64,000 bases of DNA from contig OZ244829.1 of the NCBI GenBank assembly GCA_965220415.1, positions 145,327 through 209,326 on the forward strand, in the 5' to 3' direction. This DNA comes from Candidatus Poribacteria bacterium. Its GTDB lineage: Bacteria > Poribacteria > WGA-4E > JAJDTR01. A program made the position numbers and the translations under genes. Shown here piece after piece: positions 1 through 64,000 of the stretch (position 1 is the first letter of the stretch; every line of letters begins with the position of its first letter). The notes beneath the pieces were generated by a model. That model was not told the DNA's origin and searched no databases. It was given only the letters and a program-made list of their open reading frames with translations.

Positions 1-50
1 CCACAGCAGAGCATTAGAACAACCCCGATCAACGGTGAAATGAGTCTCAT
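1..50 (-). CDS. 5' end of a probably secreted protein running off the left edge of the window
   Basis: Minus strand reads GGAG-AAAAAA-ATG, then MRLISPLIGVVLMLCC, a signal-peptide-like start with a Shine-Dalgarno. Confidence 0.6.
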   Translation of the reverse strand, partial: MRLISPLIGVVLMLCC

Positions 51-669
51 TTTTTTCTCCTTCAGTTTGTCTACGAATGCTTTTGACGTTGAATTGACCA
101 AACTCGAACCGATTGATCCACACTCCGCGCTGACGGTTCATTTACTGCCAAAGTTTGGTTGACATTTTGTGTGACACGAAATCTAATGTGAGGGAAGTGG
201 GGAAGGAAGGAACGTTCTCCCTGTTTTCCTTCTTGGCTATTTTGCCGCTATTGATCTGGTGTATAGTCGCCGTTTGATTATGAGTGAGCCTTAAGTGATT
301 GTGAGTCTGGCGGTTGGCTATACCTATGGAGGTACACTGGCTTCATCGAACACGACACAAGCCGTACCTGCTGCAACGAAAACGTTACTACCAAATTCTG
401 GAAAATGGTTGTACGAATACCGACAGAATCTGATTGGACCTTCTCTGTCTGACCGTGTACCTTGGGGCGAGTAACTATTATAGCAAAAATGCTTAAAAAG
501 TCAACACAGAAGCATGTATTCATAGGGCGATTCAGTTTTCGAAAAATGATAGTTTCCATTAGACCGTGTCAACGATGACCGCAAGTTGGTCGCCCTCATT
601 GGCGTTGCCTAGTAAGCTAGCAGGACTCTAGAGGAACCGGTGGTTTATCTTTCTAGAGTGAACATGGCA

Positions 670-902
670 GGGGAAACGCATCTAATTTAGAGGATGTCTC
701 ATGGCGGTAGAATTTACGATTAATGTTGGGTTTCACTCATTTTTTTGACATGTTCATGCAAAGTGGGGACTCGGAAACGCCTCTAAAGATTAACAATCAT
801 TAACGAATTTCGTTCAACCCAACCTACGATCTTTAGAAAAATTACCACAAACTTAGCCGGATTTTCTTTTTTGCCGAGCAGAAAATTTAGATGCGTTTCC
901 CC
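670..902 (+). mobile_element. 233-bp MITE-like element, copy 1
   Basis: Terminal inverted repeats GGGGAAACGCATCTAA(A)TTT. The interior aligns with the reverse complement of 56523-56755 and contains a REP-like CGTTCAACCCAACCTAC. Confidence 0.8.
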
Positions 903-923
903 TAGTAAACATGGTGAATGTGG

Positions 924-951
924 TAGACAAAACCATAAGATGTGTTATAAT
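924..951 (+). promoter_or_regulatory. sigma70-type promoter
   Basis: TAGACA, 16-nt spacer, then TG-n-TATAAT (extended -10). Confidence 0.55.
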
Positions 952-1480
952 ATACTATGGGTATATGTATTTAAACTAAATGAGGCAATAAGAGTAGAAC
1001 TACTCCCAAAAACTAGACGGGGGAATAAGCGATGTTTCCGAGTTGAATGAGTCATCAAAGGAGCAAATAGCGAATATGATTGCAATCCCATAGAGATCCC
1101 TTGCGCAACTCAAATCTCTTTCATTACCGTCTAAAAGATAGGGATAGGATCAGCTAAATTCGAGGCTCTGTCGCACATCGTTCAATTTATTGTCGGATTT
1201 CACTGGATGGTGTGTAACGTCTAGGTGCAGAAGTGGCATGGGAGAGCTTGGAGAAATCCAACTTATGCCGAACCTTGGTATTCTGCATTAGCTAAGACTG
1301 AATACGAATACCGAAAATTCTAAAATGACACGTTGCTGTCCTGCTCATTGGTTCAAGAGTTGGGCAGAGCAAGACCGGAAGCAAGGATCTAGAATGTCTG
1401 CTGCCGAGTGATTCTTCTTACACATGACGTTACGGCAGCGGAAGCGCTATTTAACCTAACCCAATTAGGAGGAATTAATC

Positions 1481-2467
1481 GTGAAATCTGCTACGATCGT
1501 CAGCGTATTCACTGTGTTCCTAAGTTATTGCGTATTTCTGCCGCTTGCTTACGCCGAAGTCGTGGGTGCTTGGACCTTTGACAGAGGCGAACTAAATCAG
1601 GAAGCACACGGAAGGATTGAGGATGTTTCCGGAAACGGGCATCACGGTAAAATTGTTGGCAGGGTGAAGTGGAAAAACGGAAAGCGTGGAACTGCATTGG
1701 AGTTTTTTGAAGCAGAGGGCGAGGCAGGAACTGAGTGGCCTGGCTGGGTCGAAATCCCGCACCACGACGATTTCAATCTGTTAGAGTTTTCTCTGTCGGG
1801 CTGGGTCAGGATTCCAGAGCTCGCAGGTCAACCTCTTAACGATGGCTTTTGTAATAATGCCTGCGGCGATGTAACGGACCTATCTGCCAATCAGATGCTT
1901 TTTGGCAAAACGTCCCACTTGGCTCGATGCAATTATGCGATGTGGGTTTCGGATGCTGGAAAAGGCGGAGAACAGAGGCGTGGCGAGCAGGGGCACGTAA
2001 CGTTCGGATTTACGGCTCAACAGCCGCGAGTATCCCGTGTTTATGTCGACGAAACAAAGAAACGTGCCGCCGTCGTTGACGGGAAATGGCATCATGTCGT
2101 CGGCACGTATTCGGAGCCTAACCTTGTCCTCTATGTCGATGGGCAGGTGGTGGGACGTCGGGAAAACGAAAAATTAGCCGATTTAGCAAAGAAGAACAAG
2201 ATTGTGCCGCCACCCGGCTTCGCTGCACTTGGAGGCGGGAAGTTCGCCCCGTTCATGATCGGCTGTCAGATCATCGGACGTTCGACTAAAGGCCAGAGGC
2301 CAAGTTACGGAACGGCTGGGGTCATAGATGAGGTTGCCGTCTTTAATCACGCATTGACCGAGGACGAAGTTAGAACGCTCTGGAGGCAGGGATTGCTGCA
2401 GTATTTGGCGGTCGAAGCGCGAGGAAAACTCGCGACAACATGGGGCAACATCAAAAGGCCAAGGTAA
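1481..2467 (+). CDS. Secreted LamG-like jellyroll (concanavalin A-like) protein with a Poribacteria-type C-terminal motif
   Basis: Signal peptide; W.FD, D.SGNGHHG, KWHHVVGTY, LYVDG and IDEVAVFNHALT motifs; C-terminus AVEARGKLATTWGNIK; SD AGGAGG. Confidence 0.85.
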   Translation: MKSATIVSVFTVFLSYCVFLPLAYAEVVGAWTFDRGELNQEAHGRIEDVSGNGHHGKIVGRVKWKNGKRGTALEFFEAEGEAGTEWPGWVEIPHHDDFNLLEFSLSGWVRIPELAGQPLNDGFCNNACGDVTDLSANQMLFGKTSHLARCNYAMWVSDAGKGGEQRRGEQGHVTFGFTAQQPRVSRVYVDETKKRAAVVDGKWHHVVGTYSEPNLVLYVDGQVVGRRENEKLADLAKKNKIVPPPGFAALGGGKFAPFMIGCQIIGRSTKGQRPSYGTAGVIDEVAVFNHALTEDEVRTLWRQGLLQYLAVEARGKLATTWGNIKRPR

Positions 2468-3178
2468 TTATTGGATTGGCTGTGTTCTTCACTATGGATG
2501 GCACAAGTGCATCATCTCGTATGTGCGTGTCTCCAAATGGCCTTCGCTCGTTTCCATCATTCCGACACCCATTGGAATTTATGGGAGCTCGGTCGCGATG
2601 GGCGTAAGACATATTTCTCCACGGGATCGAATTAATGCATTGCGCATCGATGCCTGTAGATTCGTCCTCCTTCCGCGCTCGCTTGATCTGTCTTCATGGG
2701 TTAAATCCGAGTAAATCTAAGAACACCTTCGGTTCCATTTCAGCCCAATTGGTGCTATAGTCATCTTCATTCAAATTTACACAAACCCTGATTGTGTGTT
2801 AAAGAACTGTGACGATGTGTTAGGCCGCTTACAAAATCGCACGCAATCCCGTAGCGCAAACTGTTAGTTTGCGCATACCACAATCTAACAGATCGAACGA
2901 GCGAATAGATTAAGAGTGTGAATAACGACCGCGATAGAGATCCCTTGTGGTACGAAAGAGCGTCATTACCCGCGGGCATGTGTAATCATCGGTTGCAATG
3001 ACAATGATCACCGAGGTTTGTCCTAGACCGTATCATGGGGTAACCTCGTTCTGTTGTGATAACCGTTCATTATGCCGTGAGTATATCTGCTTGATAAAGT
3101 TCCTAATGTCATTCCGCCTGTTCTAAACGGACGTTACCACCAAGAATTAACCGCTCCTTTATTCCACCTCTGATCAAT

Positions 3179-4843
3179 TTGCAATCTTCACTAACCCCTC
3201 CCTTGAAAAAACTTCGGCTTGTCCACTACCTAATTGTGATTGGGGTATTAGCTGTCGTCGTGACCGTTTTCCTCATTTATCGGCAAACCTCCCGCCGAGA
3301 GCCTGCCGAAAGCCTTTTCACACTTCTCCCTGAAAAACCGATTTGCTTTGTTGGCGCAAAAAACCTCACGGACGCGGTAGAGACGTTCAGACTCAGCCAA
3401 TTTGGTCAGCGTGCTGCACAAATGCCGATTCTCGCCGAAATCCAAAGGCAGAGGTGGTGGCGACAGATTCTTTATCAGAAGCAACTGTGGGAACATGAGA
3501 TGGGCGCCGAGTTCAACTTCAATAAACTCAAGGGCTACTTTGGAAAGGAGGCAATCTTGGCTCTATACCGCAGGAAGGGCAAAATTTCATTCCTTCTTAT
3601 AAGCGCGGTTGGAGCAAAGGAAAAGTTGGAGATCGCGGCAGTCACAGCGGCTGATCCGCTTAATCCAAGCTTCAAGCGACTTCAAAACGATTACGACGGA
3701 TTTACAATCAACACCATTACCGGTTATCCTCGTGAGTTTAGCTATGCGTTCCTCGGCAAGATTGGGCTGTTGACGCTTGACCGATCTCTCATAATAGAAA
3801 CGCTTGACATTTATGGCGAACAGAGACAAGGATTCAGCGATCTTCACCCGATGCGTGAATCCCTACAGAATCGATACAACTCAGACGCTAGCACAATCTT
3901 TGTTGATTTTCCTAGAGTTTCGGATGCGTTTGACGCTATTGGACGACTTGTTCCTTTCGCTAAGGAGATAGAAACCTGGACGATAAGTCATAGTTATCAG
4001 AATGGGGCGATTCGGTTGCTCCACCGGATTCAGTGGGGGGCGAAACAGGAACGACGCCTACCCGCACCCGCAACAATTGATCCGAAACTACTATCAATCC
4101 TGCCCGGGAAATGCGCCGTATCGTTCATCGATCCAAGCATCAATCCTTCGCAACTCTGGAATCTCTTCAAGGCTAACTTATCAATCCAGCATCAACTGCG
4201 TGAGGTAAACCTCGCGCGTCATCTTGGAGGCGGAGTCGCGGTTGCACAAATTGACCTGGCTTCAAATTCCTCATTTCAGATGCCATCAATCATTATGGCG
4301 ATTCCTGTTACAGATCGAAAGAGTTTTGAAGCAGATTTGGAGAAACTTCGAGAACATCAAGTCGTCATAAACGGAAAACAACTTCAATTCTCCGAGCCGA
4401 GGAGTTATCGTGATGTGGTTTTTCAACCGGTTCAACTGCCCTTGGGATTACTGTTCTCGGTCAAAGGCGCACATGCACTGATAGATAATTATTGGATTAT
4501 TAGCACGACTGTGTCCGGTTTGAAATCCGTGATTGATACCTCTACTGGCGAGAGGACGGCTTTAACGCAGATACAGTTTCCTGAAGGAGTTGATTATCCG
4601 AGAGATTCTCACCTTCTTATCCAGCCTCGCCTCCTGTTTTCGGAACTGAGACGTCTTAGGCCGGTTATTAGTTTGATGGCGCCCATGATGGGTAGTAGAT
4701 TTGACTTTCGCTTGATGCAGCAGGTTATTGTCAACCTTTCGCCACTTGAAACCCTCGGACCAACATCCGCCGGGATTGACTTCGATAGTGAGGGAATGAA
4801 TGTAGAAGTTCAGGTGGTTGTCCCAATAGGCGATAAATCCTAG
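3179..4843 (+). CDS. Membrane-anchored hypothetical protein (DUF3352-like)
   Basis: 554-aa ORF with an N-terminal TM helix; family assigned by overall resemblance only. Confidence 0.6.
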   Translation: MQSSLTPPLKKLRLVHYLIVIGVLAVVVTVFLIYRQTSRREPAESLFTLLPEKPICFVGAKNLTDAVETFRLSQFGQRAAQMPILAEIQRQRWWRQILYQKQLWEHEMGAEFNFNKLKGYFGKEAILALYRRKGKISFLLISAVGAKEKLEIAAVTAADPLNPSFKRLQNDYDGFTINTITGYPREFSYAFLGKIGLLTLDRSLIIETLDIYGEQRQGFSDLHPMRESLQNRYNSDASTIFVDFPRVSDAFDAIGRLVPFAKEIETWTISHSYQNGAIRLLHRIQWGAKQERRLPAPATIDPKLLSILPGKCAVSFIDPSINPSQLWNLFKANLSIQHQLREVNLARHLGGGVAVAQIDLASNSSFQMPSIIMAIPVTDRKSFEADLEKLREHQVVINGKQLQFSEPRSYRDVVFQPVQLPLGLLFSVKGAHALIDNYWIISTTVSGLKSVIDTSTGERTALTQIQFPEGVDYPRDSHLLIQPRLLFSELRRLRPVISLMAPMMGSRFDFRLMQQVIVNLSPLETLGPTSAGIDFDSEGMNVEVQVVVPIGDKS

Positions 4844-4877
4844 TGGCAATTCCAGGCTTTACCCAAGATAGTATTTT

Positions 4878-5687
4878 TCAACTCGTGCCTTTCTCCCGCC
4901 ATGCAATAATTTGTTCCGCGACCGTCACCACAGGTGCCGTCCAAATCTCCGCACGACGCTCCGCCAAATACGTGCAAAGCTCACGAAAGCAGTCCGACGG
5001 CAATGAATTACCGTGAAAGAGCGGTGTCAGGAGCCCCTCCCGATTCGGTTCCGTTTGCAATCCATGCAGAGTCAGGATGAGCCACCGTCCGCCATCGGTG
5101 CCTTTATCGACCAAGCTGCACAAATCCGAACCCGACATCCAACCGGCGACAACAGACGAAGTAAGGTAGTGCAGTTCCGTCAGTAAAGGATGATTCGCCG
5201 TCTCGCCCAAGCCGCGTGCGGCAGGGAAGTGCTTGGCGATTATTGGTACGTAGCTCTGCCGGTTTATTCCTTCACCGACATAGCTTTGATAGCAGGGATA
5301 ACAGAAGGTGCGAGTCTGTTGCTCGGGGATAAGCGCGTTCAGCCGTCTTTCCGCCTCTAATACGTCCGCTTCAATCTCTTCCAAGCTAAGCGTCTCAAGG
5401 CATTTGTCGGTATCCCAGCCGAAATTACGGGCGCAAATATGTTGAATCGTGTGATTCCCAATCTCGTGTCCAGCCAGCGCCGCATTTCGCCATGGTAAAT
5501 GCCGTTGATCCCAATCATCGCCACGCGGGTTGATATAAAATGTGCCTTGTAGATCGTATTCTGCAAGGATTGGTATGGCTATATCCAGATGGGATGCGCT
5601 GCCATCGTCAAACGTCAATGAAACGGCAGTTTGATGATTATCCGGCCAGGGTGAACTGTTGGAGTTGGACATCTTATTCCCCTTCAA
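4878..5687 (-). CDS. Polysaccharide deacetylase (NodB/CE4) family protein; likely start 5672
   Basis: SLTFDDG, GHEIGNHT, FCYP and LTLHG motifs. Confidence 0.9.
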   Translation of the reverse strand: MKGNKMSNSNSSPWPDNHQTAVSLTFDDGSASHLDIAIPILAEYDLQGTFYINPRGDDWDQRHLPWRNAALAGHEIGNHTIQHICARNFGWDTDKCLETLSLEEIEADVLEAERRLNALIPEQQTRTFCYPCYQSYVGEGINRQSYVPIIAKHFPAARGLGETANHPLLTELHYLTSSVVAGWMSGSDLCSLVDKGTDGGRWLILTLHGLQTEPNREGLLTPLFHGNSLPSDCFRELCTYLAERRAEIWTAPVVTVAEQIIAWREKGTS

Positions 5688-5855
5688 ATCTTGATAGTGT
5701 TTAATGATATGGATTTTTCAGCAGTTTGTCCTGGATTGCGGAGGTTTCGCAGGTGATTTGAACTCGGTTCAACGGTGCTATGGTAACATGGGGCATTCCG
5801 TTTGACAATGCGATTCAGGTGTTAAAATCTCCCAGTTTGCGCGCGAGAAAATATA

Positions 5856-5884
5856 TAGACAACATCCGACGATTTTGTTAGAAT
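5856..5884 (+). promoter_or_regulatory. sigma70-type promoter upstream of deoC
   Basis: TAGACA, 17-nt spacer, then TG-n-TAGAAT. Confidence 0.55.
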
Positions 5885-5928
5885 ACCCTGCATTCGTGGG
5901 GATTATCTCAGCAGGGAGTTTTCCAGTT

Positions 5929-6068
5929 TATACTCCGCGTTGTCAGAAATTGCGTTCACTGTAGGAGCGATCTGCAGGTCGCGACCTGCATTCCCCGTAG
6001 GTGCGGTTTCCAACCGCACCTACCGCCAGACGCTTGAAAATACGCAATTTTCAGCAGCGTGAAGTATA
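5929..6068. repeat. 140-bp REP-doublet/MITE element, family A
   Basis: Imperfect terminal inverted repeats TATACT..AAATTGCGT / ACGCAATT..AAGTATA around GTAG-type REPs; near-identical to 25552-25691. Confidence 0.85.
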
Positions 6069-6146
6069 GATGGGTTTCTGTGTTCAAGGCGTTTGGTTTT
6101 AACCGCTTCGTCGGGCAGTCAAAAAAATGGATAAGGGTGAGTTAAA

Positions 6147-6911
6147 ATGAGTGACACGCTAGTGCCGGTTGATGACTTAACTGCAATACAGATTGCTTCC
6201 ATCTGTGATCATTCCATCTTGGAAACTTACACATCATTTCGGGGGAAAGGCGAAGATCCTAGAGCATTAAGGGAGCAGAATTTGCTCGATTTTTTGGACG
6301 CGACGATACAGAGCGAACGTGTCCCGTATGCAATCTGCGTACTTCCCGAATGCGTCTCGATAGTCGTTAAGTTCCTTGACGAACAGAACCGAAATGAAAT
6401 CAAAGTATGTTCGGCGATATACTTCCCCTACGGTTCCGTTGCCACGGCGCTTAAAGTGAGTGAAACAGGAGCAGTCACCGCTAACGGGGCGACAGAAATC
6501 GATGTTGTCCTTAACTACGAGGCGTTTACGGCTGGAGACATTGACACGGCGCGAGACGATGCGAAGGCAGTGACGGATGCGGCGCACGAGAACGGAGCGC
6601 TCGCGAAACTTATTATTGAGACATGCGTGCTCAGCCACGATCAGATCAAGGCAGCATGCGATTTGGCTGAGGAAGCCGGCGCCGATTTTGTGAAGACATC
6701 TACCGGAGCGTGGTCTTACGGCGCCACCATCGCGGACATGAGCCTCATTAGGAAGCACTTCTCGGGTGGCGTCAAGATCTCTGGCGCTGGCGTGGGACCT
6801 AAGAATATTCGGGATTTACTGCGAGCGTCATCGGGTAGGGCAGACGGTTACATCGATCTGGATCCGGCGAGAATCAGGATTGGCGAAGGTGGATTGATAC
6901 ATAGTTTATGA
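6147..6911 (+). CDS. deoC: Deoxyribose-phosphate aldolase family protein (divergent)
   Basis: DHSIL, FPYG, GATEIDVV, KLIIET and ADFVKTSTG (Schiff-base Lys) motifs. Confidence 0.8.
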   Translation: MSDTLVPVDDLTAIQIASICDHSILETYTSFRGKGEDPRALREQNLLDFLDATIQSERVPYAICVLPECVSIVVKFLDEQNRNEIKVCSAIYFPYGSVATALKVSETGAVTANGATEIDVVLNYEAFTAGDIDTARDDAKAVTDAAHENGALAKLIIETCVLSHDQIKAACDLAEEAGADFVKTSTGAWSYGATIADMSLIRKHFSGGVKISGAGVGPKNIRDLLRASSGRADGYIDLDPARIRIGEGGLIHSL

Positions 6912-6967
6912 TCATCACTGGCGTGTGTCTGCTTTGTACTAAATACTAGGGACGAAGGTGTCACGAA

Positions 6968-7732
6968 ATGGGCGGAAAATTCGACGGTAAAGTTGCACTT
7001 GTGACTGGCGGCGGTTCGGGTCTCGGCCGGTCAAGCGCATTGGCGTTTGCGCGAGAAGGAGCCAGGGTAGTTGTCTCCGATGTCAACATGGAAATCGGTG
7101 GAGAGACTGTGCACATGATTCAGGAGGCGAATGGGGAGTGCATCCTTCTGCAAGCCGATATGTTGGAGTCAGCCGAAATAAAAGAGATGATTAGCACAGC
7201 CATTGATGCCTATGGACAGCTCGATTACGCCTTTAATAGCGCGGGTGTTGGCCCAGCAAAGTCTGCTCGAATTGATGAGAGTTCGATTGAGGATTGGGAT
7301 CGGGTTGTCAACATCAATCTTAGAAGCGTATTCCTGTGTATGAAATATGAACTGCGTCAGATGCTCAAACAGGGTAGTGGCGTGATTGTCAATGTGGCTT
7401 CGATTTACGGGCTAGTCGGCCACGGCGGCGGTGGACCATCTTACGTTGCGAGTAAACACGCCGTCGTAGGCTTGACCAGATCCGCGGCTCTAGAATATGC
7501 GAAAGAGGGGATTCGGGTGAACGCCGTGTGCCCCGGCTATACTCGTACACCGCTCATTCAAGGTTTGCTCGACAATCCGGAGAAGACGGCGGAGGTGGAG
7601 TCGTGGCATCCCATGGGGCGTCTCGGATTGCCGGAAGAAATCTCCGAGGTTGTGGTGTGGTTGTGCTCGGATGCCGCTTCGTTTGTCACGGGACACGCCA
7701 TGGCGGTGGATGGCGGGTTTGTTGCCCAGTAA
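6968..7732 (+). CDS. SDR family oxidoreductase (glucose 1-dehydrogenase-like)
   Basis: TGGGSGLG, NSAG, YVASKHA (YxxxK) and VDGG motifs. Confidence 0.92.
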   Translation: MGGKFDGKVALVTGGGSGLGRSSALAFAREGARVVVSDVNMEIGGETVHMIQEANGECILLQADMLESAEIKEMISTAIDAYGQLDYAFNSAGVGPAKSARIDESSIEDWDRVVNINLRSVFLCMKYELRQMLKQGSGVIVNVASIYGLVGHGGGGPSYVASKHAVVGLTRSAALEYAKEGIRVNAVCPGYTRTPLIQGLLDNPEKTAEVESWHPMGRLGLPEEISEVVVWLCSDAASFVTGHAMAVDGGFVAQ

Positions 7733-7789
7733 ACGTAATTTCTTTTCGCCAAGTGAATTCGCATGATTATTGAGTTTCAACCTGTCTAA

Positions 7790-7951
7790 GTGGTTCATTC
7801 GCCAAGTGTATATGACATCACCCGATTCTCTACAATGACCCCGGTAGGTGCGATCAAGTGACTGAATAAGGAACGCGATAGAGATCCCTTTCTAGCCGCA
7901 CCGATTCCAAAAACACAAGGCCTATACACAATTTTTTAGCGAAAGAACCAC
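7790..7951. mobile_element. MITE family C, copy 1
   Basis: Terminal inverted repeats GTGGTTCATTCGC / GCGAAAGAACCAC, flanked by a TAA duplication (7787-7789, 7952-7954); homologous to 52773-52971. Confidence 0.75.
7853..7888 (+). repeat. 36-nt ATCAA...GCGATAGAGATCCC module inserted in a REP hairpin
   Basis: Interrupts GTAGGTGCG|TTTCTAGCCGCACC; the uninterrupted version lies at about 29318-29342. Confidence 0.8.
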
Positions 7952-8195
7952 TAAGCAACTTCCAAGAAGAAACTTACATGTCAATCTAGGCCCCCAACCG
8001 CTTCTGCTGGATTGGCAAATCCAGCAGGTTCCTATGCATCCATTAAGTTCCGAGTCTTTCGTATCCGCGGATTGAGAATGGTGTGAAAAGAAATCTTCCA
8101 ACCTTCCCCACTTCCATCCTTCCAATCCTACTCTTCCCAGTTGATGCGGAAGATAAATTCTTATATTAAAACTTGCTTAGGAAGGAACCACCTAA

Positions 8196-9473
8196 ATGAA
8201 GAAGCCCAATGTCCTCCTGCTCATGTCAGACCAACAACGCTGGGACAGCCTAGGATGTAACGGCAACACGTTTGTTTCATCGCCCCACATCGATCGGTTG
8301 GCAGCGGAAGGGGTACGCTGCGAGAATAGCTTTACCCCGTGGCCCGTATGTACACCCGCAAGAGCGACGATGTGGACGGGTGTCTATCCACACCAGCACA
8401 AGTTGAAGTTCAACACCTACCAGATGAGAAACCTGTTTGAGGATGTCTCGTACGAGCGGAGGACGGTATTCGACGCATTGAAGGAGGCAGACTACACAAC
8501 CGCATATTTTGGCAAATGGCATCTGGGAGATGATGCGCCGTCCATGTTCGATGTATGGGAGGGGTTTAACTCGTTTGGAGGGCATTGGGTTGATGGACGA
8601 AAGGATGGTGTCTACAAACCGGACTTACAAACGAATCAACTCATCAAATTCTTGGAGGGGCAGGCAAACGCGGACAAACCGTTCATAGCGGTAAATGGAT
8701 TCTATCCCCCGCACGATCCGTATACGGCACCGAAGCGGTTATATGAGCGTTACCGCGGCAAGGGGGTTCCATTTGCCGGGTACTATGCCGCGGTGAGTGC
8801 GCTCGACCACAACGTTGGGCGGACTATGGAGGCATTGGACAGACTCGGATTAAGGGACGATACCATAGTCGTTTATTTCTCGGATCACGGGGACACTTTT
8901 CGCTACCGCGAAGGTTGGATGTACAAGTTTGTCTGCCATGAGGACGCTATTAAGGTACCGTTTATTGTGAACTGTCCGGCGAGAATACAGGGCGGAGCGA
9001 CACTTGATTCCATGATAGGATTACAGGACTTGATGCCTACCATTTTGGATTGGGCAGGGATGGATATACCCGACCACCTGCACGGTCAGAGTCTGGTACC
9101 GCTTCTCACAGGAGAATCCGTCCCGTGGCGTGAGGCTTACTATGTACAGAATATCTTGTTCCATAACAACATAGAACAGCGGTGCATTCGCACAAAGGAG
9201 TGGAAACTGATTCTCAGCGATAGGCCCCGAACGGTTACTGACTACTCTTCTCCAAACCATTTGTTCGACTTGGTAAATGATCCGGAGGAGGAGTTGAATC
9301 TCTATGACGCCCCGTACGAAGACCAACACGATCAGTTTGCGCATTATCCGCCCTTTACAGATGTAATTGTTGAGTTAGCGCAGTTATTAAGGAAGTACGC
9401 GCAGGAGATCGGAGATACGTTTGGGTGTGACGTGGCTGACAACTGTGTGGTTGAGATGAAGCATCGGACGTAG
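8196..9473 (+). CDS. Sulfatase (formylglycine-dependent)
   Basis: DQQR, CTPARATMWTG (CxPxR), GKWHLG and SDHGD motifs. Confidence 0.93.
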   Translation: MKKPNVLLLMSDQQRWDSLGCNGNTFVSSPHIDRLAAEGVRCENSFTPWPVCTPARATMWTGVYPHQHKLKFNTYQMRNLFEDVSYERRTVFDALKEADYTTAYFGKWHLGDDAPSMFDVWEGFNSFGGHWVDGRKDGVYKPDLQTNQLIKFLEGQANADKPFIAVNGFYPPHDPYTAPKRLYERYRGKGVPFAGYYAAVSALDHNVGRTMEALDRLGLRDDTIVVYFSDHGDTFRYREGWMYKFVCHEDAIKVPFIVNCPARIQGGATLDSMIGLQDLMPTILDWAGMDIPDHLHGQSLVPLLTGESVPWREAYYVQNILFHNNIEQRCIRTKEWKLILSDRPRTVTDYSSPNHLFDLVNDPEEELNLYDAPYEDQHDQFAHYPPFTDVIVELAQLLRKYAQEIGDTFGCDVADNCVVEMKHRT

Positions 9474-9515
9474 CGCAATGAATAAGCTAGCGGGATTTTT
9501 GATGGCTGGTGGGCA

Positions 9516-9694
9516 GTAGATCCCTATCGCAGGGGATCTTCTTTCACCCTCCCTAATCAATAGGTTGATCCCTATGAGATGCGCTATTGCCTTCGCTATC
9601 CACTCAGTTGATCTCCTGTGAAGAGATCTCTATCGCACGGGATCTACTATCGCGTTCCCTATTCAGTCACTTGATCGCTATTCGCTCGTTTGAT
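9516..9694 (-). repeat. Array of about 4-5 degenerate 36-nt modules
   Basis: Reverse complement reads ATCAAACGAGCGAATAGCG / ATCAAGTGACTGAATAGGGAACGCGATAGTAGATCCC / ... GCGATAGGGATCTAC. Confidence 0.75.
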
Positions 9695-9748
9695 CCCACC
9701 CTACGGTGCTCTCACAATGTTATCATTCGGATTAAGAGGCGTACGTTA

Positions 9749-10783
9749 ATGGCAGCAATTTTTCGAGTTGAAGCAGATAGACTCAGGAGTTTTAGCAGGC
9801 GTCTATGCGAAGCTGTCGGCACGCCGCGTGATATTGCGGAAGTTGAAGCGGAAATGCTTGTCAATGCCGACCTGAGAGGCCACACATCGCACGGGGTTTA
9901 CCAATTTCCAAACTACTTCAGGGCTGTGGAAGACAACTTCCTCATTCCCGACGCCGTTCCCGAGATTGTAAACGAAACACCATCTGCCGCGCTCGTGGAT
10001 GCGCATAGCGGCTGGGGGCACTATTCCGCGCAGTGGGCAATGCAACTCGCAATGGACAAGGCAGAGGAAACGGGAGTTGGTGCGATAAGTCTGGCGAGCG
10101 CGAACCATATTGGCAGGTTAGGCGAATATTGCGAACAAGCCGCTGCCGCCGGATTCATAAGTTTCGTAACTTTCGGCGTCAGTGGGCGGGAAGATGGCAT
10201 TGCGACGCCGTTTGGCGGTACCGAGGCGGTTCTTAGCAGTAATCCCATCGCTTTCGGCGTGCCTGCCGCGGATGGCAGACACCTCATCGCGGATTTCGCG
10301 ACCACAATGTTCGCCAATGCCAAGATAAACATCTATCGGATTAAGGGGCAGGAACTTCCACCGGGTTGTATTGTGGACAAAGACGGAAGGCCGAGCACTG
10401 ATCCGAATGATTTCAATACCGGCGGCATGAGTTTGGTTTTCGGCGGTTACAAGGGATACGCGTTTTCTCTATTGACGTGCCTACTGGCTGGACTAAACGG
10501 TGGTTTCGAGCCGAACAAATGCGAGTTGGCGGGCAGTTTCTTTATTGCCATAAAGGTAGGGGCATTTATGCCCTCCGATGCATATGGTCAAACTGCCGCG
10601 AGTTTTCTTGATTTCATGCGCGGTGTCGCGCCCGCGCCGGGATTTTCCGAGGTGCTTGTGGCTGGCGACATGGAGCGCCGTAAGACGGAAGAACAGTTAG
10701 CTGAAGGAATAGAGCTTCCGGAAGAGGTGATGAACAATCTCCGAGCCTATGGCGCGAAATATGGTATTAGCGAGAACCTGTGA
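9749..10783 (+). CDS. Ldh_2 family (malate/L-lactate/ureidoglycolate/sulfolactate-type) dehydrogenase; start revised from 9587 to 9749
   Basis: ADLRGHTSHG, NHIGRLG, SNPIAFG, DFATT and GGYKGY motifs. The upstream extension in the ORF track runs through the repeat array. Confidence 0.9.
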   Translation: MAAIFRVEADRLRSFSRRLCEAVGTPRDIAEVEAEMLVNADLRGHTSHGVYQFPNYFRAVEDNFLIPDAVPEIVNETPSAALVDAHSGWGHYSAQWAMQLAMDKAEETGVGAISLASANHIGRLGEYCEQAAAAGFISFVTFGVSGREDGIATPFGGTEAVLSSNPIAFGVPAADGRHLIADFATTMFANAKINIYRIKGQELPPGCIVDKDGRPSTDPNDFNTGGMSLVFGGYKGYAFSLLTCLLAGLNGGFEPNKCELAGSFFIAIKVGAFMPSDAYGQTAASFLDFMRGVAPAPGFSEVLVAGDMERRKTEEQLAEGIELPEEVMNNLRAYGAKYGISENL

Positions 10784-10818
10784 ACAGAGTATTTCGATTC
10801 GTATCAAGGAGATAAATC

Positions 10819-11019
10819 ATGCAAACCGCACAGGAAATTCAGGTGGCTGTTTCTCAACTGTCGGCGGATGAATTAGCCCGTTTTAGGGAATGGTTCAGCA
10901 GATTTGATGCCGAAATATGGGACAGACAATTTGAAGAAGATGTGAAATCCGGGAAGTTAAATCGGCATGGTGAGAAGGCGATTGCAGATTTTTGGGGCGC
11001 GAAATGTAAGCAATTGTAA
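10819..11019 (+). CDS. Small antitoxin-like protein (EI..AV.QL..ELA.FR.WF..FD...WD.Q.E.D family)
   Basis: SD AGGAG; the pattern matches a family usually found upstream of a RelE/ParE-like toxin. Confidence 0.65.
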   Translation: MQTAQEIQVAVSQLSADELARFREWFSRFDAEIWDRQFEEDVKSGKLNRHGEKAIADFWGAKCKQL

Positions 11020-11051
11020 ATCACGACTGTAATCCGCGAGGTGTCTGACAA

Positions 11052-11384
11052 ATGAAGGACGAACCCAAAAAGCCTATACTCGATAACTTCCTTTCTCAGC
11101 ATGAGAGTGTCCGCATAGGCCAAATGTTTGGCTATCCCGCATATTATGTAGGTCGGTCCATGTTTGCTTGTTTATACGAGGGAAAGGTGGGATTGAAGGT
11201 CCCAGAGGAAACGGCAAACAAGGCTAGGACGAGGGACGGAATATCGGATTTTCAGCCATACGGAAAACCGAAAATGCGGGAATGGATTCAGTTTGATTTT
11301 GATTCGGAGGAGGAACTGAATCGGTACAGTGACCTAATAGACACCGCAATAGGGTATGTGGAAACGAGGAAAAGGGAGAAGTGA
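11052..11384 (+). CDS. TfoX/Sxy N-terminal domain family protein
   Basis: MFGYPAYYV..MFA and FQPYGKPKMREW motifs. Confidence 0.75.
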   Translation: MKDEPKKPILDNFLSQHESVRIGQMFGYPAYYVGRSMFACLYEGKVGLKVPEETANKARTRDGISDFQPYGKPKMREWIQFDFDSEEELNRYSDLIDTAIGYVETRKREK

Positions 11385-11445
11385 GGGACTTCTTATGAGG
11401 AAATTTTGCTTGGCTGTTGTGGCATCGGGTGCCTGGATGAATCTT

Positions 11446-11628
11446 TCAGAGTTTGTCCGCAACGAGTTCGTGATTAAGCATGTGCGGAGCAAAGGATTTG
11501 AGAAAATCGATTAGTTTTTCGCGAAGACGTTTTGGTATTGCGCTAGCTTTTATATTTTTCTCCGTTTGATGTGAGTTTAACAACTTCAAGAACTCTTTGA
11601 AGTCGAGTGGTAGTTGGATCGTAGCCAT
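11446..11628 (-). pseudogene. Truncated nucleotidyltransferase (toxin-like); only about 21 N-terminal residues are recognisable
   Basis: MATIQLPLDFKEFLKLLNSHQ matches the family start, but the sequence diverges where the VEYL.IGGYAV motif should follow. Confidence 0.6.
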
Positions 11629-11773
11629 AGTTAATCTGCCGCATCAATTCAACGGCTTGCAAGCGTTCCTGTGGTGTTTTGGCATGCCAATATTCCTTGT
11701 CATCCGATTCTTCCGAAGTTGATGCCACTGAAAGGCTACTCTTATCCATCTTCAATGTATCTAGTGCACTCAA
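11543..11773 (-). CDS. Small partner protein of nucleotidyltransferase TA-like pairs
   Basis: DKEYWHAKTPQERLQAVELMRQINYGYDPTTTRLQRVLEV is characteristic of this family; it overlaps the truncated partner gene. Confidence 0.65.
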   Translation of the reverse strand: MSALDTLKMDKSSLSVASTSEESDDKEYWHAKTPQERLQAVELMRQINYGYDPTTTRLQRVLEVVKLTSNGEKYKS

Positions 11774-12119
11774 GTGTTTTTCCCTTACTTTCTCAGAACC
11801 CTAGCCCGGTCACGACGGTGCATTTCCAAATGCAATCCGACGCTTCTCCAAGTTTCCTGGTGGGTATAAAATCTTAGTAACTATTTAGCCTATCAATCTG
11901 TTTTGGAAATGCTGGTTCGTCGTGCTGCAGTTAAGTCCCCGTTCCTGCACCATGAGCGTAATGTAGGAGCGATCTCGAGGTCGCGATTTCCTGTTGGTGC
12001 GTAAGTTCTGGACTAAACTAAACAATTACGAATTCTCAATCCAGTCGTTTGATCGTAATGTGTGAAAAAATCAATCACGCATGATGAATTACCATTTAGA
12101 GAGGCGATGAGGCGTTCGA

Positions 12120-13319
12120 CTATTGTTGAGAAATGACATTCGCCGTCTCTCTAGCGACTATAATTTCCTCATTGGTCGGAACGACAAGGATCTTTACACG
12201 GCTATCGTCGGTAGAGATTTCTCCTTCGCCGAGGTGATGCTCATTTTTGCCCGGATCGATTTGGATGCCGCACCATTCCAATCCATCACAGATAGCGGAG
12301 CGAGCGGTAACGCTTTTTTCACCTATTCCTCCCGCGAAAGCGATAACATCAACTCCTCCGAGCGCTGCGATGTAAGCACCAATATATTTCTTGACGCCGT
12401 AAAAATAGGTGTCCATCGCGAGTCGCGCATCGGCGTTGCCGGCGTTGGCTGCGGTTTCCACATCGCGCAGATCGCCGCTGACTCCGGAGATTCCGAACAG
12501 TCCGGATTCTTGGATTAACTGGCGGCGAATTTCGTCGGTGCCCCACCCTTCCTTATCCATCACATATAGGACAGCAAACGGATCGAGATCGCCGCTCCGC
12601 GTTGACTGGAGCACGCCATACTGTGTTGAAACACCCAAAGTCGTATCGATTGATTTTCCACCGCGGATGGCACACAAGGACGAACTTCCACCGAGGTGGC
12701 ATGAGATTATGCGTAACTCGGGATTTCCCGGCTCCTCAAGTAATTGGGGCACTCGTTCAGAGACGTAACGATGTGACGCACCGTGAAATCCGAAGCGTCT
12801 AATTTCATGGTTTTCAGTCCAGGCGCGGGGCACCCCGAACTCGTAGGCATAGTCGGGAATTGTCTGGTGGAACCAGGTTTCAAATACGGCAACTAGCGGA
12901 GTGTGAGGGAGACGTTCTTGAAAACTCCGGATTGACGCGATGTACGCAGGGTTATGCGTCGGTGCGAGGGGAATATACGCTTGAAGTGCTCTAATCACAT
13001 CGTCGGAAATTAGCGCTGAACGCCATATATCCTTACCAACTATAGTTTTGAAACCTACTCCCGCCAACTCTCTGAAATCTGTTATCACCCGTGTCTCATC
13101 ATCAGTAATCAGATTTATCGCGTGCGCGATAGCGTCATTATGGTTTTCCGCTTCGATTTCTCCCCGAAGCTCAGGTTTTCCCGGAACGGAATGGTTGAAC
13201 AATGATGGTGGGTTGCCGATCCGTTCTACCATCCCTTTGACGAGAGAGCGTGATGTTTCAACATCGATAATCTGGTATTTGAACGAGGTGCTTCCAACGT
13301 TAGCGCAGAGAATTAGCAT
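12120..13319 (-). CDS. ackA: Acetate/propionate kinase
   Basis: NVGSTSFKY, GFHGASH, HLGGSSS, TRSGDLDP, FAGGIGE and PTNEE motifs. Confidence 0.92.
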   Translation of the reverse strand: MLILCANVGSTSFKYQIIDVETSRSLVKGMVERIGNPPSLFNHSVPGKPELRGEIEAENHNDAIAHAINLITDDETRVITDFRELAGVGFKTIVGKDIWRSALISDDVIRALQAYIPLAPTHNPAYIASIRSFQERLPHTPLVAVFETWFHQTIPDYAYEFGVPRAWTENHEIRRFGFHGASHRYVSERVPQLLEEPGNPELRIISCHLGGSSSLCAIRGGKSIDTTLGVSTQYGVLQSTRSGDLDPFAVLYVMDKEGWGTDEIRRQLIQESGLFGISGVSGDLRDVETAANAGNADARLAMDTYFYGVKKYIGAYIAALGGVDVIAFAGGIGEKSVTARSAICDGLEWCGIQIDPGKNEHHLGEGEISTDDSRVKILVVPTNEEIIVARETANVISQQ

Positions 13320-13630
13320 ATGGTTTCTTTGCTGAAAAGCTTAAAATCAAACAAGAAAAAAGCGATGCGCCCTGGCATCGCTTTACTTTATCATCGGCTA
13401 AACAAGTTTCAGTATCAAAATCTATTTAACGTTGAGATTTTGCTGGATTGTGAAAGGGGGAAACCGAATTTTCATCAAGAAACAACTCGGTTCCAAACTC
13501 ACAAGAGTCGCGTCATTCGTCTGACTTTGATGGAATATCGACTCACTTGAGCACGACGGAATTTAATCAAATCAGGACGCTCCTCGAACCAAGGTGCCCT
13601 TCACACCATTCTTCAGATAATCTCTGAACT

Positions 13631-15133
13631 CTATTCCGCTCTAATTTGTTGCGGTCTTATTCTTCGAGGCTTCCTGCGTTGTGATCTTTCTTGATTTTCT
13701 CGCTCCGGAATCATTCTCGGCTGGCGGTTCAAGCGTTTCAGCAAACGTTCGACTTCCTCCTCGTAGGTTTGAAATGGGTCCTCCATTTCAAACGGTTCCT
13801 CGTGAGTAAAATAGATTTGATGCCAATCAACAATGCACGGCATATTATTTTGAAAAAGGTAGCGCATGACAGCGGAGCGTGCTTTCGCGCGTGTGGTATC
13901 CGGGGCATTACGAATCGCGGCGTCAGTTTTCTCCGGTGTTACAAGCTGTACCATTTGCCCTTGGTTTTCCAATTCGTAATAAAGACTCCGGTCCGGATGA
14001 AGATGGTGATATTCCAAGTCGAGGCTTTCGAGCCAGGGATCGTTCCAACTTAGCCCTTCGTCTTCCATAAAAGTCTCTAGCAGCCATTTCTTTGCCGCCC
14101 AATCAACGCGATCGCGCACACTTCGCCAATCTTGTTCAAGGTCGTTTAATACAGATTCCCAACTTGCCAACACCCAATCCGTGTCATCGTCTTGTCCCTT
14201 CAAAATCTTTTGTGCAAGTTCAAGATATTTTCGCTGGAGATCAATCGCCGAGATTGTTTCACCGGTCTCAAGTTCGACAATCCACCGCAGGCTTTGATCT
14301 CGCGAGATGTCTTTCAAGGCACCCACCGGATCCGCTAAAGCAATATTACTCGGTTGGTGTCCTCTTTCAATAAGGTCAAGCACCAGCGACGTGGTTCCAA
14401 CCTTCAGCGCTGTAGCGTATTCGGACATGTTTGTGTCCCCAACGAGCAGATGGAGACGTCGATATTTCGTGTAGTCCGATAGTGGCTCATCACGTGTGTT
14501 AATGATTGCCCTACTAAACTGGATCCATTCATAGATTTCGGTGACGATATGATCCGCGCGCTGCGATATTTGAAAACCGTGAAAAGCATCAGAGCCAGGT
14601 TGAACATCCTCGAAATCAAGAATTTCCTCATATCCTCCAACCCTGCCCGCTCCCGCATATATTTGCCTAGTGACGAAAAACGGCATCAGTGCCGGAATGA
14701 CAACCTTGTAGAATGGGATGTCACGCCGGAGTTGGTAGTTTTCATGACATCCGAAAGTTGCCCCCGTGAAATGGTCGATGTTATTTTTGAAGAACGAAAC
14801 TGCCTCATTTAGCCCCAACTCACCCGTGACATGCGTTATCAAGCGCTCAATTGCTTTGTCGTAGGCGACGACCGACAAAAGATCGACGCACTCGGGGGTA
14901 GCATACTCAAGGTGCCCCATGTCTATATAAAGTCGACCCCCATTGAAGAGAAAGCCGCCGTTACCCGGTGGTTCGCCGTAGTCACGATAGTGTATGTCAG
15001 AAATACCCAGTTGTAGCTGGTGGAAGACGTGGTCTCTGACCACTGAGGCGACTCCTTCGGATGACATACTCAGTTGATTCGCTTCGATCATACATCCGAA
15101 TTCTGTTTCAATTCCAAAAATGCGCTTGCTCAA
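13631..15133 (-). CDS. pafA: Pup/UBact-protein ligase (PafA family)
   Basis: RIFGIETEFG, NGGRLYID.GHLEYATPEC, NTRDEP and RRLHLLVGD motifs; last gene of the proteasome operon. Confidence 0.9.
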   Translation of the reverse strand: MSKRIFGIETEFGCMIEANQLSMSSEGVASVVRDHVFHQLQLGISDIHYRDYGEPPGNGGFLFNGGRLYIDMGHLEYATPECVDLLSVVAYDKAIERLITHVTGELGLNEAVSFFKNNIDHFTGATFGCHENYQLRRDIPFYKVVIPALMPFFVTRQIYAGAGRVGGYEEILDFEDVQPGSDAFHGFQISQRADHIVTEIYEWIQFSRAIINTRDEPLSDYTKYRRLHLLVGDTNMSEYATALKVGTTSLVLDLIERGHQPSNIALADPVGALKDISRDQSLRWIVELETGETISAIDLQRKYLELAQKILKGQDDDTDWVLASWESVLNDLEQDWRSVRDRVDWAAKKWLLETFMEDEGLSWNDPWLESLDLEYHHLHPDRSLYYELENQGQMVQLVTPEKTDAAIRNAPDTTRAKARSAVMRYLFQNNMPCIVDWHQIYFTHEEPFEMEDPFQTYEEEVERLLKRLNRQPRMIPERENQERSQRRKPRRIRPQQIRAE

Positions 15134-15175
15134 AATCTTCCTCGGATGTTTCGGTGTTAGTCATTAAGAATCGTC

Positions 15176-15955
15176 TCACAACCAATTGGCAGTTAGGTTT
15201 TCAATTTCCTCCGACTGGAGTATGCGGAATTTGCTGTTGCCTCGGCGCGTGCTATCCAAAACTGCGGCTTCAATCTGCCCCTCTTTCAACTCTTCCTTCA
15301 AGACATCGTGCACCTGCACCCTGTCTACGGGTGGCTCTTCAGATTCATCCGATTCTTCATCCTCCTGTAAACTTAGATCTCGTCCTACCGCCCAAATTTC
15401 CAAAGCGGTGCGTGCGGTAGAGATGAGTGTTCCGTCGCTCGAATTAGAATCAGCCAAATATCGGCGCATCGCATTCTCAATGGCATCGGTACCTCCGATC
15501 AATTGAGCATGGCTATCGGTCGCGACGGCGCCATCGTAGTTTATGGAACTAAACTGATTTTCCCTACCGAGTGTCCCCAATTCAGCCAATAGCATCTTGA
15601 TGATGGGAGCGGCTCCAAAAATGGTCTCAAATGTCTGTTTTATCGCGGGGCCAAGAACAAAGTTTGCTAGTCGGTGTAGGGTTACATCGTCCACCGAGTT
15701 TTGAAATCCTTGTACGGAGGCAGTATCCGTCGCCAACATACGCAACTGCTCTATGTAAGCGGGGTGTCCGATTGCGCACAGTGCGGTTCGGTTGTGTACT
15801 TCAAAGATTTTACGCTGACCACTTCCGACCGTCAGAAGCAACAACCCATCGTTATAGTTTAACCCAACGACGGGACTTCCCGGGCGAAGCTGGTCCTCGA
15901 TGTAATCCCTACGATCATTAATCGCCTCAATCCAGCGATATGGTTCATCTAACAT
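15176..15955 (-). CDS. prcA: 20S proteasome alpha subunit
   Basis: GSPVVGL and RKIFEVHNR motifs; located between prcB and pafA. Confidence 0.88.
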   Translation of the reverse strand: MLDEPYRWIEAINDRRDYIEDQLRPGSPVVGLNYNDGLLLLTVGSGQRKIFEVHNRTALCAIGHPAYIEQLRMLATDTASVQGFQNSVDDVTLHRLANFVLGPAIKQTFETIFGAAPIIKMLLAELGTLGRENQFSSINYDGAVATDSHAQLIGGTDAIENAMRRYLADSNSSDGTLISTARTALEIWAVGRDLSLQEDEESDESEEPPVDRVQVHDVLKEELKEGQIEAAVLDSTRRGNSKFRILQSEEIENLTANWL

Positions 15956-16781
15956 AGTCTACGTCAACAAATTCGGTATAGATTTCGCCTAGCTGTCCCT
16001 CGGACAGGTCGTGAATACCCTCCCGTGTGATTGTCTTGGCTGTCGGGAAGATGTGCGATTTTGGGTTATATCCACTGGTTGCGACATCGTATTCAGATGC
16101 TGTGTCAAGCAGTCTCAGCACCGTGCGAGTCGCCTGCTGTTCGTCCATTTCGGCGAGTGGTCCGCCTTCCCAGCGATCCAAGTAGCGCAGGATGCCTCGA
16201 ATCCAGACCGATCCGGAGCCAGACACGGCAAAAGCAGCGTTTTCAAAGTGTGCGCCGAGGGCGTCATAGAAATAAATTTTTCCGCCGTTTTCATCTTCTT
16301 GCTGATTCAGGTCGTAGAGTGCGAAGATAGGAATCACTCCGCCAATCCCCTGTAATGCCATTGGCAAGTTTTCGCGAATCAAGCGTGAGAGCATCCTCAA
16401 CTTTCCTTCTACGCTTAACTCTTGAAGTTGACTTCGACGGAAATACTGAAATGAATGTTCAAGGACTCTCGCCATTTCATAGGCAATAGCCGGGGATCCC
16501 GAGATAGCCAGGACGGAATATTCATCTATTGGCAATACTTTTTCCGCTCGGTCGTACATGACGGATGTTCCAGCCGTTGCTCGCCGATCTCCGGCAATCA
16601 GAATACCCTCCCGATAACGCACCGCAATAACAGTTGTGCCCTCTGCTACCTCCAAATGATGCCCAACAACGCTTCCGGCTGATCCAGCAGGCATGTTTTG
16701 GGGAGTCAAGTCGTCAGCACCGAGTTGGATGTGGCAGTTCCGTGATTTCAAGAGACTGAGGAAGTCCCCTTTGTGGTTCAT
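15945..16781 (-). CDS. prcB: 20S proteasome beta subunit with propeptide
   Basis: EG|TTVIAV (catalytic N-terminal Thr), AGDRRATAG and GSGS motifs. Confidence 0.93.
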   Translation of the reverse strand: MNHKGDFLSLLKSRNCHIQLGADDLTPQNMPAGSAGSVVGHHLEVAEGTTVIAVRYREGILIAGDRRATAGTSVMYDRAEKVLPIDEYSVLAISGSPAIAYEMARVLEHSFQYFRRSQLQELSVEGKLRMLSRLIRENLPMALQGIGGVIPIFALYDLNQQEDENGGKIYFYDALGAHFENAAFAVSGSGSVWIRGILRYLDRWEGGPLAEMDEQQATRTVLRLLDTASEYDVATSGYNPKSHIFPTAKTITREGIHDLSEGQLGEIYTEFVDVDYVR

Positions 16782-16784
16782 TAC

Positions 16785-16982
16785 CTATTCCCCTGTCCTC
16801 TGGCGATAGTTGCGTGACTGGTTTTTCTTGACACGACGCATGCGGTTGAGTAATTCCTTCCTGTCCGGACTATTCGTGTCCGGGCGTTTTGGCCCCTCAT
16901 CATCGCCGCCATCGCCTGGTCCAAAAGGCTTCGCGGGTCGCTGTTGTCGGTCTCTCAGGTGCATAAGCACATCTGTTGTCAT
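16785..16982 (-). CDS. ubact: Ubiquitin-like modifier UBact (Pup counterpart)
   Basis: 65 aa, Pro/Gly-rich N-terminal half, ending ELLNRMRRV..NQSRNYRQRTGE-stop; stop codon 3 nt before the prcB start. Confidence 0.9.
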   Translation of the reverse strand: MTTDVLMHLRDRQQRPAKPFGPGDGGDDEGPKRPDTNSPDRKELLNRMRRVKKNQSRNYRQRTGE

Positions 16983-17083
16983 GATAATTGCCTCCTGTCA
17001 ATAAAGACAAAACTGCGTTTTTAGTTCTGTGACATCTAGAAACCACCGGGCAACTAGAGTTGGGATACGGGGGGTTCGATTTT

Positions 17084-17439
17084 TCGTAACTGTTTAGTGC
17101 ATCGTTTGGTTCGTAGTATTACAGTTCGTCGCACGTCCGCTCTGGGCATGTAATACCATTTCTATAAAATGGAAGTGCATTGATTACGTGGATTAAGCAA
17201 AGAAACTTGCCGGAGCGGAACAACAAGCTTCGTCTCTGCGCAAAGTCCGCGGGGCAAGATGCCCCGCCTACGGAAAAAGTGGACGATACCATTCAAACAT
17301 CATATGCACTATTATTCAAGCGAAATGGTATAAGCCCCCAATTAGCCGGAATTAGCATTGTACTTCCATACCCGGTGCGTTCCCTGCCCCCGGTCGGTCT
17401 GGATCGGCAAATCCAGACCGATGGACTAAACAATTACGA
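17084..17439. mobile_element. 356-bp MITE family D, between dop and ubact
   Basis: Terminal inverted repeats TCGTAACTGTTTAGTGCATCG / CGATGGACTAAACAATTACGA; internal REP GCGGGGCAAGATGCCCCGCCTAC; shorter copy at 52763-53136. Confidence 0.8.
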
Positions 17440-17493
17440 TTTTCGCTTCCGGAGTATCACGCTGCCATTTGCATCACGAGAGGATTAGGCGCG

Positions 17494-19011
17494 CTAATTC
17501 CGAATACCTAAATTGTCTACCAAGGATTCTACCGTTGATGAATTATTCAGGATGCGGTTGTATTCCGCTGCCAGACTTGGATCCGCAAGTTGTTTCATGC
17601 AAACGGAAACGGGTCTTCCCTTTACATTGAACGTGATGGTATCCCACTGAACAGATCTAACATCGGCACTAAATTTATTGAGCGACTGTCCACGAAAATA
17701 CGCCCGGGTATCCGACGGGGGATGGTGAATGGCGTGTTCAATCTGCCGCTCGGTGACGACACGGCGCATCAAGCCCTGTGATTGGAGTCCGTAATATAAC
17801 CCTTTGTCCTGATTGATATTGTGATATTCCAAATCCAGACTTTGTAACCACGGATCGTCCCAACTAATCCCCTCTTCGTCAATGAATGTCTCTAGCAACC
17901 ATTTCTTTGCAACCCAATCCAAGCTATCTGTCAAACTCATCGGATCTCTTTCGAGACGATTGAGCACCAACTCCCATTCATTCAACACCCAGTCGGTATC
18001 GGAATCTTGACCTGCAAAATGCCGCCGGGCTAAATCCAAGTATTTTCGTTGCAAATCAACTGCGGAGATTGTAGCGCCGTTGCTCAACCTTAATGTCCAT
18101 TCGTAAGTTTGATCCCGCGAAATCTCCTTGATTGTCTCAATCGGGTTATCAATGGCAAAGCTACCAGGCACCCGCCGTTGTTCGATCAGACTAATCACCA
18201 ACGCGGTTGTACCGAGTTTGAGTGCGGTCGAATACTCCGACATGTTGGCATCACCCACAATACCGTGAAGTCGGCGATACTTAGCGGCATCCGCATGCGG
18301 TTCGTCGCGTGTGTTCACAATCGGGCGGTTGTGCATCGTATCTACGCTAATTTCTACATGAAAGAAATCTGATCGTTGCGCCAGTTGGAAGAATCCGGCG
18401 GAACTAATGCCCGACTCGGTTTCGATGCCGACTTTGCCCGCCCCGGCAAAAATCTGCCGCGTCACAAAGAACGGCATGATACTTTCTTTCAGGTAATCGA
18501 ACTCAATCTCCCGCTTCATCAGATAGTTGTCGTGGCAGCCGTAACTGTGTCCATGAAAATCGGTATTGTTTTTATAGAGCAACACCTCGCGCTTCAGTTT
18601 TTCGCTACGACGCACAGCGCATTGAAACAAGATCCGCTCGCCAGCTTTATCGTGTGCTATTAACTCAAACAAACTTTGACATTCAGGCGTGGAATATTCC
18701 GGATGAGCGTGATCGTTGTATAGACGAGCGCCGTTCACAAGAATCATATCGCTCTTGATTTCGTTGAAGGGAAGGTTGCGTCGACTATCCTGTTCTTGAT
18801 ACTGGCGCTCATCCGGGTGTTCTTGTAACTCACTAGCGCGGAATCCACGATCGTCGCGAAACGGATCCTCTCCGTTATAATCCCACATCGGACGAAAGTC
18901 GCCCGGTCGATAACTCTTGATGAGTTCAATTGATAATTGAACCGGATCAACATTTTTCTTGCCTTCAAGCGTAATGCCGTATTCCGTTTCAATTCCAAAC
19001 AGTCTTTGCAT
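17494..19011 (-). CDS. dop: Depupylase/deamidase Dop family
   Basis: RLFGIETEYG, NGARLYNDHAHPEYSTPEC, RDEPHAD and RRLHGIVGDAN motifs. Confidence 0.9.
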   Translation of the reverse strand: MQRLFGIETEYGITLEGKKNVDPVQLSIELIKSYRPGDFRPMWDYNGEDPFRDDRGFRASELQEHPDERQYQEQDSRRNLPFNEIKSDMILVNGARLYNDHAHPEYSTPECQSLFELIAHDKAGERILFQCAVRRSEKLKREVLLYKNNTDFHGHSYGCHDNYLMKREIEFDYLKESIMPFFVTRQIFAGAGKVGIETESGISSAGFFQLAQRSDFFHVEISVDTMHNRPIVNTRDEPHADAAKYRRLHGIVGDANMSEYSTALKLGTTALVISLIEQRRVPGSFAIDNPIETIKEISRDQTYEWTLRLSNGATISAVDLQRKYLDLARRHFAGQDSDTDWVLNEWELVLNRLERDPMSLTDSLDWVAKKWLLETFIDEEGISWDDPWLQSLDLEYHNINQDKGLYYGLQSQGLMRRVVTERQIEHAIHHPPSDTRAYFRGQSLNKFSADVRSVQWDTITFNVKGRPVSVCMKQLADPSLAAEYNRILNNSSTVESLVDNLGIRN

Positions 19012-19287
19012 ATTTGATTGTACTAGACGGGATTATGTGTTGCCGGTCTATCTTGCGTACTTACCGTGCCGGGGAAAACTCTCATGTCCTGCTCAATCCC
19101 TCGTGCCTAATAATGATTGGACGAATTGATTCGTGTTTACGGTCTGAGGGGTACCTCACAGGCTTTGCGGCATAACCTACCCAAGGCACAATTGGGAGAA
19201 ATGTAGCCCTCTAACGATACGTATTACATGGTGAAGGTTGGTGGGTTGAAATACGTATACTGAGTGTACGATGCGTCGCGCATTGGG

Positions 19288-21072
19288 CTAAATCACATGC
19301 CCGGCAGCCTTTCTCGAATGCGATTTTTCCGGTCGGATTGGAGAAACTTTGACAACGTTTTCCGCGTCGTAGTCGAGCAACTTTAGCCAGTCCTCAACAC
19401 TGTCCGTTGAAGGGAAAATATCGCTTTCGCTATACTCCGCGCCAAGCGCATCCATCAAATCCAGCGCCCCGATACCTGTTTCTTGGTTCAGATTATTGAT
19501 TGCACGTTTAATTGCTGATTCCTTTGCGCGCTGTACAATGGATTCGATGATAGCACCACTGCATAAATTACCGCGATAGAGGATATCCCGCCGTCCATTT
19601 CGCAACCCAACTTCCAAAAACTTATTCTCTTCAGTTGGCTGAAACATTTCGTCGGAGACTCGATCTATCAAATTATTGACAGCCGCTTCGAGATTACCGT
19701 CATGAGTTTTAACAATTTCGGGATCAATAGGGAGTTCCGGCGTCAAGTAGATGCGGAAAATGTCGTTTGCAGCCTCCCTATCGGGGCGCGTCACTTTGAT
19801 TTTTCGATCGATGCGACCGGGGCGCAGGATGGCCGGATCAATAAGGTCGGGTCGGTTAGTTGCGAGAATGATGACAACATCTTGAAGTGACTCAATACCA
19901 TCCATCTCAGCGCAAAACATCGGCACAACGGTGTTCGCTATGTTGTGAGATCTATAAGATCGACGCGTTCCCAAGATTGACTCGGCTTCGTCAATAAACA
20001 CGAATGACAGATAACCATCCTTGCGTTTTTCTCGAGCAATCTGAAAGATTTCACGAACCTTCCGTTCGGATTCTCCCAACCACATATTCAAGATTTCGGG
20101 ACCCTTAATGTGGAGGAAACAGCCTTCAACATCGCTTGCGGTTTCCGTTTTTAACCTTTGCGTCAGGTTATGTGCTGTAGCTTTGCCGATTAGTGTTTTG
20201 CCACAGCCCGGGGGACCGTGTAGGAGGAAGCCCTTGGGTGCGCTATATTGAAAACTCTCAAATATCTCCGGATGCAGAATCGGGAGTTCAATGGTATCTT
20301 TAATAAGGTTTATGGTGTCGTTTAATCCACCAACCTTCTCCCAAGGTATCTCGGGAACTTCCTCCAAGTAGTAGTCTTTTACCTCTTGAGTCTCCAATCG
20401 TTCGAGCGCAACTTTGAAGTTTGGGTCGATACGGACTTCGTCGCCCACTTTCAATTTTTTGTTGGCAAGATCTGTAGATCGTTCCAAAATCACGGCCTGT
20501 GTCGCAGGCTCCTGTCCAACGCGCAATCTACCATCCGGCAAGATGTCGCCAATTTTCCCTATGGGGCCGGCATCGCTATATCCCAGTTCGCCCACTATGA
20601 CATAAGCCTCGTTGAGGAGAACGCTGAAGCCGATTTTGAAGGAGTATGGATCCAACCGGGAGTCAATGTTCGCGAGGTACTCCGAACCACCGACAATTAC
20701 TCGCGCAATGCCTTTCTTAGGGAATCCCAAGAGTGTGCCTATTCGGTTCGCAGGAGCGGTTAGTTTGTCAACTGTTTCCTGCATGTCGACAATCGCTTGC
20801 CGCGCTTCCTGAAACGTGACTTCGTCTTCAATAATGGCACGTCGCAGTTCGTACAGAAGTGAACGTCGGCGATCGTTCTCGTGCATTGTGTAAAGAAGTT
20901 GATCCACGAGCATCAAAGAACGCGGTGTACCTACATCTTCTTCAATTTCATCGGATTCTTCAGCAAAATCGTCATCATATACATCAAGGCCCTCACCAGA
21001 TCGCCTTTCAGATTGAGTCCGATTTTTGTTGTCGCGCATCAAACTTCTCCTGACACAATGTAAATTGAGCAA
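19288..21072 (-). CDS. arc: Proteasome-associated AAA+ ATPase (ARC/Mpa); likely start 21039
   Basis: N-terminal coiled coil and OB region; Walker A GPPGCGKT, Walker B FIDEAES, SRH NRPDLIDPAILRPGRIDRK. Confidence 0.92.
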   Translation of the reverse strand: MLNLHCVRRSLMRDNKNRTQSERRSGEGLDVYDDDFAEESDEIEEDVGTPRSLMLVDQLLYTMHENDRRRSLLYELRRAIIEDEVTFQEARQAIVDMQETVDKLTAPANRIGTLLGFPKKGIARVIVGGSEYLANIDSRLDPYSFKIGFSVLLNEAYVIVGELGYSDAGPIGKIGDILPDGRLRVGQEPATQAVILERSTDLANKKLKVGDEVRIDPNFKVALERLETQEVKDYYLEEVPEIPWEKVGGLNDTINLIKDTIELPILHPEIFESFQYSAPKGFLLHGPPGCGKTLIGKATAHNLTQRLKTETASDVEGCFLHIKGPEILNMWLGESERKVREIFQIAREKRKDGYLSFVFIDEAESILGTRRSYRSHNIANTVVPMFCAEMDGIESLQDVVIILATNRPDLIDPAILRPGRIDRKIKVTRPDREAANDIFRIYLTPELPIDPEIVKTHDGNLEAAVNNLIDRVSDEMFQPTEENKFLEVGLRNGRRDILYRGNLCSGAIIESIVQRAKESAIKRAINNLNQETGIGALDLMDALGAEYSESDIFPSTDSVEDWLKLLDYDAENVVKVSPIRPEKSHSRKAAGHVI

Positions 21073-21303
21073 CGAGATTAAGGAAATCTGTCCTCTGGGG
21101 TGTGCGACTCGCCAATCAAATCGAATCCTGCTTGATTAGAGGATTAACGCTAAAGTCTCACAGAGTTTAGCCGTTTTGTTTCTTCTTCGTGCAATCCACT
21201 TGGTTCGTTTAAATAACTCGTAGTACTTTCGTTTCAACGTCGCGATAAAATTTCCGGCTATTTCCAATTTCCCAAAACTTGAATATTAAGGTTGTTCGCC
21301 TTC

Positions 21304-21468
21304 TATACTCCGCGCTGTCAGAAATTGAGCCTTCTGTAGGAGCGATCTCCAGGTCGCGACCCTTGTACGAGCGAACTACGATTCCCGACCTGCTGGTGCT
21401 ACGTAAATCCTATTAGAAACAAATATCACTGGAAAAGAAAGCACAATAAACACCCAGCGCAAAGTATA
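21304..21468 (+). repeat. Family A repeat, 165-bp variant
   Basis: Left end as in 5929-6068; remainder nearly identical to 56172-56334. Confidence 0.8.
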
Positions 21469-21742
21469 AAACTGGTTTCAGGTTAGTCGGAATCCTAAAT
21501 TGCTTACTGATTAATCCTAGGATTAAAACTAAGCTCACCGCTTCGAGAGATTCTCTTGATTCAGCCGGGCGAAAAACTGTCCGCAAATCATTGAGTCATG
21601 GCAATCTGACGATAGATGGGGTAGAGAAAACGGAGATTTTCATTTGGCAGATGTCACGCTATTCTATCACACTATTTCGGGAATCTCAACGCAAAAAAGT
21701 GAAATTTGGTCCCTGGGGCGGAAAGCAGATTGACACCAAACC

Positions 21743-23233
21743 TCAATGTGTCCCCATCTCGTCCTGGTCTCCAGCATCCGACTGTTTCCAATCTAGCTCG
21801 CTTTCATTCCATTCAAATACCTGCAAGGGGCCAAACTGCAAATTAACGGTTAAACTCTTTGGCGTCGGTGAGCTATCAAATCGATTGAAGTCGCGAATTA
21901 CGACATAGGTGTGTTGACCATCAGAAATTTCCTTGCAAGAGGCGATGAAATCATTAAGATTATGGATCGCCCTGCCGTTGATTTCCTGAATGACTACCTT
22001 TGAATTACCGCTCCGCTCGCGTATACCAACCCGTGAGAAGCTACTTCCTGCATCGGCATGCGTGAGATAAACACCTTCCGCTTTGAAGTAGAGCATGCGT
22101 CGCAAATCCGGAGTGACATCGTGAAATATTGAACCGGCAAAGCGAACAAATCGGCGAACCTTTTTGAGTTCAAGGTCTGCGACCGGTATTTTGACAGTCA
22201 TCTGTTCGCCATTGCGGTAAATCTCCAACACTACATCTGATCCGACGCTGTCGTTGAGCATCGCGTCAAAGGTATAAAGATCGTCGCGGATGAGATTGTC
22301 ATTAATCCGATAAATAATATCCGACGCGCGGAGGAGGTTCTCGCCCGTGGTACGAGGGATAATTGACTCAATCTGGATGACTTTCGGTGTACCTGATTCA
22401 GACGGTCCGATTTCCACACGCGACGATTCCGGCAATCTAAAATGCTTAATTGCCTCGCCAATCGAGATAAGTTCCAGGTCTACACCAATCTCGCCGCGAT
22501 GGATTGAGGTCTTATTCTGAATGTGAGATAATGCATCAATCAAATACTCGATGGGAAGTTCGAAACTAGAGGTGTCGGTTCCTCTAGCGTGAATGGCAAT
22601 CACTTCTCCTTTCGTGTTCCACACCGGACTTCCGCTCGAGCCGCCTGTTCGATCAAAGGTCGTGTGTATGTAACTCGAATGCCTATTTCCTTTGTTCACA
22701 TTAAGGTTGGCGACTTTCCCCTCTTTGATTGAGTATTCCTCTTTATCGTTGTTACCGATTAACAACAGTTCATCGCCTAAGGCAAGATCGCGCCATGCTC
22801 CAAGTTGAACCGCTTCCAGAGAAAACTCGACTTCGCTAGGGTCTATCTGGTAGAAACCGAAATCGTGTGTCGGGTCGTAATAGAAGACCTTTGCCTCCGT
22901 AAAACTTCCATCGTAAAAATTAATCTTAACATAAGCCGGACTGCTTCCTGTGACGTGACGGTTAGTAGCTATAATCCCACGTTCCGCATCTACAATGAAT
23001 CCGGTAGCGAAACTGGTTCCCTTTGCTTCGGTCTCAAAGACAACTTCGGATGAAGTTTCCACATTTACAACCATGGGCTTAAATGCGGCAATCTGATCTG
23101 TCCAGTTATGGGCGGCATGACTTCTCAGTGCAATACCGTGCAATGACAGGAAAATTGCGATACACCAAATGGAAATCGTTTTAGTCCGTCCGCATTGAAA
23201 AAAAGTCGTGGCGATGAGCATTGGTGCCTCCAA
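21743..23233 (-). CDS. Secreted trypsin-like serine protease with PDZ domain, Nma111/HtrA-like; likely start 23221
   Basis: ATGFIVDAERGIIATNRHV (His), HDFGF (Asp) and GGSSGSPV (Ser), followed by a PDZ-like region. Confidence 0.85.
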   Translation of the reverse strand: MEAPMLIATTFFQCGRTKTISIWCIAIFLSLHGIALRSHAAHNWTDQIAAFKPMVVNVETSSEVVFETEAKGTSFATGFIVDAERGIIATNRHVTGSSPAYVKINFYDGSFTEAKVFYYDPTHDFGFYQIDPSEVEFSLEAVQLGAWRDLALGDELLLIGNNDKEEYSIKEGKVANLNVNKGNRHSSYIHTTFDRTGGSSGSPVWNTKGEVIAIHARGTDTSSFELPIEYLIDALSHIQNKTSIHRGEIGVDLELISIGEAIKHFRLPESSRVEIGPSESGTPKVIQIESIIPRTTGENLLRASDIIYRINDNLIRDDLYTFDAMLNDSVGSDVVLEIYRNGEQMTVKIPVADLELKKVRRFVRFAGSIFHDVTPDLRRMLYFKAEGVYLTHADAGSSFSRVGIRERSGNSKVVIQEINGRAIHNLNDFIASCKEISDGQHTYVVIRDFNRFDSSPTPKSLTVNLQFGPLQVFEWNESELDWKQSDAGDQDEMGTH

Positions 23234-23631
23234 AATGTTGAAGTAAGCTAACTTAGGTGGCTGAAGAGACTGCCTCGGTAATTAGCCTATTGATGGATTT
23301 AGATTAAGAACGTTTGTAGACCGAAGCTGAAATCCGAATACCGTTAGAATTATCAGGGCGAATTATAGAATAACACAACCACTCGGAAATTGGAAAAGTA
23401 TTTTGGAGGGTATACGATGCTGGTTTCAATACGACCGAAAAACAGAGAATTTACCGAATTTCTCGGCGTTACTCCGGAACAATCTCACGCCTAAAGACTG
23501 GGTAAGGAACACGTATGCAAATCCAATTGGAATGGAGCGAGCAGGGACGTTACAGAGGAAAGAATTGATTGAATGGAAGGAACCGATACCAATAAATCTT
23601 ACGAGAAAAAGCGATTACTATTTGATATGAC

Positions 23632-24540
23632 TCACTGCTTTTTCCGACTATCTTTTGCGTCGTCTGTAGGCACGTTTTTCGCAGTTGCCGACTTTTTCTG
23701 TGATTCGGCAAGATATTCAAACAGATTGGGGCCATCGGGATCGTCTTCAATGTCAGCAGTTTGACGTGCTGTATCATCCGACACCGTGACGGGCTGTTTC
23801 GGTGTCGATTCGGGCATGTTTTGGGGAGGACGTTGGGCGGTCGTGGCTTGTGCGGCGCCAATTCCGGCGGGTTGTTGGCCGTGTGTTTCAAGTTGTTCTA
23901 TTCGCTCCAATACTTGGTGCAGCGTTTTTCGCACCATCATAAGTTGGTCCTGGAGGGTTTCCACACGGGCGGTTAACTGAGAGACCGAGTCCGTGACATC
24001 TTCTTGGCGGCTTTCGGGTGCGGTGTGCGAAAATACTTGTTTATCAGTATTACTCGCGACATTCGGACTCGGCGGGACAGCCGGAGTTTGAGAGCTTGGG
24101 CTGGATTCTCGGGTTGAACCCTTGGTCGGCGTATCTTCGTGGGAAACATCAAGCAATTTGATTTCATAGATGCCAGAGCCGATTCCTTTAGTTGAAAAGT
24201 ATGAAACCCTGACCCTTACTTCTTGGCCAATCTCCATCTTACCCAAGCGAAGGCTCAGATTCCAGATTACTGCGTCGTTATGCCAAGCAAGTTCCCAACC
24301 TGGCCGGCGATTCAATCCGCGCAGATAAGCGGTAACCAAACTCGTATCGGAAATCTCTTGTACCATCGGCTCGGTGGTTAAGGTTCCCGAAGTTTCGACT
24401 GGCTGAAAATGTGCGTCAACCTCCGTGCGCGGCTGTACAATCGACATGGGGATTTCCCCCTGCTCCGCCTTCATGGTGGTCATCCACACAGCGTCGCTTA
24501 TTCGCTTACACCCGATATTATAATGATATTGAACTGCCAT
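23632..24540 (-). CDS. Hypothetical protein with a small N-terminal domain, low-complexity linker and coiled coil; possible start 24447
   Basis: Long ORF with Pro/Ser/Thr/Gln-rich segments and the heptad stretch VSQLTARVETLQDQL. Confidence 0.6.
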   Translation of the reverse strand: MAVQYHYNIGCKRISDAVWMTTMKAEQGEIPMSIVQPRTEVDAHFQPVETSGTLTTEPMVQEISDTSLVTAYLRGLNRRPGWELAWHNDAVIWNLSLRLGKMEIGQEVRVRVSYFSTKGIGSGIYEIKLLDVSHEDTPTKGSTRESSPSSQTPAVPPSPNVASNTDKQVFSHTAPESRQEDVTDSVSQLTARVETLQDQLMMVRKTLHQVLERIEQLETHGQQPAGIGAAQATTAQRPPQNMPESTPKQPVTVSDDTARQTADIEDDPDGPNLFEYLAESQKKSATAKNVPTDDAKDSRKKQ

Positions 24541-24603
24541 TGCCCATGTCCCAGCCGAGATTGTTAACGGCAGATTAAAATTGACTCTCGAACTTGTTTT
24601 TAT

Positions 24604-25515
24604 CTATTCCATCCGGTTTGGGTTCAAGCGATTTCGGATTGAATCTAACGTTGGAATGTTTGCTGTATACCGACCTTCCACTGCGAATGATGCGGCACAG
24701 TGTGCAAAATTCAATGCCTCCTGTGGTAATTGTGTTTCATAATATTTTATTAGAAATGCCGCGGCAAATACGTCGCCAGCCCCCGTAGGGTCAATTTCGT
24801 TCGCGGGATAAGCGTTTGAGTCCAGAACCCGACCATTTTCATAAAGGGTAGCCCCTTCCTTTCCCTTTGTCAATACCACAATCTTCGTCAGTTCAATATA
24901 TTTTTCAAGTTCGTCGGGATATGTGCTCAAATCTTCATCACTCAGAATTAGCACATCGGCGTGCGGTAAAATTAACGTGGCGGAACTCCAACGCTTGGCA
25001 ATGGCTCGGGAATCACTGTTTCGATGCCGCATCCAACCTTGCGGGGTGACGCCAATTAGCGAACCGCTGAAACTATGGATACAATCGGGATCCACTTCGT
25101 CAGCAATCGGACACAAATACGCAATTTGGGCTTCACAACAATCGCCCGTGACATGTTGCGGCTTCAATTTTGTCCCTAGCGCCAGGATCGATTGTTGGCG
25201 TTGACCATTCTCGCGATAACGGTTGTCAAAAATTGTAGTGTTGGAAGATTCTTGGTAAGTGATTTCGATACCATCCAACAACAGATTGCGTCGATCAAAG
25301 TCATCCCCCACTGCGGTAATGACACGGGCCTTGAAACCTAAGTTGCGGGCGGTAATTGCCGAATACGCCGCCGATCCGCCAAGCACATACCCGTTGGGGG
25401 TAACATCATAGCAAAAATGTCCGATGGCGAGAAAGGTTGCAGTCATTCTCCATGCCGGAATGAACCAATGTGCGCAAAGCGAAGCATTTTGTAACGATTT
25501 TACAGATGAATCCAA
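24604..25515 (-). CDS. PfkB family carbohydrate kinase; likely start 25446
   Basis: GGSAAY and DPTGAGDVFAAAF motifs. Confidence 0.88.
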   Translation of the reverse strand: MDSSVKSLQNASLCAHWFIPAWRMTATFLAIGHFCYDVTPNGYVLGGSAAYSAITARNLGFKARVITAVGDDFDRRNLLLDGIEITYQESSNTTIFDNRYRENGQRQQSILALGTKLKPQHVTGDCCEAQIAYLCPIADEVDPDCIHSFSGSLIGVTPQGWMRHRNSDSRAIAKRWSSATLILPHADVLILSDEDLSTYPDELEKYIELTKIVVLTKGKEGATLYENGRVLDSNAYPANEIDPTGAGDVFAAAFLIKYYETQLPQEALNFAHCAASFAVEGRYTANIPTLDSIRNRLNPNRME

Positions 25516-25551
25516 GAAAAGTCAAGAAGATTTTGCACGGTTGAAGGCGGT

Positions 25552-25691
25552 TATACTCCGCGCTGTCAGAAATTGCGTCTTCTGTAGGAGCGATCTCCAG
25601 GTCGCGACCTGCGTTCCCGGTAGGTGCGGTTTCCAACCGCACCTACCGCCAGACGCTTGAAAACACGCAATTTTCAGCAGCGTGAAGTATA
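25552..25691. repeat. 140-bp family A element, copy 2
   Basis: Near-identical to 5929-6068. Confidence 0.85.
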
Positions 25692-25935
25692 TTTCTGTTG
25701 GCGCCTTCCATTCGTCTTGAGCGCGGAGGAGAAGATTGGTGATTGGGTTAGAAGACTCCATCGCGCTGGGATCTCTATCGCGCGGAATTGTGTTTGATTC
25801 TCAGAATCAGATGGGGTTGTCCTGGAGATTCGTCATTTCCCGTTGACGGAAGCCAGCGTCTGGTGATATAGTGGCGATGCTTTGAACTCGGCGATTTGAC
25901 CGCATGTCTCAACGGAATCAGGTTTTGAACGAAAG

Positions 25936-27435
25936 ATGGGACGAAAGACAAATCCACCCTATGTACTTTCTATCGATCAAGGTACAACCGGTTCCACAGT
26001 CTTATTGGTTGATTCGCACGGGGAGATTGTCGCGCGTAGCTATCAAGAGTTGAGGCAACACTATCCACGTCCGGGATGGATCGAACAAAATCCGGTCGAG
26101 ATTTGGGAGAAGACGCTCTACGCCATCCATGAAGTGGTTGGCAATTGCGAAATCTCTGCAAACGTCATCGCCGCAATCGGAATAACTAATCAACGCGAGA
26201 CCACCATCCTCTGGGAGCGGGATACGGGTAAACCCATTTACCCGGCAATTGTTTGGCAATGCCGACGCACCATGGACGAATGCAATGAACTGAAGGACTT
26301 GGGACTGGAAGATGGTATTCGTACAAAAACAGGTTTGGTGCTCGATCCGTACTTCTCCGCGACAAAGATTGCATGGATTCTAAACCGTGTGGATGGCGCC
26401 CGCGAACAGGCTAAGTCCGGGAATATAGCGTTCGGAACGGTGGACACATGGTTACTCTGGAACCTAACTAGCGGTGTGGTTCACGCTACCGATTACACCA
26501 ACGCGTCGCGCACATTGCTGTACAACATCGAAAGGCTTGCATGGGATGATGAACTACTAGATATTTTCCGCATTCCTAAGGAGATTCTGCCGGAAGTAGG
26601 TCGGTCAACGCGCGTGTTCGGCGCCGTGAACGATGTTCATCCCGCTCTGAACGGCATTCCAATAGCGGCGATTGCCGGCGACCAACAGGCGGCACTGTTC
26701 GGGCAACTCTGTACAGAGCCGGGCATGGCGAAAAACACGTATGGCACAGGCTGTTTTCTCATGCTCAATACCGGCGAAGAGCGCGTTCACTCCGACGCAG
26801 GTTTACTGACGACACTGGCGTGCAGCCTTGATGATCAGCCTGTCTACGCGCTCGAAGGAAGTGTGTTTGTCGCGGGAGCAGCCGTGCAATGGCTCCGGGA
26901 TGGCATTGAGATTGTCGGTTCAGCGGCCGAAACCGAAGCGATTGCGACTAGCGTCGAGGACACAGCGGGCGTTGTCGTTGTTCCTGCGTTTACCGGTTTG
27001 GGGGCGCCGTATTGGAACGCCAATGCAAAAGGGGCGATTACCGGTCTCACGCGCGGGACAACTCGCTCGCATATTGTTCGAGCAACGCTTGAGTCGATTG
27101 CATTTCAAACCGCCGATCTGGTCGACGCCATGACAAGAGAATTTGGTACGGCGCATTCTCGGCTGCGAGTAGACGGAGGGGCTGCCGAAAATAATTTCCT
27201 AATGCAGTTTCAAGCCGATATTCTCGGAATGGATGTTGAGCGACCACAGCAGATTGAAAGCACAGGACTCGGAGCTGCTTTTCTCGCGGGATTAACGTGC
27301 GGCGTGTGGGTGCGTGTTGAAGAACTTCAATTGAGTCGGAAGGTCGATCGTGTCTTTTCTTCAAACATGGGCGATCCAGAGCGCCGCGAAAAGTTAGCGG
27401 TCTGGAAAGACGCCGTCCGAAGGGTGATGATTTGA
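25936..27435 (+). CDS. glpK: Glycerol kinase
   Basis: DQGTTGS, TNQRETT, DPYFSATK, GDQQAALFGQ, YALEGS and DGGAAEN motifs. Confidence 0.95.
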   Translation: MGRKTNPPYVLSIDQGTTGSTVLLVDSHGEIVARSYQELRQHYPRPGWIEQNPVEIWEKTLYAIHEVVGNCEISANVIAAIGITNQRETTILWERDTGKPIYPAIVWQCRRTMDECNELKDLGLEDGIRTKTGLVLDPYFSATKIAWILNRVDGAREQAKSGNIAFGTVDTWLLWNLTSGVVHATDYTNASRTLLYNIERLAWDDELLDIFRIPKEILPEVGRSTRVFGAVNDVHPALNGIPIAAIAGDQQAALFGQLCTEPGMAKNTYGTGCFLMLNTGEERVHSDAGLLTTLACSLDDQPVYALEGSVFVAGAAVQWLRDGIEIVGSAAETEAIATSVEDTAGVVVVPAFTGLGAPYWNANAKGAITGLTRGTTRSHIVRATLESIAFQTADLVDAMTREFGTAHSRLRVDGGAAENNFLMQFQADILGMDVERPQQIESTGLGAAFLAGLTCGVWVRVEELQLSRKVDRVFSSNMGDPERREKLAVWKDAVRRVMI

Positions 27436-29178
27436 ATGCATCTGCAATGGAAATACGCACTCGTCGTAAATCTGGCTGTATTAATTGTGTTGGCGGTGTT
27501 CTACATCGTAGATGATTTTAGAGCGCAACGAGAATTAAACAGTCTTTACAACACCGGTCTGGAAAGCGGTGCGGATTTTAAGGCGATTACAGAGAAAACA
27601 ATACGCCCTGCAGTTGTCGATGAAATTGTAAGGTGGCAGTCGTTCAAAAGGGAAGAAATTGAGAGGGTTCTTCAGGAGAAAAAAGATGAGCACGGCGATT
27701 TGAGTGGCGTCGAAGATATTAATGTGACGCATGGTAATTCTACCGCGATTCAGGCAGCACTTACACCCCGGAAGAACGAAGAGGCGTTCCATATTAACCT
27801 CACTCCCGAGGATGAATTTGACATCGAGCGATTTGGTGCGAAACTCTATCCGATAGAAGGAAAGTACGAGACCGCGGTAATTGTCCCTTATCAAGCGGAT
27901 TTGATTGCACAAACAAGTGACAGGCTTATCTTCAGAGTGGAACTCGCGCACCAGAACGATTTGGATCGAGGTCAGATGTCCGAAAATCTTAGGCAAGAGT
28001 TCGTAAATGAGCAAGTTTTTGATTCCAATTTTCAGGAGATAGAGGTTGAGGTAAAAGAAAAGGGACGGAGATGGCTAGTAACTGATACGAGTAATGCGCA
28101 AAGGTATTTGATTTGGCGAAACGAAGACGCACTTGCTGTTCATGTAGACAATCCAGTCGGAATCGAGAAAGAAAGCCTCATTGAAGGATATATTCAAGTA
28201 ATCTTCCGCATTCCCGAGATCCCCAGGATGATTCATAACTCTCGTTTGATGCATCTTGCGCTGCTTGTTGTCATGAGTAGCCTGCTATTCATCATCGTCA
28301 ATATTACGACGACCCGCCTTATTATGCGTCCGCTTGAGCAAATGATGCAGATAATAAGGGGTGCGGAGGCGGGAGATCCGGATTCGCTCCAGCAGTCCTA
28401 TTCATCGGGTGAAATTGGACGGGTGACCTATAGCCTTGTACGAATGCTTAGACAGTTGAAGGGCGCGCACTCAAAACGGATAGCGGCTCTGGAACAGTTC
28501 GCTGGTGGAGTTGCCCACGAGATTCGGAATCCACTCAATTCAATCGGCATGACTGCCCAGTACCTAAAATCTATCTTCTCACAATCCAACGTGAGGGAGG
28601 AAGATATTGAGGAAGCGAGGGAGCTGTTGGGCATAGTCAATGATGAAATCGGGCAGTTGAAGGATATCACCGAACAGTTCTTGACGTTAAATCGTCCGAA
28701 GCATCTCAATTTGGAACCGACGCAACTCGATGACCTGATAGATCGGGTGTTGGCAGAATTTGCACTCAGTATAAAAGAGCCGAAGATTCATGTCGTGAAA
28801 AATTATGACGTTAAGCTTCCCGCCATCAATCTCGATCCGGCATTGATACGACAGACGTTTTTCAATTTCGTGCAAAACAGCATTCAAGCCATGTCCAAGG
28901 GTGGGAGCATCTATATTAGTACGCGAATGGACGAGAAAGGCGCTGGTCAACGCGTAATCGTGGAAATTCGGGATACGGGCATTGGCATCCCGGAGGAAAT
29001 TCAGGAGCGAATCTTTGACGCTTATTTCACTACGAAGGAAAATGAGGGTGGAATTGGACTTGGACTTGCGCTTGCGCACCAAATAATAACCGCGCACCAT
29101 GGAGAGGTTGAAATGAAAAGCAAGGTTGGAATGGGAACAGCGTTTACAATTGCTTTTCCTGTCCAGATTAAGACTTGA
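27436..29178 (+). CDS. Membrane sensor histidine kinase with HAMP domain
   Basis: Two TM helices; H-box VAHEIRNPL; N-box NSIQA; G-boxes DTGIGI and GIGLGL. Confidence 0.92.
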   Translation: MHLQWKYALVVNLAVLIVLAVFYIVDDFRAQRELNSLYNTGLESGADFKAITEKTIRPAVVDEIVRWQSFKREEIERVLQEKKDEHGDLSGVEDINVTHGNSTAIQAALTPRKNEEAFHINLTPEDEFDIERFGAKLYPIEGKYETAVIVPYQADLIAQTSDRLIFRVELAHQNDLDRGQMSENLRQEFVNEQVFDSNFQEIEVEVKEKGRRWLVTDTSNAQRYLIWRNEDALAVHVDNPVGIEKESLIEGYIQVIFRIPEIPRMIHNSRLMHLALLVVMSSLLFIIVNITTTRLIMRPLEQMMQIIRGAEAGDPDSLQQSYSSGEIGRVTYSLVRMLRQLKGAHSKRIAALEQFAGGVAHEIRNPLNSIGMTAQYLKSIFSQSNVREEDIEEARELLGIVNDEIGQLKDITEQFLTLNRPKHLNLEPTQLDDLIDRVLAEFALSIKEPKIHVVKNYDVKLPAINLDPALIRQTFFNFVQNSIQAMSKGGSIYISTRMDEKGAGQRVIVEIRDTGIGIPEEIQERIFDAYFTTKENEGGIGLGLALAHQIITAHHGEVEMKSKVGMGTAFTIAFPVQIKT

Positions 29179-29252
29179 GAAGCGGCGTCGGTTGCGAGTC
29201 ACCGATTAACAGTATATTTTATAAGTGAAATCAATTCACCATTACAGACTTA

Positions 29253-29382
29253 GCGGTTCATTCGCTAAGCGTTTAATGCTTACGAGACTGGCAAAATAAA
29301 CCCGTTCTACCACCCCGGTAGGTGCGGTTTCTAACCGCACCGGCACCCAACACTAACCATATTATTTTGGAAAATAAACCAT
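29253..29382. repeat. Degenerate family C element with an intact REP
   Basis: TTA|GCGGTTCATTCGC left end; contains GTAGGTGCGGTTTCTAACCGCACC. Confidence 0.6.
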
Positions 29383-29416
29383 TAAGTGAGTAAGTTCATA
29401 CCCTTCAACCAAAATC

Positions 29417-30820
29417 TTGGAGGATTGGAAAATGTCATCAATTCTGATTGTAGACGATGAACACGCACAGCGGACCATATTGCGAAGCGTTCTGAAGCGA
29501 GAGGGTTATGAGGTTGAAACGGCAAAGAACCGTTCCGACGCGCTTGAAAAAATGGGAAAAAGATTGTTTGATGTGGTTCTCAGTGATATGCGCATGACAT
29601 CACAAATGGAGGGACGCGATCTGCTCAAAGAGATAAAACAGCAAGATCCCGACATACCCGTGCTCATCATGACAGCTTATGCGGAAATAGGCGACGCCGT
29701 GGACCTCGTTGCACGAGAAGGCGCTTTCTACTACCTCGAGAAGCCGATTGACATTGATGTGCTCAAAAAAGAACTCAAACGTGCGGTGGACTTAAGGGGT
29801 GTTCCACCAGTCCGGGATGAAGATGGCAATCAGGCAGTTCCCGATATAGAATTTGAGACGGTTGTAGGACAAAGTTCACAGATGAAACAGTTATTCAGGA
29901 TTATGTGTCGTATTATCCATCGCGGCGTAAATCAAGTATTGATTACCGGAGAGACCGGTACGGGTAAAGAGGTGGTTGCAAAAGCGATTCACGGATATGG
30001 GAAGCGCCAGGATAAGCCGTTTGTCCCGATAAACTGCAATGCCATCCCCGAACTACTTATAGAGAGTGAATTGTTTGGACATGAAAAGGGATCGTTCACG
30101 GGCGCTGACCATCAGAAGATAGGACAGTTTGAGCTTGGGAATGGAGGAACGGTTTTCCTTGATGAAATTGGTGATGTTCCGCTGAACATGCAGAGTAAAC
30201 TCCTTCGAGTTTTGCAGGAGCGCGAGGTTTCACGTGTAGGCGGTACTAAACCGATTGAGGTTGATGTCTGCGTCATCGCGGCAACGAACAAAGACCTGAA
30301 AGCACTCTGCGAGACAGGTGAGTTTCGAGACGATCTCTACTTTCGACTAAACGTTATCCCGCTTCATGTTCCTTCGTTAAGGGATCGAAGAGGCGACATC
30401 CCCATCTTGGTCAATCATTTCCTGAATAAATTCAGTAAAGAGTATCTTGATGCAGAACAAAAATCCGTGACTCCACGGGCGATATCCGCGCTTCGACGAT
30501 ACGATTGGCCCGGGAATGTTCGTCAACTGGAGAACTATCTACATAGAATATTTGTACTTTCCGAAAACGAGGCAATCGATCTTGATGACCTTCCTCCCGA
30601 CATCTCGGATGGCGTCCCGCCGCCAGCGGATTTCCAAGTTGAGATTCCGGAGCAGGGCGTGTCCCTTGAGGACATTATGAAGGAATATATACAGGTGGCG
30701 CTTTCCAAGACGAATGGCAACCAGACAAAAGCGGCGGAACTATTGGGAATCTCGCGACGCCGACTTCAGAATCGGATTCAGAACTACGGTATCGATAGCC
30801 AAGAGTTCAAGAACGGCTAA
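29417..30820 (+). CDS. Sigma54-dependent response regulator (NtrC/AtoC family); likely start 29432
   Basis: Receiver domain, GETGTGKE, GSFTGA (GAFTGA variant), WPGNVRQL and a Fis-type HTH. Confidence 0.93.
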   Translation: MEDWKMSSILIVDDEHAQRTILRSVLKREGYEVETAKNRSDALEKMGKRLFDVVLSDMRMTSQMEGRDLLKEIKQQDPDIPVLIMTAYAEIGDAVDLVAREGAFYYLEKPIDIDVLKKELKRAVDLRGVPPVRDEDGNQAVPDIEFETVVGQSSQMKQLFRIMCRIIHRGVNQVLITGETGTGKEVVAKAIHGYGKRQDKPFVPINCNAIPELLIESELFGHEKGSFTGADHQKIGQFELGNGGTVFLDEIGDVPLNMQSKLLRVLQEREVSRVGGTKPIEVDVCVIAATNKDLKALCETGEFRDDLYFRLNVIPLHVPSLRDRRGDIPILVNHFLNKFSKEYLDAEQKSVTPRAISALRRYDWPGNVRQLENYLHRIFVLSENEAIDLDDLPPDISDGVPPPADFQVEIPEQGVSLEDIMKEYIQVALSKTNGNQTKAAELLGISRRRLQNRIQNYGIDSQEFKNG

Positions 30821-30847
30821 AACTGCGCAATCGCTGATAATCTTGGA

Positions 30848-32059
30848 ATGGGGAGATTTTGGATGAACTCACATCAACTTACGCGATTGTTGTTTTTGAT
30901 TGCGTTTATGGTGTTGATTGCGGGCATTTCCGCATGCGATCAAGTGGTTTCGGTTTTGTCTAGAGACGCTTTATCGGAGGCGGATGGTGCAACGGGCGAG
31001 ATTTCTATCGGTGTTGTTCTATCTCTGACGGGTCCACCCGCCGCTGCGTATGGGCTACCCATGCAACGTGGATTCGAGTTGGCTCTTGATGGGATTAACG
31101 GTTCACAACTTGGCGCCGAAAGGATAAAACTTATCCCTATAGACGACGGTGGAAGCGTCGAGGGCGCGGTAAAAGCGTATAATGACCTAATTAATATCCA
31201 CGGTGTTCACGTTATTTTGGGCCCCGGTTATTCAAACCAAGTGCAAGCAACTTTTCCCATTGCGCAACAAAATGAAGTTGTGGCTATAAGTTCTCTATCT
31301 TCTGCCACAGGTTTGGGGTCGATAGGCGATTTTTGCTTCCGCTCCGGCCTTACGAATGATGTACTGATTCCCGGTAGCGTCGAGGCGACTCGGGCAAAAC
31401 TGGGCTACCGGAAAGTGGCAACACTTCATGATGAAATCGATTTCTATTCAACCGATAGTAACCGAGTGGTGCGGGAATCACTTAACGCAAATGGTGTAAC
31501 GATTCTTGCCATCGAAGCCTTCCAAACCAGCGATGCAGACTTTTCCGTGCAGTTGAATCGGATCCTGGAGTTAAGTCCTGACGCCATTTTTATTTCCGCT
31601 TTGGCACCGGATATTCCCGAGATAATAATTCAGGGGCGCGGCATCGGCATACCCTATTCCGTGCCGTTTATCGTTCCATACATGACCAAGGACGAAGTGG
31701 AAGCGGCTGGGCTTGCTGCCGAGGGTTCGATTTCGTTTACCAGTTGGACCAGCGCCGCAAACACGCCCGGAAATCAGGATTTTGTTCGGAACTATCAGTC
31801 GAGGTACGGAATCGAACCTGAGACGTGGGCGGCGCAGACATATGCCACGCTCTACATTGTGGTCGAAGCGATGATGAATGCTCAATCGACTAGTTCAACA
31901 GCAATCCGTGATGCCTTAATGAACATTGCCGATTTTGACACGGTGTTGGGGCAGTTCTCGTTTAACGAAAATGGGGATGCTGCTTATGCACCAAAGGTGC
32001 TGATTGTCCGCGACGGGGAGCTTGTAGACCTTGACGATGGTGAATTACATTTCGAGTGA
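30848..32059 (+). CDS. ABC transporter substrate-binding lipoprotein (Leu/Ile/Val-binding family)
   Basis: Lipobox ISAC; IGVVLSLTG and FQTSDADFS motifs. Confidence 0.88.
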   Translation: MGRFWMNSHQLTRLLFLIAFMVLIAGISACDQVVSVLSRDALSEADGATGEISIGVVLSLTGPPAAAYGLPMQRGFELALDGINGSQLGAERIKLIPIDDGGSVEGAVKAYNDLINIHGVHVILGPGYSNQVQATFPIAQQNEVVAISSLSSATGLGSIGDFCFRSGLTNDVLIPGSVEATRAKLGYRKVATLHDEIDFYSTDSNRVVRESLNANGVTILAIEAFQTSDADFSVQLNRILELSPDAIFISALAPDIPEIIIQGRGIGIPYSVPFIVPYMTKDEVEAAGLAAEGSISFTSWTSAANTPGNQDFVRNYQSRYGIEPETWAAQTYATLYIVVEAMMNAQSTSSTAIRDALMNIADFDTVLGQFSFNENGDAAYAPKVLIVRDGELVDLDDGELHFE

Positions 32060-32384
32060 CGGCATGTAGCAAAAATCTGAACGACTTAAGCGTGAAGATT
32101 CCCCTGTTCAGCCCGCGTTGCTAACTTATTGATACGACATTCCTTCCTTTTTGGACACCAAATCTCGACACACCATCTTGATCCGGTTATCAACGCTAAT
32201 TTAACGGACAAATGGGAGGTCAGTGCCCATGTTTATTTGCCTGCCAAGCGGTCAATTCTTTTCCTTGAACCCTGCTTTCACAGACTGTACAGGGACACCA
32301 AAACAACCTGCTTTACCACATCAATAGTCTTGGGAACAACAAAAGTTTAACTATTATCCAGATTATGAAGGACAGAGGAAAACA

Positions 32385-33362
32385 ATGGCTATTTTTAGAT
32401 TAGAGGGTGACGACATGTCCAAAGCGGCACTCATTATTGCGAAAGAAACAAACCTTGAACTTGAACGCTATCTGGAGGACTGGCTCGAAAACAGTCCGCG
32501 GGTGCTTTCACACGAACCAATTCTCTGGATTGGCAGGCAAACGAGTGCTACAGATGAAGGCGGAACCGTCTATTCTGATTTACTTGGGGTGGATATTGGC
32601 GGGAACCTCGTCATCGCTGAACTGAAAAAGGGGCGTACGCCGCGCGAAATAATAGCACAACTGCTTGATTACGCGGCATGGGCAGATGAACTTTCAGAAT
32701 CCCAGATTCATGAGATTGCTGAAGCTTACTTTGAAACTCGCGATAAATTCAAAGCCAAAAGTTTCCCGGATGCCTTCAGAGAAGTTTTTGACATACCTGA
32801 AACCGATGAACTTCCCCCACTCAATCGGAACTTGCGTCTGTTCATAGTTGCAGAAGAATTTCCTCCGCGGGTCGCGCGAGTTTGCCGATTTCTTCGAACT
32901 TCACACGGTATGGATGTCAGTTGTATAGATATTTCCACCTTTAAGACGGAGTCTGGCGAGGTGCTCGTCAGTACAGAAACAAAGGTCGGAGATGAAGGAT
33001 TCACTGCTCCTAGTGCCCAGCAACGACATCCTTCACCTCCTTCGCGATGGTCGGGCGATAAACCTGTAAAAGAAGTGGTGTGGGAAGCGGTACGGGAATT
33101 CACACAAGACAAAACGGATGAAGAGTTCACAATCAGGGATATTACAGCGATTATTTTGAAGAAAGATCTTGATTTCAAGAAAGAAACAGTAAATGGACAG
33201 ATAACTGCGGATACTGTCAATCACCCTTCGCGCCGTTATCATTCCGCCACTGAGGATAGGTACTGGAGAATAGCAACTGGAAGGTACCGTTTGTATAATC
33301 CTGAAACGGACAAGTTGGAAGAAGACTCGGCAGAAACCATAACCACTGACGAGATTTCATAG
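32385..33362 (+). CDS. NucS/DUF91-like PD-(D/E)xK nuclease with an additional C-terminal domain
   Basis: DLLGVD..VIAELKKG..REIIAQLLDY; C-terminal NHPSRRYH...DRYW...GRYRLY. Confidence 0.7.
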   Translation: MAIFRLEGDDMSKAALIIAKETNLELERYLEDWLENSPRVLSHEPILWIGRQTSATDEGGTVYSDLLGVDIGGNLVIAELKKGRTPREIIAQLLDYAAWADELSESQIHEIAEAYFETRDKFKAKSFPDAFREVFDIPETDELPPLNRNLRLFIVAEEFPPRVARVCRFLRTSHGMDVSCIDISTFKTESGEVLVSTETKVGDEGFTAPSAQQRHPSPPSRWSGDKPVKEVVWEAVREFTQDKTDEEFTIRDITAIILKKDLDFKKETVNGQITADTVNHPSRRYHSATEDRYWRIATGRYRLYNPETDKLEEDSAETITTDEIS

Positions 33363-33706
33363 TCGGGATTTCTGATATTGTACAACCTGTGAAATCTCTA
33401 TCGATCAACTGAACGGATAGTGAAGGCGATAGGAAATCCTACTCACTATCTGTTCCTTTGATCGCCGCTGGGGCTCTGATGTGAACGACTCGCTGGGGCT
33501 ATACACCTGTCGCGCCGCTGGCGCTTTCAATGCCTAGTGCACCCTACAGACTTTGGTTTTGCAAAAATCGATCTAAGACTCTATGCTGACGCAAGGCGAA
33601 GAAGGCAGTATGTGGAAGGGATACGAGAATCTTGATTGGAAGGTAAAACGCTGAGATCCTGTCGGTCCTCCAACCCTGTAGGACGAATTAGACGCTTGCG
33701 GGAATT

Positions 33707-34150
33707 TCAATATCGCGGAAGGCTGGGAGCAATCTCGGATGCCCACCGGTCAATACCGCCAACGAGACTTCTAACTCGTTTGAACCCTAGTTGTTGCAGA
33801 AGATAAGTTGCGTCCAGACTTCGCATTCCACGATGGCAGTAAATCACAATCTCTACATACGGATTTAACTCACGAATACGTCTCGGTAGTTCTGCCAAAG
33901 GAATCCATAACGCCCTATCAAGATGTACTGTCCGGTATTCCCATTCATCTCGAACATCAAGCAAAACTAGTGTTTTCTTCTGATCCATCATGCGTTTCAG
34001 GGTACGGGGTTCGATGGAGTTTTCCGCGGGATTGAAGGGAAGGATGGCTTCCTCGGTGCTGGGGACTGCGCGAGGTAGACGTTTCTTGGATGGGAAATTG
34101 ATATATGTGTCGAAAAATTCTTGAAATGTCTCTTTAATTCCCTTCAGCAT
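33707..34150 (-). CDS. Rhodanese-like domain protein
   Basis: LLDVRDEWEY, IYCHRGMRS and SLVGGIDRW motifs. Confidence 0.9.
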   Translation of the reverse strand: MLKGIKETFQEFFDTYINFPSKKRLPRAVPSTEEAILPFNPAENSIEPRTLKRMMDQKKTLVLLDVRDEWEYRTVHLDRALWIPLAELPRRIRELNPYVEIVIYCHRGMRSLDATYLLQQLGFKRVRSLVGGIDRWASEIAPSLPRY

Positions 34151-34261
34151 CCGTTGTTACTCCCTGATAAGGACAATATTTTTAATTGCCTTAAAGGTTT
34201 CCATGCGTGAAGATCCAATTATAATCGAAAATCTTAAAGAATGTCAAGGGGCTGATTTCAG

Positions 34262-36364
34262 CTAGAATCTCACGCTTACTCCCACAGTTGGAAGAATTGG
34301 AAAGAACGGTTCTTCGCTTACATCACAGTCAAGCAAAACATTTGTGAGGTCATCACGCTCTTCGATGAAAACGTATTCGTGAACGTTAGATCTGTTGTAC
34401 AGGTTTAGTACCTGTAGATACCAAGAAAGTTGCCAGCTATTGTGTGGGCTTGTCTTTGTCAATCGGAAGTCAAGACTATGAAATGCCGGTAAACGCTCCG
34501 TATTATAATCTCCGAAGTTACGTTCGCAGACGGATTGACCCTCAAGGAGCTTTACAACTGAATGTGTAAGATTTGTGGTTGGGTTACCGGTATGAAAACG
34601 CCACGCGAAATGCAGTTGCCATTCCCGCGAGAGACGATAGTTGCCGTTAAGCGCCACGGTATGCCTTTGGTCGAACTCTCGAAAATATTCCGTGCCAAAT
34701 ACTGATGGAAATACTGATGTCGAATCTTCCCTAGCTTTTGCTACCGAAAACGCGTATCCGAGACTCCCAGTCAATCTATCGGATATTACGCCGTTCACGA
34801 AAAGGTCAATGCCTTTCGCGCTACCCGAATGCGCCGGAGCTATGATTCGCGTTTGCCTACCGTAGTCGGGAATGTGCCCAATCAGATTCGACAAATTTTT
34901 ATAGTAGGCTTCGGCGCGTAGGAGGAATTTATTCGGCAAAACATAATCGCCTCCGATGATATAGTGTATCGCTTGTTCTGCACGACCAATGTCATCAACA
35001 CCATCCTCAACGGGAATTGTAATTAAGTCTGTGGGCTGATGGTAAAAGCCCCAAGCGGTGCGCAGGACAAGATTCTCAATTGGCCTGTATGCCAAAGCAA
35101 TCCGCGGGCTTAGTTCATGTTTTTGAACGTTCGCCTGACGGTAATTCTGAAATAGGTAACGTGTACCTATGTTTACTCCCAACTTTGGATGAAGTTGCCA
35201 TTGCTCTTGCAGAAAACCTTTCACGGAGGAGCCGTGGGCGTCAACTTTCGCCCACGTTTTTCGTTTGAGGTTGCACAGCGAACACCGACTCCGGATGAAC
35301 TGCGCGGTCGTCTGTCCGTATGTTGGCACGGAATAGTTGTAATCCGCAACGGACCAGCGCCATTCAAGCCCGGCTCGTAATGTGTGCACACTGAGGAATT
35401 GTGCGTTAATCTCCGTTTTTGCACCTAAGAAACCGAAATCTCGGGTATCAATTCCATTTACACCCTCTTGTCGGTCCCGGGTCGCTAGACCGTTGAACAG
35501 AAAGAGATCGGACCATACGTCTCGGTTGAAGTGATGACGCCACTTTGTCCACACCAAAGCGTTTTGATACCGAGAGTTGAGATCGTTTTCATCGTCCTCT
35601 TCATTGATTCGATTTTTGTCCCAAGCGTACAAACCGTTGAGGGTTAATGTGTCTTGGGCTGTCAGGTCGTAAGTGATTTTGCCGTACAAATCTGCATATT
35701 GCGGCTTCAATTCCTCGTCGGCACCCATCAAAGCAAGGATAACGTCGACGTAACCGCGCCGTGCCGAGAGCAGCCATGAGCCGCTTTGGGACAGGGGCCC
35801 TTCCAAAAGCGCGTGCGCATTTATCAAATCAATGCCAAGATTTGCGGTGAATTCCTCTCGATTGCCCTCTTTAACATTGATATCAAATACTCCTGACAGC
35901 TTGTCACCGTATTCGGCGGGGAAACCTCCCATTAATAGATCCGCCCGACGTACCAGTCCAAGGTCAATTATTGAAACAGCACCTCCATAATCCTGCAAGT
36001 GGTATGGGTCGTACAACTCCATTCCGTCCAGTCTGACCAGGATTTCGTCCTTTTCGCCTCCGCGTAGGTTAAAGCGAGCGCTGAACTCGTTGGACACGAC
36101 ACCCGGAATAATATGTGCAGCACGCGCTATATCGTTGTCAATTAAAGGAAGTGATTCGATGTCTCGCTTAGTGAGAGAAACAACTGACGCTGTCTCTCCG
36201 AGAATCGTAAATTTCCCCGGGGTAACAATGATAGGTGAGAGTTTGACAGGTTCTGTCGTCTCTTCGGCGAAAACGAGACCATGCACGGCGAAGAAAGCGA
36301 GAAGAACAAGGATGGCGGCGCGAGAATAAATGGAATTTGGCGAGGGCGTTGATGAGGAAGCCAT
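34262..36364 (-). CDS. TonB-dependent receptor
   Basis: Signal peptide; plug motifs RGG, GGFPAEYG..LSGV; NLYNR; C-terminal Phe (VSVRF). Confidence 0.9.
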   Translation of the reverse strand: MASSSTPSPNSIYSRAAILVLLAFFAVHGLVFAEETTEPVKLSPIIVTPGKFTILGETASVVSLTKRDIESLPLIDNDIARAAHIIPGVVSNEFSARFNLRGGEKDEILVRLDGMELYDPYHLQDYGGAVSIIDLGLVRRADLLMGGFPAEYGDKLSGVFDINVKEGNREEFTANLGIDLINAHALLEGPLSQSGSWLLSARRGYVDVILALMGADEELKPQYADLYGKITYDLTAQDTLTLNGLYAWDKNRINEEDDENDLNSRYQNALVWTKWRHHFNRDVWSDLFLFNGLATRDRQEGVNGIDTRDFGFLGAKTEINAQFLSVHTLRAGLEWRWSVADYNYSVPTYGQTTAQFIRSRCSLCNLKRKTWAKVDAHGSSVKGFLQEQWQLHPKLGVNIGTRYLFQNYRQANVQKHELSPRIALAYRPIENLVLRTAWGFYHQPTDLITIPVEDGVDDIGRAEQAIHYIIGGDYVLPNKFLLRAEAYYKNLSNLIGHIPDYGRQTRIIAPAHSGSAKGIDLFVNGVISDRLTGSLGYAFSVAKAREDSTSVFPSVFGTEYFREFDQRHTVALNGNYRLSREWQLHFAWRFHTGNPTTNLTHSVVKLLEGQSVCERNFGDYNTERLPAFHSLDFRLTKTSPHNSWQLSWYLQVLNLYNRSNVHEYVFIEERDDLTNVLLDCDVSEEPFFPILPTVGVSVRF

Positions 36365-36393
36365 AGTGTTCTCCGGTGATTCAGTCGTTGACG

Positions 36394-36422
36394 ATTATAG
36401 CACGCCCAATCTCTCTCGTCAA
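36394..36422 (-). promoter_or_regulatory. Near-consensus sigma70 promoter of the TonB-dependent receptor gene
   Basis: Minus strand TTGACG, 17-nt spacer, TATAAT. Confidence 0.75.
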
Positions 36423-36864
36423 ACGGGAAGGGCAGTCCGGTCAGATTACGCACTTTCCGCAGAAACAGCCGTTTTTGTTCATTGTTGTCGCTCTCGTGTC
36501 AAGTGGAGACGGGACGTTGGGGACTATATGGAGCGTAAGGCAACCGATAGAACGGATACCACGGTAACGCACGGGGAATCTCGCACGAGCGTGACTAAGC
36601 TACGGTGGGTCAACCCGGACACTCCAGAGATTTCACCTCCGCTGGGCTCGGACCTGAGCCGAAGGCAAATTTGGCTGTCCCGATTGCCCTTTAATCTCCA
36701 CGAGTTATGCGCGAGACGTGTGTTTCACGATGATAATTCTGCACCGGAATCTTTCTTGAAACAGCGGGGTGGATGTGTTCGATAGAAGACGGGAAATCAC
36801 AGTTTGCTTGTTGTGCCTAGGCGCAGTCTCAGAATCCCCGCGGCTAACGGATTGACGTTTTGAC

Positions 36865-36893
36865 TTGACGATTCGCAGGGGGTTATGTAGAAT
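36865..36893 (+). promoter_or_regulatory. sigma70 promoter of the envelope operon
   Basis: TTGACG, 17-nt spacer ending in TG, TAGAAT. It abuts the track's ATG at 36894, so the real start is probably 36918 (after GGAG). Confidence 0.65.
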
Positions 36894-37310
36894 ATGACCG
36901 AAGATGTGGAGATGAAGATGCTAACCTATTGCTCCCCCGTATGTTTCTTAGTCTCTTTCGTGGTTGTCCTTTCAGGTTGTGGGATATCCTCCGATAAAGT
37001 CTCGGTAAATCAATATAATGACTTCGGGATTCGATCCGCCGAATCCAAGCTTTGGAACGAGGCAATCTTCCGTTGGAATCAGGTTCTTAATATCGATCCG
37101 CGGAGTGCCAAGGCACATAATAATCTCGGTGTCGCCTTTGAGGCCTTGGGACGGATTGATGAGGCGCTCGAATCTTATAAGCGTGCGACAGAGTTGGATT
37201 CAAACAGCAAGTATTATCGATTTAACTATCGGAAGTGTCGCCTGCAGGTGGAACGCAATAAGAAAGATTCGAGTGTCGAGAACGATGAAAAAGAGGAACG
37301 AACAGAGTAG
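36894..37310 (+). CDS. TPR-containing lipoprotein; likely start 36918
   Basis: Lipobox LSGC; TPR motif AHNNLGVAFEALGRIDEALESY. Confidence 0.85.
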   Translation: MTEDVEMKMLTYCSPVCFLVSFVVVLSGCGISSDKVSVNQYNDFGIRSAESKLWNEAIFRWNQVLNIDPRSAKAHNNLGVAFEALGRIDEALESYKRATELDSNSKYYRFNYRKCRLQVERNKKDSSVENDEKEERTE

Positions 37311-37379
37311 GGTTATATCCTTTTCGACGTGGAGCCATGTGTACGTGTACAGGATTCGTAATCCCGAGATGAGGGCAAA

Positions 37380-38087
37380 ATGGGTAGTCGCGCTACCTTA
37401 ATAGTGGTGCTTTTGCTAATCTTTAGTAGTTGTGGAAGGTCGATTTCACGAGTAACGATACCCATCCAAGTTGATTCTGAAATTGACACCGATCAGTTTT
37501 CAAACTTCGCAGTTTTACCGTTTGTGAAGGACACAACCAAAGATGAGTCTGACAACGTGGATATAGGGGAGGAGATCGCGGCTACCATGCGGCGTAGGAT
37601 TGGAAGACATAAAAACTACAACGTTGTAGGTAGTCAAGAGACAGATCGACTAATGATAGGTGAAACCATTGATTCCGAGTTCCTAGCCGATATGGATGAG
37701 CTTACACGGTTGGGCGGTTATTTCGAGGTAGACGGGCTAATCGCAGGTAGCTACAAATATTATACAGTCAACCAACCAAGAACCTATTACGGAGAACATT
37801 ATTCCCCGACGCGAAGACAGTACGTAATGGCTCATCAAGATTATATACAGCGGATATACATATTGGCGTTGCGGGTGATAATTGTAGATGTCGATTCGGA
37901 GAAGATTGTCTGGGATGAAAAATATGAACGTACCGCAGTCGAAAATCATGTGTTAGGATCTTTTCTTGTTTCGCAGATTACGCCGCGGGACACTATCTTG
38001 AAATCACTAACCAAGCAAGCCGTCACGGAATTTATCCGTCGGATAGCACCACATTATGAGACCGAAGTAAGGTTTCTGGTCAAGTAA
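37380..38087 (+). CDS. Lipoprotein with a CsgG/TolB-N-like (GNA1162-type) fold
   Basis: Lipobox FSSC; FAVLPF, VDGLIAG and IVDVDSEKIVW motifs. Confidence 0.6.
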   Translation: MGSRATLIVVLLLIFSSCGRSISRVTIPIQVDSEIDTDQFSNFAVLPFVKDTTKDESDNVDIGEEIAATMRRRIGRHKNYNVVGSQETDRLMIGETIDSEFLADMDELTRLGGYFEVDGLIAGSYKYYTVNQPRTYYGEHYSPTRRQYVMAHQDYIQRIYILALRVIIVDVDSEKIVWDEKYERTAVENHVLGSFLVSQITPRDTILKSLTKQAVTEFIRRIAPHYETEVRFLVK

Positions 38088-38115
38088 CCAACTCGAATCT
38101 GCTGAAGAGGAATAC

Positions 38116-41052
38116 TTGGAACGTCCTGTATACGGAGCCAGTACGATGAAGAGATTATCGGCAGGAATGCAGCAACGGTCTGGTCACCGGATAGGCAATC
38201 GGTGGGCAGCCCTGACTCTCATCCTTCTCTGCATTGTCTGTTTGGGATTTAATCTTCTCGTTTTGCGTGAAGGATGGGCACAAGGCTTCGGCAAGAATAA
38301 AGTCACCGATCAAGATTTCGATTGGTTAATCCATCGGACGGAACACTTTGACATATACTATTACCCTGCGGAAGCAAAGCTTGTACCGATCATGGCAGAA
38401 ATTGCCGAAGAGGCATACGAGAAACATAGTGAGGACTTTGAACACGAAATTGCCGATCGAACGCCGCTTATTCTCTATCAATCGCACAAAGATTTTCAGG
38501 AAACGAACATCATTCTCCAGGAACTCCATGAAGGCATTGGCGGATTCGCAGAGATTTTCAAGCGGCGAGTGGTGATTCCATTTACGGGATCCATGGAAGC
38601 GTTTCGCGAGGTAATTTTTCACGAGCTGGTTCACATCTTTCAATATGACATTATCTACCAGAAACCAGCCGCTCGCATTTATAGCGGGGAATTTCTATAT
38701 TCCGCACCGATATGGTTTATAGAGGGCAGCGCGGACTATTTCGCCGAGGACAACGATGCTATCGGCGAGATGGTTTTGCGAGACGCGAGCGTTCACAATC
38801 GAATAGTACCTTTGGTGCACTTACACGACTTTCGAATCCTTGGGACGCAAGTTTTTCTCGGCTATAAGATGGGGCAACTAGCGATAAAACACTTGGCTGA
38901 TACTTACGGTCGCGAGAAGGTTGGCGAGATTATGCAGGAGTTGCGACAGAGCCGAACCAAAGATTTGAATGAAGCGTTTCAAAATGTGCTGGAGATAAGT
39001 CTTGAGGAATTTGACGAGGAATGGCGCCGGACGGTGAAAAAGAAATATTGGCCAATGATTGAGCACCGAGACTTGCCTGACGCCGTGTCCAAGAATTTAA
39101 CTGCAAAATCACGCTACTCGCATAACATAAAGCCGGTTTGGTCTCCGAGCGGCGAGCTTATCGCGTATGTTACCGGGAACGAAGGATTTAGCGAAATTGT
39201 TCTGATGTCGGTGAAGACGGGCGAGAGAATCGATAGAATTAGCAAGCGATTCTTCGGAAGCAGATATGAAGAGATTCGCAGCGATGGACGAGCGCTTGCG
39301 TGGTCGTCGGACGGGGATCGTATCGCATTCATCGGCAAGCATCGCGGTTCCGAGTACTTTCTTGAGATAAACATCCTAAACAAACGGTTAACTCGCCGCA
39401 TCAAGCTGGACTTTGACGCAGTTTCTTCACCGTCCTATGACGGTAGCGGCGAGCGAGTCGTTTTTTCAGGCATGAAGGACACACAGACAGATCTCTATAT
39501 CCTTGAGTGCGCTTCGGGAGAAATAACCCCCCTGACCAATGATCGCTTTAACGATACGCATCCGGCTTGGAATCCAGCGCGTGAAGAGATTATCTATTCG
39601 TCTGAACGGGAAGGGAAGTCCAAGCTAATCGTCATTGATGTTCTCCAGCGAACGCAACGGCAATTAACCCATGATACTTATAGCTCTGTGAGTCCAAATT
39701 GGTCGGCAAGCGGTGAGGAGGTCATCTTCTGTACCGACATGCGAGGAGTTTATGACATTTATTCGATAAAATCTGACGGTACTGAGTTTTCTAGATTAAC
39801 TAACATCATGACGGGATGTTTCAATCCCAGTTTCTCGCCGGACCGCAAAAGTATCGTGTTCGCGGCATATCAGAATGGCAAACAGGATGTCTGTCTCATG
39901 GAGACAGAGAAGGCAATCAATGAGAAGGTAGATATGCCTCCGATGGAATTGCGTCCTACCGCGTTGGAAGCCAATGAGGAGCGCGAGCATCGGATTGCCA
40001 GAAGAAAATACGGTCCCAAAGTTGCTCTGGATGCGATTTTTACAGATTTTAACTTGGGCGCAGACGGCCTTCTGCGTAATACCACGGAGCTTATTGCCAG
40101 TGACATGATGGGAAATCATCGCCTAGGCTTAAGCGTGGCAAATCAATCGGGTTACATCGCTCCCGATTTCATTGCGCGCTACGGATATCTTTCACGCCGT
40201 GCCGATACTGGAGCGGCAATATTCAATTACCACCAATATCATGTCTTGGGCTCAACCCGTAATCGATATGGATTTCTGCAGCGAACTACCGGGGCGTTGG
40301 GTTATTTCAGCTACCCGTTCAATCGCTATAGGCGTATTGATTTTCAGACTTTGTTCTATTCGACGCCGTTCACCTATAACTTCGAAACCGAACGTACTTT
40401 CGACAGTGGTCGCGGGATGCTAATGCTTGGCACGGTCTCCTTCGTGAACGACACCACAAGGTGGAGAGAGTTTGGCCCGCATACCGGCACGCGTTATCGG
40501 TTCGCGGTAGAAAAATCATTTCGAAACTTGGGGAGCGACCTAAGTCTTGTCAATATCATTTTCGATGGTCGACGGTATCTCAAACTGGGTAGGCGATCGA
40601 CATTGGCAACACGCCTATTTTTGGGCGGCAGTTTTGGTGAGGACAAATCTCTGTTCTACCTTGGCGGTATTGATACTCTCCGGGGTTACCGATATGAAGA
40701 GCTTGCTGGCACGCGCATGGGACTACTCAATTTTGAGGTGCGCATCCCGTTCATTGACGAACTTCGTTTCGGATGGCCATTTGCATGGGCAATTGGCGGC
40801 ATTCGAGGAATCATTTTTGCGGATTTTGGTAGTGTTTGGTCGGATACCAAATTCAATTCCGAGAATAGATATCACCTTTTACGGCGTGAAGGAAATTGGT
40901 TCCGTCTGGAAGATGTGAATGGCACGATTGGCATTGGACTACGTCTGCAACTGGGACTATTTTCACTGGATCTCGCCGCGGCACGGCGTACAGACTTGGC
41001 AAGTGTAGATCCGGATGTTAGGTACCACTTCGGATTGGGCCGAGCGTTTTAA
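38116..41052 (+). CDS. Omp85/BamA-TamA family outer-membrane protein fused to an N-terminal zinc peptidase and PD40 (TolB-like) repeats
   Basis: HELVH...WFIEG gluzincin motif; repeated P.WSP.G / P.FSPD motifs; LRGYRY barrel motif; C-terminal Phe. Confidence 0.85.
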   Translation: MERPVYGASTMKRLSAGMQQRSGHRIGNRWAALTLILLCIVCLGFNLLVLREGWAQGFGKNKVTDQDFDWLIHRTEHFDIYYYPAEAKLVPIMAEIAEEAYEKHSEDFEHEIADRTPLILYQSHKDFQETNIILQELHEGIGGFAEIFKRRVVIPFTGSMEAFREVIFHELVHIFQYDIIYQKPAARIYSGEFLYSAPIWFIEGSADYFAEDNDAIGEMVLRDASVHNRIVPLVHLHDFRILGTQVFLGYKMGQLAIKHLADTYGREKVGEIMQELRQSRTKDLNEAFQNVLEISLEEFDEEWRRTVKKKYWPMIEHRDLPDAVSKNLTAKSRYSHNIKPVWSPSGELIAYVTGNEGFSEIVLMSVKTGERIDRISKRFFGSRYEEIRSDGRALAWSSDGDRIAFIGKHRGSEYFLEINILNKRLTRRIKLDFDAVSSPSYDGSGERVVFSGMKDTQTDLYILECASGEITPLTNDRFNDTHPAWNPAREEIIYSSEREGKSKLIVIDVLQRTQRQLTHDTYSSVSPNWSASGEEVIFCTDMRGVYDIYSIKSDGTEFSRLTNIMTGCFNPSFSPDRKSIVFAAYQNGKQDVCLMETEKAINEKVDMPPMELRPTALEANEEREHRIARRKYGPKVALDAIFTDFNLGADGLLRNTTELIASDMMGNHRLGLSVANQSGYIAPDFIARYGYLSRRADTGAAIFNYHQYHVLGSTRNRYGFLQRTTGALGYFSYPFNRYRRIDFQTLFYSTPFTYNFETERTFDSGRGMLMLGTVSFVNDTTRWREFGPHTGTRYRFAVEKSFRNLGSDLSLVNIIFDGRRYLKLGRRSTLATRLFLGGSFGEDKSLFYLGGIDTLRGYRYEELAGTRMGLLNFEVRIPFIDELRFGWPFAWAIGGIRGIIFADFGSVWSDTKFNSENRYHLLRREGNWFRLEDVNGTIGIGLRLQLGLFSLDLAAARRTDLASVDPDVRYHFGLGRAF

Positions 41053-41062
41053 GGCTTAAAGA

Positions 41063-44000
41063 TTGAACAGCTTGTTTCAATCTTCAGCTCATGAAAGGAA
41101 AAATATGGATTCACGTTTCAAGCGATTGGTTGTTCTCATCGCCATACTTGCGGTGATTGGTGGGGTTATCACTATCCTTGTGAGGATCTACCCGGACCTA
41201 CTATGGTTTGGTGTTGTCGGCTACGGCTCCGTATACAAGAAGATTTTGCTTACAAAAGTGTTCTTAGGGATTGGTGTTGGCAGTTTCTTTCTTGTTGTTA
41301 CTTTGCTTAACGTCTATCTGTTGTATCGTTTCACTCCTAGTCGGCTTAGCCCGACGGTTATGGAGAGCATCCCGATAAGAGGAGAGGCTGATTTTGACCT
41401 GCGTCGACTAATCTATGGTGTACTAACACTCTTGGCGATAGGGTTTAGCGCGTTGATGGGTTATGCGGCGACGGACCGGTGGGAGCCTTTTTTACGGTAT
41501 TCAAATGCCGAAGGGCTCGCGTTTCAGAATGCTACACCTCTCTTAGAGCCAGCAAGCCGTGATGCAACCGAGTTTTACATTTCTGAGCAAGAACTAATGG
41601 CTAAAGGCATGAAAGTCGAGGACTCGGTTGTGATCCAAGACGCGGGCGGAAGGATGAGTGCAACCATCCAATCCGTTCAGGTTCAAGGCGACGGTGTCGC
41701 AAGAATCCAATTGGATAAACCCTTGGGATTTGATGTGACGACGAATGCGGCACTGATGGCGGCGGCACGCGATCCGATTTTTCAGCAGGATGTCAGCTAT
41801 TATGTCTTCAAGATGCCGATCGAACGCTTCATCATTGGCAATCTGTTTGGACTGTTCATGTTGTTGACCTTCTTTTCTGTCGCCATTTACTTCTTTCACG
41901 GTTTACTCATTGGTGATAACAATCGTCTTTCCCCGCCGCCCCGCGTGAAAAATCATCTCTTGACACTTGGTGCGTTGACTCTGATATTCCGCGGCTGGAA
42001 CTATCGTTTTGCAATGTATGATTTACTTTACACAACGAATGATGTTGTCCGCGGCGGCGGTGGCTACGCCGCAATACACGCTCGTCTACCCTTATTGAAA
42101 ATCCTCTTGGTACTCTCGCTCATTTGCGCCGCGGCTTTCCTCGTTAGCATTTTTCTAAAGCGACTCAGATATGCCCTCGGAGCATTTGGAATCTTTCTGA
42201 TTGTTGGTCTGTTTGGGCAAGTCTATCCGGCCGTTGTGCAGAAATGGCGTGTAGAACCGAACAAACAGGAACTTGAGACAGAATACATAAACTACAATAT
42301 CAAGGCAACGCTACATAGCTACGATCTGGAAGAGAACACGGTTACGGAAGAGGAATATCCCTTGACTGGTGAACTCTCGTACGATGGCGTTAGAAACGAG
42401 GAAAATGCAGCAGTAATGAACAGCATTCGACTATGGGATGAACGCCCCATTCAGCGGACTTTCCGACAATTGCAGGAGTTACGATCGCAGTACGATTTTC
42501 ATGGTGTAGACATCGATCGGTACGTAGTGGACGGTTCGCCGCGTCAAGTGATGTTATCCGTACGAGAATTAAATATAAACGAACTTCCGCACGCCGTTCG
42601 GAACGATTGGTTTAAGCGCACCTATGTTTATACCCATGGGTACGGGGCTGTGATGAGTCCCGTTAACGAGATTCTTGATGGAAAACCGAAAATGTACGTT
42701 CGGGATATCGATCCGGTTGATTATGAACCCGAGTGGGATTTTCGATTCGGCGAAAACCCGGGACCTCGAATCTACTACGGAGAACGCACAAATCATTATG
42801 TCATCGTGCATCCGGAGCGTACGGAGGAACTGGAATTTGATTACCCGACATCATTTGGTGAAGATTTTGCCAAATACGCGTATCAAGGAAAGGGAGGTGT
42901 TAAACTCTCCACCTTCTGGCGCAGGTTTGTGTACATGCTGAGGTTTGGTAATGAGTTCAAGTTCGTTCTTCCGGGTGCAATCGAGTCTAGCAGTCGAGTG
43001 CTCTATCATCGCAACATCAAGGAACGCGTCAACAAGGTAGCTCCCTTCCTCCGATACGATGGGGATCCATACGCAATTATTCATGACGGCAGGTTGGTGT
43101 GGATGCTTGACGCTTATACGACCACACATCGATATCCGTATGCCGCGCCGATGCAACATGCGCTGCGCGCCGAAATTGCCGCACAACGCGGCAGACGGGT
43201 TGCCGGTCGAATTCAGGGCGGCGAGAAACCGTGGGGGAATTACATTCGCAATGCGGTAAAAGTTGTAGTCGATGCTTATGACGGAAGCATAGATTTTTAT
43301 GTCATTGAGCGGGAAAAAGATCCGATTGTCGAGTGCTATCGCAGTATTTTTCCCGATTTATTCAAGCCCTTTGACACGATGCCTGAAGCACTCAAAAAGC
43401 ATATCCGCTACCCGACCACAATGTTTCTCATTCAGGCGCGGATGTATCAGGATTATCACATGACAGATCCGGTTACATTCTATGCAAGCGAAGATCAGTG
43501 GGAAATTGGGAAGGAACTTTATGACAATACTGAACGTCAGCGCTCCCAACAGGCAACGCCGGTGCCAACATCTCCGTTTGCGCAGCGTCAGGCGAGCCTG
43601 CCTGAAACTGTCACAAACGTCCAAGAGGTCGCGCCCTATTATGTAATCATTAAAATGCCGGGAGAGGAACGGGCCGAATTTATGCTCATGTTGCCGTTTA
43701 CACCCAAGAACAAGCCAAACCTTACCGCTTGGTTTGCCGCCCGATGCGACCTTCCACAGTATGGCCAATTGCTAGTTTATCGGTTTCCGAAGGGGAAGCT
43801 CGCACCCGGACCGATGCAGATGGAAAACTTTATCAGCCAAGAGCCTGAAATCTCCCAGCAGATTTCGTTGTGGGATAGTCAGGGTTCGCGTGTGCTAAGA
43901 GGTAATCTGTTGATTATTCCGATGAATGAATCCATCTTATATGTAGAGCCCATCTATATTCAGTCGGAGGATGCAAAAACTGCAATTCCCGAATTGCGGC

Positions 44001-44320
44001 GGGTGGTCATCGGATATAAAGAGAACGTAGCGTGGGGCAAAAGCCTTGATGAAGCGCTGATTAACATGTTCGGAAAGAGTGTTGCGTCCGCTACGGGCGG
44101 TCTCGCCAGAGTTGAGGTCGGTTCCAACATCATACGTGCAGACGCGCCAACGGCCGATAAAACCTCCGTTCGTGATTTGGCGAGCTTGGCGACTCAACAC
44201 TTTCAATCAGCGCAGAAGGCTCAACGCGGCGGAAATTGGTCGGACTACGGCAGACATCTTAATCTATTGGAACAAACTTTGAAGCAATTGGAAGCCAATA
44301 CACGGAAAGGAGGTGAATAG
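41063..44320 (+). CDS. UPF0182 family membrane protein; likely start 41105
   Basis: DPIF..D.SYY.F, IRLWD, YTHGYG, PRIYYGE, DGDPY, NYIRNAVK and LRGNLL motifs. Confidence 0.93.
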   Translation: MNSLFQSSAHERKNMDSRFKRLVVLIAILAVIGGVITILVRIYPDLLWFGVVGYGSVYKKILLTKVFLGIGVGSFFLVVTLLNVYLLYRFTPSRLSPTVMESIPIRGEADFDLRRLIYGVLTLLAIGFSALMGYAATDRWEPFLRYSNAEGLAFQNATPLLEPASRDATEFYISEQELMAKGMKVEDSVVIQDAGGRMSATIQSVQVQGDGVARIQLDKPLGFDVTTNAALMAAARDPIFQQDVSYYVFKMPIERFIIGNLFGLFMLLTFFSVAIYFFHGLLIGDNNRLSPPPRVKNHLLTLGALTLIFRGWNYRFAMYDLLYTTNDVVRGGGGYAAIHARLPLLKILLVLSLICAAAFLVSIFLKRLRYALGAFGIFLIVGLFGQVYPAVVQKWRVEPNKQELETEYINYNIKATLHSYDLEENTVTEEEYPLTGELSYDGVRNEENAAVMNSIRLWDERPIQRTFRQLQELRSQYDFHGVDIDRYVVDGSPRQVMLSVRELNINELPHAVRNDWFKRTYVYTHGYGAVMSPVNEILDGKPKMYVRDIDPVDYEPEWDFRFGENPGPRIYYGERTNHYVIVHPERTEELEFDYPTSFGEDFAKYAYQGKGGVKLSTFWRRFVYMLRFGNEFKFVLPGAIESSSRVLYHRNIKERVNKVAPFLRYDGDPYAIIHDGRLVWMLDAYTTTHRYPYAAPMQHALRAEIAAQRGRRVAGRIQGGEKPWGNYIRNAVKVVVDAYDGSIDFYVIEREKDPIVECYRSIFPDLFKPFDTMPEALKKHIRYPTTMFLIQARMYQDYHMTDPVTFYASEDQWEIGKELYDNTERQRSQQATPVPTSPFAQRQASLPETVTNVQEVAPYYVIIKMPGEERAEFMLMLPFTPKNKPNLTAWFAARCDLPQYGQLLVYRFPKGKLAPGPMQMENFISQEPEISQQISLWDSQGSRVLRGNLLIIPMNESILYVEPIYIQSEDAKTAIPELRRVVIGYKENVAWGKSLDEALINMFGKSVASATGGLARVEVGSNIIRADAPTADKTSVRDLASLATQHFQSAQKAQRGGNWSDYGRHLNLLEQTLKQLEANTRKGGE

Positions 44321-44321
44321 A

Positions 44322-44603
44322 ATGGGATTGGATTGGAAACCGCGCCATCGGGATACGCTTATCGGGGACATTCCTTGGTTGGCACGAATTACCGATAAGG
44401 CTAACGCAAAGTTGGCAGGCACAATCGGCGATTACATCTACCCGTGACCGCAAGACAAAAAGTTCCTGGAGGAACATAAGGTCAGTGCTGAAGAATTCGT
44501 TGCAATGGTGAAAAAAAATCCTTCGGACGATGAGATGATTGCAGCGATGAAGTCGCTCAACAAGCCATCGAAGAAGCGCAAGTCAAAGAGCCGTAAATCC
44601 TGA
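44322..44603 (+). CDS. Probable selenoprotein, DUF5069-like, 93 aa, with an in-frame TGA (Sec42) at 44445-44447; absent from the ORF track
   Basis: SD AGGAGGTG. Translation MGLDWKPRHRDTLIGDIPWLARITDKANAKLAGTIGDYIYP-U-PQDKKFLEEHKVSAEEFVAMVKKNPSDDEMIAAMKSLNKPSKKRKSKSRKS. The TGA sits at the Cys of the family's YIYPCP.D motif. Confidence 0.82.
44454..44483 (+). promoter_or_regulatory. Bacterial SECIS-like hairpin
   Basis: GAC-AAAAA-GTTCC-[TGGA]-GGAAC-ATAAG-GTC. The apical loop begins 20 nt after the UGA and has G at loop position 2. Confidence 0.7.
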
Positions 44604-44691
44604 TGGGACAGTCGTAATGCGTGAAAGTTCACAATGGGGGTTCAAAGAAGAAGATTAAGTCGTTTATCATTCACTCGACTAATCCATTTTC

Positions 44692-45837
44692 GTGTTTTGT
44701 CTCTCGTACTTCACGCATTACGTCTCTCCTATTCTATGGGAGATTCTATCATTGGAATTAGAAGATCTTCGAGATCAGTTGGACGAGATTGACAATCGGA
44801 TATTGCTACTGCTGCACAGCCGTGCCGAGGTGGTAAGGGAAGTTGGGCAAATCAAAGCGAAAGCGGGCGTAGAAAACGTCTATGCTCCTCAGCGAGAGAC
44901 AGAGATCCTTGCTCGGTTGCGGGCAAAGAATAGCAACTTATTTCCTGCAGATGCATTGGACACAATCTTTTCCGAGATAATTTCCGCATGTCGATCTTTG
45001 GAGAAACGTTTACGTGTAGCTTTTCTAGGTCCCGCGGGGAGTTTCGGTCATGAGGCAGCACTTCGACATTTTGGTTCGTCGGTTGAATTCACTCCAATAA
45101 TGGATCAGATCGATGTATTTGCGGAGGTTGAATCGGGCGGAGCGGATTACGGCGTCGTTGCCATAGAGAACTCATCAAGGGGGACTGTCCGCGACGTTCT
45201 AGAGATGTTTGAAGTTACGACGTTGCAAATCTGCGCAGAGGTTTTTTTGCCGATTGACCAGAATCTACTTTCAAGTGTCCCAAGGGAGAAAATCATTAAA
45301 GTTTATTCGCATCCACAGTCGTTTGCCCAATGCCGAGAGTGGTTGCGCCAAAATCTGAGGGGTATGCGGCAGTTTGAAGTCGCAAGCACATCGGAAGCCG
45401 CACACTTAGCGGCGGAAGAGGAGGGGACTGCGGCTATAGCCAGCAAACTCGCGGCTGAAATCTACGGATTACAGATTGTCGATGAGTCTATCATGGACAG
45501 TTCGAATAATATAACCCGCTTCCTAGTGATTGGACGTCATATTGCGAAGAGAAGCGGCCGAGATCGGACATCAATTTTTATTGCCATCCAAGACAAAGTT
45601 GGCGCTCTTTACGAAGTTCTCACGGTTCTACAGCAACACCAAATCAACATGAGCAAGATCGAATCAATGCCAGCCCAGACGAAGCCGTGGGAGTACGTGT
45701 TTTACGTTGATTTGGATGGACATATCGAAGACGCTAACGTGCAGGCAGCGCTGCCAGAGCTTGAGGAGTTATGCATGCATGTCAAGATGCTAGGTTCCTA
45801 TGTCCGAGGGGCATCGCCGCAGGAAAAATCAGTCTAG
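44692..45837 (+). CDS. pheA: Chorismate mutase/prephenate dehydratase; likely TTG start 44752
   Basis: LRDQLDEID..LL, FLGP.GSF.H.AA, SHPQSFAQC, NITRF, IESMP and MLGSY motifs. Confidence 0.95.
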   Translation: MFCLSYFTHYVSPILWEILSLELEDLRDQLDEIDNRILLLLHSRAEVVREVGQIKAKAGVENVYAPQRETEILARLRAKNSNLFPADALDTIFSEIISACRSLEKRLRVAFLGPAGSFGHEAALRHFGSSVEFTPIMDQIDVFAEVESGGADYGVVAIENSSRGTVRDVLEMFEVTTLQICAEVFLPIDQNLLSSVPREKIIKVYSHPQSFAQCREWLRQNLRGMRQFEVASTSEAAHLAAEEEGTAAIASKLAAEIYGLQIVDESIMDSSNNITRFLVIGRHIAKRSGRDRTSIFIAIQDKVGALYEVLTVLQQHQINMSKIESMPAQTKPWEYVFYVDLDGHIEDANVQAALPELEELCMHVKMLGSYVRGASPQEKSV

Positions 45838-45842
45838 CCTCA

Positions 45843-46491
45843 TTGAGAGCATGCCATTACCCCTGTCGGAATAATTCTTTCAGCAAGTAACACTTATTTT
45901 TCGCTCTGTGACAGGTGCTGGAAAGCCCTCCTCCGTAGAATGGTTTCACTCCAAAGTAGTGAGATATCAATAGAACACGATTCCTTCCTGCGTCTGCACT
46001 CCGGAGGAGTGCAATGTCAATAGAAACGTCGATGCATCAAATCTCCGCACTCCGGAGGAGTGCCATATGGTGTGTTACTTGAGAGCACGCCATTGGCCCT
46101 GTCGGAATAATTCTTTCAGCAAGCAACACGTTCTAGTAGGAGTCCCTTTCCTCGATCCAGAGGATCGAAATGTTAATAGAACGCGACATGTTCAGATGCC
46201 CGCGCTCCAGCGGAGCGCAATGTGTATAGCGCATCATCATATTACGCTCATTTTTCGCTCTGCGACTGGCTTTGAAAAAGTGTTACTTGAGAGCACGCCA
46301 TTATCCCTGTCGGAATAATTCATTCAGCAAGTAACACTGTCTAGTCGGAGTCTCTTTCCTCGATCCAGAGGATCGAAATGTTAATAGAATGCGACATGTC
46401 CAGATTTCCGCGCTCCAGCGGAGATCAAGCGAATGGATAATGAGCGCGATAGAGATCCTCCATGTGATGTATTGCTAGATAGTGTTACTTG
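45843..46491. repeat. Cluster of 58-bp mini-elements (GTGTTACTTG...CAAGTAACAC) and REP hairpins
   Basis: Copies at 45843-45893 (partial), 46072-46129 and 46280-46337; roughly 140-bp direct repeat with a 208-bp period; GCACTCCGGAGGAGTGC hairpins; 36-nt module at 46424-46459. Confidence 0.85.
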
Positions 46492-46654
46492 GTAGAAAAT
46501 CTCTACCTACACTAACGACAGAAATGCCAGATTCTTGAGCGCCGAAAGACTGCACAACCTCCAACGTAGCCGCGATGTAACAGCTCAATTATCCCTGCCG
46601 TTTATCAAATTTTAGCCCAACAGATTCTATCCTTGTCCTAGATCATTCCTATGC

Positions 46655-47668
46655 TCACGCATTGTAAAACCAAGCGGCAAGCGCAATTGTGTTTACCAAG
46701 CTGTGGGTGATTATTGAGGGGATTAGCGAGCGTGTATGAAAAAACAGTAGTGAGACAGTTACGCCAAACACAAACGATGGTATGAATTGGATTGCACCTG
46801 CGTGGAATACGGCATAAAAAAGTGCACTCAGTAGGATACCTTTAGAATGACCGAATCGACTGGCGAAAGCGAGGTATCCAATACCTCTGAAGAATACCTC
46901 ATAGGCAAATGGCACAAGAACTATTGATACGAAAACGATAAGAATTATCGAAGCGTCGAAACTTTCGGGGAAATAAGCGGATTCCTGTTTGCGTTCCCAT
47001 TGCAGGAGGTTTTCTACGGCAGCAAAGGAGGTCCAACGACTAACTTGTGATATGACGTGGACGGTAGATTCCGAGAAGAGAAATAACAGTGGAGCAAGCA
47101 CCAGTGGAAGGGCGATTTGGCGAAAACTGAACGTGAATCGAAGACCAATCGACCTGAGGTGCCCGAAATATCGGGCAGTGACACAGTGGAAACACAACCA
47201 AATGAGCGCATTTGCCGCAATGAGCTCAATGGTCCATAGTTGAAAAGGTGAGAGCGTTGTGATATCAACTACTTCACTAAGTAAGGCAGAACCGTCTCTA
47301 ATCAGAAATATGAGATAGAGAGTGAACCTATGAACCAGGAGGGTAGTCAAAGAAATAACCACGGCATCCGACGGTTCAGGATATCCATGCAACCGTAATA
47401 AAGTTTCCTCTCTGGTATAAAGTCGTTCGCAATGTCCGCATCTGCGAGACAAATCGGCATTTTCGCGGTTACATGACGGGCAGTACCAGATCAATTTGGG
47501 TTCAATTCGCCAGAAGTATATCGGGAAGAACGCCTCTGGCATAAGAACCGTTCCGAGAACCCAAAATAGTGACTGTCCCCGTCGCTTTACATCATTGTAC
47601 ACCCAAAATGCCGCACCAATGTGAATCACGCCGAGCAGGACAAATAGGTATATCTGTTGTGCTGGCAA
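46655..47668 (-). CDS. CPBP (CAAX protease-like) intramembrane metalloprotease with an N-terminal zinc ribbon
   Basis: CPSC..CGHC; YEVFFRG, FYAVFH and HSLVN motifs. Confidence 0.82.
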   Translation of the reverse strand: MPAQQIYLFVLLGVIHIGAAFWVYNDVKRRGQSLFWVLGTVLMPEAFFPIYFWRIEPKLIWYCPSCNRENADLSRRCGHCERLYTREETLLRLHGYPEPSDAVVISLTTLLVHRFTLYLIFLIRDGSALLSEVVDITTLSPFQLWTIELIAANALIWLCFHCVTARYFGHLRSIGLRFTFSFRQIALPLVLAPLLFLFSESTVHVISQVSRWTSFAAVENLLQWERKQESAYFPESFDASIILIVFVSIVLVPFAYEVFFRGIGYLAFASRFGHSKGILLSALFYAVFHAGAIQFIPSFVFGVTVSLLFFHTRSLIPSIITHSLVNTIALAAWFYNA

Positions 47669-47954
47669 GCAGCGCCCCCTTCCGATTCAGTCTTCATTCG
47701 ATTCTTAACTCGCCAAGAGTTGGGTAATCCCGTCTTGGATTCGTCCTTCTTTAAAACAGGTTCTAAGATCGTTGGCGGCATACAGGGTCATTTTAACGAT
47801 TTTACATTTTTAGGTCAATAAAAATGCATCGGGAGTTAGTCGCGCTAGCGTCGAGTTTGTACTTGCAATCGTCTCTACAAGTGTGATAGTATTTTTGCAG
47901 GAAATCCACTAAATCCATAATCCGTCGATTGCCCTCCTTTCAACGAAATGTCCG

Positions 47955-48659
47955 ATGGACAGCCGCCAATTTATCTCTGTTCGAGAAAATCTGCAGAGCG
48001 TTCAGGATCGAATTGCATCAACTGCACAACGTGTCGGGCGGAATCCAGGTTCGATAAAGCTCATAGCCATTTCCAAAACCAAACCTGTGAACCTGATTGT
48101 GGAAGCCATTGACGCGGGGGTTACCGATATAGGCGAGAATCGTGTACAAGAGGCAAAGGGCAAGCGTTCTCAGGTTGATCGCCCTGTAAACTGGCATCTC
48201 GTCGGACATCTGCAAACCAACAAGGTTAAACAGGCGTTGCAGATATTTGATTTGATTCATTCCGTAGACAGCTTTCGACTTCTCGCCGAAATTGAGCGCC
48301 AGTCTTGTCGGTTGAATCGTCGGACAGACACATTGATTGAAGTCAACACCTCCGGTGAAGAAAGTAAGTACGGTCTGCAACCCAATGAAGTGCTGAGTTT
48401 CATGGAATCCGCTCTGGAGTTTTCGCATGTTCGAATAAGGGGACTTATGACCGTCGGAGAATTTGTGCCCGACCCGGAGGAGGTTCGTCCGTCGTTTACG
48501 TTGCTTAGAAGTCTCAAGGAAAAAATCGACAGCCAGGGATATCCAAATGTCGCGATGGAATATCTTTCGATGGGAATGACCAACGACTTTGAGGTTGCGA
48601 TTGAAGAAGGGGCAAACATGGTCAGAATCGGTTCCGCCATCTTTGGCGAGCGCACCTAG
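47955..48659 (+). CDS. yggS: PLP homeostasis protein
   Basis: IAISKTKP, GENRVQE, WHLVGHLQTNK and LSMGMTND motifs. Confidence 0.95.
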   Translation: MDSRQFISVRENLQSVQDRIASTAQRVGRNPGSIKLIAISKTKPVNLIVEAIDAGVTDIGENRVQEAKGKRSQVDRPVNWHLVGHLQTNKVKQALQIFDLIHSVDSFRLLAEIERQSCRLNRRTDTLIEVNTSGEESKYGLQPNEVLSFMESALEFSHVRIRGLMTVGEFVPDPEEVRPSFTLLRSLKEKIDSQGYPNVAMEYLSMGMTNDFEVAIEEGANMVRIGSAIFGERT

Positions 48660-48678
48660 ATGCGCGGGAGAGTAGGCA

Positions 48679-49494
48679 TTGAACAGAGACTTTCGATTGG
48701 GAATCATTGGCGTCGGGGGCATGGGAGAGGCGATTCTTCGCGGAATCGCCGATGATTTGCTCGGTAGCGATCAGATTTGGGTCAGCGACATCATAGAGGA
48801 AAGGGTTGATTCTCTGTGCGCCGAGTTGCATGTCAACAAATCGGAGAGTATTTCGAATCTCGTGGAAAATGTCAACTGCGTGCTTTACGCGGCGAAACCG
48901 GGCAATGTGTCGACAATTCTGCCTGAAATTGCTACTGTTCTCCAACCTTCGTCACAATGGTTACTTTCGATTGCCGCGGGCGTGCCGACCACAACGTTTG
49001 AATCCTATTTTTCTTCGCCCACCTCTGTTATACGTGTAATGCCGAATCTAGCGGTTGCCGCCAAGTCGGCAATTAGTGTAATCGCGAGAGGCGGCACGGC
49101 TTCAGATGAGCACGTTTCGATCACTGAAACGCTGTTCAATGCGCTGGGAAGTTCAATGGTGCGTGAGGAAAAAATCCTTGATGCCGTAACAGCGCTCAGC
49201 GGCAGTGGTCCCGCTTTTGTATTTCTGTTTATTGAAGCATTCGCCGATGCCGGAGTCCATATAGGGCTGACACGCGAGGATGCTTATCAGCTTGCCGTGC
49301 ACACCGTTTTCGGTGCTAGCAAAGTGTTGGACGAATCAGGCGCACACCCCGCTGTTCTCAAGAACCTTGTAACAACTCCGGCCGGGACAACTGCGGCTGG
49401 ATTGCATGAGCTGGAACGTGGAGGTCTACGTGCGGCGATGACCGAGGCGATAATGGCTGCACGGCGCCGCGCCGAAGAACTTGCAAATTCATGA
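48679..49494 (+). CDS. proC: Pyrroline-5-carboxylate reductase
   Basis: IGVGGMG, RVMPN, ALSGSGPAF and TPAGTT motifs. Confidence 0.95.
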   Translation: MNRDFRLGIIGVGGMGEAILRGIADDLLGSDQIWVSDIIEERVDSLCAELHVNKSESISNLVENVNCVLYAAKPGNVSTILPEIATVLQPSSQWLLSIAAGVPTTTFESYFSSPTSVIRVMPNLAVAAKSAISVIARGGTASDEHVSITETLFNALGSSMVREEKILDAVTALSGSGPAFVFLFIEAFADAGVHIGLTREDAYQLAVHTVFGASKVLDESGAHPAVLKNLVTTPAGTTAAGLHELERGGLRAAMTEAIMAARRRAEELANS

Positions 49495-49795
49495 GGAACA
49501 CAACCAGACTCTAAGGATGGGGAATATGCTGATTCCGATTGTCCTCTTAGCAATCCGCATTTACATCGGGATTGTCTTAGTGAATGCGGTGCTGTCATGG
49601 TTTATCGGTGGAATTCGAAACATGACAGTGCGAAGGATTTATTGGACAACCAATACGCTCGTAGATCCGTTATTAGCACCTTTACGCAGTATATTGGCGC
49701 CAATGACCCGGAATTTCGGAATCGATATCTCCCCCATAATTTTGATTGTTTTTCTGAACATCCTTTCGGGATTGTTGCGAAGAGTATTGGAATAG
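49481..49795 (+). CDS. yggT: YggT family membrane protein
   Basis: AVLSWF, DPLLAPLR and GIDISPII motifs; yggS-proC-yggT synteny. Confidence 0.9.
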   Translation: MQIHEEHNQTLRMGNMLIPIVLLAIRIYIGIVLVNAVLSWFIGGIRNMTVRRIYWTTNTLVDPLLAPLRSILAPMTRNFGIDISPIILIVFLNILSGLLRRVLE

Positions 49796-49873
49796 CGGAA
49801 GGTACGAAGAATTTGTCCCAAAGAACAGTTCGACAACCGCAGGTGATTCCACACGAAGCACTAGGCTTCAGAA

Positions 49874-50476
49874 GTGTTCAGTCCGGTAACGAATTCGCGC
49901 TGTCCCGGCGAAGTAAATCTTTCATTTATTTGTTGTCTATTTTTGTGCGATGGAAAGACGGAAACCTCAATGCTACCACCTAAGTTTCGGTCACTTTTCC
50001 CTCTTATCCTAGTAGCGGTGCCTAGTTTTGCGCTCGATCAGCTGACAAAGTGGATTGTTGAGCAAAACATCAGACGAGGGAGTTGGTACGTCATTATTGA
50101 TGGAATATTTAATCTGAGGCATGATAGAAACAGTGGCGCCGCTTTTGGAATAATGCCGGGGCAGAATGCACTGCTAATCGTAATTACAATTGTCGCTATT
50201 GGTTTCATTTTCTTTTACTACCGCCAGTTTCAGACCAATCTTTGGATGAGAATTGCGCTCGGGTTTCTTCTGGGTGGAGCGTTAGGAAATTTCGTTGATC
50301 GACTTCGCCTCGGCGAGGTTGTCGATTTCATACAAATAGGAATTCAAAAGGCGGGGCTATGGTGGCCAACGTTTAACGTCGCGGATATTTGCATTTGCGT
50401 TGGGGCAGGCATGTTGATAATCCACCTACTCCGAACTCGAGGGGATGATGACACTTCGAAACAGAGTAACGATTAA
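49874..50476 (+). CDS. lspA: Lipoprotein signal peptidase II; likely start 49970
   Basis: DQLTK, NSGAAFG, GALGNFVDR, VVDFI and FNVAD motifs. Confidence 0.95.
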   Translation: MFSPVTNSRCPGEVNLSFICCLFLCDGKTETSMLPPKFRSLFPLILVAVPSFALDQLTKWIVEQNIRRGSWYVIIDGIFNLRHDRNSGAAFGIMPGQNALLIVITIVAIGFIFFYYRQFQTNLWMRIALGFLLGGALGNFVDRLRLGEVVDFIQIGIQKAGLWWPTFNVADICICVGAGMLIIHLLRTRGDDDTSKQSND

Positions 50477-50939
50477 TCTGGCGTGCGGCTTCCTCATGTG
50501 TTGCTTTATAATACCGATGAGCGTCGTCGCCCAGTACCGCGGATCTTCGGAAGGCAAGCGACCCGTCCAACGGGGAAAGCATGAGGAACATTACCACGAG
50601 AGTGCACTACGCCGATTTGAGATTATTACCCTTGTCTCGCTACCGTTTACCGCCATCCATAGTTTTCTTGTGGTCCGAGGTGTTGAGATGGTCCGACAGA
50701 ATGAGATTGCGCCTGAACTCTCAAGCACGCATTTTGGGGTTATAGGTGCTTCTGCAGCTTCCTTCGCACTCTTCATTGGCTTTTGGGATTGGCTGCATAC
50801 TCGTCATACAGACTCGTCAGAGCAGTTAATTCCATCTGGTCCCACTCCTGAACTGCCGCAACGAAAGGTTGGTAATGCCGGATGGAATGTTGAAGAGACA
50901 TCAAGTTTTGTATTCCCCGTTGTTCAGATTCGGTTTTGA
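50445..50939 (+). CDS. Hypothetical membrane or exported protein
   Basis: Signal-like N-terminus, two hydrophobic helices and a C-terminal Phe; overlaps the end of lspA. Confidence 0.6.
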   Translation: MMTLRNRVTINLACGFLMCCFIIPMSVVAQYRGSSEGKRPVQRGKHEEHYHESALRRFEIITLVSLPFTAIHSFLVVRGVEMVRQNEIAPELSSTHFGVIGASAASFALFIGFWDWLHTRHTDSSEQLIPSGPTPELPQRKVGNAGWNVEETSSFVFPVVQIRF

Positions 50940-51029
50940 TTGGGTGAATGGCAAGCCCATTAGGGCTTGTTTGAAAAGTACATTTGTAGGGTGCGCACTG
51001 CGCACCAGCCTCTAACAGCCCCAGCGGGG

Positions 51030-51065
51030 ATCAAGCGAACGGATAGTGAGTGCGATAGAGATCCC
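51030..51065 (+). repeat. 36-nt module inserted in a REP-like hairpin
   Basis: CAGCCCCAGCGGGG|ATCAAGCGAACGGATAGTGAGTGCGATAGAGATCCC. Confidence 0.8.
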
Positions 51066-51255
51066 ACACGTATGTAGCAGTCAACACTAAATACATCACG
51101 AAACTTCCCACAAATGACTAAAAATGACTTTGCTACCGATTATTCAAGCAGGCTCTTAGCGTAGACGTTCTGTAACGATTTGTCCGATTATTTTCTCCTG
51201 AAGAAGCTTTGATAGGATGATGTTAACTTTCTAGTAGCAGATTTACGATTGATAC

Positions 51256-51759
51256 ATGGCGGTATTAGAGATTAAAACCGGTGACATCCCTATACTTCGA
51301 CAAAAAGCCGAGCCGGTTACGTACGTTGATGACAATATACTGCGACTCATTGAGGATATGTTTGAAACAATGGCTGCCGCCTGCGGAATCGGTCTCGCCG
51401 CACCGCAGATTGGGGTGCTCAAGCAGATAATTGTTGCCGACATTTCTCCGCATTTTCCGGACTATCCACCAGTTGCGTTGATAAACCCTTTGATAACGGA
51501 GGCGAATGGGGAGGAACTAGCCGAGGAAGGGTGTTTAAGTTTACCCGGACTTCGAGGTATAGTTCGACGCGCCGGTTCGGTGACCGTCCACGCTATGCTT
51601 CCTAACGGGGAAGAGACAGAATTGAGCGGAAACCATTTGATGGCTAGGGTTCTGCAACACGAAATTGACCATCTTAATGGAATACTCTTTATCGATCTAC
51701 TGAAGCCGGAAGATCAGATACTGCTTGAGGAAGAGGAGGCAAAAGAAGCGAGCAAATGA
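51256..51759 (+). CDS. def: Peptide deformylase
   Basis: GIGLAAPQIG, EGCLS and QHEIDHLNG motifs. Confidence 0.97.
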   Translation: MAVLEIKTGDIPILRQKAEPVTYVDDNILRLIEDMFETMAAACGIGLAAPQIGVLKQIIVADISPHFPDYPPVALINPLITEANGEELAEEGCLSLPGLRGIVRRAGSVTVHAMLPNGEETELSGNHLMARVLQHEIDHLNGILFIDLLKPEDQILLEEEEAKEASK

Positions 51760-51805
51760 ATCCATGCAGTTGAAAAGGGCTTCATTTGCTTGACAGTATC
51801 GTTTA

Positions 51806-52747
51806 ATGCGAATTGTTTTTATGGGCACGAGCGAGTTTTCAGTTCCCAGTCTTCAAGCGCTGATAGCGCAGAATTTCGACATCATGGGCGTGGTCACACA
51901 GCCTGACCGACCATCTGGTAGAGGCAAAAAGTTGGTACCGTCACCCGTTAAGATCGCAGCTTCACGGTATAACCTGCAGGTCTACCAACCTGAAAGGGTA
52001 AGGAAACCCGACTTCATTCGTACGCTTAGAGAACTCCAGCCGGAGGCAATCGTGGTGGTCGCCTTTGGCCAGATAATTCCCAAGACGGTGTTAGATTTGC
52101 CTCCTTGCGGTTGTATAAATGTCCATCCCTCTTTGTTGCCCAAGTATCGTGGTGCAGCTCCAATTCAGTGGGCTTTAATCAATGGCGAAGAGGAAACCGG
52201 CGTTACAATCATGCTTCTTGACGAGACTGAGGACACGGGCGATATCATCCTTCAACGGCGTGTCAGCGTTGCCCCGGAGGATAACGCCGCGACGCTCTCC
52301 GACCGATTAGCATCTACTGCGGCAACCTTGTTGGTTGAGGTACTGGAAGCAAGTCCTAAAAACGCCCCGCCGCCGCACACTCCACAGAATCACGACCAAG
52401 CCACACATGCCCCCAAACTAACCAAAGAAAGCGGGCAAATCGATTGGGAAGTCTCAGCGATTCAGATTTGCAATCTGGTACGCGGTACTGCGATTTGGCC
52501 CGGAGCGTATACATTTTTAAATGGAGAACTCCGTCTGAAGATTCTGGAGTGTCATGTAGTGGTCGATGCCCCAAAAAGAAATGTGCCGCCGGGCTACATT
52601 GCTGTTACACCACAACGCGAATTGGCTGTCGGGACGAGCACGGGGATTGTGCGAGTAACGAGAGTACAGCCCGCCAACAAGCAGATTATGGATGCCAACG
52701 AATTCATTAACGGGTATCGAGTGAAAACAGGTGCGCGCTTTGTGTAA
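51806..52747 (+). CDS. fmt: Methionyl-tRNA formyltransferase
   Basis: RIVFMGT, TQPDRP.GRG and NVHPSLLPKYRGAAPI motifs. Confidence 0.97.
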   Translation: MRIVFMGTSEFSVPSLQALIAQNFDIMGVVTQPDRPSGRGKKLVPSPVKIAASRYNLQVYQPERVRKPDFIRTLRELQPEAIVVVAFGQIIPKTVLDLPPCGCINVHPSLLPKYRGAAPIQWALINGEEETGVTIMLLDETEDTGDIILQRRVSVAPEDNAATLSDRLASTAATLLVEVLEASPKNAPPPHTPQNHDQATHAPKLTKESGQIDWEVSAIQICNLVRGTAIWPGAYTFLNGELRLKILECHVVVDAPKRNVPPGYIAVTPQRELAVGTSTGIVRVTRVQPANKQIMDANEFINGYRVKTGARFV

Positions 52748-52762
52748 CAATTTTAGAACAGT

Positions 52763-53136
52763 TAACTGTTTAGTGGTTCATTCGCTTAAGTGTATATGGC
52801 ATCACTTGATCCTCTACAATAACCCCGGTAGGTGCGATCAACTGAGTGAATAACGAACGATCAAACGACTGAACAAGGAGTGCGATAGTAATTCCTGATA
52901 GAGATCCCTTTCTAACCGCACTGATTCCAAAAACGCAAGGCCTGCGCATAAATTTTTGGCGAAAGAACCATTTAGTGCATCGTTTGGTTCGTAGTATTAC
53001 AGTTCGTCGCACGTCCGGTCTGGGCATGTAAGCCCCCGATTAGCCGGAATTAGCATTGTACTTCCCTACTCAGCACATTCCCTGCCCCGCTTGGTCTGGA
53101 TTGGCAAATCCAGACCGATGGACTAAACAATTACGA
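52763..53136. mobile_element. Family D MITE (internally deleted) with a family C MITE (52773-52971) nested in its left terminal repeat
   Basis: TAACTGT-TTA|GTGGTTC...GAACCAT|TTA-GTGCATCG; TTA duplication; a 72-nt double module at 52837-52908 lies inside C. Confidence 0.75.
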
Positions 53137-53167
53137 GAACAGTTAACTTGGCACTGACAAACCAACC

Positions 53168-54136
53168 ATGAACTCTACTTTAGCTGCCATAATCAGATTT
53201 GCTGTTCTGTATTTGGCTACAATCGCGATTGTTGGACTGGCGGTGGTGTTCCTAGTTATTCCTTGGTCCGTGCGTTCAGAGGATGTTGAAGTTCCAGATA
53301 TGGTAGGTGAGAGCTACGATCAAGCGGTTACATTACTGTATAACGCGGGTTTACTGGTAGCTGATGACATTGAGACAAAGGCTAGCTCTGACATTCCGAA
53401 GGGTTTTGTCCTCGAACAATCACCTCCGGCAGACTTCAAAGTCAAGCGAAACAAGCCGGTACAGCTTACGCTGAGTATCGGCGATCAGATGGTGGAGGTG
53501 CCAGACACGACGGGTAAATCGTTAAATGCGGTAGAAAAGATATTGCGGGAAGCCGGGCTTCGTCGTGGTCGTGTTGCAGAAGTGCACTCCGATGAATATG
53601 CAGTGGCGGGCGCGGTAATTGCTCAAACCCCCTTAAGCGGGACCATGCACCAACAGGGGGCGGCGGTTCACCTGTTGTTAAGCCTTGGAAAACGATCCAG
53701 AGTGTTATTGATGCCGGATTTGCGTGGAGAACCGATTGACGAAGTGCGGTCCATGTTAAAGTCTGGAGGATTGGAGATTGGGGACGAAAGCTATAAGTCC
53801 GCGCCCGAAATACCGCAAGGTTCAATAATTAGTCATTTTCCGGTCGCCGGAGAGCTGGTGCATGTTGGTCAGGTCGTATCGCTTGAAATCAGCGGTTCCG
53901 TAAAGACTCAAACCGATAGAGGCCGTCTCATTTCGATTCGATATCGTGTTTCAAAGGACCGTGGGCCGCCGAGGCATGTGCGACTTGTTGTCGAAGACGA
54001 ACGTAATATTCTTACCGTTGTTGATAGTCATTATGAGCCGGGGGCGTTAATCGAGCGACCACCACTCCGCGTTTTTGGCGAAGCGACGATGACTGTCTAC
54101 GAGGACGGCGTAGAGGTTCAGAAGAAGGAGTTTTAG
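53168..54136 (+). CDS. Membrane-anchored PASTA-domain protein (three PASTA repeats, no kinase domain)
   Basis: N-terminal TM helix; VPDMVG, VPDTTG and MPDLRG repeat starts. Confidence 0.88.
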   Translation: MNSTLAAIIRFAVLYLATIAIVGLAVVFLVIPWSVRSEDVEVPDMVGESYDQAVTLLYNAGLLVADDIETKASSDIPKGFVLEQSPPADFKVKRNKPVQLTLSIGDQMVEVPDTTGKSLNAVEKILREAGLRRGRVAEVHSDEYAVAGAVIAQTPLSGTMHQQGAAVHLLLSLGKRSRVLLMPDLRGEPIDEVRSMLKSGGLEIGDESYKSAPEIPQGSIISHFPVAGELVHVGQVVSLEISGSVKTQTDRGRLISIRYRVSKDRGPPRHVRLVVEDERNILTVVDSHYEPGALIERPPLRVFGEATMTVYEDGVEVQKKEF

Positions 54137-54801
54137 TGTTGGGTCGGGAAGTTAAAATTGCGCCATCGGTCCTTGCGTCTGATTTTGGTCGTCTTGCCGA
54201 TGAAGTCTGTCGCGTTGTGGAAGCCGGGGCAGATCTCATCCACTTTGACGTGATGGATGGTCATTTTGTGCCTAACCTAACCATGGGGCCCCAGTTAATA
54301 AAATCAATCAAGCGCTATACGGATTGTCCTTTCGATGTGCATCTTATGATTGCCCATCCCCAGCACTATATTAACGATTTTGCGGACGCCGGCGCGGATT
54401 TTATTACTTTTCACATTGAAATTGAAGACTCGGCCGAAGATGCAATAGATTTAATTAAGGCTCGGGGAATCAAAGCCGGAATTGCCCTCAGACCAAAGAC
54501 TCCAATTTCGGCTCTATTTCCGTACCTTGCAGATGTGGATCTTGTATTGCCAATGAGTGTAGAACCCGGGTTTGGAGGGCAAAAGTTCATCATGAGCACT
54601 CTGGATAAGATTGATAATTTGCGCGAGAAAATTTTAGAATCGGATAATGATGTCTTGATTGAGGTGGACGGGGGCATAAATTTAGAAACAGCGCCACTGG
54701 TCGTAGATCGCGGCGCAACGGTTTTGGTTGCAGGCACGGCCATTTTCAATAGTGAGAATCCAAGAGAGACGATTCGGGAATTGCGAGGAGCGGTACGCTA
54801 G
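54136..54801 (+). CDS. rpe: Ribulose-phosphate 3-epimerase
   Basis: IAPSVL, HFDVMDGHFVPN, MSVEPGFGGQ and IEVDGG motifs. Confidence 0.97.
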   Translation: MLGREVKIAPSVLASDFGRLADEVCRVVEAGADLIHFDVMDGHFVPNLTMGPQLIKSIKRYTDCPFDVHLMIAHPQHYINDFADAGADFITFHIEIEDSAEDAIDLIKARGIKAGIALRPKTPISALFPYLADVDLVLPMSVEPGFGGQKFIMSTLDKIDNLREKILESDNDVLIEVDGGINLETAPLVVDRGATVLVAGTAIFNSENPRETIRELRGAVR

Positions 54802-54946
54802 AGCACGCCTGACAATATCCGGGATGCTCGGAATATAGCGTACGAACTTTCGTGTAGACTTGGATTAGGATGTTTGTAGAGTGGAAGATCGGAATAGGGG
54901 CGGTCCACTCTATTCCATAACATTTCGGCGGGATTATGGAGGTAAA

Positions 54947-56131
54947 ATGACACAGTTATATGATGAGTTGAAAGCATCACCTCGCGTGCTTCTTGGACCC
55001 GGTCCGAGCGATGCAAATTCGCGGGTACTGAAAGCAATGACCACTCCCATGTTGGGATACCTTGATGGGGAATTCATCCAAATATTGGATGAAACCGTTA
55101 ATCTTCTTCGTCAGGTGTTTGGCACCGAGAACAAACTCACACTGCCGGTTTCCGGGACTGGTACCGCCGGGATGGAAGCCGCGCTCTGCAACGTGATTGA
55201 ACCGGGCGACTCGGTTGTGGTAGGCATTAACGGTTATTTTGGTGGGCGGATAGCAGACATTGTTCAACGGTGTGGTGGCGTAGTGACCGCTGTAGAAGCG
55301 CCTTGGGGTTCGGCTATTTCGGCGGGAGACGTGGCTGACGCGGTAGAAAGCGCCAATCCGAAGTTAGTTGCCATCATCCACGCAGAGACGTCCACCGGGG
55401 TTCTTCAACCGCTTGATGACATCAGTCAAGTCGTAAGTGATAGCGGCGCGTTGTTCCTCACGGATTGCGTTACCTCCTTGGGTGGACAACCGGTGGATTT
55501 GGACCGTCGCGGGATTGATATTGCATACAGCGGGACTCAGAAGTGCCTTGGGGGGCCACCGGGACTTGCACCCATCAGCTTTAGCGATAGAGCGGTTGAG
55601 GCGATTCACAATCGAGCCAGTAAGGTGCAGAGTTTCTATCTCGATATGACATTGCTTGAAGCCTACTGGAGCGGCGAAGTGAGAAATTATCACCACACAG
55701 TTTCCATGTCTATGATTTATGCGTTACATGAGTCGCTCCGCGTAGTGCTAGAGGAAGGTCTGGAAGTACGATACAAACGTCACGAGCGTAACGCCGCGGC
55801 GCTCATCGCCGGGGCAACGGCGATAGGTCTCAAACCCATTGTACAAGAGGGCGTTCGGGCTCCCATGCTAACGACCATCAATATCCCTGACGGCATTGAT
55901 GATTTGGGAATTCGAAATCGCTTGATTGAAGAATTCGGTATCGAAATTGGCGGCGGTTTAGGAATATTCAAAGGCAAAGCGTGGAGAATCGGCTTAATGG
56001 GCGAGTCTTCGACGCAAAGGAACGTTTTACTGGTCTTGAGCGCTTTGGAGAAACTCCTTGCTGAGGCAGGTCATGACCTCGAAGCTGGCGCCGGCGCGCG
56101 TGCGGCATCAGAGGTTTATGCCCAAGCGTAG
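54947..56131 (+). CDS. Class V PLP aminotransferase (alanine-glyoxylate/serine-pyruvate type); start revised from 54881 to 54947
   Basis: LLGPGPS, HAETSTG, SGTQKCLGGPPG (PLP-binding Lys) and WRIGLMG motifs; SD GGAGG. Confidence 0.92.
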   Translation: MTQLYDELKASPRVLLGPGPSDANSRVLKAMTTPMLGYLDGEFIQILDETVNLLRQVFGTENKLTLPVSGTGTAGMEAALCNVIEPGDSVVVGINGYFGGRIADIVQRCGGVVTAVEAPWGSAISAGDVADAVESANPKLVAIIHAETSTGVLQPLDDISQVVSDSGALFLTDCVTSLGGQPVDLDRRGIDIAYSGTQKCLGGPPGLAPISFSDRAVEAIHNRASKVQSFYLDMTLLEAYWSGEVRNYHHTVSMSMIYALHESLRVVLEEGLEVRYKRHERNAAALIAGATAIGLKPIVQEGVRAPMLTTINIPDGIDDLGIRNRLIEEFGIEIGGGLGIFKGKAWRIGLMGESSTQRNVLLVLSALEKLLAEAGHDLEAGAGARAASEVYAQA

Positions 56132-56171
56132 AGATGAAATAGACGTCTTTCCAAAATAGCTCTTTGAATGT

Positions 56172-56334
56172 TATATTCCGCGCTGTCAGAAATTGCATCT
56201 TCTGTAGGAGCGATCTCCAGGTCGCGACCCTTGTATGAGGGAACTCCGATTCCCGACTGCTGGTGCTACGTAAGTCCTATTAGAACCAATTATCACTGGA
56301 AAAGAAAGCGCAATAATACCCAACGCAAAGTGTA
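56172..56334 (+). repeat. Family A repeat, 163-bp variant
   Basis: Nearly identical to 21304-21468. Confidence 0.8.
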
Positions 56335-56336
56335 GA

Positions 56337-56365
56337 TTGACAACTTAATGTGTGTGTGGTATATT
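56337..56365 (+). promoter_or_regulatory. Near-consensus sigma70 promoter
   Basis: TTGACA, 17-nt spacer, then TATATT preceded by TG-n. Confidence 0.6.
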
Positions 56366-56374
56366 GTAACAGAC

Positions 56375-56402
56375 CCGCCGTCATGACGGCGGAACTTTTT
56401 TC
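56375..56402 (+). terminator. Perfect 18-bp palindrome followed by a T-run (terminator-like)
   Basis: CCGCCGTCATGACGGCGG-AACTTTTTT. Confidence 0.5.
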
Positions 56403-56522
56403 TGTTAGCATTTTGTTAGCATTACGATTCCTGAGAACCCGCTCCGGCAAAGGAATTCTCCATTTCAGAAAATGCTAACAAGCCGCTTAAATCAACGCTC
56501 CGAAAAACGGGAATCCAAGCTA

Positions 56523-56755
56523 GGGGAAACGCATCTAAATTTTCCACTCGACAAAAAAGAGAATCAGGTTAAATTTGTGATGATTTTCATAGGGTTCGTA
56601 GGTTGGGTTGAACGGGATTCTGTTAATAATCGCTGATCCTAGAGGAGTTTTCAAGTATCCACTTTGCCTGAACGTGCCAAGATTAGAGTGAAACTCAACA
56701 TTAATCGTACATTCTTCCACCATGAGACATCATGTATAATTAGATGCGTTTCCCT
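56523..56755 (-). mobile_element. 233-bp MITE-like element, copy 2 (inverted)
   Basis: Same terminal repeats and length as 670-902; homologous interior. Confidence 0.8.
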
Positions 56756-57079
56756 TGGGATCCAAGCATTCATTGAGACAAGAGATGACCGGATGTGGAA
56801 ACATATTGAGCGCGGCAAATTTATAGACGCATCATTACTTTCTAACCCGCTATCCAAGCCTACTCAAAAAATGGGGTGAAATATGTGCGCGGACTTTAGC
56901 GGACTTTAGCGAAGTGTGTCGCACACGGCTTCAAGCCACGCCCGGTAAGGCTTCAAGCGCAATTTCAGAGCTAGTTGAAAAAATCCGCTCTAATTTCGAC
57001 GGCGTCACTGTAAACGAGACCCGGGGTCTGCTTGCCGTCACGCGCTCCGTCAATCCCATTCACGGCTTTTGAGCATATC

Positions 57080-57214
57080 ATCAAGCGAATGGATAATGAG
57101 CAATCAACTGAACGATCAACCTAGTGAATAACGAGGACGATAGAGATCTCATGGCAAATCCCCCGCGATAGGGATCTCCAAGTGAAGGCGATAGTAAATC
57201 CCGATAGAGAGTCC
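57080..57214 (+). repeat. Array of degenerate 36-nt modules
   Basis: Several ATCAA starts and GCGATAG(A/G)GATC(C/T)C tails. Confidence 0.75.
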
Positions 57215-57649
57215 ATCGGAGAGTTAGGAGGTTCCTAAGATGGAGGCTTGGACACTTAAAAACGCAATTTCTAGCGACGTGAAATATAACTCAATGTGAA
57301 ACACAGAACTCGGGTACCATCGGAGTTCTGACCATTAATGTCATTTCCGAGTCAATTAGAACAAACGCAGATGCCATTGGGTTCCCGGACTTTTTTGGAA
57401 AGATGTCTAATGTTGACTACATCAGTTCGCGGACGGCGTTTGGTAATCCCGTCCCGGCGTCTGAATTGTGCCATGTAGGAGCGCGTTTTATTCAATATTA
57501 AGAGTATCCCACACTGTCTACCTTCAGCCCAAGCAAGCTGGAGCGTGTCTTCTAAACCTCACTTTTCCAGTTGCGTCTAAATGATGTGATCCCAAGTGAA
57601 CGAATAATAGCTGCATTTCAGATTCGCCAGTTCCGAGGAGATACGGAAA

Positions 57650-59413
57650 TTGGAAACCACTCCCGATATAGCATTAATAGAGATGATGCTTGATGGTCAA
57701 CTCATTTCTAAAACTGATCATCAACGGATTCTAGAGGATATTCGTTCGGCCGGCCTTTCCGCAGAAGAAGCGCTCTTAAACCATGTTGCGCCGGATACAG
57801 TTGCGTTCGCCAAAAAGGGAATGGAATGCGGCGTGTCATGTGTTCGTTTAGAGAACATCGAACCAGATCTTGAGACGACGCGGAAGATGCCTGCCGGATT
57901 CGCGTACAAAAACAGGATTGTTCCGATTCATTTTGATGGCAAGACGCTCACCGTGGCGATGGCAGATGTGCTAGATGTCATGCTGATTGACGAGATTCGC
58001 CTCGTGACCGAGTGTGAGATTGAGCCGGTGCTGGCCGGGGAAGATGATGTGGAAGCTGCCATCATCCGCATTTATGGGAAAACGGCGGGGGCCATACTTA
58101 GCGAGGGAATCAGAGGTCCTGTCGGCGCGGTTTCAACTCTTCAGCGTGAAACAATTGATGATTTCGGCATTGATGAGAAGGATCTCAGCCAAGATCCGAC
58201 CGTTGTACATGCAGTCGATCAGATGATAATTGATGCCGTGCGATTGAACGCGAGCGATATCCACATTGAGCCGTTTCCCGGTGAATTAAAGATTCGTTTT
58301 CGAATCGACGGTGTTCTGGAAGACCAGCCACAGCCTCCTCCACACCTACAATCGGCGATTACTTCGCGTGTCAAGATTATGGCTGGAATGAACGTTGCGG
58401 AGCGGCGTCGACCGCAGGATGGGAAAATTGGAGTCACGGTCGGAAGTGTGGGAAACCGACAGATAGATTTGCGTGTTTCGACGGTGCCAACGGTTGCCAC
58501 GTCGCAGGGGGAAAGCCTTGTCTTACGGATTTTAGACCGACAATCGATTTCATTCGGACTGGAAGAACTTGGGTTAGCCGCGGATAATCTGTCGCATTTT
58601 GAACGGTTAATTCGAAAGCCGCACGGCATCATTCTAGCGACGGGACCAACCGGTAGCGGCAAAACGACAACGCTGTACGCCTGTCTGAAGAAAATAAATA
58701 CGCCGGAAGTGAAGATTATCACTATCGAAGAACCGGTTGAATATGAACTTGAAGGTATCAATCAAATTCAGGTCAACCCGGATATTGACGTGACGTTTGC
58801 GGCGGGATTGAGACATATCCTACGACAAGATCCGGACAAGGTCTTAGTCGGCGAGATTCGCGACTATGAAACTGCCGAGATGGCAATTCATACATCATTG
58901 ACTGGCCATTTGGTCTTCAGCACACTGCACACAAATGACGCACCAGGCGCTATAACACGACTTATCGATATGCAGGTTGAACCGTATTTGGTGGCTTCGA
59001 CCATAGAGGGGGTAATAGCACAGCGCCTCGCTCGAAGAGTCTGCCAGAACTGTTGTGAGATGTATCATCCCGCAGAGCAGCAATTAAAGGAATTCTTCGG
59101 TGCTCACGCCCACGAGATTGATTCAAATCTTTTAATTCCACAAGCCGTAGGTTGCAGGGAGTGCCGAGAAAGGGGATATAGGGGGCGCATCGGCATATTT
59201 GAAGTTCTGGTCATGAGTGAGGAGCTTCGAACGATGACATTGCAACACACGTCAACGAGTCAACTTCGTCGTACTGCAATTAAAGATGGAATGAAAACCC
59301 TTCGCGAGGACGGGTGGAGAAAGGTTGTTGCCGGACATACCACCATAGATGAAATAATTCGGCTTACGCAGGAGGACGAATCTAGCGAATCCGGTGTTGG
59401 ACAAATTGTATAA
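57650..59413 (+). CDS. gspE: Type II secretion/type IV pilus assembly ATPase (GspE/PilB family)
   Basis: ASDIHIEP, GPTGSGKTTTLY, LRQDPD..VGEIRD, LHTNDA and the CxxC...CxxC zinc motif. Confidence 0.92.
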   Translation: METTPDIALIEMMLDGQLISKTDHQRILEDIRSAGLSAEEALLNHVAPDTVAFAKKGMECGVSCVRLENIEPDLETTRKMPAGFAYKNRIVPIHFDGKTLTVAMADVLDVMLIDEIRLVTECEIEPVLAGEDDVEAAIIRIYGKTAGAILSEGIRGPVGAVSTLQRETIDDFGIDEKDLSQDPTVVHAVDQMIIDAVRLNASDIHIEPFPGELKIRFRIDGVLEDQPQPPPHLQSAITSRVKIMAGMNVAERRRPQDGKIGVTVGSVGNRQIDLRVSTVPTVATSQGESLVLRILDRQSISFGLEELGLAADNLSHFERLIRKPHGIILATGPTGSGKTTTLYACLKKINTPEVKIITIEEPVEYELEGINQIQVNPDIDVTFAAGLRHILRQDPDKVLVGEIRDYETAEMAIHTSLTGHLVFSTLHTNDAPGAITRLIDMQVEPYLVASTIEGVIAQRLARRVCQNCCEMYHPAEQQLKEFFGAHAHEIDSNLLIPQAVGCRECRERGYRGRIGIFEVLVMSEELRTMTLQHTSTSQLRRTAIKDGMKTLREDGWRKVVAGHTTIDEIIRLTQEDESSESGVGQIV

Positions 59414-59565
59414 TATCCACAGCTATGCTTCTATGACTCTTCGTGTACTCGCAATCGCATGTGAACGTAGATTCAGGAACTGAAACACTCGCCGAGAAAT
59501 CATAGGTTTGTTGATTTCTTCAATAACCACGTTAAGCCTAAAACATTTAGGGACAAAACCTAACG

Positions 59566-60789
59566 ATGCCCAGATTTCGCTACGAAGCTCTTACAAACAC
59601 CGGCGGGACAGTCAAGAGCGTACAAGATGCGAGTTCCAGAGCGGAGCTTGTGTATCAACTAAAATCGATGGGCTATTGGCCTCTGAACATCGTCGAAGAC
59701 AGTATTGACGAGACAGAGGTTGAACGGTTTCGGATTCCCCTGTTTGCCTCTCGTGTGAAATCAAAGGATGTGGAATTTTTCACCTATCAGATGGCAACAC
59801 TGATCAATGCCCACATCACTCTTCCGCGCGCTTTGGCGGTTACGCTCGAACAGATTGAACATCCGGGATTTCGACAGATTGTCGACCAGATTAAATACGA
59901 CATTGAACACGGTTCTACATTTCATGACGCCCTAAGTCAACACCCGAAGGTTTTTCCGGAGTTGTATGTCAATATGGTTAGGGCCGGTGAGTCAGGGGCA
60001 GTGCTCGGTGTGGTACTAGAGCGGCTCGCAAAATTCTCGGAACGACAGCGGCTGCTTAAGGCTGAGGTAATCTCCGCTCTTTTGTATCCGGCAATTCTTT
60101 TCACCTTTAGTCTAGGCGTAATAGTTTTCATGGTGTCGGTTGTCATTCCGAGATTTGCCGATATGTTCGCTGATCTAGGTGTTGATTTACCCTTGCCAAC
60201 ACAATTTCTGATAGGTTCCGTTGATTTTGTAAAGAGCTATTGGTGGGGGCTGGCAATTGGGGGAACTGCCACTATTTTCGGGGTTCTACAATATTCCCGC
60301 ACCGAAGGCGGAAAACTTATTTTCGACATCGTGAAACTTAAGCTTCCGCTATTGAGAGGCGTTTTCAGCAACTTTGCGCTCGTGCGCTTCACGCGAACGA
60401 TGTCAACGTTACTTGAGAACGGCGTGCTGCTACTACCCGCGCTCCGAGTAGTCAAGGGCACGATTGGGAATATGGTCTATAGCAACGCGATTGCCCAGGC
60501 GGAAACGGAGATTGAGCAGGGATCGACTTTGGCGAGAGAACTGCAGGAAAGCGCTGTTTTTCCGCCGTTAGTCGTTCATATGGTCGGAATCGGAGACGAG
60601 TCGGGTAATCCGGAGCAAATGTTAGCTAAGCTTGCTGATTACTATGACTTGGAGGTACAACAAACTTTACAGCGGTTAACGAGCGCAATCGTACCGCTTG
60701 TGATTTTGATTATGGGAGTAATTGTCGGACTAATCGCGGTAGCAATAATACTTCCGGTGTTTAGGGCAAGTACATCGCTAGCCGGGTGA
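59566..60789 (+). CDS. gspF: Type II secretion inner-membrane platform protein (GspF/PilC family)
   Basis: LSQHPKVF, MVRAGESG.L, LYPAIL and MVGIGDESG motifs. Confidence 0.92.
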   Translation: MPRFRYEALTNTGGTVKSVQDASSRAELVYQLKSMGYWPLNIVEDSIDETEVERFRIPLFASRVKSKDVEFFTYQMATLINAHITLPRALAVTLEQIEHPGFRQIVDQIKYDIEHGSTFHDALSQHPKVFPELYVNMVRAGESGAVLGVVLERLAKFSERQRLLKAEVISALLYPAILFTFSLGVIVFMVSVVIPRFADMFADLGVDLPLPTQFLIGSVDFVKSYWWGLAIGGTATIFGVLQYSRTEGGKLIFDIVKLKLPLLRGVFSNFALVRFTRTMSTLLENGVLLLPALRVVKGTIGNMVYSNAIAQAETEIEQGSTLARELQESAVFPPLVVHMVGIGDESGNPEQMLAKLADYYDLEVQQTLQRLTSAIVPLVILIMGVIVGLIAVAIILPVFRASTSLAG

Positions 60790-60823
60790 AAATGGTCGAA
60801 AACGGTTCAATAAGGAGAGACAA

Positions 60824-61273
60824 ATGACGATGCAGATAAAAATGGGCGAATCGGGGATGACGCTCATTGAACTTACGATTGTGATGGTGATAATAGGGCT
60901 CTTGGCGGCGCTTGTTATTCCGCAGTTTCGCGGTGTTGTTGATGACGCGAAACTAAAAACTGCCCAGAGCGAGATTCAAGTGTTTGAAGGTGCACTACAA
61001 CGCTATTCAATTGATGTAGGGGATTATCCGACCTCGGAGCAGGGCTTACGTGCGCTATGGCAAGACTCCAGTCTCGTATCGGGAAGTTGGAGGGGACCGT
61101 ATGTATCAAAACCCAAGTTCCAGGACCCCTGGGGAAACGAATACATCTACCGGTATCCCGGTAATCATCAGGGATACGATTACGACTTATATTCCTTGGG
61201 CAAGGATGGCAAAGAGGGGGGCGACCCGCCTTTCAACGCTGATATCACAAATTGGATTGAGCTAGCCGAGTAA
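60824..61273 (+). CDS. gspG: Major pseudopilin
   Basis: G|MTLIEL N-methylation motif; YPTSEQGL.AL, WRGPY, DPWGNEYIY and SLGKDG motifs. Confidence 0.93.
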   Translation: MTMQIKMGESGMTLIELTIVMVIIGLLAALVIPQFRGVVDDAKLKTAQSEIQVFEGALQRYSIDVGDYPTSEQGLRALWQDSSLVSGSWRGPYVSKPKFQDPWGNEYIYRYPGNHQGYDYDLYSLGKDGKEGGDPPFNADITNWIELAE

Positions 61274-61308
61274 ATTAAAGATAATTTCGATTTTCTCTTT
61301 ATGCACTC

Positions 61309-61965
61309 ATGAACCCGACCAGACGCTTGAAGCATTTTAATTTGGAGACAGGATTCACTCTCATTGAAGTCATGCTAGTTCTCACGTTGATTGTGATACT
61401 GTCTTCGGCTACGATGCCATCTCTTCGAGGATTCGCCGGTTCTACCCGGTTAAAATCTTCCGCTTCAGCGATCCGAGACATGCTACACTTTGCGCGGGAC
61501 ATTGCAATCACGGAAGGAACTACCTACCTCGTTGTCTTCGATCTCGATCAAAACCGCTATTGGTTGGCTTCAAGTGAAACTTTCGTCGTGTCGGATCTTG
61601 CCGCGTCGCTAGGTGCAAACGGATCAAACGCTATCAATCAAACTGAGGTCCGATCGTCCGAATTGAGCCAGCCCGCCGTTTCGCGCACAAGTATGATTCT
61701 TGGTATTCCTCAGAAACCGAATCACAACATCAGCTTGTCACAAATGGTTATCAATCACAATTCCCAAACAAGGCATATTCATTCCGGCATTGATTATATC
61801 TATTTTTCGCCAACAGGTTCTTCCGAGGAATTAATTTTGTACATTCAGGACCAAGACGCAAATGTTGTATCTATCAGTGTCGAAGCAGCCAGCGCCCGTG
61901 TGCGTATTCAGGATGTCGGCGCCGAAGAAAGCGAGGCGTTAGGCGTGTTAAGCCCAAGCAATTAA
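61309..61965 (+). CDS. gspH: Minor pseudopilin (GspH/FimT-like)
   Basis: G|FTLIEVM motif; position in the operon. Confidence 0.8.
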   Translation: MNPTRRLKHFNLETGFTLIEVMLVLTLIVILSSATMPSLRGFAGSTRLKSSASAIRDMLHFARDIAITEGTTYLVVFDLDQNRYWLASSETFVVSDLAASLGANGSNAINQTEVRSSELSQPAVSRTSMILGIPQKPNHNISLSQMVINHNSQTRHIHSGIDYIYFSPTGSSEELILYIQDQDANVVSISVEAASARVRIQDVGAEESEALGVLSPSN

Positions 61966-61973
61966 GGCATGAA

Positions 61974-62444
61974 TTGAAGGGTATGCCCATGCAGTTGCGA
62001 TCTCCGACTAGAGTTTCATCAAAACCTCGCCAAAACACGGCGCGCGAAGATGGTTTCACGCTCGTGGAAATCTTGGTGACCTTAACTGTCTTGTCGATAG
62101 CCTTGCCGGTGCTGATGTATTCCTTTAGGAATGCCGCCCACGGGCAGGCTCTGTCGGAGAATCAGACTACGGCGGTGTACCTGCTTAAATTTCGCATGGC
62201 GGAAATTGAGTTGGGTGGTTACCCGGATATTGGAGAGAGCGATGGGGAGTTTGGAGAAAATTCGCGTTTTCGTTGGCACTCTAGCGTTCAAGACGTAACG
62301 TCAGATGAAATTCAGAATTTACGGCGCATTACCGTTACCATCACGTGGCAGGAACAAGGGAAAGAGAAGTCGATATCCATGAGTACCTATATGGCGGATC
62401 GGACAAATCAGGCACAGGGACAGAGCGGGGGGCCACAGGCTTAG
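61974..62444 (+). CDS. gspI: Minor pseudopilin (GspI-like)
   Basis: G|FTLVEIL motif; position in the operon. Confidence 0.8.
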   Translation: MKGMPMQLRSPTRVSSKPRQNTAREDGFTLVEILVTLTVLSIALPVLMYSFRNAAHGQALSENQTTAVYLLKFRMAEIELGGYPDIGESDGEFGENSRFRWHSSVQDVTSDEIQNLRRITVTITWQEQGKEKSISMSTYMADRTNQAQGQSGGPQA

Positions 62445-62454
62445 AGAAGAGAGA

Positions 62455-63369
62455 ATGAGCACACGGAAAACGGTAACAGGAAAGCTGGCTAACCCGCATA
62501 TCGGTGCAAGACTCAACACGGCGGAACGCGGGTTCACGCTTATAGAACTGTTGATAGGTGTAACCGTTCTAGTCATTGTGGGCGGGGTTGCCTACAAGGT
62601 GTTCGATGCTTCGGTAGATGTTTACCGCAATTCCGAAACTCGGATGGTTATGGCGCAAAAATGTCGGGTCGCATTGGATTTTCTGAGTAAGGATTTGAGT
62701 AATATCTATGCGGTGCAACAGGATGATTCACTCGTTCTCATTTCGCAGGATAATCGGGACGAATCAGGCGATAGAGACATCATTAGCTTTGTCACGCTTC
62801 TGCACACCGATCCGGATCCTTTCCTCGAGCAACTGAACCAGGGATTGGAAACTGGTCAGAGCGAGGAATCAGTGCCGATAAGTGATGTACAGCGTGTCGC
62901 TTACTATGTTGGTCCCGATTTGGCGCAATCAGAAGCCGAATCTGCGAGCCAGCGGACCGATTTGACCATCGGAGAGGGCAGTGATAATCTTGTTCTCTCG
63001 CGGGTTGCAACGAACTCTATTGACCCGGAGACGGTTGTCGCTTCTCTTTTCAATTCTGGAACAATTCCCACAGAGGACGAAAACGGGGACCCTATTCATG
63101 TCGAGATTGTCCAAATAATAGATCGCATTTCATCATTCGATCTCAAATACTCGGATGGCGAAGATTGGTACGAGTCGTGGGAAGACACCAATGCCATTCC
63201 AAAAGCTGTTCAGATTCTAATCGCGGTGCTGGCGGAGAACAATAGTCGGGTAGGTCAGAATCCGGGACATAACACGATGACTCAGTCGACAATGATTTAT
63301 CTACCTATGAGCGCCAATTTCGGAGGGCAAGGTGCCGGCGGACAGCCCGGAGGAACATCAAGCGGTTGA
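62455..63369 (+). CDS. gspJ: Minor pseudopilin (GspJ-like)
   Basis: G|FTLIELL motif; C-terminal WEDTNAIPKAV. Confidence 0.8.
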   Translation: MSTRKTVTGKLANPHIGARLNTAERGFTLIELLIGVTVLVIVGGVAYKVFDASVDVYRNSETRMVMAQKCRVALDFLSKDLSNIYAVQQDDSLVLISQDNRDESGDRDIISFVTLLHTDPDPFLEQLNQGLETGQSEESVPISDVQRVAYYVGPDLAQSEAESASQRTDLTIGEGSDNLVLSRVATNSIDPETVVASLFNSGTIPTEDENGDPIHVEIVQIIDRISSFDLKYSDGEDWYESWEDTNAIPKAVQILIAVLAENNSRVGQNPGHNTMTQSTMIYLPMSANFGGQGAGGQPGGTSSG

Positions 63370-63429
63370 AGCAATACCGCGGAAGACAGGTTACGTGCCA
63401 TGCTTTGCCTTTCCCGTCCCACTCCAAGC

Positions 63430-64000
63430 ATGTTAAGGAAGATGCGCCGTTCATCAAATGAACGCGGTCTTTCTCTCGTCGCCACGCTCTGGATTTTGAC
63501 GATTCTTTCCGTGTTGGCAACACAGTTGCTCCACTCCATTTATCTTGAACGTCGTGTTCAGGCCAACTTTACAGATCGAACGAAATACAACTTTGCCGCG
63601 AAGGCGGGATTCGAGCATACGATTGCGGTGCTTCGTGGGGATAGAACACCGTTTGATTCGCTTGGAGAAGACTGGGCGTCTACCGTGGAGGGTAGCATTG
63701 AAGATGGTATAACTGACGGGGCTTTGCTCACCTATCAGGTGAATATTATCGACGAAAGTTCGAAGATGAATGTCAATACTGTCGAGGTAGACACAATTCA
63801 GAGACTCTTGGATTCAATCGGTTATGAGAATGTTCAATCTCCCAATCAATCGCTTGCCGATTCAATCGTCGCTAGCCGCCCTTTCCGAACTGTGCGCGAC
63901 CTCGCGAAGGTCCCGGGGATGACCACAACGCTTCTCTACGGCAGGCAACAGCCAAGTGTTGGAGGTCTAACTATTGAGGAATCTGAAACACAGAATATTC
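63430..64000 (+). CDS. gspK: Minor pseudopilin GspK, truncated by the window edge (start 63430 or 63442)
   Basis: RG|LSLVATLWIL (lacks Glu5, as is typical of GspK); DSLGEDW, IIDESSKMNVN and RPFRTVRDL..VPGM motifs. Confidence 0.85.
   Translation, partial: MLRKMRRSSNERGLSLVATLWILTILSVLATQLLHSIYLERRVQANFTDRTKYNFAAKAGFEHTIAVLRGDRTPFDSLGEDWASTVEGSIEDGITDGALLTYQVNIIDESSKMNVNTVEVDTIQRLLDSIGYENVQSPNQSLADSIVASRPFRTVRDLAKVPGMTTTLLYGRQQPSVGGLTIEESETQNI

Follow-up and report, generated by a model that had tools for sequence, protein, structure and literature searches.

Does the reading frame at 44322–44603 of the window, by which we mean the whole 64,000-nucleotide stretch of Candidatus Poribacteria DNA analysed here, end at the TGA that forms its codon 42, or does it run through that codon as a selenoprotein gene? 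GenBank annotation takes the first course, entering the poribacterial gene as a hypothetical protein of 41 amino acids, with MCY3739441.1 among the entries, on at least 180 contigs. An earlier note, made from the letters of this DNA alone, proposed the second, with an in-frame UGA at the conserved Cys of a DUF5069-like protein and a SECIS-like hairpin behind it. The comparative evidence shows that the UGA is recoded and that the part downstream of it is coding. In our judgement the frame is very probably a selenoprotein gene with selenocysteine (Sec) at UGA-42, and we infer that Sec, and not some other amino acid, is what is inserted there.

Everything that the earlier note had read directly from this frame proved correct when we read it again: the Shine-Dalgarno sequence, the ATG, the TGA at codon 42, the 51 further codons and the hairpin (Table 1). 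The UPF0182 gene upstream closes with a TAG at 44318–44320, and the ATG of the small gene follows at 44322. Codon 42 stands in the context GDYIYP-TGA-PQD, from which 51 sense codons lead to a Lys-rich end, KPSKKRKSKSRKS. With U replaced by C, the read-through product matches the Pfam family DUF5069 (PF16798) from residue 7 to residue 86, across the TGA, at E=9e-15 and 55.4 bits against a cut-off of 27 bits, and the family assignment in the note is thus upheld. The N-terminal 41 amino acids alone reach 22.9 bits, which is under that cut-off. Because the window protein covers only positions 4–83 of the 133 in the profile, we regard the poribacterial protein as a short form of DUF5069 that lacks the C-terminal third; its orthologues have products of 80–93 residues. 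The Lys/Arg/Ser-rich C-terminal tail (window 44563–44600) occurs only in the subclade of the window (loci L001–L008, L024 and L143), and most poribacterial orthologues stop about 12 residues before the end of the window protein.

Table 1. Features of the putative selenoprotein locus and its immediate context, in window coordinates.
Feature	Position	Strand	Basis or remark
Shine-Dalgarno sequence AGGAGGTG	44308–44315	+	6 nt ahead of ATG, within the 3' end of the UPF0182 gene; read from sequence
Putative selenoprotein gene, 93 codons + stop	44322–44603	+	Translation; short-form DUF5069, predicted Sec at residue 42, Lys-rich tail
In-frame UGA, codon 42, inferred selenocysteine codon	44445–44447	+	Motif Y-I-Y-P-U-P-x-D
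SECIS-like hairpin core	44462–44475	+	Stem GUUCC 44462–44466, loop UGGA 44467–44470, stem GGAAC 44471–44475
True stop codon of the putative selenoprotein gene, itself TGA	44601–44603	+	Sequence, translation
UPF0182 membrane protein gene, syntenic upstream neighbour (context)	41063–44320	+	Pfam PF03699, 812 bits
pheA, syntenic downstream neighbour (context)	44692–45837	+	Pfam CM_2, PDT, ACT (chorismate mutase, prephenate dehydratase and ACT domains)

To place the frame among its relatives, we scanned one genome per species and found 260 relatives, of which the best 80 were analysed. All of these best 80 are metagenome-assembled (MAGs) or single-cell genomes of Candidatus Poribacteria; the protein of one of them, L001, is 97% identical to that of the window. 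The gene is also carried by the complete poribacterial chromosome OZ246960.1, where its product is 96% identical. Codon 42 is TGA in each of the 81 poribacterial sequences (the 80 species loci plus the window), and in each of them 39–55 codons remain open after it. The start, M[GAS]LDWKPR, is conserved across the 80 species. Mean column identity at codon positions 1, 2 and 3 is 0.925, 0.959 and 0.686 upstream of the TGA and 0.922, 0.947 and 0.708 downstream of it. This equal pattern on the two sides indicates that both halves evolve as coding sequence. Neither of two findings that would speak against the earlier note, a downstream part free of coding constraint and a TGA peculiar to one assembly, was obtained. 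Among poribacterial species the small protein is 68–97% identical, mostly 76–83%, whereas in most loci UPF0182 and PheA, encoded on either side, show only about 55–60% identity. Its greater conservation in every poribacterial species examined suggests that sponge symbionts rely on it for an important function that depends on selenium.

A reassigned genetic code does not account for the in-frame TGA. This codon is the stop of 9 of the 27 long open reading frames in the window and of the putative selenoprotein gene itself, and its use as an ordinary stop in this genome excludes reassignment. A search of the window for other frames split by a same-frame TGA returned none that was convincing.

The coding sequence that follows the UGA carries a second signal. 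The hairpin starts 14 nt after the UGA and its loop opens at the 20th nucleotide after it; one more A-U pair could form on the outside, at 44460/44477. Codons 48–51, for F-L-E-E, are TTC, CTG, GAG and GAA in 81, 81, 81 and 80 of the 81 sequences (323/324 in total), and the lone exception has GAG for GAA, with U.G where the others pair U-A. Elsewhere in the gene these amino acids are coded far less uniformly, the share of the commonest codon being only 0.40–0.75. The amino acid at codon 47 varies (M, K, L, V, R, S), yet the G that opens the stem is always kept. Comparison across species thereby shows the hairpin in codons 48–51 to be under selection at the RNA level. Because the hairpin is invariant inside Poribacteria, RNAalifold finds no covariation there, and no conserved lower stem or bulge was seen. 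Synonymous fixation is also found at other degenerate codons of the gene (window 44331–44339 and 44487–44489), namely D4 as GAT (81/81), K6 as AAA (81/81) and A56 as GCT (79/80); a search for a pairing partner or overlapping feature for these three codons gave none.

More divergent TGA forms, gathered through database look-ups and one metagenome pattern scan (82 stretches, 46 of them real), supply the variation that is missing within the phylum. TGA forms make up three clades whose gene surroundings are unrelated, and the register of the hairpin is common to all of them. The stem is GUUCC/GGAAC in clade A (the Poribacteria-type), CGCUUCC/GGGAGCG in clade B and AGUUCC/GGAACU in clade C, and the loop is UGGA in 130 of 131 TGA forms. 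Across an alignment of 58 sequences, 89.9% of cells are paired, compared with 81.6% in shuffles (0/500) and 28–67% when the register is shifted; for covariation the score is 0.188, compared with 0.069 in shuffles (0/500). Two alignment pairs change in a compensatory manner, 24–37 (G-C 53, C-G 4) and 23–38 (U-A 32, A-U 8, G-C 4, G-U 3), and the outermost pair tested is weak. The hairpin first proposed from a single sequence is thus corroborated by its loop, by fixed synonymous sites and by two covarying pairs. In one TGA form, L112, the stem is shifted by one position and the loop is CUUGA; to read this form as two compensatory pairs in the same register is wrong.

Forms with Cys in place of the UGA provide a contrast that is strong but not perfect. 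In the Cys orthologue P0013, F-L-E-E is encoded as TTT CTT GAA GAA and there is no hairpin (local MFE 0.0), nor was one found in the Cys forms P0017 and P0020. A further Cys form, P0011, keeps the stem with a loop of UUGA, and in the distant Cys forms P0019 and P0021 the same register shows weak pairing, rich in G.U. An imperfect contrast of this kind matches what a 2026 hydrogenase study found in other Sec/Cys families (PMC13582414). The change from CTG to CTT in P0011 is not taken as the loss of an essential loop G, as the TGA form L112 has the same CTT with its shifted stem.

Folding energy contributes nothing to the case. The hairpin by itself has an unremarkable folding energy (z=0.2), so its support comes from the comparison across species. 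A bona fide SECIS region, that of the selD gene in locus L069, scores no better (z=-0.07), which indicates that folding energy is uninformative for the hairpin. Searches of Rfam at gathering and permissive thresholds gave no relevant match.

If Sec occupies the place of a conserved Cys, TGA and TGY codons should alternate at this position, as the earlier note anticipated. They do so: TGA stands in all 81 poribacterial sequences, and TGT or TGC in six distinct Cys homologues (P0011, P0013, P0017 and P0019–P0021). A protein search returned 23 relatives, 7 with Cys at the codon-42 position, 15 with 'W' and 1 ending exactly at ...YIYP. The DNA behind the database 'W' is TGA, translated by the gene caller under genetic code 4. 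An exhaustive profile search extended the family to 485 clusters at E<=1e-3. In 168 family domain hits the position is held by Cys in 109 and by Ser in 25, and 11 representative clusters terminate exactly after ...Y[IV]YP. The Ser forms constitute a Y-G-S-G subfamily that includes proteins with 2–6 tandem repeats, and the presence of Y-G-S-G in place of Y-P-C-P indicates that part of the DUF5069 family works without Cys or Sec. Tandem proteins of this sort (P0025, P0037, P0038, P0040 and P0168) carry 2–6 DUF5069 copies in up to 1158 amino acids, mostly with Ser or another residue in Y-G-S-G.

Full-length entries with a false Trp are found in metagenome protein sets (P0001–P0010, P0012, P0014–P0016, P0018 and P0024), and they sometimes read past the true TGA stop. 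Entries of this type, produced by translation under code 4, may be a general route to hidden selenoproteins. Recognition of the gene corrects a systematic mis-annotation, comprising both the truncated 'hypothetical protein' on its many contigs and the false-Trp proteins of the databases.

The selenoprotein reading presupposes that the lineage can decode UGA as Sec, and here the expectation of the earlier note held in part. Locus L069, which is poribacterial, contains a selD gene (10402–11442, minus strand) that is convergent with the DUF5069 TGA gene and has its 3' end about 170 nt beyond it. It matches TIGR00476 over its full length with 367 bits (cut-off 125), and an in-frame TGA at 11392–11394 occupies the catalytic position (TVKCAG-U-ASKL, compared with GAGCGCK in E. 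coli). A known selenoprotein is thus encoded in a genome that also carries the DUF5069 TGA gene, and as a predicted Sec-type enzyme this SelD indicates that Poribacteria decode UGA as Sec. Independent support comes from the literature: the COGs of Candidatus Poribacteria WGA-3G listed by Slaby et al. 2017 (Table S4; PMC5649159) include SelA (2), SelB (1) and SelD (1), and Poribacteria are among the phyla with Sec-type group 4 hydrogenases (PMC13582414). WGA-3G corresponds to locus L059, in which both the TGA and the hairpin are present. The 64-kb window itself holds no sel genes or tRNAs. In 2.1 Mb of related DNA we found no tRNA-Sec and saw neither selA nor selB, and tblastn of related DNA with an approximate E. 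coli SelA query gave no match. The expectation therefore stands for selD, by L069, and for SelA, SelB and SelD through the published COGs, whereas selA, selB and tRNA-Sec were not seen in the DNA searched. L069 is the one full-length locus without pheA in the usual place, and the adjacency of selD, seen in only 1 of 80 loci, may be incidental.

Taken together, we favour a model in which UGA-42 would be decoded as selenocysteine by the standard bacterial route, using tRNA-Sec and SelB, with recoding directed by a minimal SECIS hairpin (5–7 bp stem, UGGA loop) 14 nt past the UGA. The product would be a cytosolic DUF5069 protein of 80–93 residues and about 9–10 kDa, in which Sec would take the place of the conserved Cys in Y-x-Y-P-[C/U]-P-x-D, just before the N-terminus of helix 2. 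As a selenol protein it might then cycle with NAD(P)H-dependent flavoprotein reductases.

Several alternatives deserve consideration. The UGA could be recoded as something other than Sec, either as Cys by a SelB-dependent tRNA of the tRNA-ReC type or as Trp or Cys by near-cognate read-through. Arguing for this, tRNA-ReC-like tRNAs recode UGA with SECIS elements in some MAGs (PMC13582414), and sequence data do not identify the inserted residue. Counter to this, Sec-type selD and SelA/SelB COGs occur in Poribacteria. Insertion of Cys would leave TGA without advantage over TGY, yet TGA is kept in 81/81 species, and near-cognate read-through would not select a fixed SECIS-like hairpin; we consider this outcome improbable. 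A simpler possibility is that the UGA is a true stop, as public annotation has it (MCY3739441.1 and others), in which case only a 41-residue peptide would be made and the downstream frame would be untranslated or a separate gene. The 39–55 open codons in all species, with their coding-type substitution pattern, are difficult to reconcile with this, as is the way in which the downstream part aligns, both to the later half of DUF5069 and to Cys homologues that run on without a break, among them that of PDB entry 3OMD. A separate downstream gene would also have neither a start codon nor a Shine-Dalgarno sequence of its own at the junction, and we regard a true stop as very unlikely.

Just as unlikely, in our estimation, is a conserved hairpin that has nothing to do with the UGA and serves instead as a minus-strand terminator, a protein-binding site or a determinant of mRNA stability. 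A terminator scan does flag GTTCCTCCAGGAAC and a T-run on the minus strand; this is the same hairpin with a run of A that is not conserved (1–6 A in 8 nt across species), and no minus-strand gene ends there, so the terminator reading was rejected. Any role apart from recoding has also to explain why the spacing to the UGA is constant in three clades whose gene surroundings are unrelated, and why the hairpin is lost in the Cys forms P0013, P0017 and P0020. Pseudogene formation, an error of sequencing or assembly, or genome-wide reassignment of TGA has only the bare presence of an in-frame stop to recommend it. The same TGA recurs in 80 independent species-level assemblies and dozens of metagenome contigs, and the use of TGA to end 9 of the 27 long window frames, as well as the small gene, leaves reassignment effectively refuted; we assign these explanations a negligible probability. 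Decoding of UGA-42 as Sec remains the reading that we prefer.

How does this putative system compare with those already described? Like the canonical bacterial SECIS (E. coli fdhF type; the bSECISearch model), it has a stem-loop directly downstream of the UGA, and its small apical loop carries G within the first two positions. The apical loop of bacterial SECIS elements lies 16–37 nt from the UGA, and the DUF5069 hairpin fits with its loop at 20 nt. The same range from UGA to loop is given elsewhere (PMC13582414). In contrast to the canonical element, the DUF5069 hairpin is very short (5–7 bp with a 4-nt loop), lacks a conserved lower stem or bulge, is almost invariant in sequence across three clades and belongs to no Rfam family. 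A SECIS this small and this near to invariant would lend itself well to the question of how little SelB needs for recognition. SelD, with its UxxK motif, is a known selenoprotein of the same phylum; the protein is unrelated and its SECIS sequence is different. The thioredoxin-fold oxidoreductases of the UxxC/CxxU type are not matched, as the model of P0011 is a beta-hairpin with four helices and the poribacterial protein is without a paired Cys/Sec motif.

The closest parallels in kind of evidence are predicted single-Sec families such as DUF523, DUF1858, DUF3179 and DUF466/KCU-star (PMC13188914, Table 1), which likewise show a conserved UGA aligned to Cys, a SECIS-like hairpin, truncated annotation and no assigned function. 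Compared with these, DUF5069 is a different family with a helical rather than thioredoxin-like fold, and its motif, Y-P-U-P-x-D, has a single Sec and no partner Cys. The earlier note did not recall DUF5069 among known selenoprotein families, and this agrees with every catalogue that we checked. PF16798 is absent from the catalogue, dated May 2026, in which 119 families of prokaryotic selenoproteins are set out (PMC13188914, Table 1). NCBIfam/TIGRFAM models, which cover the NF and TIGR entries of that table, gave no match at E<=1. Among the papers searched none mentions DUF5069, the deep-Sep supplements mention neither DUF5069 nor PF16798 nor Poribacteria, and BSepDB was built from previously reported families. 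GOS_A, a 2008 GOS family omitted from the table of PMC13188914, is unrelated, and the DUF5069 motif is absent from the sequence files of the 2008 GOS paper. The comparison gives good support to DUF5069 as an uncatalogued bacterial selenoprotein family, with a decoding mechanism that would be standard.

What might the protein do? An AlphaFold2 model of the Cys orthologue P0011, which is 73% identical with the same numbering, has a pLDDT of 84.5 and comprises a beta-hairpin (residues 13–18) and four helices, of which helix 2 (43–51) follows directly on residue 42. A position just before the N-terminus of a helix is typical of reactive thiols and selenols. The model superimposes on 3omd_A with a TM score of 0.81 and an rmsd of 1.7 A (E=7e-4, 41% identity); no PDB entry other than 3OMD, an uncharacterised protein of Leptospirillum rubarum, is related by structure or by sequence. 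3OMD shares the family and fold and keeps Cys in YTYNCPLD. It differs in its length of 145 amino acids, with a C-terminal extension missing from the poribacterial protein, and in having Cys rather than Sec, and it has no assigned function. Residue 42 is likely the active site of the DUF5069 protein. Among its conserved residues are R8, R22, D25, K26, Y38, Y40 and D45. The exchange of Sec and Cys there pinpoints the probable catalytic residue of a family with a crystal structure, which makes DUF5069 experimentally approachable.

Some gene neighbours point in the same direction. In three lineages (L093/L142, L104/L139 and L086) the TGA-form gene is preceded on its own strand, at a distance of about 25 nt, by a gene for a fusion of glutaredoxin and thioredoxin reductase (Grx-TrxR), and a gene of the NAD_binding_1 (FNR-type) family, 297–301 amino acids, lies downstream in the Cys clade. 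The fusion protein (L093 3199–4425; L104; L086 18–371) has 409 amino acids with CSYC and CATC motifs. In other clades the neighbours are RsmD-like, PhyH/WelO5 or pheA genes, and the association with reductases is not universal. Sec at a helix N-terminus, together with Grx-TrxR or FNR-type neighbours in some clades, led us to propose a redox role, one that is weakly supported because a CxxU-type motif is lacking, as is a second Cys (apart from position 42, the poribacterial protein is free of Cys), and because neighbours differ between clades. Our proposal, for which we see the balance as even, is a protein that uses a single selenol for redox chemistry or chalcogen transfer and is recycled by NAD(P)H-dependent flavoproteins.

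A broader and more tentative proposal, which we would place slightly below that balance, is that DUF5069 represents an unrecognised single-Cys/Sec family of redox proteins or chalcogen carriers that use Grx-TrxR or FNR-type reductases, and that its Sec form, with an unusually small and near-invariant SECIS, is fixed across Poribacteria and also present in other marine lineages (probably Gemmatimonadota). If this is true, sponge symbionts would depend on selenium, through the Sec form, for a core function. Ocean metagenomes are the main source of clades B and C. Beside the gene in clade C stands a fused GlyRS with 89% identity to the representative of a protein cluster that has members labelled Gemmatimonadota; this neighbouring gene is suggestive of Gemmatimonadota as the source of the clade, and with it the Sec form would probably be present in at least two phyla.

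Gene order around the small gene is well kept in Poribacteria, with UPF0182 immediately upstream in 72 of 80 loci and pheA immediately downstream in 76 of 80. The earlier note had gone further and suggested co-expression with an envelope operon and pheA. Conserved order is consistent with this. Against it, gaps vary and a strongly structured spacer lies ahead of pheA: the start abuts the UPF0182 stop in the subclade of the window, whereas in most species the UPF0182 match ends 40–340 nt further upstream. Co-expression is thus only partly upheld.

The spacer before pheA (window 44603–44732) contains an inverted repeat with arms at 44603–44625 and 44710–44732, 23 nt long and 87% complementary, and its hairpin has a folding energy of -48.1 kcal/mol (z=-5.7, 0/200 shuffles as good). 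Loci L003, L004, L005 and L024 also have the core, CGTAATGCGTGA, in inverted-repeat form; it is absent in L001, L002, L006 and L008. The repeat is not dispersed and has no Rfam match. It may be a pheA leader or another regulatory structure.

Elsewhere in the window, a cluster on the minus strand (13631–21072) encodes a Pup-proteasome system, with two genes of the Pup-ligase family (PafA/Dop-like), a proteasome subunit and an AAA ATPase of the Mpa/ARC type. The Pup-proteasome system is best known in Actinobacteria and Nitrospirae.
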